From Monocercomonoides exilis PA203 (taxonomy: Eukaryota > Protista > Preaxostyla), in NCBI GenBank assembly GCA_001643675.2, contig LSRY02000028.1, forward strand, positions 558,001 through 622,000: 64,000 nucleotides of DNA. Direction: 5' to 3'. The notes beneath the pieces are model-generated. The model was not told where the DNA came from. It saw only the letters and a program-made list of their open reading frames with translations, and searched no databases. Of this stretch, positions 1-64,000 are shown piece after piece. How positions within the stretch are numbered: position 1 is the stretch's first letter; every line of letters begins with the position of its first letter. The position numbers and the translations under genes are program-made.

Positions 1-1284
1 GAAGAAGCACACAGGGGACGAAAATGCACATGCTCCGAAACCTGTGACTGCTCATGCCATGCTTCGTCTTCTTCCTCGTCTTCTTCTGCATCATCTTCAT
101 CACCATGCTGCTCAGAAGGCTGCTCGTGCACTCGTCCAGTGATTGTCAACGAGACGCTTGCTTATTTCCTTGGCCGGACGCAACTGTTTTTGGAGTCCGT
201 TGGGCTGAAGCCAGAGAAGATTCGCTTCAGACAACATCTGCTCAAACAGATGGCACATTATGCACGCGACTGCTGGGATGCAGAAGCGTTGACAGAGGAA
301 ATAGAAGAAGAAGAGAACGAGCAACCAGCCGGGAAGAAGAAGGACTCCAAAAAGGAAGGGAAAAAAGATAAGAACGAGAAGGCAGAAAGCACGCCGACTG
401 CTGCAAGAACCGAAGAGTGGACTGAAATTGTGGGAATTGCGGATCGTTCCTGCTACGATCTCAGAGTGCACAGCGCTGCGTCAGGAAAGCCTTTGATTGC
501 GCAGAGAAAGCTGAAGGCACCAAAGACTGTGATAAATGCTGTGCCAAACAAACAGGTGATTGGGAAGGAGCTGAAGCAGAAAGGAAAAGCAGTGATGGAA
601 TATATTGAGAAAATGAGCGAAGAAGAAGTGTTGGCCATGAGAAAGGCTCTTCACATGGAAGACACAGAAAAAGCTGCAACAGAAAAAGCAGAAGAAGCGC
701 CATTTGTCGTCATCAAGCCGTTTCCGGATGCTCCAAACGAGGAAGTGAAAATCACACAGCAATTGGTGTCATTCAAGACGTCCATCGTTCATGTGGAGAA
801 CTTCCTTCCGTATGTGATTGAGCCATCATTTGGTATCTCTCGTATCATTTCAGCAATCATCAGCCAGAACTTCTCGACTCGCCCAACCGACAGTCAACGT
901 GCAGTCATTTCCTTCCCTCCAAAAGTTGCACCTTATGCAGCAGTTGTGTATGCTCTGCAGTCTGATGAAAAACTGAGAGCTAAAGCAGCAGCAGTGGAGG
1001 ACTCGCTGGAGGTGCCGTTGTTCACTGACCCGTCGACTGTATCGATCGGAAAGCGGTATGCGCGTGCAGACGAGGTCGGTGTAGCGTTTGCAGTGACTGT
1101 GGACTACACGACACTGGAGGACAACACAGTCACAATTCGTGAGAGAGACTCGATGCAGCAATGCAGAGTTCCGAGTGCTGAGCTGCCCCATCTCATTTCC
1201 TCGCTGATCAATGGAACTGAAACATGGGCCCAACTTACATCAAAATATCCACTTGTCGAAGTGAAGGAGGAAGATGATGATTAA
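1..1284 (+). CDS. GARS: Glycyl-tRNA synthetase, eukaryotic homodimeric type, 5'-truncated by the window edge
   Basis: Frame is open from base 1. Motifs RFRQH..MAHYARDCWDAE, WTEIVGIADRSCYDL, VIEPSFGISRI and anticodon-binding domain SIGKRYARADEVGVAFAVTVD..VTIRERDSM; TAA stop. Confidence 0.96.
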   Translation, partial: EEAHRGRKCTCSETCDCSCHASSSSSSSSASSSSPCCSEGCSCTRPVIVNETLAYFLGRTQLFLESVGLKPEKIRFRQHLLKQMAHYARDCWDAEALTEEIEEEENEQPAGKKKDSKKEGKKDKNEKAESTPTAARTEEWTEIVGIADRSCYDLRVHSAASGKPLIAQRKLKAPKTVINAVPNKQVIGKELKQKGKAVMEYIEKMSEEEVLAMRKALHMEDTEKAATEKAEEAPFVVIKPFPDAPNEEVKITQQLVSFKTSIVHVENFLPYVIEPSFGISRIISAIISQNFSTRPTDSQRAVISFPPKVAPYAAVVYALQSDEKLRAKAAAVEDSLEVPLFTDPSTVSIGKRYARADEVGVAFAVTVDYTTLEDNTVTIRERDSMQQCRVPSAELPHLISSLINGTETWAQLTSKYPLVEVKEEDDD

Positions 1285-1582
1285 CTAATCATCAGTGCCT
1301 TCTACATTTAGTTTATTTTTGTAACTTGTTCTATTTTTTGAACATTTCTTTCTTTCTTCTCTTTATCTAATTACATAAAAGTCAAATTTCTTGCATTATT
1401 TTTTACTCTTGATTTATCATTTTTTATTGTTGATGAATATGGGTGATACTAAAGAGATCTTGATTTTTTTTTTTGACTGATTTGATGAATAAAGTGAAAT
1501 GATAAAAAAGAGTGTTTGAAATACAGAGTTGAAAACAGAAGCCTGGATAGAACAAGAAGCAACGAATATTAAACAATAACGC

Positions 1583-2511
1583 CTAATAAATTTCTCTGGA
1601 ATATACAGCATGCTGCCTCTTTTGCTTTTCTTCATTCTCTTTTGGAATTCTGAACATAGACAGAAATTTAAGTTAGAAAATTTCAATATTTAAAAAAAGG
1701 ACAAAAATAATCAAACATATATCGTTTGGGCTCTCCTAAAGCACGACCAGTTTGCGAATTAATGTCTTTAAACTTTCCGTCCAATTCTTGTCTTCCGTCA
1801 TAAATATTTTTCTGTCTTGGATTTTCTATATTTATTTCGGATTTTGATGGAGAATGATTCATGCGCTTTGAATAATCATTCATCATTGAATCCGCTTCGT
1901 TTCGTGCAAAATTATGTCCATTTGCAACTTTTGATATATCAATATTTGTAGCGCGGGGTGATTTCTGGTTATATAGCTGTTCAACATCGAACTTGCTCCG
2001 ATCGGTTACAGGTTCCTTGTTCTTCATTCTGCTTTCAAGTTTCTTATAAATATCATCAATTGAAACATATTTCCCTGAAAGAGCATTGCTCATTGAAGGA
2101 TTATCAACGCAGTCGTATGAGCAATTAACAAGAACCTATTTAAAAAAATCAATATAAGCAAATATTTCAACAAAATTCGCAAACAGAAATGCATTGCTTT
2201 GTATGAGTTTCTCCACAGTCTTTAATGCATCGAGAATATGATTCGTCAGAAATGTCAGTTGTCGAACAATTCTGTTGGCACACTGAAGGTAAAATACCTT
2301 GACATCCTTTAAATTCCTGTTTGCATTTTTTCATGCAAATATCTTCTAATGGATCAGGCAATTCCTTTTGCGCTCCAAACATTTTTTTATTCATATTCCT
2401 TTTCGCATGATCATAAGAAGATGATTTCACAAGGAAATTATCATATTGACACTGAGAAGAAATTATCCACAGCAGAAAAGCGTGGTATATACATGAAGGG
2501 AACATTTTCAT
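1583..2511 (-). CDS. Hypothetical secreted Cys-rich protein, 3 exons (last exon uncertain)
   Basis: ORFs 2167-2511 and 1683-2093 join in frame through intron 2184-2136 (GTTTGCG...AAATAG), giving ..KQCIS|VLVNCSYDCVDNPSMSN... Hydrophobic N-terminus and CxxxC repeats. Confidence 0.6.
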
Positions 2512-2784
2512 AGCAAACTCAAACTTTTAAAAGAATCACGTCATGTTGTTAAATCAAATAAAAAGATTACTTTATTATGGGGAAAATTCTTGATGAATAT
2601 TTAAACAAATAATTAAGTCAACCTACATCGCCAACATATTTTTAACTAAAAACATATAATCAGACGAACGCGGGAAACTTAACGAATAAAATGGAGAATT
2701 ACTCTGGCTTTGAGTCAAAGCTCATTGCCCAAAAAAAATATCTCCATAAACATATAATATGCCACTTTACAAGGCAACGTATCC

Positions 2785-4228
2785 TCAACCACGATTTCCA
2801 GAACCAGCTGGATGATCATCTTTCCATTCATCCCATTCAATTTTTCCTTTCCTTTCTAGTTCATTGTACTCATCTGAGTCCTCTCTGGGCTTTGGTCTTG
2901 CTCTGATAAAAGTTTTAAAATGAATTCACAACAAATTTGTGAATAAGCAAAAGATAATTCAACCATTAAAAATCAAAGAAATAAATTAAAAAATAAGCAA
3001 ACTTTTCTTCTTCTTCCATTTTCTTTTCGCGCGCAAGTCTTTCCATTTGGCGTTTGGCTTCCCTTTCCATTTCCTCTTCCAGTGAAATGGTCCACGTGGG
3101 CGTTGGATTGAACACAGCATCGCGCATTTGCTGACGTGATTTTGCGGCTGCCATCGGATCAAAAGTCGCCACAACAGAAGAAGGCGAGGCGCTCGAAATG
3201 GTCGATGCATAAGAAGCTTGTGAGTAGACGTCTGACACAGCAAGAGAGCTGCCAAATGGCGCGCCAACTGGAGACGTCGTTGGCTGAGACGTGATCGAAA
3301 ACTGTGTGCGCCCAACAGGCGTTGACTTGTAAGCAGAGGATGGCACAAATGAAGGTGTAGCTGAAGATGAGCTGCGAAGTGATTCAGGAATAGTTGTTCC
3401 TGGGGTCAAAGGAGCTATTGTCCCATCAGGTCTCATGACAATCGCTCCTTTCAGACGGTTTTCATCCCCGTTTGATTTTTGCTCCCTTTCTCTATCCTTT
3501 ATACTCTCTTCAACTGGATCTTTTCCTTCGCATTTCATTTTGGAAGCGTATTCAACCAAAGGAAGTTCTCTTTCAATTGAAGACAGCTCAGAAAAAGTCA
3601 TTGATGCAAACTGTTTTAATTGAGAAATGTTAAGATTTAGAAGATCTCTTTCATCAGAAAAGCTAAGATCCAGTTCATCATCTTCCTTTGCCATGTTTCG
3701 TTTCAAAAGCTCGTTAATTTCTGCTGTAATTTTCTTCTCAAAACGAATTCTTTCAATGAGACTTGTTCTGTCCCGTGAGATACCGTTGAAATCTTTTTGC
3801 TTAACTTTTTCATAAGCTTTTCCCAATGGAGAGTCTTTTTCAAACAGTGAATAAGAATCAAGAATAGACAAAAAAGTGATGAAATCTTGTTGAGATTGTA
3901 ATAAAAGTGCTCTGCGCGTTTCAGGATCGTAAGGTAGCTGCTGACGAAGATATCCTTTTAAAAATAAAACAGAAAGAAGTCGAACATCCATTGCCCCCAA
4001 CTCAGATAACTCCAAAAATTCCTTTCTATTCAAATACAATCCCACATTTCTGCACATTGTATCGCATTGTTCAAGAATTTCTAAAGCTGACTTGATTTCT
4101 AAAGGAGTTGCAGAACGCGAAGAAACTTTTTGGTAAATGCGAAATGCTCTTGCAAACAATCGTGAAAGAGAAGGTGCATCTTCATTTTTTTTACTATCCT
4201 CTTGAACGATAGGGGATTCCTGACTCAT
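2785..4228 (-). CDS. TAP42: TAP42/alpha4 (IGBP1)-family PP2A regulatory protein, 2 exons
   Basis: Helical N-terminal region (RRALLLQSQQDFITFL, RTSLIERIR). The last exon (~2902-2785) reads WDEWKDDHPAGSGNRG*, the characteristic TAP42 C-terminus. Confidence 0.9.
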
Positions 4229-4392
4229 GACGTATTAATCAGTCCAATTGAGTTAAAAAAATAAGTATTTGCTAATTAATAATTTATGGTTTCAACTCCA
4301 GTTCAGCAAAAGAAAATAAAGCATCATATGCATTCATTAAAATCATGATATTTACGTTTTCATAATTAATAATTATACCATAATGATTTTCA

Positions 4393-4744
4393 ATGGCTTC
4401 CATTTATTTATGCCCAATAATTTTGTTGGTCGTTAACGCAGTTCTAGGAGTCCTTATTATACTGGCATCCATCTTTGGAGATGTCATGGCAGGAGGGCCG
4501 ATTACTTATCTTCAGAATTTGTCATCACAAGGTAATTTCCAGGCAGGAGTTATTTTTCTGATTGGTGCCATATTGATTTACGTGTTCATGTTTGTCTTTT
4601 TTTATCTAATTATAAAAATGTCAATAATTGATTATAAATCGAAAATTTTTATTTAGACGAGTCGTGAATCCATCATTCGAACCGAAAATCAAAAAGAGAC
4701 AAAAAAAAGTTATTCGCCAAGCTATTCCACGCAAAAGATTGTGA
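4393..4744 (+). CDS. Small protein with two predicted transmembrane helices, function unknown, 1 intron
   Basis: Two hydrophobic segments; intron ~4582-4656 ending TTTAG; basic last exon ending TGA at 4742-4744. Confidence 0.5.
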
Positions 4745-5014
4745 TTATGTGAAGCACATTCCATCTCCTTTGTTTTATTAATTTTATTTTTCAATGATTC
4801 GACTTTTCATATCACTCAATATTTTTGGTTTTATATTCTCCAATCTTGTAGTTTTTGAAAGTTTTATAGTTTTCTTATTTTGTTAATTTTTTTTTCAAAT
4901 ATTCTAAAATAAACGTCAAAGAAACAACAGTTTATGTATTGTGAGAATAAGAAATTTCATGATCCTAACCTTTATTTCACGATTAATAAATAAAACATAA
5001 GTGAATTTTGACTA

Positions 5015-7650
5015 ATGGCCGACAGTCAAATGTATAACTTATGTTTTGGATGCAAGAAAAAAGTGGCTAAAATTTATTGCTCCACGTGCCATGCTTCTTT
5101 GTGCGAGCATTGTTTTTTATCCCTTCACATTTTAAATCCATCTCATATTGCTGCTATTCTGACAAGATGGACTCCACCAACGGAAAGATGTGAAGACAGA
5201 AATGAATCTCATTTTTTTATTCAATGCTCTGATTGCCAAATGGTTTGTTAGCTTTTGATTTTCAAAATTGATAAAAATTTTAATCAAGCCTGTTTGCATG
5301 TGTTGCCCATCTGTTTTTGAGCATTTTGGGCACAAATGTGCTGTACTATATTTAGAAAGTGTTTCAAGTGGATTTCTTCCAATTTCTTATCCATCACCAA
5401 GAGACACTATCCAATCACTCCCTATCAATAAACAATTACAAACAAAGAAGAATTCGCGAGTTGCGCGATATTTTCGTGATTCAACCGTCAATGCAATTGA
5501 TGACCTTCTTATGATTAAACGAAACGTATGTTATTATTTTGCACCTTATTTACTATGATTGTTTATGAATTTCTTAACTTTTTTTGATTCAGTTACCATC
5601 AGTTTTTTCCAAACGTTCACACGCAATACGCTCTCTTTTTCGAGACGTACATGCGATTATTAGTGAAATAGAAGAAGATATCATCGAACAAGAGGAACAA
5701 CTTCAAGATGACATTTTTTCGAAAACGAAGCAATTAATTGGAATATTATCTTCAGATCTTAATCAAGGTTTTTTCAGGCAATATCTTCCTTACTCGTTTG
5801 CATACGATGAATTGCTTACTCTACAATCCGAAGATGCAAACTCTAATTTGCCGATTGCAATGATTGGCAAAAATTTCACTCAAAGTGATCTTTCAGAAGT
5901 CTTTTCCAAATACCCTTCAATGAACAACCTTTCAAAGAATCTTTCCCAAGCCCATTCGCTTATCCAGCATCCAATCGAGCAGCTCATCAATGTTCACAGT
6001 GTCTCGTCTGTGCTGACAGCTTCTATTCTTCTCACATTTGACAAGTGGGAAAGGGGGATACAAAACCACCCTCTGTTTGACGAAGCCAAGGGAGACCCAC
6101 GCAATCCTCTGAAGTCTCTTGGCTTTGACCCCCACTTCCATCAGCGAAGATTGAAGCGAAGGGCAAAGAGGAAGGCTGGAGTGGATGACAGCGTCTCCAG
6201 CGACAAAGAGAAAGAGAAAGAGAAAGAGCCACGGAACAGTCGGCTGCCAGATGCGAATGAGAAGTCTGCGAAGAACAGCAGAAATAACTCAACGACCGAC
6301 GGCAAACGGCCGAGCCGCATAAAAGAGCAGACAGAGCAGCTGAGGGCAGAGCAGGACGGAGAGAGCTGCTCAGACTCGTCAGCCTCTTCCTCCTTCTCCT
6401 CCTCTTCTGAAGAGGAAGAAGGCTACGAGAATGCAACGCTGACTGCTCTCGAAGCATATTTCACTCAGCTCTCCACTTTCACTCCGCCTGCGCTCATCCA
6501 GCACAATAAACACAACTCTGCTTCTTCTTCTTCCTCATCTTCTTCTGCTTCTGCAGCGTCCTTTGAAGACGATTCCGAAAGCAGCTTCTCCGAATTGGAT
6601 CTGGCAGAGCTGTGGAACAAAGTGAGTTCTGGTTGCTTCGCAGGAAGCTTGGCGCTTCAGGAGGAAGCAGCCAAAGCAAACTATTTAAAACAGACGCAGC
6701 AAAATGCAACTTTGGTGAATAAGACATCGGAAAAGGAAGAAAAACTGCAAGTCCCAACAAGCAGGTCGGAGTCAGCAAAAGATCAATCTGCACATTCTTC
6801 GCTGAAAGAAGCAGCTGCAGCTACAACTGCAACTGCAAAATTATCACCTTCAATCACAATTTCATCAGCAGCCAATACTCCTCTCAACGACAACAGCACC
6901 AGGGCCACACAAGGAAACAGCGATAAACTTGGTTTTCTGAAGCTTTCACCCGAACAAGATGTGGCTTCGCTTCTCGCGGCAGAAGGCGAAGCCGGCGAGG
7001 CAGCGCTGACGAGCCTGGAGGAGATCAACAAGCAGAGCGCGGGGGCGCTTGCCGATCTGAACAACTCGCTCTTTCATTTTCAGACGATCGATCCGACGCT
7101 GGCTGCTTCGCTGATCACCCTCGCGTCGAATCTGCAGACCTCGGCAGCGGGCCAAGCGATTGGCGAGATCAAAACAGAGAATGGTCTCTTGGACATCAAC
7201 AGCGTACTGCCAGACGCGGTGAATCTTCAGTCAGCCTCTTTGATTCAAAGCAGCATTGGAAATGGCGCTGTGAGCAATAACAACACCAGCAATGCTAACA
7301 ACGCATCAGTCTCACCTTCTCAACTTCTCTTCGAACCAAGCAAAACTGGCCTGATTCAAAAGGAGCTGCTTTCAGCATCATCTTCATTTGTGGCATCTCA
7401 AACAGCATCCACACAACCACCCAATTCACAGACAAATGATCGTCTTTCTTCTCAAACTGTCTTTTCCTCTCAACAACAACAGCAACAACAACAACAACAG
7501 AGCGGATCAACAGCAACTTCTCCGTCTGCACAGTCTTTTTCGAGTCAGCCCATTCTGTCTGCTGCCATCTCCACACAGACAAAGTACATCCCTCAACAAC
7601 AACAGCAACAGCAACAAACAGGACAGTCTGCAACATCATCGTTTTCTTCT

Positions 7651-7683
<33 letters not shown>

Positions 7684-8823
7684 GCAGCACTTCTACCAAC
7701 TTCACAGGCCATCCCAGCAACTTCTTCTTCCTCTCCATCGACAATGGCCATGCCTCTGACACATTACTCTTCACTCGGCTCTTCTTCCTCGCCTTCTCTG
7801 AAGACAAAGCTCAACTCCTCCTTTATGACATATGTGCCGTCTTCTTCGGCGTCCTCTTCCTCTTCTTCTTCATCATCTTCATCATCATCATCTTCTTCTT
7901 CTTCTTCAACTTCTCAATCCTCATCATCTTCATCATCCTCAACAGTATACACTCCATTCAGTTACTCTTCTTATTCCTCTCCTTCCTCCTCTCCTTCTTC
8001 TCCTTCTTCATCTTCTCTTGCCACAACATACACTCCTTCTGCCCAATCTCCCTCTCTTTCTTCTTCTTCCAATTCTTCCAATTCTTCCTCTTCCTCTTCA
8101 AATACAAACTCCAATTCTCCATCGCCTTCCACATCTTCATCAGCCACACCGAAGACACGAGACAGCAACTCATCGGCATCTGACTCGAATGAAAGCGGAG
8201 AGTCTAATTCTCGCACATACAGGCCAAGCACCACCCACTACAGGACACAGGGCAACCAGCAGGCATCGAACGATGGAGACAGCCGGAAGAGCTTCATCTC
8301 CACGTGGAAGGAGAAAGACGAGAAAGACACGCAAGAGAAAGAGAAGGATTCGAAGGAAAAAGAAGAGAAAGACGCAGAAGTTGAGCGCCGTGCCAAGCGG
8401 GCAGCGTCTGAGAACTCGTCAGTCTTCTTTGCCACGTCGCTGATCGCGTCGAAGTACTCGCGGGAGAATCCCCCGCCCAGCGGAATGAAGTTCGAAGGGT
8501 ATATTTTGGGCGGCCTCTCGCTGGAGCACCGAAGAGGGTGGATCGCCAGCCGGGCGTTCCCAAACAACGTCTTCTTCGACCTGAGCGTGGTGAAGCCCTC
8601 GCAGCAGTGCTTTGTGTATGTCGGCGCACACGCCATTTTCACTGTTGGGCTGAATGTTCCTGGGCCGTCGGAATTCAGAGTGGCAACTGTTGATTTATCA
8701 GCTCCGACAGAAGATACAAACATCACTGAGCAGACAAAGGGAATTTGCGTGTTTTACACTAGAAATGGTTGGTGCAAAAGAGGGGATCAATGCACTTATG
8801 CTCATCTGAGGAAAAAAGATTAA
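5015..8823 (+). CDS. B-box zinc finger / coiled-coil protein with long Ser/Gln low-complexity region and C-terminal CCCH zinc finger
   Basis: CFGC..YCSTCHASLCEHCFLSLH..H (B-box), then a second Cys/His cluster split by a short intron. The 1079-aa exon ends in CVFYTRNGWCKRGDQCTYAH (C-x8-C-x5-C-x3-H). Confidence 0.8.
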
Positions 8824-9084
8824 TTGGCGAAAATTATAAGTTAAAGATCACAACTTTTTATAATTTTTACATTTTTCTTAATAATAAAAAGGAAAATTCG
8901 AAATTTTACTATTCTTTTTTATGAAATATATAAATTTTATACAACGCTTGATGAATTAAAAATGTTCTTTTGTTATTTCTAAAATACTAATGTTTATCCG
9001 AGTCAGAGTATTTCTCCGAAGCAAAGCATTATGGTTCATTTCATTTTTTTCTTCTCATTATTTGCCTAGGTTTAGCATCTATCG

Positions 9085-10575
9085 ATGGCTACTCCATCAG
9101 ATTCTGGAACTTATGAATATGATTTAATTGTGATTGGAGGAGGCAGTGGAGGTGTTGCTTGCGCCAAGGCTGCTGGAGACGCAGGAGCAAAAGTTCTTTG
9201 TTTTGATTATGTGACTCCCTCTCCACGTGGCACATCTTGGGGATTGGGAGGAACATGTGTAAATGTTGGCTGCATTCCCAAGAAGCTGATGCACAGAGCT
9301 GCAGCAATCGGTGGAGATATTGCAGATGCACCTTCTTTTGGATGGGAAGGTGTTGACCGTAAAGCAGCAAAAATTAACTGGTCAGAGCTTGTGCAACGTG
9401 TACAAAATCATGTTCGCAAATTGAGTTTTGGATATAGAGGAGAACTGAGGTCCAAAGGTGTAACATATATTCCAGCCATTGCATCATTCAAAGATCCTCA
9501 CACTATTGCTTACAAACAAAGAGGTGAAGATAAAACAGTTACGGGGAAATACATTGTCATTGCATGCGGTGGACGTCCAACATATCCTGATGTTCCTGGA
9601 GCAAAAGAATACTGTATTACGTCTGATGATCTGTTTTCATTATCCACAGAACCAGGGAAAGTTTTATGTGTTGGAGCTTCATACGTTTCATTGGAATGCG
9701 CAGGATTTCTTACTGAACTCGGATTCGATACAACTGTGATGGTACGATCGATTTTGTTGAGAGGATTCGATCAGGAGATAGCAGAGAAAGTTGGAGCATA
9801 TATGGAAGAGCACGGAACAAAATTCCAGAAAGAGCAGACACCAGTTGCATTTGCTAAAAAAGAAGATGGAAAAATTATTGTAAAATCAACAGGAAAACTT
9901 GGAGACAAAGAGGAAGAATTTGACACAGTGCTTCTTGCAACTGGAAGAACGCCTGTTACTGAAGCACTGAATCTTGAAGCTGCTGGAGTGAAAATGGACG
10001 CACGAACAAAGAAAATACCAGTTGATAAAACTGCAGCAACAAATGTTCCGTTCATTTATTGCATTGGTGACGCTCAGCTGGGAGCACCAGAACTGACACC
10101 AACTGCTATTCTGAGTGGAAAGATACTTGCGAAGCGTTTGTTCGGAGGAAGCCTGGAGGAGATGGTATACACAGATGTGCCAACAGCTGTGTTTACACCA
10201 CTCGAATATGGATCAATTGGCTTACCCGAAGAGAAAGCGAAGGATGTTGTGGGCGAAAGTAACGTGGTTGTCTATCACGGCTCGTTCACTCCGCTTGAGT
10301 GGGCAATCAGCGACGAGCGGAGCCATGAGGGAGAAGGATATGTGAAGGTTGTATGCGACAAGACCCGCGAAGAGACTGTCATGGGACTGCACTATTTGGG
10401 TCCAAATGCAGCTGAGGTGATCAACGGCTGGGCTCCATCGCTTCGACTTGGCGTGAGGAAGAGAGATTTGGAGCGTGTGGTGGGGATTCATCCGTGTTGT
10501 GCTGAAGAAATAAACAATGTCTCTGTGATAAAGGGATCTGGTGTCTCAGAGGCAAAAGGTGGCTGCTGAGGATAA
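9085..10575 (+). CDS. TXNRD: High-Mr (animal-type) thioredoxin reductase, selenoprotein with C-terminal Gly-Cys-Sec-Gly
   Basis: FAD motif GGGSGG, redox centre GGTCVNVGCIPKK, GASYVSLECAG, HP..AEE. End reads GGC TGC TGA GGA TAA (TGA 10567-10569, TAA 10573-10575). Confidence 0.95.
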
Positions 10576-10576
10576 A

Positions 10577-10765
10577 GGCGCGAGGTTAACACTTCTGAAG
10601 AGGAGAGAGGAGAAGAGTAAGAGAGAGTGTGTGTAGAGTTAGATGGACAAAGAAAAACAGAGAAATTTTTGAATTCAGCGGGAAAAAACATTTTCGTTGA
10701 TTTGCAGATTTGTTTGTTTTTCTTTGTTCTGGTGGTTGGAGAGATTGGCAGAAGTACCTCGCGCC
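10577..10765 (+). promoter_or_regulatory. Long irregular 3' UTR hairpin immediately after the TrxR stop
   Basis: GGCGCGAGGT(10577-86) plus ACTTCTG(10591-97) pair with CAGAAGT-ACCTCGCGCC(10749-65). Inner stems ACAAAGAAAAACAGA/TTTGTTTTTCTTTGT and TCAGCGGGA/TTTCGTTGA. Confidence 0.65.
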
Positions 10766-10919
10766 CGATGACCCGTTTACAAATTAATGCTGCTGTGATC
10801 TTTTTTTTCTTATCTTAAATGAATTCTTTTTAAATTTTTATTGTGTTTTTCTTGTTCTGATATTGTTGATTATCATTCAATTGTTCTATCTTTTGGCCTG
10901 TTGTCTTTCTGATTGAATA

Positions 10920-11113
10920 TTTGCGCATTACATTTCAGCATTTCTGACGAGGATGGCCTAAACACAATTTTTGGTGCGGCCAATGCAGCGTGAAGACTCA
11001 ACAAAAGCCACATGCTGTTCCTCTGATTCTCTTCCTCTGCGTGCCACTGCCCTGCTCCTCAGCCACGTGCAAGTCAACTCACAGCAGCAGTGGCGACAGG
11101 CGTGTTGCGCAGA
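10920..11113 (+). promoter_or_regulatory. Candidate SECIS element, type II-like, non-canonical
   Basis: CTGAC(10944-48), GAGGATGGCC, T, AAA, mini-stem CAC/GTG, GGCCA, [inserted hairpin], TCCTC, TGAT(11024-27). UGA-to-AA spacing is 12 nt. Confidence 0.7.
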
Positions 11114-11634
11114 CAGAGTGCGTTGCATTGTATAACTTGAATTGTTGTGTGCAATTGATAAAAGAACGGAATCGTGAAAAGAGAAGAAATGTGCTTGTCA
11201 CATTTTTTTTATTCTTTTTTCCGTAGTTTTTTTATCATTCTGGAGGAATTGAGCATTTGCATGCTTTTCTTCATATCCAGAATTGCATTCAGCATTCATT
11301 CATGCTTTCGCAGCAGAGACGTTGCGTAATTGTTTTATCAGAGTTGTTGCTCGACTTTATTTCCTATAATATTTTATAATTTTTCAAAATTTTTTCTTTA
11401 TGACAAAAAACGTCTTCAACTTGCGAAATTGAATTGGAATTTTATTTTTTTTTTTTTAATTTTGTTTTATGGAGTAAATTATAAATGGCTGCAAAACCAA
11501 AAAGTTATTCCTAAAATCGAAAAAATTAATTTCGACATAAATGATCATTCGATAATCAATAAAAAAAGATAGTCAAAACGAAATGACAATGAAATGTAAA
11601 TTTGAATATTTCATTATAAGTTCAGATCAGATCA

Positions 11635-12416
11635 ATGAGCAAACAAATTGCCAAAGATTCTCAAGAAGCCGTTCTTATCAAAAGCCACAACTGGAAAAAA
11701 TTGATTGAATTATGTATCGATAAACAAGTTGATGTTTGCTTGTATTTTTTGAGATTTATTTTGATGGTCAATTTATGCTTTTGAAAATTTCATTTTCATT
11801 GAATCAACAAACTTTCAATTTTTCTATAAAATATTTTGAATATAAAATACAACAGGGAGAAAATATTGAATATTGGTTGATAATACAATATTTCTGTCAC
11901 CTCATTCAAGGCGAAGGAGATGAAGCGCGTGTTCTTTCTTCCAGAGCTGATTACGCGTGTCCAAAATCCCCGTATCTGGAACAATTGAAGATGATCACTT
12001 TAGCATTTAATAATAGAGATTTCTCAACATATTTCTCATTGTTTGGAAATTTACCAAAAAATGACTCGTTTGCAGAGCTGGCCATTATCGCCCAACAGTC
12101 CGTAAGAGAAAGGAACGCATCACTTCTTGAAATGAATTGTTCAACTATTTCTCTTGCCGTCACTTCAGAATATTGCGGTCTACCTTCGGAGGAAGTTTAT
12201 AAATGTTTGACTTTTTTTCAAAAACAATATTTATCATATTTTTTCCTTTTATCATTAGACGTTAAAGCAAGAGGATGGACTTATGATTATTCTACTAAAT
12301 TTTTTACTATTCCGCGTGAAATCCAGACACAAGCACGTCTTCAATCCACAAAATCTACTATTGATGAGTCAGCCTTTATGTCAGCGTTGACTTCCATTCT
12401 AGCTTCAAGCAAATAA
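11635..12416 (+). CDS. PCI-domain protein, probably COP9 signalosome subunit 8 (CSN8/eIF3k/Rpn12 family), 3 exons
   Basis: Spliced product ..YFCHLIQGEGDEARVL..VRERNASLLEMNCSTISLAVTSEYCGLPSEEV..ARGWTYD matches the CSN8-type winged-helix pattern. Confidence 0.65.
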
Positions 12417-12676
12417 TTCGTTTTTATCAAATTTTTATTTCTTAAATTTTTATATTAATGTGACAGAACGAAATTGTGTTTTTTTTTAACTGTAACAAAT
12501 TAAATTTGTAAAAAAAATCGAAAATTCACAACTTTCCACAAAAAGATCAAATTACATCATTCTTGTGCTTGTTTTCTTCCCATATGCATTCAACTCAATT
12601 CAAAAAAACCATACTATTTTTTGTTTGCTTGCTTTTGAGTTCTCATTTAAAAGAGAAAAGGAGAAATTAGTCGTAA

Positions 12677-15552
12677 ATGTGGGAAGGAAATTTTCGTATT
12701 TTGTCGTCATCGATTGATGCGCTAATAGAAAGGAATGCTTCACTAGAAACCATTCTTGATGAAGAAGATATAATTGACGAATTTACAATTGAAAATAAAA
12801 AACTCTTGGAATAGTTTGGATTTTATTTAATCAAACAATCTTTTCCTTCTATGATTTAGTGTTTTCTAATGCGATTTTTCTGTTATAGTCTGGGGAAACC
12901 AGATATTATTGAACAATTGTTTCATTTTCTGACTCATGAAATTACGGTGTATGATGAAAAAAAGAGATTTCGATTACCATATCTAGCTGGAGAAATTATA
13001 TCTTCTCCGAAACAAGCAATTCACGAAGCACTGAAATCAGAGAAAGTTCTTGACACAGTTATTGAATGGCTGAAAGACCCCAGACTTCCTCAAGCTGTCT
13101 ATGCAACGAACATGAAGAAGCCTATTATAAATGTAATACTGAGCAATAACGATGCAGTTTGAATTACATTTTTGTTTTATTTTCTTTGCTTTGTCAAATC
13201 AAATTTTGAGTAGTTTTTCAAAAGATGGAAGGAAGAAGCTATTTGTGATTGCATGCTCAAAAAAGTTTCTGTTTTTCCAATAGCCGAATTATTGATTGAT
13301 ATCTTTGAAATTATCTATACTCTTTTTGGCCCGAAAGATCTTGAAAATGTTTGCACTCACTTTTTTTTCTATTTTTTATATCAATATGTTTTTGCATGCA
13401 TATATAATAATTGTAGATACTTATAGAAACTGATTTTGTTTCGTCATGCGTTATCGCAATGAAAGCCCCAAAGCAGTCAATTTCAAATTGCTTTAACATT
13501 ATTCATATTTTGAATAATGTTCTTGGGCTGTTTATTCCAGATCCAATCTTGGATGGTGTTTTTGGGTCTGACCCAGAGGAAGAAATGAATAATCAATCAG
13601 AGGAAGATGAAATAGGGTCTTCTTCTGTGAATCAGTTATCTAGTTGTCCACTTTCTCCTTCTTCTGTTGTTGAAGTGCTGAAAAAATCGTCTCATTTTAA
13701 TGATTTAATTGATTTGTGTTTCCCTCAACCAATCTCATTTGTTGCAGCTCCAAACAGCTTACGACCATCTTTATCACTATTTTTATTTCTTCTTACACTC
13801 CAAGTCCCAAATCATCCCACACAGCAAGCAATATCTGTTGAAGAAATAACTAACAATGAATCTTCAGCCAGCTGCAATGCTATCACATCTTTTGTGTCTG
13901 AAACTGTTGTTCCTCGGCTTCCTCTTCTTATTCCATGGCTTTTATTCACTCAAACTACTTCAGATGAAAAATCTGACGTTCATTCATCATCTTTTTCATC
14001 ATCATCCACTTCACCCACTTCATCAACAACTTCTGTTCTCCCACAAAATGTGAACGACAATCAAAAAAACAACATTCTTTCACTTCGCACAAAGATTGAT
14101 GAGCTGATAGCAACACTTGTTGTAGTTGCACCGAGTGAGCGTCTATTAAGCACTTTTCTTATTCCATATTCAGAGGCATATCGCACATCACATGGAGATC
14201 AGATGACTCAAAGCACTCCTCCCACTTCGACTGAAGATGAATATGGATTCCACACGCTTTTAGATTCATTTCTATATCTTTTCAACAATTATCCATCATG
14301 TTCAATTCTTCTTTCTAGTATTTCTCAGATCTTTCAGCATATTCTTTCCTTGCCTATCAATCAGGAATCTTCTGAAAGCAACATTTTAACACAGAAACTG
14401 TTAGAAGCACTTCTCTGGGGCAAAGAAGAAGAGAAAGAGAATGACAAAAGCAAAGAATCAATTACAAATTCCAAGGGACTTGTAGAGATTATGATAGAAG
14501 GATTTGAGAATGAGAAAATAGAAAGAGCAAGAAGGATGAAAGAAAGAGAAGAGAAGAAGTTAAAACAAAATGAAATCAACAAACGAAAATTGGAGCGAAT
14601 TCAAAGGATATCTGAAGCATCTGAGCAAGACATCGAACACATCCTCAGAGAATACGACGAACGACAAGAAAAACGAGATGAAGAACAAAAACGAATCGAA
14701 GCGGAAGAAAAAGAAAAGGGAATTGTTAGAAGCGTGCTTTCAACACCGTTCATTGCACATTCTATTCGTTTCTGCTCAATTCTATTCGATCCTGATTTTC
14801 CTTTGTCATCTTCATCTTGTGCATCTTCCGACAAACGCAAGAGTCTTCTTTCTCATTTACAAATTTTATATCAAGAAAGAGGTGCAAATGTGATAGAAAA
14901 ACAGAACCGTCCAGCCAAAGTGCCTGTTGGAGAGCAGAAGTCACTCTATGCTCCTCTTATTGCATCACTCAAGAAGAGCAACAATGCACAGGATAGACAG
15001 CTTGTACAGGCGCTTATGTCATTTGCACAAGAGAGCGAGCAGCTCGGGATGGAGGACGGGATGAAGGAAGGAGAGAATGCAGGAGAGGCAGATGATGGAA
15101 GCGAGTTGAGACTGATAAAAGAAATGGAAGAGAGAATACAGAGTGAAGAAGACAGAGAAAGAGAAGATTGGGCGAGAAGCGAGAAATTGGGCCTTCCAAC
15201 AGGAGATGCACTGAAACAGGGAGTCGATGGGAAGTTCCGAAATGGCAAAGCAGAAAAAGAGGAGATTCAAGAAGAGTGTACAAAAGAAGGAAACTCAACT
15301 GACGAGGAAGCAAGCGACTCATCAGATTTGTCAAAAACTGTACGAATGAATGGTAGCCAATGGTTGCTTATGAAGAACTTTAATCGAAACATAAGGAGCG
15401 AAGATGTTTCTTCTTCGAATGTACCTGAAGTGCCCGCTCCTCCAACGTTGGAATCTATCATGGCAGAGCCAGATGAAGAGGATTTTGAAGAGACAATTAC
15501 TCTTGAAGAGATTATGAATGAAAAAGACGAAATTGACGAATTGTTGAATTGA
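12677..15552 (+). CDS. SAPS-domain protein (SIT4/PP6 regulatory subunit), multi-exon
   Basis: N-terminal SSIDALIE..SLETILDEEDIIDEF..ENKKLLE and ..KKRFRLPYLAGEIISS match the SAPS N-terminus; long acidic final exon. Confidence 0.8.
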
Positions 15553-15685
15553 GCAAAGTATTTCAATAGCTTTTGTTTTGTTTTGTTATAATTTTAGTAT
15601 CATTTCTTTATATTTAAAGACATTTTTGTGAAAAACTATGTTTGAAAAGTATTGATCTTTCCCATACTGGAACTTGCGTGTTTGC

Positions 15686-17639
15686 ATGCAAAGAGAATTT
15701 CCTCTTGTTTTTGTACCAGAATGCGCTAAGAACCAGCAACATTTCGTTATTCAATTTAACCCTCACAAATTTGAGAGGTCTGATATGCGTGATCCAACAG
15801 CAATTGAGGTGACCCAAGTGTCAAGGGGTTCATTAAAACAGTTTTCTATTCACACGCAGCGAGGTTCTCATAATAGTCAGCCTGCAGGGGATGAAAGCAC
15901 ATGTTATGCCTTTTTGCAGAGAACGGTATCTGTTTTTTATATTTGCTAATTTCTCGAAATAATACAATATTTGCTTTGAACGTTTAGAGAGAGGGATATC
16001 AATTGTGTCCATGTGAATCGTGGTTCCAAATGGCACCCGCAATCACTTATTCGACTCCTTCAATTGAGGAAGCCGAAGAGAGTGTTTGCATATTTTTGAT
16101 GAATTTATTTTTGTTGCCAATATCTTTTTTGTATCTGTATAAAGATCAAAGAAGGCTTGCTTACTGTCCCCTTTAAATGGAAAGATAAACTACAGCCAAA
16201 GATCGTTGAAGAACAAACACCTGGTGTGAGCTCTTTTCTGAAAAAGGGTTGTTGAATTTGTTGTTTTGAAACATTTCGTTGTTAATGCTTCAAAATGTGC
16301 GTGCTGCACATGATCACGGTTCATTTAACTTCTAGATGAAGGCGAGATGTCTTCTTCATTTTCTTCAAAAAAATATAAACCATCGGCTACTTCTGCAAAG
16401 ACTCAAAGCTGTATGTCTTTTTTAACAAGCATGTTTTTTGTACAAAGCGAATAACTTGAATTGACGTTTAAATTTTAACAGATCAGTTTCATTCACTTGA
16501 ATCAGACGTCTTCCGCAGCTTGAAAACTGGAGAGCAGCGAAAAGATGAAGAAGAGGACGATCCAGACATGGAGGTGGAAATACCTGATGATGACGAAGGC
16601 AATGTCGATCTGCTGTCGTCTGCTGCAGAAGCACCAAAAGAAGACAAAAAATCGAAGCGGCGAACGTCAACGAGGAGAGGAAGGCGTGCCAGTGCGATGG
16701 ACGAAGAGGAAGAGGATGAAGAAGAGGATGAAGAAGAAGAAAACGAAAGGTTGCTTTCACTGAAGAAGAAAGCAGTGGAGAAAGGGTTTGAGGAAAAAGA
16801 AGGAGAAATGGAAAAGGAAGAGAAGGAGATTTTGGAAGTGAAAGAGAGATTGGAAGATGACTTTGACTCGGATGTGAATGATGAAGACGACGACGATGAC
16901 GACGACGATGATGATGGAGAAGTTTGCTTTTTATTTATTTGATTAATGTTATTAATGAAATGATCTTGTTATTGAATTATTTCTCTTTTTATAAAACTTA
17001 TTCTGTTTTTTTATCTTGATTGGACTTTTTGACATTTCCAGTCTGATGAGGCGATTGATAAGCAGATGTCTCGGAGAATTGGCAGAATAGGCGATGAGAT
17101 CTCTCCTTCATCTTCAAAAGAGAGAAAAGCACGTGCAAGCAGAAACGCGAGGCATGCTTTTGTTTTTTAACTATTATTGATTCATTTCTATTTTGAAATC
17201 GTATTGACTTATATTTCTGTTATTGTGTCTTGCTGAATGTCGAATGCTTCCACATCTCAGACCATCACCAGGCGAAGGGAGAAAACTGAAAAGTCGCTCT
17301 GCTTCGCCATCATCTGTCACCACACCCACTTCATCTCCTACCACTTCATCATCATCATCTTCTTCTTCTTATGCCTCTTCTTCTCGGAATCGTGCAGTAG
17401 ACACACGAGCGCAAACGATGGCGATGGCCACGTCTTCGTCTTCTTCGTCAGGCATCACCCGAATCACTGATGAAGAGTTTGTGATGACGCTCACACGCCA
17501 CCAGCCAATCACCCTGCGCGCACTCACACTCATCTTCTCGTCCAGGCTGAAGACACCAGAGCAAAAGGAACGATACAAACAGCTCATCGGAACATACGTA
17601 AAGAAGACACCAGATGATAAGCTTGTGCTGAGAAAGTGA
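15686..17639 (+). CDS. Transcription initiation factor IIF alpha (RAP74/Tfg1)-like, multi-exon
   Basis: Exon near 16000-16080 reads VNRWFQMAPAITYSTPSIEEAEE (RAP74 W..F/M.P....T.SxEEAEE). Acidic middle region; C-terminal winged helix ITDEEFVMTLTRHQPITLRALTLIF..KLVLRK. Confidence 0.7.
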
Positions 17640-17987
17640 GTGTGTTGATGTTCCACATTCTGTATGAGATTTGATTGATTGTTTAATCAGAATTATCATC
17701 TCACTTCACAAAAACATTATTCATTTTATTTTTTTTTTCAAAAAAGCAAAGTTTCACTTCACCCGGCGTGTTGCTCTTTCGAAAAGAAAAGCAAAATAAA
17801 ATTAAAAAAACAGCACGTTGGGAAACAAACAAAAAAAAATGAGAGTAATGAAAGGAGAATAAACTTATAAAAGATTTGCAATCAATTAAAATCTAGTTTA
17901 AAACAAAATATCGGATGAGTTGAGTAAAGAAGAATGAAACGACTTGAAGCTGACGAAGTGCAAGAGACGTGAAGAAAATGCCAACAA

Positions 17988-19972
17988 TCAAGCGCGTTCA
18001 GCCACTCTTTCTGCCTGCCTTGAGGCAGCAGTGGTGGATGAGACTGAGATTGTGGCTGGCCTGACCATCAGCAGTGGGTTGTCAGGGGATGTGATTGAGT
18101 CAGTCACTTTCATCGAGTCCAGATACTCCACTACAATCTGCTGTAGTGCTGCATTCTCTGCCTTCATCCGCTCGTACTCGTGCTCAATGGCCATCTTGTC
18201 CAGCAGCACTTTGTTCGCTTTCTTGAAGAACTGGTTCAGCTGCGACCAGTCTGTCGCCATTGAGTCTCCTCTTGCTTCTGCGTCTTCCCCTTCTCCAGTT
18301 GGGCTGGCTGAGACAGAAGAAGAAGAAGAAGAAGAAGAGGCATTTGCAGAAGACGATGGCGCGAGTGAAATGCCCATCGCAGCCTCCATCTCCTCGTCCA
18401 TGCGTGCGAGCCTCTCCTGTATTTCCGGGTCAGTCTCTGCGAGGATGGGGAAGAACGGGGTGACCTTCTCCCTCTCTGTCTCGAGGTGCCTGTTCAGCTC
18501 AGCCACCATAATCAGATGGTCAGCCAGGTCGATCCGCTCCTGCAGCCGCCGCGTCACCTCGCGCGACTGCATCGTCAGCTCCTTCAGGCGCTCCTGCTGG
18601 CTCTCGTGGAACAGCGCCATCTTCTGCTTCAGCTCGTGGTAGTGCTTGCTGATCGCATCCCGCTCCCGCGCCAGCGCCTCGTTCCTTTCTGTGTACTCCT
18701 TCACTGTGTTCTGGATCTTCTTCTTCACCCGCTGGAACTGCTCCTGGTTGCGACGGATCTGCCGGATCAGCGCTGCAATCTCTTCAGCATCAATCTGAAG
18801 GTGGTTGGTTGTGAATAATGGCAAAGCAATAAATTTTAAATTTAATAAGTAGAATTGTCGATTTATTTTTATTATAATAATTATTATACCTGCTCTTTCT
18901 TTGCATATAGTCTGAATTCCTGCGTTTGCTTTTCTGTGTTTGAAATATATTTTTTGTGAAGCTAACAAATAGATTTAAATGTGAATAAGAATCAGAAAAT
19001 AAATTGAATATTAAAAAGTGATAGAGCAAAAAATATTTAACAACCTCCGACAAGGCATTTGTCAAGATATCAATCGTTCTTGTTAAATCAGACTTGCTCC
19101 TCATAAGATCGTTCCTTTGTTGTTCTTCAAGCGCTTTTTTCTCTTCTTCAAATGCCTTTTTGTCCTCTGCCATTTCTTCGTTAAATCGTTGATCCATCAT
19201 TTGTAGAATTTTCAGCAATTCCTCTTTTTGAGCTTCATGACGCTTCATGATTACAACTCTACATATATTAAGTACATTGAAAATAATAGAGTAATTACCC
19301 CAAGATTAAGCACTTTGTTATTATTATTTTATTGTACCTTTCATCTTCATGGGCTTTAGTTATGTCTTCTGTATCTTCAAGCATCTCTGATTCAAGGACT
19401 TGAAATCGTTCTTGTTGGATTTGAATAAGGTTGTCAAGATTGCTTAGATGACTTCTTAATGCTTTTTGATATCTTCATTTTAACAAAAAGATCATTACAT
19501 GCAATGATAAAAAATTCTAAACAAAGAATTCAAACTGTCGCTCGGCTTCTTCCAAATCTCTGAATAAAGATTCGATAATAGCATCACGTTGATCAATCTA
19601 ACAAAATAAACCGGAAGCGAGCATGACTTATCTATATTTAATAAAATGAAACAAAATGTGTACTTTTCTCTCATATGTTTGGCTCACAATATCAGCTTCT
19701 TCTTCAAGTTCTTTCTTTTTCGCTTGTCTAGCCCGCTGTCTAACATCTGCTAATGTAAGTGCGGCATTTCTCTTTGCCACACTTTCTTCATCCTTCTGTT
19801 TTTTTAGTTGTGCTTTTCTTTCTTCCTCCTCTTTTCTTCTTCTTTCTTCTTCTTTCATCAGCATTTCAGCCTCCAATCTGGCACGTTTCTCTTCATCTGT
19901 CTCAACAATTCTTTTTCCCTTTCCCTTTTTTCCCTTTTTTCCTGCTCCTCCTTTTTTTGCTTTTTTTGCCAT
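17988..19972 (-). CDS. DRC2: Nexin-dynein regulatory complex subunit 2 (CCDC65/DRC2), multi-exon
   Basis: Lys/Gly-rich N-terminus, ELEEEADIVSQTYERK|IDQRDAIIESLFRDLEEAE, ALRSHLSNLDNLI, LETEREKVTPF, NQFFKKANKVLLDKMAI, NPLLMV. Confidence 0.85.
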
Positions 19973-20075
19973 CTCAAAATGATAAAGCAATTTTTATATG
20001 AACGGTACCCATCATAACTTTCTTCTCTCAAACAATTGATCAACACAACCCATGACATTTTTGAGTTTTTGATAA

Positions 20076-20771
20076 ATGATAAAATCTTCGGGTTCAGCTG
20101 TAGCTTCGTTTCTGCAGGATTATTTGAATATAGAAATTGTGAATCTGATTGTTCGCACAAGTGAAACACGTGATATGGCTCGTTCGAAACTTGAACGAAT
20201 GGGGCAACAAATTGGAGAGAAATACACTGAATTGTTTGATAAAAACTTATTATCACATTTTGAGTTGATTGTTTTGAATTGCTTTATTAATAGGTTCTTT
20301 TTAAAAACGCCACTTCCGGATTATCAACCAAATTTGAAAGGAGTTGAAGATTATCTTGTAAATGGTTTTTGGCCTGCTGTCTTCAAGGGAAGGTGTAATT
20401 CTAGTGGAATTGATGCTGTTTGGAGCACATATTTAACTTTCAAAGCATTAGAAAAAATAATTTGCAATTTCTTTCTTTTTTTTCAAATGATTTTTTCGTA
20501 AACTTTCAGAAAAAGTGTCTTGTTCTTGAAGATACTCACTTTTCGTGGATATCAAAAATCTCCTTATGTGGTTCCCCGCCTGAGGAATTGAGCATATATC
20601 TTGCCATGCCATGTGGGATATTGAGAGGAGCTGTTAAGGCTCTTGGCTTTCGGTGCAAAGTTTCAGGGGAAACTGATTCAACAGCCGTTAAATGTATCTT
20701 TACTACTCTTTTTTGCATTTATTCTTTTATCATTATTGTTTCTAGGTAAATTTGCAATTCAATTTGCATGA
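20076..20771 (+). CDS. TRAPPC6: TRAPP complex subunit Trs33/TRAPPC6, 4 exons
   Basis: KLERMGQQIGEK, FWPAVF, LVLEDTHFSWI, YLAMPCGILRGAVKALG, C|KFAIQF*. Confidence 0.8.
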
Positions 20772-21715
20772 GGGAAGGTAATTGTTACACTTCATCACTT
20801 CATTTGTCTTCTGGCAAAATGTAATTTTCACTTAATCATCTTTTATTTGAGATGCTCTATTTTTTTTTTTTCGTGCAACTGACTCATAAATGTTATGATT
20901 CATTATTTCATTCAATTTTTTTCATAATCTTTTCAAATAGTTTTTGTTAAGCATGTATATAATATCCTTTTGTTTATCATCATTTCATTGCATGATTGGA
21001 ATAATGTTAGGATTTATAGGATAAATGTGTTTGTTGTTATGAAACTCCATATTAGAAAGATGGTCTGTTTGTTTGCTTATCTTGTTTCACTGGATTTTGT
21101 ACAATGCATGCTGATATTCATTAAACAAAAACGATCATTCCATCCGCGCACGACTTCAACAAAAAAGTTTGCAAACAGCAAAGAACAGCTGGGTATTATT
21201 ATGAATAACGCTGGAGAACTCAAACAAGCATCCATTGTTTCAGGAGTGCATGTATCATCTCAGTTATTGCATTCAAAAGCAGAAATAAAATTGATTGGTG
21301 TTTCATAGATCTGTTTCAGTTAACTTGAGATTTATTTCTGATTTGATCATTCATCAAGTTTAAGATAAATATTGATCATAATATATTGTGTGAAGATAGT
21401 TGTTTTATAAAACTTTTTATTTTTCCAAAGCTTCTTCAAGAGTTGTGTTCTCCTGTTAAGTGCAATCGTAGTGTTTTGGGAATGGTTGATATTGAAGAAA
21501 TTTTTGGAATTGGTTATTTACAAAATTTTCTTCAGTGATGGAAATTTTTGATTTATCTCTCATTTATAGAACTTTTTTCTTCACTTATGTTCGGTATGAA
21601 CCCTATTAAACCGTAATAATTAATTAAAACAGCTAGGAAAAAAATACGTTAATTTAAAGTATTAATTTTCCAGTTGAAAAATCCACGCTGAGGAAGTGAA
21701 TGGAATTGAGAATAA

Positions 21716-22437
21716 TTAAAACTTGCTGAATTGTTTCTTTGAGTCAGAGCGAGGAATAACACGAATAACATTGAATTTCACTGTTTTCGACAATGGTCTA
21801 AAAATAAACAGAAATTAATTAAAACAAATTTGCGAAACAAAAATGCGAAATTTAAAATGAATAATGAAAAAAATAATATTCAAACCTGCATTGTCCAACA
21901 ATAACCATATCACCGTTGTGCACTTCAAAGCATGGAGAACAATGAACTGAAAGAGTCTTATGGCGTTTTTCATATCTGTTATATTTTGGGATAAAGTGAA
22001 GATAATCACGACGAATAACAATTGTTCTCTTCATTGCTGTGCTTTTGACAACGCCACGAAGAATATGGCCACGAATGCTCACATTACCTGTGAATGGGCA
22101 TTTTTTATCAACGTATGTTCCTTCGATGGCCTCACGTGGAGTCTTGAAGCCAAGACCAACGCTGTGGTAATAGCGAAGGCTCTTCTTGTGCTTTTTGCCA
22201 AGCTGATGTGTGCGCCCCAAGAATACTGTTTCCTGTTTTTGGAATGCTCTTTCGGTCTGAATTAATTAAGTGTGATCATTTTGTTTCACAAAAAAAACCA
22301 ATTAATAATATGTGTTTTCAGAGTTCATCAAAAAATGTAGCATATGAGATAATTTTATTCAGAAACAAAATATAAAAAATATTTAAACATGAATTACATG
22401 AATATTTATTTGTAAATGCTTCTCAAACTTGTTCCAT
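21716..22437 (-). CDS. RPS11: 40S ribosomal protein S11 (uS17), 3 exons
   Basis: [54 protein letters not shown]|[10 protein letters not shown]; first exon is ATG GAA CAA. Confidence 0.97.
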
Positions 22438-22517
22438 TGATAAAAAGAGATATGTGTTTATTCCTTTATTGGACAGATCAATAATAATTATATATATTGG
22501 TAATCTGATCAAGATAA

Positions 22518-23371
22518 ATGTCTTACCCTGGACGCGTGCATTTAACTGTATTTTGTTGCAAAAATTTGCCTAAAGCTGATCTAAATGGATTGGCAGATCC
22601 TTATTTGATAATCCGCCTTGGAAAAACGCATTGCCAAACAAAAACAATGAAGAATACCTTAAATCCAATTTATAATCAATGTTTGAAGTTGTAAAAATAT
22701 TTTCCAGTTTTTTATGATATTTTAGCGATGTCTTTAAATTTTGATCCTGCATGGAAATCGCGGGTGCTGATCGTTGAGGTGTATGATCATGATACCTTTT
22801 CATCCGATGATTTGCTTGGCTCATGTCGTATTGATGTTTGCTAAATTATTTTAATTAGTTATCGAGATTTATTTTGCTAATTTATTTTTTTGGGATGTTT
22901 AAGGTTGAAGAATTTATGAATTTCAAAAAAAGAAAAACTGTATCATTCAGTACTAAAGAAGGAAAATATGCGGGTGACCTTGATATAGAAATTTTGTACG
23001 ATGCGCCCGGAGCTCCAAAGCCCACTTCGTCTGCACCCACATCGTTTGCAGCAACTGGCTTCGGTGCTCCTGCTCCTCCTTATGCCGCCCCTGCTCCTCC
23101 GTACAGTTCTGCTGCACCATATCAAACTTCTTCGGCCTATCCTGCACCTGCACCAGGTTATCCTTCTTCAAGCGCTTATCCTCCTCCACCAGGATATCCC
23201 ATGGCTCCGCCCGTATCTTATCCTCCGACTCCAGTTGCTTACGGAGCTGCTCCTCCTGCTTCATCTGCTCCTGCTGCTTATGGTGCTGCGCCTCCTACAA
23301 GCGCTGGACCCGCCTATCCTGCACCTCCAGCATATCCTACACCTCCTTCATATCCAGGATATGGATACTAA
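22518..23371 (+). CDS. C2-domain protein with Pro/Ala/Tyr-rich tail, 3 exons
   Basis: CKNLPKADLNGLADPYL..TMKNTLNPIYN..VEVYDHDTFSSDDLLG (Ca2+-type C2 domain), followed by YPAP/YPPP repeats. Confidence 0.9.
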
Positions 23372-24149
23372 AATTTGTGTTTGCCTAGTTAAAGAAAGGT
23401 TCATTGCAATAAATGTTTTACATACTGATTGCTTAAATCCAATGTTAGAGAAATTATTTTTTGTCTAATTTGATTTGTATTTATTTTATTGTTTGCGTAG
23501 TTTTTGAAAACTAGCAATTTGTGTTTTGCGAAGTTTAATTATACTCGTTTTTTTTTTTATTTTATAAATTTTTATAAGAATTTTGTAGTATTTTTTAATT
23601 TTTATAATGATTATTGCATGTGTTATGTTAATAAAGCAACAAGCAACATGTTATCTTGGCGAGATATAATCTAGTTGACAGACGAGTTGAACAAAAATTC
23701 AAATAGTAAATGAAAAGCTCATTATTTCTAATTATTTTAAAATTATTGTTATTTGGCGAAACTTCGTCTGTCATGTTCAGTTTTAAAAATGTTAAAAATA
23801 AAAAAATAATGGGTGAGATCATTGATTTCATTTGCGTTTTTCTGTTTCTCCACATATAGCTTTCAAATATTGATAAATTCTGCTGCTTGTGTGTTTGTTT
23901 ATGTAGTTTATTTGTTTTTATCAATCTTTATTAAAAATATTTTGTTTTTAGCTGCTTAATTTCGATCGTTCACTCAATCACTTTCACTTTTGCTCGAAAC
24001 AAAAAGGTGAAGAAATTGGCATCACGGAAGTGTGATAGCTTATTAAATATTATTAACTTTTATTCATTTTGAAAATTAAATACTCGATATTACGTTTTTT
24101 TGTTTAAAATACAATATTTTTAACTTTAGTGTTGCGCTGTATTTAAGAT

Positions 24150-24921
24150 GATACCGAACTTTGAACAAACGAAAGAGTTAATCGAAGAAACGCATTAAGA
24201 AGAATTAATTCCTGTTTTTGCCAGAAGAATTGTTCGACAAAATGCACAAAATGTTTGACGAAAGAAAATTACGTTGTAGAAAGCTGCTGCTTGCTGAAGG
24301 AAATGGGATATTACAAAGCGCTGCAAGACTTATGGACTGATAGCTTTGAAGAAAACTCTTTGCTCAAAAGATTGGTAAAGATGATAATTGAAGAAGAAAA
24401 GAAAAAAAAGAAGAAAAGAATGAAAATCTTCTTGTTGGACTTTGTGAATGCTTTCTTTTGCTTCATGAGAATATTTCAAGAGAATTTGCTTCAATATGTG
24501 TCCGTTGCCTTCTGAAAGTTGCAGCGAAGAAAGAGGAAAGCGAGGAAACACAAAAAGAAGTGGAAATGGCATTGTTGACTTTGATCAATACTTTCCGTTA
24601 CGTTTGAAATTTTCTATTTTCTTTTGATTTTTTTTTTTAATTTTTATTTTATTTTTTTATCAGCCAATCAAAAAGGAACTGTATTTGAGTGAAATTATAG
24701 AAATTATAAAGCGTCATCAAGAATTCAACAATTTGACACGACTTGCTTGTCGCTCTGCTTGGGTATTTTTAATAAACCGAGTTTACAGTGACAAAAGTTT
24801 GGAAAAAGTGATTGCGGATAAGCTGCATTTTGTGAGAGATGCGATAAGAAAATTGGAAGAGCTGATAAAATGCATAAATTGGAAGAATATAGATGGAGAG
24901 GATAAAGGAGGAAAAGAATAA
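24150..24921 (+). pseudogene. Decayed copy of the lineage-specific multigene family (cf. 38513-39834) in the left Merlin arm
   Basis: Frameshifted fragments CLLKEMGYYK, CLLKVAAKKEESEETQKEVEMALL, EIIKRHQEFNNLTRLA; intron position retained. Confidence 0.75.
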
Positions 24922-25080
24922 AGCAGCAGAAGTGGCTGAGAAGATGAATGAAGCAGCAGAAGTGGCTGAGAAGATGAATGAAGCAGCAGAAGTGGCTGAG
25001 AAGATGAATGAAGCAGCAGAAGTGGCTGAGAAGATGAATGAAGCAGCAGAAGTGGCTGAGAGAAAGAAGGAGGCAGCGGA
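24921..25080 (+). repeat. 30-bp minisatellite AAGCAGCAGAAGTGGCTGAGAAGATGAATG, 4 perfect units plus variants
   Basis: Read directly; encodes EAAEVAEKMN. Confidence 0.95.
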
Positions 25081-25400
25081 AACGGAAAGACAGAATAATT
25101 ATGCTGAGAAATCGTATTGGTATTTATTGGAAATTTTAACGTAAAATTAATATTTGATTATTTATATAACAAGTCCATTCAAACATTTTTTAAATATATC
25201 ATTTAATAGAGATTGAAATAAAGAGAATTTTTATTATATTAATTTTATTAGTATATCTTTTTGTAGATTTTATTTTTTATTGTTTATATTTGATGAAAGC
25301 TTAATTGATAATAGAAAATGAACTTCTTATTTGTCACATCTCATTTTATTAAATTATCAGTGGAATGAAGAATATTTAAAAACAATAATTGAGAAAAAAT

Positions 25401-26297
25401 TCACATTCTTTGAAAATCAAAATTTACAAAAATGTGTAAAAACTTAATGAATGAGTTACAAGGGCTTCTTTTAAATGTGAAAACATTTAAATAATCTTGC
25501 ATATATTTTTGTCTCACACCGTATGGAGGAAGATATTTTCTGAGAAGGTTCCAAGTGCTTTCTATTCTTTGTGTGTGAGCCTTTGAAATGGGATCCACAA
25601 ATCTTTTTTTGTGATTGACAGTTGAATGAGTATATCCAGCTCCATTTAAATTATTATATCCCCTCCAACAATCCGTGTATATTTTTATTTTTTCCTTCAC
25701 ATAACTTTTGATTGTTTGATGTAATATTTCTCTTGATCTTTTCAAAACAGGAATTAAAAATAGATTGGATAATTGACCCTTTTTTTTAGGACGTTCAATT
25801 CCTCCAATGATCCAATTTTGCCTTTTTGTTCTTCCTCTATTGTATTTTCTTTTTGGAAATATTGCTTCATCAATTTCCACTTCAGTTCCTTTTCCTCCAA
25901 TAATTCGCGGATTTTCCATGTAAAATTTTGATATGCTCTTTCGGAAAGAATCATAAACATGCATCACAGAAATGTTTGATTTTCCACAAATGAAGCTGCA
26001 ATGTGTCTGAGAAATTCCGACCCAAAAACATAAAGCCATCAAACAAATATTACAAATTTTGAATCTGAATTTTTCAAAATTTGTATTTTTTGAAATTTTA
26101 ACTTGTTTATGTTTGCAACGAAAGCGACTTGTTTCATTTTCATAAACGTAGATTTTCATATTCTTTTAACACTTCCAACAATAGCGGTCTTTTTGTAATA
26201 TCTTATGATCCAAAAGCCAATCAATTGTTTCTTTTTCTGATCTAAATATTTGAAACAATTTTTTAAACTGCTTTTGATTTTCTGCTTTGGTTGGCAT
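25401..26297 (-). pseudogene. Merlin/IS1595-family DDE transposase, 298 codons with one in-frame TAA at 26166-26168
   Basis: MPTKAE..DWLLDHKILQKDRYCWKC*KNMKI..RFRC; VEIDEA..KRKYNRGR..WIIGGIER; IYTDCWRGY; HSTVNH..FVDP..HTQRIESTW. Confidence 0.9.
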
Positions 26298-26732
26298 AAT
26301 ATTTCAAATAGAGTGTTTAAAAAAAAATTTATTGAATTATTCAAGTTTTGATCTTCATATGTGAAAAAATAGAAATAAAAAGACAGTTAAGTGAAGTGAA
26401 ATCAACAAATAAAATACTGAAAGCACTTCGAAATAAAACAAGGAAAAATTACGAAGAATTATAAATCTCAAGATCTAATAAAGATTTAAAAATTATCTGG
26501 AATCGAATTACAAAAATAATTGATAAATTATGCTCTGCAAAGAACAATAAACAATTTGCAAAATATATAACTTTTAAAGTACAAGTTTAGTTCAACAACA
26601 CATATATAAACTAAATTTCAAAAAAATATTTGTCTCTCAATATAATATGCAAACATTTTCGTAAATACCTATCATTCTTTCATTTTCGATGCAACGTTCA
26701 TCGATTCTTCAAAGTCATCCGAGTTTCCTTTT

Positions 26733-26992
26733 ATCAGCCACTTTTGCTGCTTCCTTCTTCTTCTCAGCCACTTCTGCTGCTTCATTCATCTTCTCAGCCA
26801 CTTCTGCTGCTTCATTCATCTTCTCAGCCACTTCTGCTGCTTCATTCATCTTCTCAGCCACTTCTGCTGCTTCATTCATCTTCTCAGCCACTTCTGCTGC
26901 TTCATTCATCTTCTCAGCCACTTCTGCTGCTTCATTCATCTTCTCAGCCACTTCTGCTGCTTCATTCATCTTCTCAGCCACTTCTGCTGCTT
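26733..26992 (-). repeat. Same 30-bp minisatellite in the right arm, 7 perfect units plus 2 variants
   Basis: Read directly; ORF 26715-27020. Confidence 0.95.
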
Positions 26993-27760
26993 TATTCTTT
27001 TCCTCCTTTATCCTCTCCATCTATATTCTTCCAATTTATGCATTTTATCAGCTCTTCCAATTTTCTTATCGCATCTCTCACAAAATGCAGCTTATCCGCA
27101 ATCACTTTTTCCAAACTTTTGTCACTGTAAACTCGGTTTATTAAAAATACCCAAGCAGAGCGACAAGCAAGTCGTGTCAAATTGTTGAATTCTTGATGAC
27201 GCTTTATAATTTCTATAATTTCACTCAAATACAGTTCCTTTTTGATTGGCTGATAAAAAAATAAAATAAAAATTAAAAAAAAAAATCAAAAGAAAATAGA
27301 AAATTTCAAACGTAACGGAAAGTATTGATCAAAGTCAACAATGCCATTTCCACTTCTTTTTGTGTTTCCTCGCTTTCCTCTTTCTTCGCTGCAACTTTCA
27401 GAAGGCAACGGACACATATTGAAGCAAATTCTCTTGAAATATTCTCATGAAGCAAAAGAAAGCATTCACAAAGTCCAACAAGAAGATTTTCATTCTTTTC
27501 TTCTTTTTTTTCTTTTCTTCTTCAATTATCATCTTTACCAATCTTTTGAGCAAAGAGTTTTCTTCAAAGCTATCAGTCCATAAGTCTTGCAGCGCTTTGT
27601 AATATCCCATTTCCTTCAGCAAGCAGCAGCTTTCTACAACGTAATTTTCTTTCGTCAAACATTTTGTGCATTTTGTCGAACAATTCTTCTGGCAAAAACA
27701 GGAATTAATTCTTCTTAATGCGTTTCTTCGATTAACTCTTTCGTTTGTTCAAAGTTCGGT
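26992..27760 (-). pseudogene. Mirror copy of the multigene-family pseudogene in the right Merlin arm
   Basis: ORFs 26992-27228 and 27398-27658 are identical in translation to 24685-24921 and 24255-24515. Confidence 0.75.
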
Positions 27761-28545
27761 ATCATCTTAAATACAGCGCAACACTAAAGTTAAAAATATT
27801 GTATTTTAAACAAAAAAACGTAATATCGAGTATTTAATTTTCAAAATGAATAAAAGTTAATAATATTTAATAAGCTATCACACTTCCGTGATGCCAATTT
27901 CTTCACCTTTTTGTTTCGAGCAAAAGTGAAAGTGATTGAGTGAACGATCGAAATTAAGCAGCTAAAAACAAAATATTTTTAATAAAGATTGATAAAAACA
28001 AATAAACTACATAAACAAACACACAAGCAGCAGAATTTATCAATATTTGAAAGCTATATGTGGAGAAACAGAAAAACGCAAATGAAATCAATGATCTCAC
28101 CCATTATTTTTTTATTTTTAACATTTTTAAAACTGAACATGACAGACGAAGTTTCGCCAAATAACAATAATTTTAAAATAATTAGAAATAATGAGCTTTT
28201 CATTTACTATTTGAATTTTTGTTCAACTCGTCTGTCAACTAGATTATATCTCGCCATCTTTTTCAGTTTTTTGCTTTTTTGATTTTAAAAAAAAATTATA
28301 TTTATAAATATTTTCTGAAGACCAATTTTCGTTTGTTTTTATCATTTGGCATTAGCTTTAGCTGAAGCCAAAAAGTTGAACAAAATTTCAATAAGTGTAG
28401 ATCTTTTTCAAAAAGATTGAGTCATTTCGAATTGATTCTCTTCTGGGTTAACGATCATTGTTTTTTGAAAGTTTTTTATTTTCAAATTTTCTATTTGTTT
28501 TGCACAATATTTATCATTCCAAGAATATTTGAATTATTGTTTTAA

Positions 28546-31500
28546 CCCTGGGTGACGTGCTGACTTCTGACGGACCTTTTTGATTTTTGACGGACGTGGC
28601 AAATTTTTCCACGTCACAGAAAAAAAAAAAAAGAAAGGAAAATTATTTTTCTTAATTACCATCATTCAATTTTCACTGAAGCAAAAGCGGAAATCGGATT
28701 TTTCATTCGTCACAGACTTCACTGACGTCATTGACGTCACTTCCCTTCAATTATTCAAAAAATGCAAAAGAAAAAACAATACAACAAGACATACGACCCA
28801 AATCTCAACATTGTTATTTTTTCATTTTTTAATATTCAACAATCATAACTATTCGTTCTTCAGTTGAAACATTTGCCTTTTTTTCTTTAAAGATATAAAT
28901 AAAAGCAATATGAAAAGAATGAGAACTTGCATTGTTGTTTTCTTTCGTATGATAAATACAATGAGACTTAATGCAGAGTCTGAATTGTTTTTGAGTTATT
29001 TAATTTTAAATAATAATGCGCGTTCAAAGTTTTAATGTTAAACTAATATTTCTTTCGGAAACTGAACGAACATTTTCGATGAAATTTTTCGTAGGTTTTG
29101 TTGATTCATTGATATACAACATTGTTGCCGGATAAATTGACATTTGAGAAAGAAATTTAGCATTTTTTTCCTTTGTCGAAATGAAAAGAATAACTTTGTT
29201 CATATTTGACTTGAAATATTCAGATGTTAACCCAGAGATGATGAGAACTAAATGCATTTGAAAAAGAATAGCATTTTCAGTGGTTTATTATTTTTAAAGT
29301 TAACTGATGTTTGTTCGAGATGAGAAATGATCAAATTTTAAATATGAGTGAAACAGTGTGTTAATTTATTTGAAGTGTTACATATTTTTTCAACTGCATT
29401 TGCTGAATTGATATTTTTGTAATTGATCATGGATTTTTTCAAATTAAAAAGAACCTTCAGAAAGATTTGTTCACTCTTCTTCCACTTCTCGAAGTAATTG
29501 TCTTTAAAAAACTGCTCTTATTTTCCATCTCATTTCAAATATAATTGAGCATGTTTTAAGAAAGAATTGAAAGTTACAAAAAGATTTTTATATTCTTCTA
29601 AAAATAACTAAATAGCATGTGATGACGATTATTTTCTAAAATGACATTCCGGCTTTGTGAAGTGTTTTTCTTAAATAATCCAATTTGTTCATTATTTGAA
29701 AGAAGAAAAAAGATATTAATCGAATTGGTGAAAAAAAACTTCTCTTTCGTTGTTTTGTTTCATTTCGAAACATTTTTACTAAAAAAGATATGCTCACGTT
29801 TATTTAGCGAATGTTTGTCACCTATTTTGTGAAACGATTAAAAAAGAAAGACCTAATATCCAAAAATAGGAAAAAAAAGAAAATAATTTCTCAATCTTTC
29901 ACGAAACAATCAGAAATATTCAACGAGAATAAAAAAAGATTTGCTTTTTTTTTTGGAAATCCAATATTCAACAAAAGTTTGCGATTTCCTTTTCGTATTC
30001 AACTTCTTCCATCTTTTCAAGAACATCTCTTTTGATTATCTATTTTTTCACTTCTTTCGTTTCTTCATTCTCCTCTTCTTTCAATGACCTTGAAAAAAAA
30101 TCAAAAAAAAATGCTTTGAAATATTATTGCAATATCTATTGTTGATTGACTAACCTGTTTCAAATTAGCTTCAGCTGTTCCACTTTGCAATAAATCATCC
30201 ATTTCCACAACTTCATTTTCTATTGCATATCGAATAATATGATGCATTGATCGCTTATTCCTCTTTGTTAATTATTTGCTGCTCCAAATAAACTAATAAT
30301 GCTTATAATCAATATGGTAATATATTTGTTCTTTAATTGCAAAAAAATTACGTCATAAGAATTTTTTGAAGCAACCTCCTTATTATATACACTTTTTTTC
30401 TCTTCTCCATTTTCATCTTCATTTCTTTCCCAATTTTCAATTTTTGTCAACTTTTCCAGTTCCTTTATTGCCTCTATGATTAAATGCGACCAATCATGCA
30501 CAAGTTCTTTCAATCCTTGTTCAGCGACAATCCTCCCCATTACAATCATCCTAGAGAACTAAAAAAACAAGATGAGTTAGATTGTTGCGATTCTGATGAT
30601 GTTTAATGATTTTTTGAATTTCATTTATGTTACGAAATTCTATCTCCTCTTTCTAATTAAAAAGAAAGATATAAATAAATGAAGCAAAAAATTCAAATAA
30701 TCAATCAATAAATAAATCACATTCCCTTATGTTCAATTCCGTTAATAGTTATCAAAAAATTTAAACTTTTTTGTGCTTCTTTGCTTTTCTCTTTCTTTGA
30801 GTCAATCTTTTGAAGGCAAATCACATTAATCGAAAGCAATTCCTCTGAAATGAATCATTCAATTAGCAACGCAAAGCATTTGTGAAGTTCAACAAAGAGT
30901 CTTTCATCATTTGCTTCCTGCTTCGCTTTTTCGCCAACATTTGCTTCTGAAATTTACTTATACAGTGAAGAATAAAGAAAACTTCCGAATCTTTATTCTA
31001 TTAAATGTTGAGAATGCTTTAAATGCTGCAACAACATAATGTATTTATCCAAAGATATTTTCTTTTTTCAATCATATTTGTCAGATCAACAACAAATTTT
31101 GTTGAAAAAAACTGATTCATATATTTGAAAATTCATTCCACTCACTTGCTTATTTATTTCAAGGCTTTTTTGGATTTGCACTTTCTCATTTCATTCTTTT
31201 AACTAATTAAAAAATTCCTTTTAAAGAAGAAAATGATACGAACAAAAACTTGTAACAAATTGCAATTGCACATCATAGCATTTATTATTTTCTATTGCTT
31301 GCATATAAGAAAAGCGTTACGTTCAGAAGCAGCTGCGTAAGAATATTAATAAGAAATATACCAATGCTAAGATGAAAGGAAATGGTTTAAATTTTAAAAT
31401 ATGTATTATTAATAAATACATTATTTCTAGAAACGCATTCTCATAACGCAATTATTGCCTTGAAAGTGAAAGAGCATTTTGTTTTGTTTCCTTAATTATG

Positions 31501-31732
31501 TTATGATGGGACAAATTGATCAAAAAGACATCATCGAAATAAGATAATAAAAATTAAAATCTAATAATCTGTATATTCACATATATATGTTTTTAAATAA
31601 TATTTCTTATAATTTTTTTATTTTATTTTTATTTTATTTTATTTATTTATTAATTTATTAATTTTTTTTATTTTTTTAAAGTGGAAAATTGGCGACGGAC
31701 GTAAAGAGCTTTTCCCTTCACGTCACCCAGGC
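28546..31732. mobile_element. Non-autonomous piggyBac-like element
   Basis: TTAA|CCCTGGGTGACGTG on the left and CACGTCACCCAGGC|TTAC on the right (one mismatch in the TIR, one in the TSD). Subterminal inverted motif AATTTTTCCAC/GTGGAAAATT. No transposase seen. Confidence 0.65.
29990..31280 (-). pseudogene. Heavily decayed multigene-family copy inside the piggyBac-like element
   Basis: Fragments LKELVHDWSHLIIEAIKELEKLTKIENWERNEDE, ERLFVELHKCFA and CLQKIDSKKEKSKEAQK resemble the 38513-39834 family. Confidence 0.55.
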
Positions 31733-33213
31733 TTACATTGTTTATTCGATTTAGCTGAAAAATGCGAAATATTCAAGAAGAAATTTTCGCAAAATTCAAT
31801 ACTAAACATTAATAACTATTCAAACAATAAAAACACTAAATCATTGGATAAATCTCATTCTTTTGATTTTTCTTAACTGAATTGAAGTTTCACAATGGAA
31901 TGATAACAACAGATTAAAAAAATAAAAAACAAGAAAATAAAGTCAAAAAAAATTCATTGAAAAACATAAATATGCTTCATCGTTCAAATTTTAGCTTTTT
32001 TCATAAGTATTTTGTTTTTATTCAACGAAAACGATCAAACAAAAACTGCTTTTCATTAAAAAACAAATCAAAAACAATAATCAAATGACATGAACATTTT
32101 TCATTAGAAATCGAATGAAAATAATGAAAGAATATGAGTGGACTTAACATTGATAGTTGCAAAATACTGCAAAATATTCGCTGGACATTGTTAAAGGTAT
32201 TATAACAATAAAAACAATTCCAAGAAATTTGCACCTATTAACATTGATTGATGAGAAAACATATAAAGAATATATAGAAAATGATAGAATAAATAGTCCA
32301 TTTCAAAATAGATAAAAACATACAATTTGTTCACTGGAAACAAAGCAAACTTAGAAATTAATGATCAAAGTTGGTATATGTGTGATTATTTTTGAAATAA
32401 TAATTTTTCGAAAAATATTTTCGGATTGATAATTTTGTTTTGAATTTTAGTTAATGAGCACAGAAAAGTGATAACTCCAACAAAAACATTTCTGTCTCTC
32501 TTTCACATCAAACATTTGCTTTTGATATTGTTGAATAAATTTTCATATTTCAATGATAAATTTATTTTCGATGATTATGAATATTCGTAATAAACAACAC
32601 TCCGAAAATAGTTATGATTTCAAAAATAATCACCTGTTTATCCTTTTAAGAATTGATCAAATAATAGATTGACTTATTTTCAAAATGATTGAGTCATTTG
32701 CAATAAGTTGAATAAAATTCAGAATGATCACTTCTATCGAAATGATTAAATAATTCTCAAATAGGTCTTGTCTGTACCAAAAAAAATGTTGATCTGTACG
32801 TTTTTAATGTTGATCATACCTCAAGTTGAAAATTTTATTTATTCAATTATTGATTGGGGTATTATTAGTTGTTTTTTTGTTTTCGCTTCAATTTTCATAT
32901 ATATGCCTTTTAATTTAACAAACAACAAAAATGAGTAAGAGCGTATGGATTGAATACACTTGTTATCTGATTATTCTTTTAATTTTTATTATTGTCACTG
33001 TCAAAGTATTTTAACACCTCATTTTTTCTTCTTGTTAAGCGTTTTGCAAATTGCAAGGACAAAAGCGAGGGTATAATTCAAGTGTTCAGGTTCAAATTGA
33101 TCCGACCCACCATTGTTTTTTTAGGGTTATTTTTAACTCGGTTTTTTCGATTGATTGCTGATTTAGGGATAGGGTTAGCAATAAAAGATTAATAAAAAAG
33201 TGAACACCATGGG

Positions 33214-33288
33214 GGTGCGATAATGGTCTAGTAATTGGTTGAAATCCGACCATTGTGCTAGGGTCTGGGTTCAATTCCCGCTAGACAC
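33214..33288 (+). pseudogene. Degenerate tRNA-like sequence (possible tRNA-His GUG pseudogene or SINE head)
   Basis: A-box-like TGGTCTAGT..TGGT, T-arm GGG-TTCAATT-CCC, loop TTGTGCT, downstream T-run. Acceptor and anticodon stems pair poorly. Confidence 0.45.
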
Positions 33289-33848
33289 TTCTTATTTTTT
33301 GCAAATTTTTATTTGAATTTTTGGTTCCAACTCTCTTGAATCTAACCAAAGCGAGGAGTTACGTAGAATTTCATTTTTATGAACTTTCGAACCTTTGGCC
33401 CATGATAAAATAACTGTTTGTGTCAGAAATAACAAAAGAAATAATGTTTGCTGAGGTTTGTTGTTTTTTAATGTCGATTACACGCAATTAACGAATACTC
33501 CTTTATGTTTCATCAGTTAGAGAAAAATGATTGACTGTCATTGAGATATTTTGAACTTTTCATTTTTTACATTGTTTAAAAATGCCATCAGTTCCTATTT
33601 TTATTTTTCATTGGTTTGTATCATTTTAATGCTTATCACCAACAAATCTGTTACCTTTTATATATTTTCTTCATCAATCATATAAACATGCTGAACATTT
33701 TCATTTATCACTCATCCTTCTGATTATATTTGTTTCAGAAAAATACGAAAAAAAACATGTTGAAATGAATAAGATTTCTATTATTTATTTTTGAAAAAAA
33801 AGTCAACAACCATTTAACGAAATGAAAAAAACATTCACAAGTTTTTTC

Positions 33849-36752
33849 GGCGAGATATAATCTTGTTGACAGACGATTTGAGCTAAAATACATATAATAA
33901 ATGAAAAGCGCTCTTTTTCTGATAACTAAAAAATTGAAATTATTTGGCGAAACTTTGTCTGTCATGTTCAGTTTTAAAAATGCCAAAAATAAAAAAATAA
34001 TGGGCATGATCACTGAATAAATTTGTTCTTACGCATATTTCCGCATATTGCAAACTAACGTTGATGAACTCAGTAACATCCTTTTTGTTTTTTTTGTTAG
34101 TGTGTGCATCGATCAAGTTTGAACTCTGATTTTGTTTTTAATGTTTGAATCATGTGTAATTTATTAATCAACTTTTGATTGGAAGCACACAAGCATAAGA
34201 TAAAATCAAGCACATAAGCATTAGATAAAATCAAACACATTCAATTATGAAAAAATATTGGCGCTAAGTTTGAGTCTTTGATTTCAAATATTGAATTTTC
34301 GAAATTTTAATAATAATTAGTTGAAAACAATTTATAACGATTTATATTGCTCCCTGTAAATTGTAAACATTCAATCGAATGTACTGGCAGAATTTTGAAT
34401 TATTTGAATGAAAAGAAACGGTGAAAAAGCAACATGTTTGAACAATTCAATGAAATGTGAAAGAGATGTTGAAAATCAGCTGCCATTGGTTCATAAGCTT
34501 CTTTCATTGGAACAAATATTATGTTTCATTACGCTGAAATGGACTCAACATTAACGCTCTGAATGATCATCAAGAAACATTTATATTTTGAAGATAACTG
34601 TAGATGAGATGAATAAAGAGCGAAACAAAAAATATTTAATTTATTTCATAGAATGCATAATTTGTTTTTCGAGAATTATCTTCCAAACAGATAACTGCAT
34701 TCAAAAATGCTCCATTCCACATCTTCTTCTGATTTAGAAGAAAATGAGGAAATGCAAAAGAAAGGCGTTGTTTTTCATATTTGAATTGAACCACCCTGAA
34801 AATTTGTGTGAATGATCGTTGCACTTCTTTTCTTGTTAGAATATCCTTGTATCCAAAGCAAATTCATAGAAATACAAATGAGAAATTGATGTCATGACAA
34901 AAAAGATGCTGAAACAGAGAAGAAGTCGAAAGCAGTCGTTTTGTTGAAATTTTTTTATCACTTTATTCAATTCAATTTTTCGCTTTTCTTCGAAAGTTTA
35001 CTCAAGCAAGTTAATTTATCGTTGTGAATTTATACCTGATATTTTATTTAACTCTATTTTGTTTTGTTTTAAAACAAGATCTGATGTGAAAAAAATATAA
35101 AAATAAACGGTCTTCACAAAATTTAGAGTGATTCCGAAAAAAACCAGGTAATATAATAGATAAAAAAGTTTGTCGATGAGGGAAAAAGCCGACGTAGAAA
35201 CCTGGAGTTTGTTTTGTTTACAGTCCACTTCTTTTTTTTTAATTAAAACAATGAAATCTGATAGTGCATTTTTTTATCATTTCCCTGTCTATTTTCTTGC
35301 ATGCATCTCTTCATCTTTTTTATTTAAACATCCCAGTTTTCTTTTTTATTCTCTTTAACAATAGATAGATGAAAATCATTGAAAAACGTAATATGGATAT
35401 CAATTTGTTTGAATATTATATTTAACAAAATAATATCCTCCTCTTCATCTTCAACAACATTTCCTTTCTTCCAGTCTCTTCAACTGTACAAAACACTCTC
35501 ATTATGCTTCCAACTCACATTCAAATTTCTTCATTTTTGTTTTGATGATAGATAAAATAAAATTCAAAAACTTTTCTTCATCAATAATTACTCTTGCTTC
35601 TTTCCTTTCCTTTCCTTTCTATTTAGCTTTCAACTTTTTTCATTTTCCAATAAACGCATTCTCTCAGCTCTTCCAGTTCTCTTATTGTCTCTCTCATAAA
35701 ATAAAGCTCATTTGAAAGAACTTCTTCCAAACTTCTATCCAAAAAAAAAATTCTTTTTATCATGAGCATTCAAGAAGTCTGATAGGTAAATCGAGTCAAA
35801 TTGCGATGTTCTTGCAGACACTGGATGGTTTCTTTGATCTCGTTCATAAACAGTTCATGCTCTATTTCCTTATTAAATAAGAAAGAAAATCAAAAACGTT
35901 AATAATAAAATTTAAATGTTGAAACATATTGTTAGACGACGCAATTCAGCGCTTAAAGTGCCATTTCCACTTCTTTTTGAGCTTCCTCGTTTTCCTCTTT
36001 CATCAATGCAACTAACAGCAGACAAAGCACACCAGTTGATATCGGCGTTGTGAAAACTCATGAAAAAACAAAAGATTTGATTTGGAAAAATCTTTTACCA
36101 ATTTTTCAATCTTTCCTTCGTACTTTTTGGCTTCTTTAATAAAATTCTCTTCTTTAATCACTTTGTTCATAATATTGTCTTTTTTCTGCTCCAATTAAAA
36201 TATCTCGCGATATCATTCGCAATTTCTCGTGAATTCAACAAGGCACATGCTTTCAGACAATTCAACTTCCTGTTTTTAAATAATAAATTAAAGAAATTGA
36301 TTTGATCAATTATTTCTTGAAAAGATAAAATCAAACCAGTATTTAATCGAAACACAAATTCTGATGAGAACATTTCAAGCCATTGAAAAACATATATCAA
36401 CTAATTTTCCAAAATATTATCTTTCTTTAAGATAAAAACATGCTTTGATAATTTCTACACTATTCAACATTAATTACACTGTATATCAAAATAAATGAAT
36501 AAAATTTAACATGGAATTTGCAAGCTACCGAGTTCATCAACGTTAGTTTGCAATATGCGGAAATATGCGTAAGAACAAATTTATTCAGTGATCATGCCCA
36601 TTATTTTTTTATTTTTGGCATTTTTAAAACTGAACATGACAGACAAAGTTTCGCCAAATAATTTCAATTTTTTAGTTATCAGAAAAAGAGCGCTTTTCAT
36701 TTATTATATGTATTTTAGCTCAAATCGTCTGTCAACAAGATTGTATCTCGCC
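33849..36752. mobile_element. Non-autonomous Merlin-type element, ~225-bp TIRs, perfect 8-bp TSD GTTTTTTC
   Basis: TIRs 33849-~34075 and ~36526-36752 begin GGCGAGATA(T/C)AATC, related to the 23658 element. TSD copies at 33841-33848 and 36753-36760. Confidence 0.9.
35500..36400 (-). pseudogene. Decayed multigene-family copy inside the Merlin-type element; a more decayed + strand remnant may lie at ~34450-35050
   Basis: ENEEAQKEVEMAL, ELFMNEIKETIQCLQEHRNLTRFTY, NELYFMRETIRELEEL. Confidence 0.65.
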
Positions 36753-36815
36753 GTTTTTTCTTTCCAAAACTTGAGGCCAGATAACATTTTCGACATGAGA
36801 AATTGTTCTTCTGAC

Positions 36816-38053
36816 CTATCTTGGAGAAACTTCTTTGAAAGTTTGAAGAGGAGTGAAAATGAAGTGGTTTTCAACTTCCCAACAAAGAGATTGTTCCTCC
36901 ACTCTCTTTTTCCAAAAACCGAAGACATTATCAATCGGATTCAGAATTGGGGAATAGGCTGCATTGAATGTAATTTGATGGCCAGCCTCCTTCACAATTT
37001 CATCTGTGTGAATGTGATGAATTGTTACGTTATCTGGGACAATAACAGAAGAATCATTTTCTTTGATTGAAAGAAGAATATTTTTGATGTTGGCCTCAAA
37101 TAACTCATGGTTAACTGTTCCTCGCACAATTTCTGTGTTGCCCATTCCTTTTGTTGATATTGACGTGATAGCTGTCAAACGTTGATGAATAGGAGGAGGC
37201 GGAATCAACATCTTTTCACACCTTTGTGACCATCCATATTTCCGAATGCATTCATTATTCCAGGACGTTTCGTCAATGTGGAATATCATAGCTCCATTTC
37301 TTTGATATTCGAAAAGCTTTTCCACAAAAGCAATTCGAATTGATTTATTTTCCTCTGTATTTCCGGATGAAAATCTGACTGTTATTCTTTTTAATGAAAA
37401 TTGTGGATATTTCTGAATATTTTCGTTTTTTTCTGTAAGCATGCAATGAATCGTTGTTCTTCCTATTGTTCTTCTTGTCATTGACATCTCTTTTGACAAT
37501 TTCCTTAAAGTCGTTAGAAGATCTTTTAGAAGTTTTTCTCTGACAATCTCGTTGAATTGTTGATTGGATGCAATTTGGTTTCTTCCTTTTTGATTTAACG
37601 GAAAGGAAATGTCAGTTCCGCTTTGCAATTTTGCGAGACATATTGATGATGTTATTGTCGTCAATGCTCATTCGCTTGTATCCATGATTCTGATTTTTCT
37701 TGACCAAATTTCCTGCAAAGAGAAGCAAGTTTCATTCTTTTATCCAGAGTTGCAGGCGTGTTAGAATTTTTCTTTTTTTTGTTCTCCACAAAATTCCACA
37801 TCTCACAGCTCCTCAATTTTTTTTCTCTCTCTTCTTTTTCCTTTATTTGAGCTTTCATCCGTATCATTTGGTGAAGATGTTCTTCAAAAGGATGAATCAC
37901 AGGGCAAATGATCTGTTCAACTCTATATTCGGACAGAGGAGGCACAGCTCTTGATAATTGTTCTTTTTTCCTTTTTTTCGCGCATCCAGAAAGAAAATAT
38001 TGTCTTCGTTCATTATTCTTTGATCTGTATTTTTTAGAATCGGGATTTTTCAA
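36816..38053 (-). pseudogene. Tc1/IS630-family transposase, frameshifted
   Basis: IFHIDETSW..YGWS, RLTAITSIS, VIVPDNVTIHH, YSPILNPIDNVFGFWK. The upstream ORF 37661-38053 is in another frame. Confidence 0.85.
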
Positions 38054-38512
38054 ACAATTTCACAAAACGGGATGATCGACATTAAAAACAGACAGATCAA
38101 CATTTTTTTGTGACAGACTGTATCTTTTTGAATTTTGTTCTACACATTGCTTTCAGAGATTTTTCTCAACTTTTTTATTATCTTCATTATTATGCATGGG
38201 AATATTAGACTAATAATGATACGAAGGAGAAAAAGTTTGGAACAAATCATTGAATTTTTCATAAATGCAAAAATTCTGTCATTTTCTAATTTGAATTAAG
38301 GTGGTAACTTTAAAATTTTGCGCTTTGATGTGAATAAAGTGACCTCAATACAAATTAACATAGGGTTATTAAAACATACCTCCATTAATTCAAATTTCTC
38401 AACTTAATCTGAATTGTATCTATTTTATTTAAATAAACTCTATCTTTTCGAATAAACACGAGATCATTCAAATAAAGTGCGTTTATTAAAATTATAAAAA
38501 TCTATTCGCAAT

Positions 38513-39834
38513 TCATCCATTTGCAAAATAATCAGAAATATTTAATGGCAATCTAAAATGATATTTTTCTCTGATAAAATAAACCATTTCATTGAAAGTT
38601 GTGATGGTGTCTTCGTATCCTTCTTCTTCCATCTTTTTAAACACTTTCCTTTTAGTTGCCTTTCTTTTTGCTTCTTCCATTTCAAAAAACTTCTTATCTG
38701 TAGATAGTCTTGAAATATTCATAAAGAATCTCAAGCAATCGCACATAGCTTCATCTTCCAATGTTGGCTGCTGAAGTTCCTCCAAAATGAGATCAGTAGC
38801 TCCTTCCTTCAAAAAAGCACCAATGTTCACATAGTCGCAACCCGCCGCATTTGCAAAAGTATATATGAATTGATTGTGAATTCCTCTGTGATTAGCCTTT
38901 GATGCACGAACCAACTGAGCGATTCTGCCAACAATCTCAGCAAAGTCTTCATTCCACAATGTGCATGAGAAAAAGAAATTATCAGTTGTATCAAGCCATC
39001 TCATTAAAGTAATCTCTTCTTTTGTCTCTTTTCTTCTCTTTTCATTCTCTTCTTCCTTCCTCTTCCATTTCACACATCTTGTCAGCTCTTTTACTTCTCT
39101 TGCTGCTTCTCTCGCAAAATGCAGTTCGTTCACAATAACATCCTCCAAACTATTGTCACAGTAAAATCGGTTCGTTAAAAACTCCCAAGGGAACAGATAA
39201 GCAAGTCGAGTCATATTTCTGTGTTTCTGATGATATTGGATAATCTCTTTGATTTCATTCAAATACAATTCTTTATCCATTTTCTAATAAAAAAGAGAGG
39301 TAAAAATCAGAAATATCAAAAATGAAATTGAAGTACTCAAACCAAATACTTGTTAACATTGCTCAAAGCCAGCAATTCCATTTCCACTTCCTTTTGGGTT
39401 TCCTCGTTTCTCTTCTTGCTCGATGCAGGTTTCAGAAGGCAAGGCACAATAATTGACCTCAATTCCTTTGGGAAGTAGGATCTAAAGGAAGCATAGCATT
39501 CACAAAGATCAACCAGCAGCCTTTCATCCTTATCTTCTTTTTTCTCATTTTCATCAATCATCATCTCTTTCATTCTTTTGCTCAATGATGAATCATCAAA
39601 AGTATATAATAAAATCTTTTTCAGCATTTTGTAATATCCAACATGCTTTAACAGAAAGATTGCACTTTCCAATGACAATGTCTTTTTTTCAATCATTTGG
39701 TGAATTTTATCGAACAGTTCATTTGTGAAAATTGATATGAATTCTTCTTTATTCATTTCTTCAATTATTTCATTTATTTCTTCAATCTTCTGTCTTTGTG
39801 CATTCTCATCGCAATGCCCCAGCTCATGAAGCAA
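38513..39834 (-). CDS. Best-preserved member of a lineage-specific expanded helical-protein family; 5' end uncertain, possibly a young pseudogene
   Basis: ORFs 39337-39834 and 38513-39280 are joined by a phase-0 intron (GTTTGAGT...TTATTAG). Homologous fragments recur at least four times in the window. Confidence 0.65.
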
Positions 39835-40479
39835 TTCTTCGAAAAATTTTAAAATGACAAATAGAATTGGGCTTTCAAATCACAGAATCATGAACAAACC
39901 TAAAAAATGTTCGTTTGATGTTATCTTTTTGAGCTCATCGATAGAGTTATCTTTTACTCGAAAACCTTTTCTGTTTATTGCATCAAACGATAAATGTGTT
40001 CGAAATTATTCTTTTCTCAATAAAATAAACGAAAAATTCAAACATCATTTATTTTCTTTCAAAAAGCAAATGCAACTTCAACACAAATTGCTTTGTTCTA
40101 TAAAATAATAGTTTTTGTAACAAAAGTTCAACGAAATAGCAGAGTTTGGCTGAACGAGGAAAGAATGGAAAACCTTTTGTTTCTGATTGATCAAACCAAC
40201 AGAAATTCATTTTGATGATATTTTCCTTTATCTTTTTTCAATATGAAGCAAATGCACTCTGAGAAAGGAATTGCAATCACTTCTAAGAAACAAATGAAAT
40301 TCTTTTTATGAGAAAATAGAAACATGTAAATAAAACGATTCTTGAACGATAATATTTTTCTCATTTGGATTCAACAATTCTGATGGAAACAAGGAGAACA
40401 AATGTTTGTACACCTTTGTCATGTTAACTGTTTTTAACTTGCCTTCTTTTTCATTTTTTTATAAAAATAACTCGTTGAA

Positions 40480-42202
40480 CTATTGAAGATGAAAGAATTC
40501 AAAAATCAAAAAGGATAAGCAAAACAAAAGAAAAGAGCAATTGTCCAAAATGATGCAAATACAGAACAAACTAATACGAAGAAAGAATCGAACAAAATTC
40601 GGCAAGCCCCAAAGAGACAGAGAGAATTGGTAATGAACTAAATGGGTGTTATTTGAGAGACCAATCCAACAACAAAGCTTTATCATTTTGAAAATCAGAC
40701 AAAGACACAACAAAAGAAGAAGCAGAAAATGACCTTTTTTTAACTGCGAATTGTTTTGCAAATTCAACAGAAAAAGCCATTTTTTCCAGATAAAACGAGA
40801 TTGAAAAAATGAAACAGCAAGAGCAACTTAATCTTGAGAAACATAAATGCCACACACAAATCGTCATTTCTTATTTGGGAGAAAACAATGAACAGTCTTC
40901 AATGGAAGGAATTCATCTTTCTTTTTTTGGATCGCATTCAGTCTGAATGAAGGGAGTGACAAGTTCATTGATTCATGTTGATAGAACTGTTTGCACTGAT
41001 GGAAAAAAAATCGAATTATTCAATTTGTCTTGTTTGATTGAACATTGCATGTTCAGATGAATTCAATAGAATAGCCGAATGGATGAACGATGTTTCGTCA
41101 ATTGTTCATTTTATTTCTGTATTCAACATAACTTTCCAATAGAAAAGCCTTCTTCTTCTCTGTATCTTCTTTTAATCCCACTGAGCGTATTGTCAACCTC
41201 GTCATCATCGCTTTTTTCTCATTTTTCACCTTCTTCTTCTTCTTCTTCTTCTTCTTTTCCTTCACCTTCTCCTCCTTCTTCACCTTTTTTCTCTTCTGCT
41301 TCATCATTTCCTTCGTCTTCTTCTTCAAACTCTTTTATATTTTCTCCTTCTCCTTCTCCCTCTCCCTTTCCTTCTCCAACTGCTAATATTGCTGATTGAA
41401 TACAAATGAATCATTTTCTGTGTTTTGCTCTGCCTTTCTATGAGCCAAATGAAGAGAAGGAGATTTTTTAATCTCATTCATTTCATCAAAAAACAGAAAC
41501 ATCAGAAGAATCAGAAATTCTGTTAACTTTGTTGAAAATAAAGGAAATTGCTTTGTTTAATTCATCATTTGAAATATTCTTTAGAAAAGAAGAAGAGGAG
41601 GAGAAAGAGGAGAAAGACGAAGAGAAAGAAGGCGGAAGATGAATGAAATATTTTATTGAAGGAAAGGTGAAGGAAAGACATATTGTCAACAGAAGAAGAA
41701 GAAGAAGAAGAAGAAGAAGAAGAAGAAGAAGAAGAAGAAGAAGAAGAAGAAGAATTTTCTTTTCTGTGTGCGGATATGCTCCATTTACCCAATGGCACTC
41801 TCTTTTATCATTTATATTTGTTGTATGAGACTCATAGAAAGGGTTATTTGATGAAAAGTGATTGTATTAATCTTCAAAATACACATCATGACCATATGGA
41901 GTGGAAGTGGTTGTGCATCTGCAATCGTGGAAGAAGAAGAAATAGCAATATTGATTGTTGCTTGGGGGTGTTGATTGATATGGCCTGAAATCCAATCCTC
42001 CGCCATATGAATATGCCGAGCACGAAATGAACTGGAGGCTCCTCATTTTGAATGCTGCTGGAACACCATAACAATACATCCCTCCGCCACAATCACTTGT
42101 AAGCGAGCATGAAGTGAATAAACATTCAAGCACACAAGCGCTCTCCGTATTTTTAATTACTGTTCTGATACAGGCAGATCCTGAAATATAGACAATTTCC
42201 AT
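40480..42202 (-). pseudogene. Fragment of a parallel beta-helix (pectin-lyase-like, GGG/GGA-repeat) surface-protein family gene
   Basis: ECLFTSCS..CGGGMY..QFISCSAYSYGGGLDF..FFFHDC..GHDVYF, followed by Ser- and Glu-rich microsatellite stretches with stops. Confidence 0.5.
41691..41753 (+). repeat. (GAA)n microsatellite
   Basis: Read directly. Confidence 0.95.
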
Positions 42203-42828
42203 AAATGTGTCTCATCTGTGATAAGTGCTTTTATTTTAGATTAATCCAATTTGTTTTTTCTTTTTCTTTTTTGTTTTTTATTCCTTCTTCAAATTTCACA
42301 TTCTATCTCATCTGCTCGCATTTTTGTTAATTTTATCTTTTCAAATGCTGCATACCACGCAATTCTTTTATATTCCATCTCCTTCAGTGGAAAATTTGGG
42401 ACAATCATTTTTTTTAATAGGAGACCATCACAGATGGACAAAAATTTCGAATTATTTCTTTTTAGACAATATTAAGTGATTGTGTTGAATCATTCATGGT
42501 TTTTCAATACTTCTTTCTTCGAAAGAGGTTTTCAAATTTTTGAAAAATGATTAACTGGTATTTTATAACTCTTTTTCTAAATAAAAATTTTTTGTTTAAA
42601 TGAACTGGGAAATCTTGAAAAAACATTGATTATTTGAAATAAATAATTTATTTCCATAAATTCTTCTTTTTCTCATTGTGTATAATGTTTCAAGAAATGT
42701 TCAATAAAAATTTCGAAATATTGGTGTCAACCCATAACGAAACAGTATTCTTGAAAGATCAAACATATTTGTTGAATCGCTTGTTTGCAAGCAACAAGCA
42801 ATTGCAGTTCACCTAAAATAATAAGGAA

Positions 42829-44478
42829 ATGGGAAACGAAGCGGGTTCTTTAAATCCTGAGAAAAACTTTTCTGGAGATACAAAGGCAATTGATTGGATT
42901 AGGAAGAACAAAACAGAACCTCCAAAGTGGATGAGACATGATAAAACAATCGGAGGTGATTATGGAAGGACAATGGCTATGAATTGGATTCTGTTTGTGA
43001 AAACAGAACCACCAGAGTGGATGAGACATGATATAACAAATGTTGATTATTGGGGAAGGACAATGGCAATGCTGTGGATTATAGAGAACAAAACAGAACC
43101 CCCAGAATGGATGAGACACAACATTGCTCTTAAAGACAAGCAAGGAGAGACAATGGAAACTCATTGGAAAAGTAATGTTGGGAGCGCACTGCCGGAATGG
43201 ATGATTCATGAATTAACACTTGTTGATGATGATGGATGGTCAAAGGCTTTGAGGTGGATTGCAAATGCCAACACAGAACCACCAGAATGGATGAAGCGCG
43301 GTGCAACACTTGTCGATAAGGATGGATTCACATTGGCAATGAAATGGATTAAATTATTCAAATTTGAACCACCAGCGTGGATGAGGCATGATTTAACAAT
43401 CGGAGATAATAATGGATGTACAATGGCTATGATCTGGATTTCAGATGTGAAGACAGAACCACCAGAATGGATGAGACACGATGCAGCGCTTAAAGATAAT
43501 TGTGGAGAAACAATTGCCATGAAGTGGATACAATTACTCAAATTTGAACCACCAATTTGGATGAGACACGATGCAGAGCTTAAGGATAGAAATGGAATGA
43601 CTTTGGCCATGAAGTGGATTATTTTGAAAGAAAATACTCCACCGGAATGGATGAGGCACGATCCTACACTTGCGAACAATGATGGCTGGACGATGGCAAT
43701 GCTATGGATAAGTAATGTTAAAACGGATGTTCTGGGATGGATGAGACATGACATCACCCTGCGCAACAAGGACGGATGGACGATGGCGATGATCTGGATT
43801 GAAAATGTGAAAATAAAGCCACCAGAATGGATGAGACATGATCCCGCACTTGCGAACAATGATGGCTGGACGATGGACATGCTGTGGATAAAGCACATCA
43901 AAACAGAACCACCGGAATGGATGAAGGCGGACAATGTGGCTCAGGACAAAGAAAAGAGAAGAGAAAGAACGAACTGTGAAAATGAGAGAAAACGTGAAAG
44001 TTTGGAGGGAGGAAAGGACGAAGCGAAAGTTTTTGACAGAAATGGAAGAACAGAGGCGATGAACTGGATCGTTGGAAAAAAAGCAGAGCCTCCAGAGGAA
44101 ATGAGGCACGAGGCGACAGAGGGAGACGAGGAAGGAAGAACAATGGCGATGCTGTGGATAGAGAATGTGAAGAGCGAACCTCCGGAATGGATGAGGCACG
44201 ATGTGGGGCGTGGGGACATATATGGGAAAACGATGGCGATGACATGGATTGCGAATGTGCAAACAGAGCCTCCGGAGTGGATGAGGCACAGAACGACACA
44301 AGTGGACAAGAGCGGGAGGACGATGGCGATGCTGTGGATTGCGAACGTTAAGAGCGAACCGCCGGAGTGGATGAGGCACGATGTAAACATCAGCAACAAG
44401 GAAGGGTGGACGATGAAGACATTTTGGAAGAACTATGTTGAGAGCGAGGTTCCGGAATGGATGAAAGGGGATTGCTAA
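42829..44478 (+). CDS. Intronless 549-aa protein with ~17 tandem 30-aa repeats (KTEPPEWMRHDxxxxDxxGxTMAMxWIxxV)
   Basis: Long intact ORF with exact 30-aa periodicity and nucleotide divergence between repeat units. Confidence 0.9.
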   Translation: MGNEAGSLNPEKNFSGDTKAIDWIRKNKTEPPKWMRHDKTIGGDYGRTMAMNWILFVKTEPPEWMRHDITNVDYWGRTMAMLWIIENKTEPPEWMRHNIALKDKQGETMETHWKSNVGSALPEWMIHELTLVDDDGWSKALRWIANANTEPPEWMKRGATLVDKDGFTLAMKWIKLFKFEPPAWMRHDLTIGDNNGCTMAMIWISDVKTEPPEWMRHDAALKDNCGETIAMKWIQLLKFEPPIWMRHDAELKDRNGMTLAMKWIILKENTPPEWMRHDPTLANNDGWTMAMLWISNVKTDVLGWMRHDITLRNKDGWTMAMIWIENVKIKPPEWMRHDPALANNDGWTMDMLWIKHIKTEPPEWMKADNVAQDKEKRRERTNCENERKRESLEGGKDEAKVFDRNGRTEAMNWIVGKKAEPPEEMRHEATEGDEEGRTMAMLWIENVKSEPPEWMRHDVGRGDIYGKTMAMTWIANVQTEPPEWMRHRTTQVDKSGRTMAMLWIANVKSEPPEWMRHDVNISNKEGWTMKTFWKNYVESEVPEWMKGDC

Positions 44479-46576
44479 GTTTGAGTGATCGCTTTGATTG
44501 TTCAGCTGCTGTGTGGATGGCTGAACAAATACCATCCAACGATTGAAATGAACGTCACGTCAATGATTTTTTGATTTCTTCTTATTTTTTGGAGCAACTT
44601 TTCATTTTTTCAGAATAATAATTAAAGATATTTTATTGCTTTATATTTTTCATTTATGTATCTCCGCATTCAATTTATATTTGTTTATTTATTTTATTGC
44701 TTGTTGATTTGAGACACACTTCAGCATTTTCCAACGTTTTTGCTTTGATGGTAAACAAAAGACAGCACTTCATGATGATTTAAAGTTTACTGTATTTCAA
44801 AACCTGTTATTTCTCTTTGTCTGAAAAAATCTTCTAAAAATACATCAAAATTGTTCTTAATCGAAAAACTTTCAAGCAAAGTCGAAAGTTTGAAAAACTT
44901 CGAATTTTCAAATAATCGACAAAAATCAATAAAAAACCATAAACATTTTTATTGTTGGAATATCAACAAAATATGTGTTTTAAAAAAATTTTTTCGTCTC
45001 TTTTCTGACATTTTTTTGGGCTTTGTTTTGAACTATTGCAAAATTTTATTTTGAGTTGAATTCTGATTATTTTTCAATCATCTCTAAAAAAGTACACTGC
45101 TTTTCGGAATACTTGTTGAAGAAAATTTTAGGATTTATGCAAATTTTATTGTTGAATGAACATATCAGATTTTTATCAAAACTTATTATTCTTCATTAAA
45201 GCAATTATTTTGAACCAAATAACTATTGAATGAAATGGTAATCATATGAAAAAATTTTTGTAACAAGCGATAAATGGGGTTCTGAATATTTTTTCATGTG
45301 AAAATAATGTGTAAATGTCCAAAATTTTAACACATTCTTATGTTATCATTCATCAAACAAAGAATTTTGTCTATTTTTGATTAAAACAATTCTCTTATTC
45401 TTTGCGCATGAAAAGCTTGAAAGAACGTGTTTTCCACCAAATAAAAATTAAAAAAAGGATTCTGTCATTTCATTTTTTTTTTAAAGATCAATAACTTGCA
45501 AGCGAAACATATAAATAATATTTTCGTTTCATATTAATCATTTCAATGTTGCTTTCTTGAAAGACCAACTCAACTTTCATGATATGTCGAATAGATTTCA
45601 ATTTTTGTTAACAAAACGGTGATCATTTTTGAGATCAAATTTCTTTAATCAAAAAATTATCTATGAAAATAAATTCTGAGCTTTTTAATAAAAAAATACA
45701 ATTAAGAAAGCCTTTGCGACAACTCATTTTTTTAATTATTGTGTCGGTCGAATAAGTTTTTCGTTGTCGAATTGCTAAATTTCTCAATTATTATCCAAAA
45801 AGTGTGCAATCATCGTTTTTATTACAAACTTTATCAATTTTATTGAATTCCTAACAATTAATTGGTGTTAATTTTTAATTCAAATAAAAGAAGATTAAAA
45901 AATAATCGAAAAAATTTATAATTCATTTGATCGAAAGACATTCGTTGGAGATCCGATTTGTTAGCTTTGTTTTGATGCGCCAAATTAGAAAATTAGTTCA
46001 ATTTCCTTATAAGAAAAGTTTGATCCAAAATTTTGCACTCTTAACTTTGTATATTTTCATTTTTATTGTTAATTAATTAATGAAACGATATTGTTTGTTC
46101 ATGTGCATTTATTTCATTATCTCTTGTTTCACAATTATGATGTTATTGCTTGATATGCAATATCTGCATATAAGACATAAATAAGAAAGCAATCAATGAA
46201 GAGATCCAAAAATTTTTGTTTTTTAAAAAACACATTGTTCAGAACAAGTTTGAGGCAATTTTTCTTTTATCCAAGATAATTTTTATAAGATGATTATATT
46301 TTATTGTTCTTATTCTTTTTTTTCAACAAACAAAATCAGATAATATATAAAATCGTTAATTTCAACAATAGAATTGGTTATTAAAACAGCAGTTAATTGG
46401 AACCTTGCATTCGAACTTTTGACATTCAGAAGTTCAAATTGAAGATTACTTGTCAAATATTTGTTTTTTTAGAATGTTTTTTATTTTGTTTGTTTATTTT
46501 TGATGCTTTTTGTAACAAAGAAAAATAATATTCTTTAAAAGTTAATGATTAAATAAGCCCTTTGTCCGATAAGTTG

Positions 46577-46736
46577 CTTCTTCTTCTTCTTCTTCTTCTT
46601 CTTCTTCTTCTTCTTCTTCTTCTTCTTTCTTCTTCTTCTTCTTCTTCTTCTTCTTCTTCTTCTTCTTTTCTTTTCTTTTCTTTTCTTTTCTTTTTTCTTT
46701 TCTTTCTTTCTTTCTTTCTTTTCTTTTTTTTTTTTT
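46577..46736 (+). repeat. Compound (TTC)n/(TTTTC)n/(TTTC)n microsatellite
   Basis: Read directly. Confidence 0.95.
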
Positions 46737-46849
46737 GCGAAAATCACACACTTGAAACAAATGTTGGAGTTGTGAAATATAAAAATTATAATTAACATTG
46801 GTTGTATCTCTTATAAAAATGTTTTGAGCTGGTTTATAAATCTGATAGA

Positions 46850-48101
46850 GGAATTCAGAAAAACAGGAAGAGATTGTGAATGACAACGTCAGATAAGATC
46901 CGAAGGTTTTTGAGATGGTGAAGATGGAGATGTCGCTAGAGGAGCAGTGGAGAAGAGCAGAAAGAGAGGCAGAGAAGAAGAACGAAGAGAGGATGAAGAA
47001 GAGAATATATGATACGAACATGCAACACTCTGAGTCTTCAGAGCATCTTCTATCTGAGAGTGGATCAACTGAACACATCCTTGGAAAAGACTCAGACAAG
47101 ATTCCCGATTGGGCACTGGAGAAAGATGAAGATGACGACAAAGAAGAAGAGACAAGAAAAAGAACACAATCGCCATCAATTTCTTCAACTTGTTCAACTG
47201 ATTCAGATTCAACATTTGTTCGATCAGAAAGCCTGTGCCCCACCACCTCATCGATGTCAAACTTGGTGGATGCAATGGCGTGCTCATCCCCTCATGAGAA
47301 GCTGATTGTGGACTTGAGGGATTCGCTGTTCATGCTGCTTCATGGAAGGAATGAGAAAAAAGAGATGGCGATAGGCACTCTGCAAGAGAGGGAGCAGACA
47401 GCTGCTCAGATCCTGTTCTGGGTGGCCAATCTTGCTCTCCATTCCTTTGACGAAATGGAAAATACTCTTTCTTCTCTTGACAATCTCAGTCCGCATATTG
47501 TGTTGTTCTCTGAACACATGGTTATCTGCATTGCCCTCCACTCCGACTGCTCCTCAGACTCGGATTCATCATCCATCTCTTCATCAACTGTTGTAACATC
47601 TGCCAGTGAGGATGACGATGACGATGATTCCCTGCCCTCATCTGCGTTTGAGGATGAGGATGACTTCAAAAAAGAATGCCTGAGATGGAAGGCACCAGAG
47701 CTGCTGATCAACAAATCATGGGGGCAACAAAGAAGTCGGTGGTGTTCTCGATCGGGATGATGTTGTGGGAGTGTTTATCGCTGAGTGTTCCATTCGGAGA
47801 CTATGAGGCAGAGGTGGCGGGGCAGAAAATTGTGAATGGAGAGAGACCAAGTGTTGAAGCCATTGGCGAGAGCAGCTTGAAGGGTTGTGTGATGTCAAGT
47901 TTTGCGACTTGCCCGTCAGCGAGGCCAACACTCATCAATGCCAAAAGAGTGTTTATTGAGCGCTTTCCTGCAGATGCTGTTGTGCTCACAATGTCAGATG
48001 CAGTTTGTGAAAGTGATAAAAGAAGAATGAAAGAGAAAGAAGTTAATTTTGAAAGAGGAGTGAAAACTATTCGAGATGAATATATTTCATATTTTAGGTA
48101 G
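46850..48101 (+). pseudogene. Cytoplasmic part of a receptor-kinase-like (TKL-like) family gene, frameshifted at ~47715
   Basis: RWKAPELLINK / KKSVVFSIGMMLWECLSLSVPFGDY..KIVNGERP..CPSARPT (kinase subdomains VIII-XI). The juxtamembrane EMSLEEQWRRAE motif is shared with 50169-50510. Confidence 0.75.
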
Positions 48102-48699
48102 CAAAGAGTTTTGTGCGGAGGAGAAGAAAAAATTGAGAAGAAGTTGAAACTTAAAAAAAAGAGGCAAAACAAATGAAAAACACATATGGCGAAATTTTTT
48201 TGAAAAGTGACATCAGATCAAAAATCTGACCCATGGAAGTTATTCTTTTATCATTCCGTTTCCATAATTCAAATGAAAAAAGGTAACTTTTGCCATAGTG
48301 TTTGTTGGTTCATTGCAAACTTCTTTGTGAGAAAAAAAAATTTGAAACAAAAAATAATATATCCTATATTTTGATCAAAATAAATATTTTTGTTATTCAA
48401 TGAAAAAGGGTTTTTCTTGATTAAACTGTTTTGCAATTGTTGATTCATGAAATTTTCATAGTATGTTTCGATTATTTTTTGAGAATGTTTTATCGATAAT
48501 CAGAATTCTTGTATTGTTTAAAATGGGAATTTTTCATTGCTCATAATGAACATCAATATTTCATAGAAGCTAATACAACTTGTTCAAGTCCAAATAAACA
48601 AAATTATTTACAAAATTGATGGTTTGTGATTTGTTTGTTCATTTATGTTAATAAAATTTTAAATTTATTTAAATTAACTATTTTGTTGCAATATTCCCA

Positions 48700-50510
48700 A
48701 TAATGCAAACTAAGCCTCCATTCAGCGCTGCCCTGTTATCTTTGCGACGTCTGCAAATGTCAGGATTGGATGTCTCGACTTCCTCTTCGACCCATCTTTT
48801 TCGCACACGGGCAGTGCTGTTGTGTGCCACACCGATGGCCACATTTTTCTCTTCTTTGTTCATTTTGCTTCCTCTTCCATTTTGTCAACCACAGAGCAAG
48901 CTGAACATCCAGCATTCCTCAACTACTCTTTGCTAGCCATCGAGAATGGCCACTTGATTGTCGATAACAGCTACGTCAAACGCCTCGCGTTCGCTCTCCC
49001 GCGTTTCCTTCTCTCCGCTGTCGACCGCATCTCCTTCGCAGAAATAAACTTTCAGCGCCTCCAGATGTCGGTTAGCGCCTTCGAGTTCCTCAAGTGCCAG
49101 AGCGCCTCGGCACACATTGTGGCAGCCGAGCATCAAGTTTTTTTGTAGGGCAGCATCCTCTGCCTCCCCTCCACAGCCGAAGAATATTTTGCCTTTTCCG
49201 GTTCATCTTTCCCAACTGAACAAACACAGGTGCCAGCGCATCATTCGGCTCGTCTGTACTTTTTGTGTCTTCTCCATCTGAGTACATTTCCCCGAACAAT
49301 TGCAACTACATGCAACGTGATCCATCCTCTGTCAGCGAATCAAAAGAACAGACACTCCAAGGAAGTTATGTGAGTGTAAGGAATGCACCCTAACTCTCGC
49401 TTATCGCGTGATTTATTGAGAGAGCTCACATAGAATGCTCTGCAATATAAACGGAGACAGCTGAGACAGCATCTCCTCTTTCATTTGTACAACACAATAG
49501 CAGCTGTCAGCGATCTCACCGTGGCAAACGCATCAGATGAGCGTTGTCTGTCTCTGGAGGTGCTGTCCGCATCGACGATGCAAAGTTTGTGGGCAACGGC
49601 CCCTCTACCCGTAGCAGCCTTTCGGTCAGCAGCTATCCGTCAGCCCGCAGGAACATCGCCTGCTCCGATGGGGTGTCGCTGATCGAAGAGAGTTTGAAAG
49701 AGGAAGACAATGCGAAAGATAACACCTCTCTGTGGATGCTGGACAGCAAATACACGCTTACCTGCATCCCCCGCCAGAGGCAATCTCTCTTCTTTATCCC
49801 AACACTCCATTCTGCCTAAGAGGTGAAAAATGAAACAAAGAGCGAGTTCACAATCACATTCTAGTTGGAGTATTTTATCCTGCAATTTGTCATTCCGGCT
49901 GTAAACAACCATCGAAACAGAGGTTTTGCTGAATCTGTTGGAGTTAGATGCGAAAGGGATTGTCTAGGAAAAAGAGACCTTTGAGATAATGCAAGGGAGC
50001 ATTTTTCGAGAGGCGTTAGCGGAGGCAAAGGCGTATGCGTGTCTGCTCTTTAGAAATGCTGATGCTCCCTCGGCCACAGAGCCTTTCATTCTGAAGAACA
50101 CAAGAGAGGTGAAAACAAATGGAGATGGGAAACTTGTACAAGGAGGAAAAGAAGGAAAATCTTATTGATTGTTAATTGTGATCGCTTGTTCGGTTTTCAT
50201 AATGTTGCTATCTATAATTGTTGTTCGATGGAGAAAGGCAAAGAATGAAGCAAAAAAATACAAGGAGATCGTTGATGATAACATCAAAAAGGATCCGAAT
50301 GCGTTTGAGATAGTGACGATGGAGATGTCGCCTGAGGAGCAGTGGAGAAGAGCAGAAAAGGAAGATGAGAAGAAAAATGAAGAGAGGTTCAAGAAGAGGG
50401 TGTATGAGACGAATATGGAACATTCAGAGTCATCAGAGCGCCTTCTTTCTGAGAGTGGTTCAACTGAATACATCCTGGGGATAGATTCATACAAGATTCC
50501 AAAATGTTAG
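48700..50510 (+). pseudogene. Decayed ectodomain, TM and juxtamembrane part of the same receptor-kinase-like family
   Basis: YPSARRNIACS..KDNTSLWMLD..SLFFIPTL; TM LIVIACSVFIMLLSIIVVRWRK; EMSPEEQWRRAE; many stops and frameshifts. Confidence 0.7.
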
Positions 50511-50825
50511 GTGGAAAAACAGAAATAAGAAAAAGAAGAAGAAGAAGAATTAACTCTGAGCGAAGTTTTCAGAAGAGTAGCTTCAAACCGTTGGTATGAA
50601 TATGAGTCATCAAAAGACGAGAAGGAAAGAAAAAATATTTTGAAGATTCAATTTGGTAGAATTGTTCATTTTTGGAAAGCACTCTGTATCACGCGGACAA
50701 CGATTATAGTCATCGTCACCAGATAATTCAGTCAGATCCAATTCCCACTCTCGCAAATCAGTCTCAAAAACCTCAAATGCATCGATTCCATCCAGAATCT
50801 GCCCTTTTCTTTTCCCTTCATCTTC

Positions 50826-50900
50826 TCTCTCTCTCTCTTTCTCTTTCTCTTTCTCTTTCTCTTTCTCTTTCTTTTTCTCTTTCTTTTTCTCTTTCTCTCT
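50826..50900 (+). repeat. (CTCTTT)n microsatellite
   Basis: Read directly. Confidence 0.9.
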
Positions 50901-52399
50901 TCTCCATCAACTCTTTCAGTTCTTCTTTTACATCATCAATGTCAAACAAAGAAAACGACATCCTGCCAACAACTTTATCTTTTTCGGAGAGTGCAACATT
51001 CAAACTGGAAAAGATGAGAATGAAGAAGAAAAAGAAAAAATGAATACAGAAGATGAAATTGTACAGAAGCTCAAGCAAAATCCAGGCACAACGTCATAAT
51101 TAAAAGATGTCAAACACCATTTAGAAATGACAGAAGTTAGTAAAGAGAAAATAATCCTCGAATTTCTCTGCAACCAGCTCGCATTCAGTCTTTATTCGGA
51201 GCATTTTTATGTGTATCTACCAATCTGAAGCATAAAGTCGAAGCAATCGAGAAGCAGAAAGCAATGGAGTGAGTGATGTTGAATTAGCTGCTCCATGCTT
51301 TTATATCTCATTCACTCCACATAGCAACCGCAAGCAATTCACTTTCAGGCACTGCATCGGGCTTGTCGTTCTCACTTCAACTACTGCTGGCTACCCTGCA
51401 CTACTAGCTCCTCAATTATTACAGAAGGAGACATGCGCACACTTTTCGAAAGTGGAACAATAAAAAGAGGTGTGCGAAGTTGGCGAGGAGGATAGAGGCG
51501 ATGACATGGATGGAGTGGAAGATGAAGAATGAAAAAATGATAACTAACTTGAGCATGGTCTCAAGCTTTAACAAAAGCTGGAAAAGCCCTCTTGCAAGCT
51601 GCAATGCACACAACATCAGCTGTGTTCAGTGTAGACACTGAAGAAAATGTCATTCAATCTCACTTAACGTGATTTTGTTAACTCACTCTTCTGAAGTCAT
51701 TGAAGATAAACCATCTAAACATCTTTCATATAAAGAAGACCTCACAAAAAAAAATTGCAGAATAAAAATAAAAGAGAAGACGAACATTTCGATAAACTTT
51801 CAGAAGTGCACTCCACAGAGGGAACAACCTGAAGGAAAATATACAAGACGATTATCAGACTCTCGTCAAACACGCTTTAAGCACATTATGAGGCTTCTTC
51901 TGCAAAATCCGTTTTTTTGTCTATCCCTTCATCTGCGACGTTTGCTGCTTCTTCGTCAAGAGATTCTTCTTCTTCTATATTTCTCACATTTTATTTGAAA
52001 TCTGTTAAAAGAAGATAACATATTCTAAGATTAATAAAATGTTTGTTTCGCTCGACAAGTACATTAAAAGAAAACGAAGGCAATAATAAACAAAAAATGG
52101 AAGATGAAACAGGTTAATGGACAGAGCGGAAGCAAGCGTCGAAGAAAAAGAAAGTGCATTTCAAAAGAAAATAGAGATAATTAGAATTAAAGAGATAGAA
52201 GAAAAGGAAAAAATAATAAAAAGACTTATTTGATGATTATAATATTGCCGATGAAAATATGGTCGGAGAAATCTAAGGATCGATCAAGCCAAATGCAGAC
52301 TCAAATGACAGCAACATGTTATTAATTGCCATCACCATCTCACTCGAAACCTATTAGTGCTGTGTTGAAAAAGCATATACATATGATACATGACAAGAT

Positions 52400-55300
52400 T
52401 TAGACTCCTCCTCCCTCCCTCTGTTGTGCCATCTCCTTGTGAAACTGCATCACTTGCTGCCCATCCTCCAGTGGCAGCCCAAAGCGGATCGCCCTTTCCA
52501 CCTCGTTCTACACAACTGTAGCTCCACTAGCTCCACAACCAGCCGCACCATCCACAATAGCGCCCGCCGCCCTTCTTTCTTCCCCACCGCAGGCTGCACA
52601 CTCTCCACACTCCACCTCAGCACAACCCTTTCCCACATCCCAGCCGACACCAACGAAAGCGCCCGCATCTATTCGTCAGGTGTTTGCTTCCGCAGTGCAA
52701 AGTGACAGCTCACAGTCTTTTCAACCGCAACATTCTTAGACTATGATAGAGGCTCTCGTCGGTAAGCAGCATCGCACACGTCCGGCTGCCGCTGGTACAG
52801 CTTGATAAAGTCGTTTTCCTCATATTCCCACAGCACCGACACTTAATATGGCAGACAGCATCAAAACATCCGGCACGTGTCTTAGAAGATCCTCAGGGAC
52901 AGCGCTAATAGTGTCTGCGGATTGTACATGCAGAAGAGACTCCACTTCATCGTTCGAATTGCCTCAACAAGCCACACACATTGACGATGATGTTGCTGAA
53001 GATGATGAAATCAGTGGATCTTCACTGCATATCGCATCTGACTGCGCATTCATCGCCTCTTTCAACCTCGCAGCTTCTTCATTAGAAGTTCAGCTACAAT
53101 CCAAGAAACACATACGCTTCTGCCTCCCCCTTATCCGACTTAATCTCTTCCAACTCCCCAAGAAACAACTTTATCTTCTTGCCCAATTCCCCTTCAAACA
53201 CAATATTGATACACATCCGACACATCCGTAACGACATAGTCAAGAAGTCCTCTTTCTCTTTCATCAGCAACTGCTGCTGCTCACCTTCAAACAGCACCGT
53301 GTTGCAGTACAGGAAGTCATACAGCTCACATCCAGGAAACTCCTCCGGCACATACCACTTAACAGCCGCACCTCCGCAAATTTTTTTCGGAACAGTTCCA
53401 CCACGAAGATCATCTTCAACAGCACTACCTCCTTCTTCTATTTCTCCGAGCACTTCTCCCACAGCCGCATACACAAAAAATCTCCAAAACAACTGACTTG
53501 GAAGCACCCCATCTTCCAACCCAGCGCTGCCATCGCTCAAATCTGCTAATATCTTCTCCATATATTCTCTGGATCGTTGACAGCGTCCACGCCAGCTTCT
53601 ATCGCAGTCCTGTCTTTAGCTACTGCTGACTCCGCTGAATCGGAATAGACGACTAATATATGTGCGACATCCGAAGAACATAAACCATTTCGTACGCCAC
53701 TTGCCCCAACACACCTGACACCGTGCTCATCAGCCGCTTCATCTCTGTCTTCCCATTTGGCAAAGGCTCCCCGCCTGCCACAGACAACACTGCCCCAGAT
53801 CCACTAAAATGCTCAGCAGATCGCTCCGACTCTTCTCGGTCTCTGTTGTCTGTTGTCTGCTCAAGAAGCATGTACAGCCGCTGCACAATTATCGCCTTCC
53901 CCACACATTTTTCTTCACAATTTGGAACAACAGCTAGCATCCAGTCCTTTCACTCTTTCGTTAGATCTTCACACTGCGATAGAGGAAACCCATGCGGCGC
54001 GCTCTCATCTATTTCTTCTCCCTTTTCACCTTCCTCAGCTTCATCGTATTTTCCGACTCAACTTTTGTTCTTCCTTCTCCTCGCCACATCCTTCTTCTTC
54101 TCATCTTTCTCCTCTGCCCCGCATTTATTGCCACCTCCAAATTCCCCAAGCCCAACCTGCTTCTCGAGCTCATTCACCTACCCAACCAGGCGCGGTACTG
54201 TCTCTTCATACGACAAATTAATTTTCTTCTAATCCTGCTTCTTTTGCGCAAGCGCTGTGTGCCGCTTCTCAATCACCTCCTTGAACAGCGCCTTCTGCTC
54301 GCTTAACGTCTGCTACTGCACTTTCAACTGCGCCATCAGCATATTCGTTTCCTTTTCCATCTTGTTCATCTTCTGCTGCACCGTTGCATCTGCTTTTCCA
54401 CCACCGCCTCCATCACCGCTGTTTATTTTTCTCGCAACACTCGCCTCACTCCCCACTTTTGCAACAACCCCCTTCCCATTCAGATCTGGTCCAAGCATCA
54501 CAGCACTTCCATTTTTGTTGATCTCTGTTAACTTCTCCCGTCACTTTTCATGCAGCCCCAACGGCTGAATCAACAAAGCCAAAGATGGAACCACCCGCCA
54601 TACGCACAAATTAATGAAGGAGATGTATCAATTGTAACCCCCGACCAGCCAGTTTTCACTTGCCATCCATACTCACCACTTCGCTTTGAAGAGAACAGCC
54701 TTTCTTCTCCTTCTCAATCCTTACACCAATCAGCCCCGCCTTCTTCTTCGTGGCCACCAACTGTCACTTCACCTCCTTTGCCTCCTTCACCTCCTTACTT
54801 CTGAGTTAGACTTCTCATTCAGCTGCAGAATCTTCCTCTCCTGCATCTATATGATCTTATCCTTCCCTGCAGAATACTTCTTCTTTATCTCCTGCTTCAC
54901 CTTTTCATGTTTTTCCTTTTTATTCATCTTCTTCTCCACAGTCAACTTCTTTTCCTTCTTTTTTTTCTTTTTCTTTTGCTTCCTCTGCTTCTTCGCGCTT
55001 CTCCAGTACTGCCAGCGCAATCGCTGCTGAAGACAGAACCATATCCTCCATCCTCAGCCCCACCACCGACAGTCCGTTCTCAACAATCTCTCCCATATCA
55101 CACACTTCAACCCCTCGCCCCATCACTTCGTCGTCCAGCTTCACCACCACACGCCTCGACTGTTGCGATCACCATATTTGTAGTGAAGGGTCAAACAGAT
55201 CGCAGATCGACGGGAATGCTGTTCACATTCTTCGCATCAAAGATCCGCTTGCTCCCCAACTTCGTGCTCACAGACTCTGCAAGCTACGGAAGAGGTGCCA

Positions 55301-55900
55301 CCAGCTGAACCGAAAGCATCGACAAAAGCGCCACATCGTACGCACACACACAACACCTCCATTCAGCAGAGCCAGCTGCGTCACACCACAATATATCCAC
55401 GCAGCGTCTGCAGCGCACACGGCAACGATTTCTTTTGATTTGCACACACCTCACATTCTTCTGATTCAACAATCCGCAGCCGACTTTCGATGTTATCCAT
55501 CGTTGTTGTTGAAGTGATAAATGACGCCTCCGCCTTTGAATCATCCGAAGGGTCAATCGCAGGCGCTGATGATGAAGATGAAGATGAAGATGACTTTTCA
55601 TTTTCTGTCATTTTCTTCTCTTCGCTTCTCCACCTCCGGAATGGAGAAGTTGATCGGCGTACTGCATTAGAAGAAGACGAAGAAGATGAAAACTCTGAGA
55701 GAAGAGACGACTGATGCGCTGCCACGGCCACAAGAAATATAATGAGACATCTCCAAATGCATCAGCCAAAAGAACCGCAGGCTATTTAAATACAACATCC
55801 ACATTCTTATCAGAATGGGATACCGGAAAAGAAAATCTGCTTTTTTCGTGTTATTTGAAAAGAATGAAGCGGAATATGTCTCAACGACGTATGGAGACGA
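52400..55900 (-). pseudogene. GC-richer decayed coding region of unknown family
   Basis: Series of interrupted minus-strand ORF fragments (53094-53561, 53653-53940, 54313-54501, 54920-55150, 55381-55731) with coding-like composition. Confidence 0.45.
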
Positions 55901-56985
55901 AATGAAAATGAGAAGAAAACAAGTTGTTTGATTCAAACTTTATGAATCTTTAAATGAGAAGAGATTGCATTTTTGAGTTTGTAATAAATAAAGATATATT
56001 TTGAAAATTAACATTTTGTGCTGCATTTCAAAATGATAACATTTATTATTGCTCAATGTTTGCACCTTTTTGAACATTTTTCGAATACAACGAGTCTATT
56101 TTTGACAAATTTTTAATGATTGACAATTTCTTAAAAAATTCTATTATTCAAGCAAATTAAACTTTTTTTGTCTTTTACAAAGGAAAATAACAAAAAACTA
56201 AGTTAATATCCATAAATTCAGAATGAATATTCGAACAGATGAAATGAAAATGAAGAAATAAAAGCATGAAACTCATATGATACAAACAGCCTGAAAGCAA
56301 TCGCTTACTTGAATGTATTACAATATAAAGTTAAAAATGCATATGATATCAACAAATATGTATCTTATTTTTTTTATAAAAAGCTAAATAAATTACAACA
56401 AATCACATTTATCAAACTTAAATGGGAACGGAATGATCAAAATATATTGATCATTTATGATCTTTTGTGGGACAAAATTAAAGTCAAGGAACTTTTCAAA
56501 AAAATTTAGCCATATTATCTTTTAAGAATCTTGTAAAGTGTCAACGAGAACTTTTTATTGATGATTTTGTGATATTTCAGTTTTGAAATGCTATTTCAAA
56601 TGAATTTATCTATCAATCAAAATTAAGATTGATTTATTCAGGATTGAAATGACATTTTAATCACAATTAACTTTTTATTTTTCAACGAATGGTTGTTGCC
56701 ATCGATGAAAATCAAATTTAAAGTCACATAAAAAAGAGAATGAAGAAATTACTTGTTTAATTCGTTTTTTTCTTATCAACGATTTGAGGAAAATTGCAGC
56801 TTGTTTCCAAAGGTCAACATTTAATAATTTTTTATCGTTGTTTCAATTGACGTTCAGAGTATATTCTTTTAGATAATTTAAGCTAAAATAATTATCAGTG
56901 TTTCAAAAAACAGAAATATTAAAAAAAAAAAACAAATTTATCAATTGTTTTGAATTTATGTAGTAAAATGAAATAATGAAAACTT

Positions 56986-57790
56986 TCAAAGAAGAAGCAA
57001 AGAATTCAGCATTTCCAATGAAAGTGAGTGTCTTCTATCCCCCACGATACGACGAAGCCTTGAAAATAGTCGCTCGCAAGAAGTGTCGCTGCAGGGGAAA
57101 GTTATTAAAGCGAAACAAATGTTTGAAAAAATTGAGTGAAAATGATCAAGTTTACTAATTTCAGAGTATAAAACAAAACAATTATCAAGCACAACAGACT
57201 GATGACAGTCAAAAATAAAAGAAGAATACAAAGCTTCCACATGTTCCCTAACTTCCTTGTTTTGGTTAGAAAGAACATTTGACGCATATTGATGAAATCC
57301 ACTTTTCATTCTTATAAACCAATCCATCTTTATTGTTTCGATAATGCTTCTAATTGTCATTTGTTTCTGATCCATATTTTTCAGTTTACCAAATTCAATA
57401 AATTCACTTGAGCCAATAAATCGAAGATCATCGTCATTTTCAGAATTGTCTGAGGATTCGTCATCATCATTGATTTCAGCAACTTCGCTTCTTTCTTTGC
57501 TCCTTATTTCATTGATTTCTTTTTCACTTTCTTTTCTTGTGAAATATTTATTGGTCTCTTTCTGGAAAGATAAAGACGAATCAAAAGTGTCAGGAAATTC
57601 GTCTTCTTCAGAATCTCTTTCAGCTTGTGATAATCCAAAAATATCCAGGTCTTCCTCATCAATTTCATCTTGATCCATTCAAGAAAATTCATAAATTTTT
57701 AACTAAGAATTTTCTGATATTATTTTGAGTAACTGAATAATGTGCGTATCATCTGGATTCTCGCTATCCATTTTTGGAACAGTGATTGTT
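56986..57790 (-). pseudogene. hAT transposase C-terminal part (dimerisation domain)
   Basis: ALITFPCSDTSCERLFSRLRRIVGDRRHSLSLEMLNSLL is the hAT S...ERxFS...RR.L motif. Confidence 0.88.
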
Positions 57791-57794
57791 ATAT

Positions 57795-60018
57795 GGGTCA
57801 TTATTTTTCATATCATAACTTTGTTCGAAGAAAGATCTTATTTTAAGTAATTGTGGTATAAAGAGAAAAAATCAAAAATACATGTTTACAAATGAATAGA
57901 AAAAGAATCGTGATTGGTTTTTTGAAAACTAAGTTAATTTGAGAAAATTTTGAAAATTCCCTTATAGCATTTTATAATTAAGCTTCTTTCAATATATGAA
58001 TTATTTGATATCACAACATCTAACAAGTCCATTTATTGATTATTATAGATGACAATTTAAGTATGATTCAATTAAATAACTTTTTCATATGCTTTGAATT
58101 ACTTATCATTTGAAAATGAATGAATAGTTGTTTTATTAAATTCAGATACGTAAATAAGAGGTTTTAAATTTTGTTTGATGTTATTTTGGACTTTATAAAA
58201 GTCATGAACGTTGTTTATTTTATCTGAAGCGATTTAAAATGTTGCGAGCGAATTAGTGTTAAAGGAATTTCGTCACATATGAACGAGAGAATAAATCTAG
58301 AAGGGATTATATAAATATTATGAAGGATGATTTTAATTTATTAATTATAGAGAAGATGAGAAAATAGATGAGCACAAAGATTACAATGTTTTTTATTCTG
58401 TCGCTTTGTTTTTATTCGTTTTCTTTATATTTCTTCGAACAAAGCATTAAACATAACTTGTATTGTTGAAAAGTTTATTGTTTTTAATATGTGCACTTCA
58501 TTTTTCATTGAGAAGAGCAATAATCAATCTGAATTTTCAAGAGATCTTTTCCTTTTTTGAGAAGTTTGAAAGAAGAACTCGAAAAACAAAAAACATTATT
58601 TTGATTTCTCTTTAAACATATGATTTGCAACAGCAGTTGCAATTTTTCTATTTCTTATGATCAGGGAACAGGAAAAATGAAGAAAAATCAAGAAAGCAAA
58701 CAAAAAAAAGATAAGGAAAAACAAGTGAAATCAACGAAATTATGATTCAAATCTTCTTTGGAACAATTCTCTGGCTGTACAACGGCTACTACAGCTGAAT
58801 TGTTGAAAAATAAACCAAAGAAGAAGAAGGCGAAGTAAACGACGATGAAGACGAAGACGACGACGACGACGACGACGAAGAAGAAGAAGAAGAAGAAGAA
58901 GAAGAAGAAGAAGAAGAAGAAGAAGAAGAAGAAGAAGAAGAAAAAGAAGAAGATAAGGAGGAAGAGGAGGAGGAAGAGGAAGAATACAATTGCGATGAAA
59001 ATCAAGGCATTAACGAATGTGGTGGCGTCGCTTGTTTTGCCTCTTCGGGATTAATTCCGAGTGCTTCGCAGCTCCTCCATTCATTTTTTGCTATCCGTCC
59101 AAAGCTCCTTTTTTCCATCGCTCTCTCACAAGACTTATTCATCATTTTTCCTCTTATTCCTTTTCCTTCTTAGACAAGGACTCGTATCATCTGGGTGCAT
59201 CTTCATCATTTTGATTGGAATTGCCTTCCGCTTTGCCTCCTTCTCCATTTCTCTTTCAGCTTTCCCTCTGCATATGCATCCCTTTCTTGCCCCTGTGCAT
59301 CGCTAAGCTTGAAACCACTCAAACTTCCTTTTCCGCCTCCCATTTCTTGAAAGATGCTAACAAAACAAACAAACAAGCAAATCAACAATAAAAACAACAA
59401 CCAAACTAAATTAACAAACGAAAATAAAGAGACAAACATCTGACTGTTATTTTCCGCTGCAATATTTCTCCTTTATTCACTTACTTCTTAAAATGATACC
59501 ATTTCCATCTGAATACATGCAAGATTCATTTTCGTTTCACACTTCACATTAATTTCACTGTTTTTCTTTAACTTTCAAAATCGCTTCAGATAAAATAAAC
59601 AACGTTCATGACTTTTATAAAGTCCAAAATAACATCAAACAAAATTTAAAACCTCTTATTTACGTATCTGAATTTAATAAAACAACTATTCATTCATTTT
59701 CAAATGATAAGTAATTCAAAGCATATGAAAAAGTTATTTAATTGAATCATACTTAAATTGTCATCTATAATAATCAATAAATGGACTTGTTAGATGTTGT
59801 GATATCAAATAATTCATATATTGAAAGAAGCTTAATTATAAAATGCTATAAGGGAATTTTCAAAATTTTCTCAAATTAACTTAGTTTTCAAAAAACCAAT
59901 CACGATTCTTTTTCTATTCATTTGTAAACATGTATTTTTGATTTTTTCTCTTTATACCACAATTACTTAAAATAAGATCTTTCTTCGAACAAAGTTATGA
60001 TATGAAAAATAATGACCC
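57795..60018. mobile_element. Foldback-type non-autonomous element, ~440-bp TIRs, 4-bp TSD ATAT, inserted in the hAT transposase
   Basis: Arms 57795-58235 and 59578-60018 are reverse complements starting GGGTCATTATT. ATAT at 57791-94 and 60019-22. Confidence 0.85.
58842..58983 (+). repeat. (GAC)n(GAA)n microsatellite within the foldback spacer
   Basis: Read directly. Confidence 0.95.
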
Positions 60019-60022
60019 ATAT

Positions 60023-62249
60023 GAGAAGATGAATTGCTTTCCTTTTGAGACGATGAAGTTTGCTTTTTGTTTTCGCAAGGTTCAGGATTCAACGAATGAA
60101 GAGTGGAATAAAATGCGTCGATTATGAAGGGGTTCGATTCATATGTCATTGAAGATGGAACATCGAACATTTTTTTCGAAAAGATAAATCATTTCCAATG
60201 AACAAATCTTTCACAATTTTTTGCTTTGAAGTTTCATTTGGAAATTCATTTTGCTTGTCTATTCTTTTCATCTTGCAGATTTTTCGATGATCAGTTTCCA
60301 TTTCATTTTCAAAAGATATCGAGTTCAAACAAGAAGGAGAAGAAGTTGATTGTTTTGATGGAATGGAAGGAAAAAAAGAAGTGGAAGGAGAGGAAGAGGG
60401 AAAGGAAGAGGAAGAAGATGATGAAGAAGAAATTGCATTGGAGTAAAATGACGAAAATGAGGGTGAAATTGACTAAAATAAGTGTTCGCGACCCTGGGAT
60501 TTTGATGAATCTGCATTGTTCGTAATATTCATATTAAAATGTTGTAATTCATTATTTGAATCAACGTGTTTGGAAATCGAACAAGTAGTTTCCACTGAAA
60601 AAGCCTGTTTATATCCTTCTTTTAACCTGCACAATTCTGAGCAGAATGTTTCGGAAAATGATCCTGCTTGATAAAGATTTCTTCCTGTTGGTGTCAAAGA
60701 GAAGGCTAAAGAAATAATATTCCCTCGATTTCCTGCCAAGAAAAAATTAAAAAAAAGAATTATAATTTGACATAAACCAGATCGCCAGTTTTCATCGGAA
60801 AATTCTGCCAGCTCCTGCATACAAATGAACCGTGCAAATACCTTCAATATCTTAGGGAAAATATCACCTAACTTAATTTCTTCATTTTCAAAGAACAACT
60901 GAAGTTCTTTGAGAGGAAATAAAAGAAGTTCATTTTTGATCTCATCTTTAACAAAAATTAATTCCTTCAATTCAGATAAGCAATCATTAAAATAATGTTT
61001 TCTAATGAAACAACAAATGCCATAAAGACAATGCCATCTGGTTTCCACAAATGTGGGGCATTTCAGAATAGTAGGATTTCTTCGAGAAAAAACTTTCACT
61101 TGTTTGGAATATGTAATTAATGTATCTCTCAATTTTTGAAAGAATTCATTTTTTCTGTAAAAATGACGCACCACTAAATTTAGCAGATGATTGCAACAAT
61201 ACACAAATATTGGAGTCGTTCCTGTGCATATCGATAAAGACGTTTTAGTAATATTTTCTTCACTCAAACTTTCAATTGCTTTCCGTTGAGGAAGCAAACC
61301 ATCCGTGCAAAAGCATCGCACTTCTCCGTGAAGATCTCTGATTTCCGTTAAAATCTGTGTGATGAGCTTCAAATAGTCTGATGAAGTGTAGCAAGCTTCA
61401 TTTATCCTCCAAAAAAATGGTTTTGCAAATTCCTTCAATGGGACTACTGTAATAACTGTTTATTTTTTGCTTGCAATAACTCCTCCATCAATCATCACTC
61501 CAACCATAGAGTTATAGATTATTTTTTTCCTTTCAGCGATTATTTTGTTCACTTCATCATGAATGATTGAAGAGAGTTTTCTGTGATTTAAACGCGGAAA
61601 AATGGACTCTGTTGACAAAGAAGGATTTTGTTGTGAGATCTGTATTAATGTTGAAATAAAAGTATTAAATTCCGATGAGTAAGCAGACAAGAAAGCTATA
61701 TTACAATGGCTGATCAGCTTCAAAAAAAAACTAATTAAGGAATCATATTGAAAATGATAAGGCACGATTTTCTTTGTTGCAAAATTTGTTTGATTGCTTG
61801 AAGTACATGGCGATTTAAAATATTGGACGATACAAGAATTATTCAACAGAGAACATTGATGATTGCATATCCTTTCGCTTCCTTTCCTTCCACATATCCC
61901 GCAATCAACTCCTTGCTTGCTGTTAGGACATAAATAGTATATATGGCCATCCTTTTTTAACGAGCCATCATTTTTAACTGGAGCATATGCTATCCAAAGT
62001 TTGTTGTTGTTCACTTCAAAGTGAACTTTTCCAATTTCATCACCTGTATTGTTGGGGTGTTTGTAATCTTTTTTTAATAAAGAAAAAGATACGATGTAAC
62101 TTTTGATCGTAATAAATTTTTTTCACGCATTTTCCAAAATTAGTGGTTTTCGAATATTCCAACTTGACAAAAGAACAATTACTTCTTTTCAACTCTTCTA
62201 TTTTTTTTCCCAATGCGTCGCTCTTTGAAAAAAAATCAAAACAATTCAT
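60023..62249 (-). pseudogene. hAT transposase N-terminal and catalytic part, with in-frame stops at 61460 and 60473 and frameshifts
   Basis: Cys/His zinc-finger-like YLCP..C..C..H; VGVMIDGG; FCTDG; YCCNHLLNL (CxxH); ETRWHCLY. Confidence 0.88.
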
Positions 62250-62382
62250 TTTTGTTTAAATTAAACTATGTATTCAAACCACTTCTTTTGTCTTAATACA
62301 ATTTTGTAATTCAAGAGGTAAAAACTTTATGAAATTATAGTTATTTGTACCTTCCGTGATAAAAGCTTACTGATATAAAAGT

Positions 62383-62462
62383 TGATCTATTCGATAGATT
62401 GATCAGATTGACAGACTGATCTATATGACAGGCTGATCAATTCGACCGACTGATCTTTGTCG
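62383..62462 (+). repeat. Five 17-bp-period imperfect repeats starting TGATC, subterminal to the hAT end
   Basis: TGATCTATTCGATAGAT / TGATCAGATTGACAGAC / TGATCTATATGACAGGC / TGATCAATTCGACCGAC / TGATCTTTGTCG. Confidence 0.75.
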
Positions 62463-62741
62463 AAAAAAAATAAAAAATGTTTATTTATGAATTGTTAACC
62501 AATTATTAATTATTTGAAAATACATGAAAATTATATTTATCTTTTTTGTTTGAATTAAAAATTAAAAAATATTCGAAAAAAATGCAATAAGCATTTGAAT
62601 AAATTTTTTTGTCGGTCGACTTGTCGAACGCTTTCAAAAAATGTCGGTCTGTCGCAAAGGTCTACAATTAAGTGATCACATGTTGAGTTGTGGACAAAAT
62701 CAGGGAAAGGGATAAAATCCGGGAATGTCAAATGAAAAACT

Positions 62742-62744
<3 letters not shown>

Positions 62745-62809
<65 letters not shown>
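62745..62809 (+). repeat. Poly(A) run of ~65 nt
   Basis: Read directly. Confidence 0.95.
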
Positions 62810-62810
<1 letters not shown>

Positions 62811-62812
<2 letters not shown>

Positions 62813-64000
62813 GAAATTGATTTTGAAAATAGCAAACACTTTCCTATTGCTCTTCAATTATTCGAAGAAATCTTTTTTTGAAATGATAAAATTATTGAAC
62901 AAATACAATAAAATGTATGGATCACAAAGCCGTAATGTTTGCTTTCTCTTTCAATATGTCTTCTTTCCTTCGTCTTCAGAACTTTCAAAAGTTTTTGCCA
63001 CCGCAGAATTAAGAAGATAAAAATCAAAAGTTGAAAAAAGTGATTTTTTTTCTTTCAAGAAAAGAGATTTCACACAAAATCAAAATATCTTCTGGCTTAG
63101 TCTCTTCTTCTGCACTATATCGACTAATATCAACTTTGAGACAGGGAATGGATCCACAACATAATGGAAGATTGAATTTGTTTTATATCGAGGAACAAGA
63201 AGAAAAAGAAGACGATGACAAATGTATTTTGTTTTCAGCAGATAAAATAACATTCAAAGACATTATTAAAATAGTTTGGTTTTTGTTTGAATATTTTTTT
63301 AACTTTTTTGTGTTGCATTTCAGGGCTGAACACGTCATTCAAAGAAAAAACAGAATCAAGGATGATAACAGCGAAATTACAGAAATTAATGAAAAATTGG
63401 CAAGTCATTTCAAGAAAAGAAGCAGTGCTTGACAAATGATAAAATCAAAATCCATAGAAATATAAAGGTTGCTCTGATCCTCAACGACAAACATTTCTGT
63501 GTGGTTTTCATTGCTTGGGGACTTAATTAGTACAACAAAAAATTTATGCACTGATCTGACATTTATTATTGATGAAACAGGCACAAGTTTATGAAAATAT
63601 GATAGCAATTTCGTTATGAAACGATCAGACAAAGAAGATCCAATGTTACACTCCCAACAACTTCAGCTCAACGCAGCTATGATTTTCGGAATTATTGCAG
63701 ATGGATCATCAATTAATCCAGTGATGATTTGAACCTCAAAAACTGTTGAAAAAGATCTTGCAGTATATAAATATCAACGACTTGAAATAGTGGCCAACAG
63801 AAGCGGTTGGATAACAAAAAATGACTTTGAACAAATCATGATGAAAAACATTTTTTCCACTGTTAACAAAAAAAGAATTGAATTGCATGGATCAGAAGCA
63901 TCTGCATTTATTGTTATGGACGGGCATTCATCGAGGCTTTGCTGGCCTGTGATAACATGGTGTCGTGAACATTAAATTGAAATTGTTATTCTTCCTTCGC
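62811..64000 (+). pseudogene. Decayed pogo-like (DDE_1) transposase running off the window end
   Basis: FIIDETG, AMIFGIIADGSSINPVMI, NRSGWITKNDF, FIVMDGHSSR, IEIVILP; several in-frame stops. Confidence 0.75.

Follow-up and report, generated by a model that had tools for sequence, protein, structure and literature searches.

A putative Y-shaped SECIS element in the 3'UTR of a thioredoxin reductase gene of Monocercomonoides exilis

Almost all annotation of selenoproteins depends on the detection of SECIS elements, for which the standard tools presuppose an unbranched hairpin. Eukaryotic type II SECIS elements (Rfam family SECIS_1, RF00031; the SECISearch/SECISearch3 consensus) lie in the 3'UTR of a UGA-containing gene and combine a kink-turn core with a helix II of about 10 bp, an unpaired AA(R) or CC 10-13 nt from the quartet and a mini-stem in the apical loop. 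The published consensus of the core is UGAN/KGAW (PMC3753652), and a loose published pattern permits NTGA (PMC2375036). SECISearch-type pipelines allow a distance of 15-39 nt from the apical AA to the 3' GA and reject candidates that are Y-shaped; in SECISearch3, an excess one-sided insertion in helix 2 is a further ground for rejection (PMC2375036, PMC1802603, PMC3753652). Lineage-specific variants include GUGA in Ostreococcus and UGUA-AUGA in Dictyostelium (PMC2375036, PMC3753652), and the forms found in Toxoplasma have also been named lineage-specific (PMC3753652). Such variants provide a precedent for small or isolated selenoproteomes drifting near the core. They change bases and not topology, and none is described there as branched. 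In an incomplete search of the literature, no SECIS of branched, three-way or Y-shaped form and none with CUGA was found, in agreement with the earlier note on this DNA, whose author had not recognised such an architecture as described.

In M. exilis, the enzymes of Sec-tRNA synthesis and the Sec elongation factor have been reported (PMC6759080, PMC10703272). Selenoproteins and SECIS elements are not described in the main text of the genome papers (PMC6759080, PMC10703272). In the window (the whole stretch of DNA that was analysed, 64,000 nt), the ORF and its translation define an intronless gene of a large thioredoxin reductase (TrxR) at 9085-10575 on the plus strand. The ORF 9085-10569 encodes a pyridine-nucleotide disulfide oxidoreductase of 494 residues, which shares 98% identity with an NCBI protein of M. 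exilis named thioredoxin-disulfide reductase and 50-58% with the large TrxRs of many eukaryotes. Its reading frame ends with GGC TGC TGA GGA TAA, the Sec codon TGA being at 10567-10569. If UGA is read as Sec, the C-terminus becomes Gly-Gly-Cys-Sec-Gly. The Gly-Cys-Sec-Gly end is typical of Sec-type large TrxRs. Judged by its sequence, the gene belongs to the Sec-type thioredoxin reductases, so that a SECIS element would be needed. An exact-protein look-up found no transcript contigs for this TrxR on record.

The next gene downstream has an apparent start ATG at 11635 (MSKQIAKDSQEAVLIK...) and an intron from near 11743. Because of this ATG, the 3'UTR of TrxR should end before about 11550, which sets an upper bound of less than about 1 kb on its length. 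The upstream neighbour (5584-8823 of the window) is an intronless ORF of 1079 residues consisting mostly of poly-Ser and poly-Gln runs, with a CCCH zinc-finger-like motif at its C-terminal end. Within the UTR and outside the SECIS candidate, a long hairpin of about 190 nt is found at 10577-10765 on the plus strand, its first base lying 7 nt after the Sec UGA. The fold of 10567-10775 has an energy of -65 kcal/mol, with GGCGCGAGGU/ACCUCGCGCC as the closing strands. A GC-rich hairpin of about 58 nt (1545-1602) also starts 7 nt after UGA in L010, a Sec-type orthologue with 58% identity. The post-UGA hairpin of both genes may be an element of the Sec-redefinition type that is conserved in position and not in sequence.

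The SECIS candidate itself occupies 10944-11027 of the plus strand, about 375 nt downstream of the Sec UGA. It is thus on the sense strand and 3' of a gene whose in-frame UGA occupies a known Sec position. The earlier note had described all SECIS landmarks as being in register here, and every coordinate and string that it gave proved exact. The 5' core (10944-10948, +) supplies the C, UGA, C strand of the kink-turn quartet (CTGAC), and the 3' core (11024-11027, +) is UGAU, which fits KGAW; UGAC at 10945-48 together with UGAU at 11024-27 agrees in sequence with the UGAN/KGAW kink-turn core. The 5' strand of helix II is continuous (10949-10958, +; GAGGATGGCC, in RNA GAGGAUGGCC, composed of GAGGA and UGGCC). 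It leads to the apical loop at 10959-10977 (+), which comprises U 10959, AAA at 10960-62, a type II mini-stem of CAC (10963-65) with GTG (10974-76) and a U-rich loop. The AAA begins 12 nt after UGA, within the 10-13 nt usual for the apical AA, and is unpaired in the folds of this gene copy (C23). All ten positions of helix II form Watson-Crick pairs. Its 3' strand is split five and five by a one-sided insert of 36 nt: GGCCA of the upper half lies at 10978-10982 (+) and UCCUC of the lower half at 11019-11023 (+). The insert (10983-11018, +) consists of an AU linker, an 8-bp stem and an 18-nt A-rich loop. Its stem strands are GCAGCGTG (10985-92) and CATGCTGT (11011-18), two G-U pairs included, and this lateral hairpin folds alone at -9.3 kcal/mol.

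The element shares with type II SECIS its place in the 3'UTR of a UGA-containing gene, the core, the helix II of about 10 bp, the unpaired AAA at its usual distance and the apical mini-stem. It differs in three respects. The 36-nt hairpin breaks the 3' strand of helix II and gives a three-way junction instead of a continuous, unbranched helix; the distance from AA to the 3' GA is 62 nt as against the 15-39 nt allowed by the pipelines; and the base preceding UGA is C and not the usual A (sometimes G). This C at 10944, pointed out previously, is present in both gene copies. The design of the published finders, with their limit on the AA-to-GA distance and their filter against Y shapes, supports the expectation that standard searches would miss the element. 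An Rfam cmscan of the TrxR UTR at E<=10 reported no SECIS family, and a search of the whole 82-Mb assembly with RF00031 gave no match. Since cmscan also missed the canonical-looking SECIS of two other genes (L007 and L008, below), the Rfam result carries no weight. A single-sequence covariance model (R1) with a hand-given structure missed the L008 and L010 control elements and returned spurious local matches only.

Folding was carried out with ViennaRNA, and the partition function was calculated on a UTR context of 775 nt (10576-11350). The three-way junction that the earlier note had drawn from a hairpin inserted in helix II was predicted in all contexts, being the minimum-free-energy fold of 10935-11035, 10920-11113 and 10890-11140. 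In the 775-nt context helix II had mean pair probabilities of 0.95 (lower half) and 0.96 (upper half), and the insert hairpin had one of 0.98. The topology predicted from the sequence is thus a Y shape. Deleting 10983-11018 in silico gave a textbook unbranched type II SECIS, with an energy of -20 kcal/mol for the upper stem-loop (ViennaRNA). In the junction the 5' strand runs through with a linker of 0 nt, 2 nt (AU) separate the AAA arm from the side hairpin, and the side hairpin joins the lower helix directly (0 nt). Linkers of 0/2/0 nt would be equally compatible with stacking of the side hairpin, instead of the AAA arm, on the lower helix.

The outer parts of the structure proposed earlier fared less well. 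A helix I had been suggested between 10920-33 and 11102-13. Two alternative pairings for helix I appeared in some local folds (10920-27/11106-13 and 10923-27/11038-42), and in the full-UTR fold the pair probability of the proposed helix and of both alternatives was about 0. For the second hairpin, at 11043-11094 in the remainder of the conserved UTR block (11028-11332, +), the strand sequences and coordinates were correct (GCCACTGC at 11043-50 and GCAGTGGC at 11087-94), while the structure formed only in short-context folds and had a pair probability of about 0-0.03 in the full-UTR context. Neither the outer helix I of that proposal nor the second hairpin is supported.

Taken together, the stretch 10944-11027 is probably a functional SECIS of a Y-shaped variant in the TrxR mRNA. 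In this model it would direct UGA 10567-69 to be read as Sec. The kink-turn core would be built of tandem sheared G-A pairs, with UGA facing UGA, and would be followed by the 10-bp helix II and by a type II apical loop whose unpaired AAA lies at a distance of 12 nt from the core. Both halves of the helix would stack along the unbroken 5' strand, and this stacking would keep the core-to-AAA geometry needed by the SECIS-binding protein and the Sec elongation factor. The extra hairpin would point sideways and either be tolerated or play an accessory role. The stacking, the protein binding and the recoding activity of the element are inferred.

The genome contains a second copy of TrxR on contig C49, whose protein is 98% identical to that of the copy in the window (C23). 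There are 57 nt differences between the coding regions; of the codon changes, 47 are synonymous and 9 nonsynonymous, a proportion that places both copies under purifying selection. Divergence at synonymous sites, which are approximately neutral, is about 13%, and TGC TGA GGA TAA is identical in the two copies. When the UTRs are compared in bins of 50 nt, 10634-10732 shows 76-82% identity; in an indel region (10783-10932) the identity collapses, then rises to 92-100% at 10933-11332 and falls to 56-72% at 11383-11475. The spacer sequences flanking the conserved block show 0-82% identity. In the comparison of the two copies, the SECIS candidate thus appears to open a constrained UTR block of 400 nt. 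The rest of this block (11033-11332 of the window) comprises 300 nt at 92-100% identity, and the hairpins predicted there depend on context. Before the block, at 10783-10932 of the window, the alignment with C49 shows a 68-nt indel and unalignable AT-rich sequence; due to the indel, the distance from UGA to the SECIS candidate differs between the copies. A whole-genome DNA search with the element matched only the two TrxR copies, so it does not belong to a wider repeat.

Four substitutions separate the C23 and C49 elements. One changes the N of UGAN from C to U in the C49 core and is neutral, and two fall in the loop of the side hairpin. The fourth, G10979A, replaces a C-G pair in the upper half of helix II by a C-A mismatch in C49. 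No compensatory changes were found between the two elements. The pair probabilities of C49 are 0.04 for the upper half of helix II and 0.40 for the lower half, while the side hairpin stays at 0.98-0.99 in both copies, and in the minimum-free-energy fold of C49 the AAA is paired. Mismatches in helix II also occur in three control SECIS (C-C, U-U and a 2x2 loop); therefore, G10979A weakens the Y-shaped model without refuting it.

The C49 fold bears on another explanation, in which the core, the lower helix and the AAA arm do constitute the SECIS, the working RNA being unbranched because a tiny UTR intron is removed or the RNA is refolded upon protein binding. The intron would run from GT at 10974 to AG at 11007 (34 nt). 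The dinucleotides GT (10974-75) and AG (11006-07) are present and conserved in C49, and the upper helix is not thermodynamically favoured in that copy. However, removal of 10974-11007 would delete the GGCCA strand and leave a long 3' bulge, and the energy of the upper stem-loop would then be -8.3 kcal/mol instead of the native -22.5. The 36-nt insert whose loss restores a perfect SECIS lacks GT-AG ends. Furthermore, 34 nt with 53% G+C is far from the average intron of M. exilis, 124 nt with 25% G+C (PMC6759080), and the two introns inspected, those of L007 and L008, are long and AT-rich. An unbranched working form of this kind is therefore considered very unlikely.

The search for other selenoprotein genes with the Pfam Rdx model revealed two SelW-like genes, L007 (G000:C40) and L008 (G000:C18). 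In both, an intron interrupts the CxxU motif, and exon 2 begins with the TGA codon (CTV|U in L007, CAS|U in L008). In L007 the exon junction is at 1365/1498 and the SECIS at 1786-1828; in L008 the TGA is at about 1471-1473 and the SECIS at 1745-1788. Both SECIS are unbranched, with 9/10 helix positions paired: AUGA-12 nt-AAA-...-UGAU in L007 and AUGA-12 nt-AAA-...-CGAA in L008. They have the apical sequence AAAGCGUAAG in common, which is absent from the TrxR element. The 12-nt spacing from UGA to AAA, the AAA, the helix II of 10 positions and the location at least 60-90 nt downstream of the stop codon are shared with the TrxR element. The two SelW-like elements differ from it in being unbranched, in measuring about 43 nt from core to core and in starting with AUGA. 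The lineage's machinery thus reads ordinary SECIS; as those of L007 and L008 are ordinary, the TrxR element is exceptional in the genome, the odd one out.

The selenoproteome found here consists of TrxR in two copies and the two SelW-like genes. The earlier note had expected the unusual fold to imply more hidden selenoproteins in this lineage. This is not supported: the two other genes carry unbranched AUGA SECIS, and the branched element was found only in the TrxR copies. Genes of GPx and of Sep15/SelM had no match in the genome, and a SelK match (E=0.1) was rejected as low-complexity. SelD (L004, G000:C2:1005166-1005555, minus strand) has Cys and not Sec at its active site (GLGCACK). A Lys/Glu-rich protein of 614 residues is encoded in two copies, L023 (862-2706) and L024 (G000:C16). 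It has a weak L7Ae domain at residues 214-297 (Pfam E 5e-6) and no sequence match among solved structures. From its sequence, this protein is a candidate SECIS-binding protein, possibly SBP2-like.

In the collections searched, no close orthologue of TrxR was found, the next best proteins being 58% identical. The nearest Sec-type orthologue is L010 (Logan contig SRR33890328_40482, 58% protein identity), which ends with Gly-Cys-Sec-Gly. Its SECIS resembles the TrxR element in the 12-nt spacing, the AAA and the type II mini-stem, and differs in being unbranched, in its GUGA core and in an internal loop in helix II. The branched fold that the earlier note proposed to look for in other selenoprotein UTRs and in orthologous TrxR UTRs is therefore absent from L007, L008 and L010 alike. 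As the L010 SECIS is unbranched, the side hairpin is specific to the Monocercomonoides lineage, and it is older than the C23/C49 duplication.

The TrxR of Blattamonas nauphoetae (L009 4470-4485, JARBJD010000303.1), the closest one from a named oxymonad, ends with Cys-Cys-Gly, as does that of L011 (a Logan contig, 57% identical; 1655-1668), so that a SECIS is not needed there. The sequences point to a Sec-to-Cys exchange in TrxR within or near the oxymonads. A lineage that can abandon Sec invites the explanation that the UGA of M. exilis is a plain stop, or that Sec insertion is inefficient or a relict, the element being a decaying remnant and no functional SECIS being required. The helix-weakening substitution in the C49 copy would fit such decay. 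Against it, TGC-TGA-GGA-TAA is unchanged in the two copies despite their synonymous divergence, and the genome still has the Sec machinery and other selenoprotein genes. Moreover, a large TrxR truncated before its Sec-Gly end loses the C-terminal redox centre. This explanation is regarded as highly improbable.

The energy of the fold relative to shuffled sequences is unremarkable (z of -0.66 and -1.13), and for this reason a SECIS-specific pattern was scored instead. It required UGA, AA 10-13 nt later, a helix with 10/10 Watson-Crick pairs followed by NGA, and a 3' strand split by an insert of 10-60 nt with at least 4 bp on each side. In 2000 dinucleotide shuffles the pattern matched 0.0085 times per shuffled UTR, or 0.003 times when the insert had to reach -7 kcal/mol or better; the pattern was set after the element had been seen, and these figures are optimistic by a few-fold. 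Both strands of the window (128 kb) contained six other split-helix matches, about 0.05 per UTR length, and a comparably stable insert was present in one of the six.

Other SECIS in the TrxR UTR were sought with two scanners. The pattern scanner recovered two of the control SECIS (L007, L008) with 9/10 pairs; the third, of L010, it detected only at a threshold of 7/10. In 10576-11550 it found no canonical candidates with at least 8/10 pairs, the chance expectation being about 1.2. In the energy-based scan, closure was forced beside each UGA...GA pair, and an unpaired AA 9-14 nt from UGA was required; only the element at 10944-11027 produced a SECIS-like shape in the same interval. No other candidate in the UTR has every SECIS landmark in register. 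Several other cores were considered and rejected. AUGA at 10768 lacks a helix II. GUGA at 10990, the sole real competitor, has a weak helix with an 85-nt multiloop and is destroyed in C49 by A10993G. UUGA at 10670 and 11156 pair locally and not across, and AUGA at 11590 lies beside or within the next gene.

These counts have to be set against the explanation that the resemblance to a SECIS is due to chance, the real SECIS being another non-canonical structure of the UTR beyond the reach of the scanners and the block 10933-11332 serving another UTR function. The pattern is post hoc and has its six counterparts elsewhere in the 128 kb. The conserved block greatly exceeds a SECIS in size, the C before UGA and the mismatch in C49 depart from the consensus, and neither Rfam nor the ad hoc Infernal model is usable as an independent judge. 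On the other side, only 0.01-0.05 chance matches are expected in the TrxR UTR, with one in six of the others having an insert of comparable stability; in 10576-11550 none of the other UGA...AA...GA arrangements takes on a SECIS-like fold; and the 12-nt spacing is exactly that of the lineage's bona fide SECIS. Chance resemblance is accordingly regarded as unlikely.

The reading of 10944-11027 as a Y-shaped SECIS is an in-silico case based on sequence analysis of one gene family in one species. It carries with it the broader proposition that the oxymonad machinery accepts both a C before UGA and a helix II with a hairpin interrupting its 3' strand, which would make this a naturally functional three-way-junction SECIS; to this we would give even chances. 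If it holds, the rules of the SECIS finders that reject Y-shaped candidates and limit the AA-to-GA distance to <=39 nt would give false negatives, and lineages possessing the Sec machinery in which no SECIS or selenoproteins have been found would merit a branch-tolerant re-scan. A functional element would be a new structural variant of a known one, a matter for selenoprotein specialists and tool builders. The continuity of the helix II 3' strand would then be dispensable, and the element would offer a natural test case for the way in which the core-to-AAR geometry is measured by SBP2, eEFSec and the ribosome. It would also explain why the TrxR gene, and perhaps genes of other protists, has been annotated as ending at UGA, and it would document a selenoproteome in a eukaryote without mitochondria.
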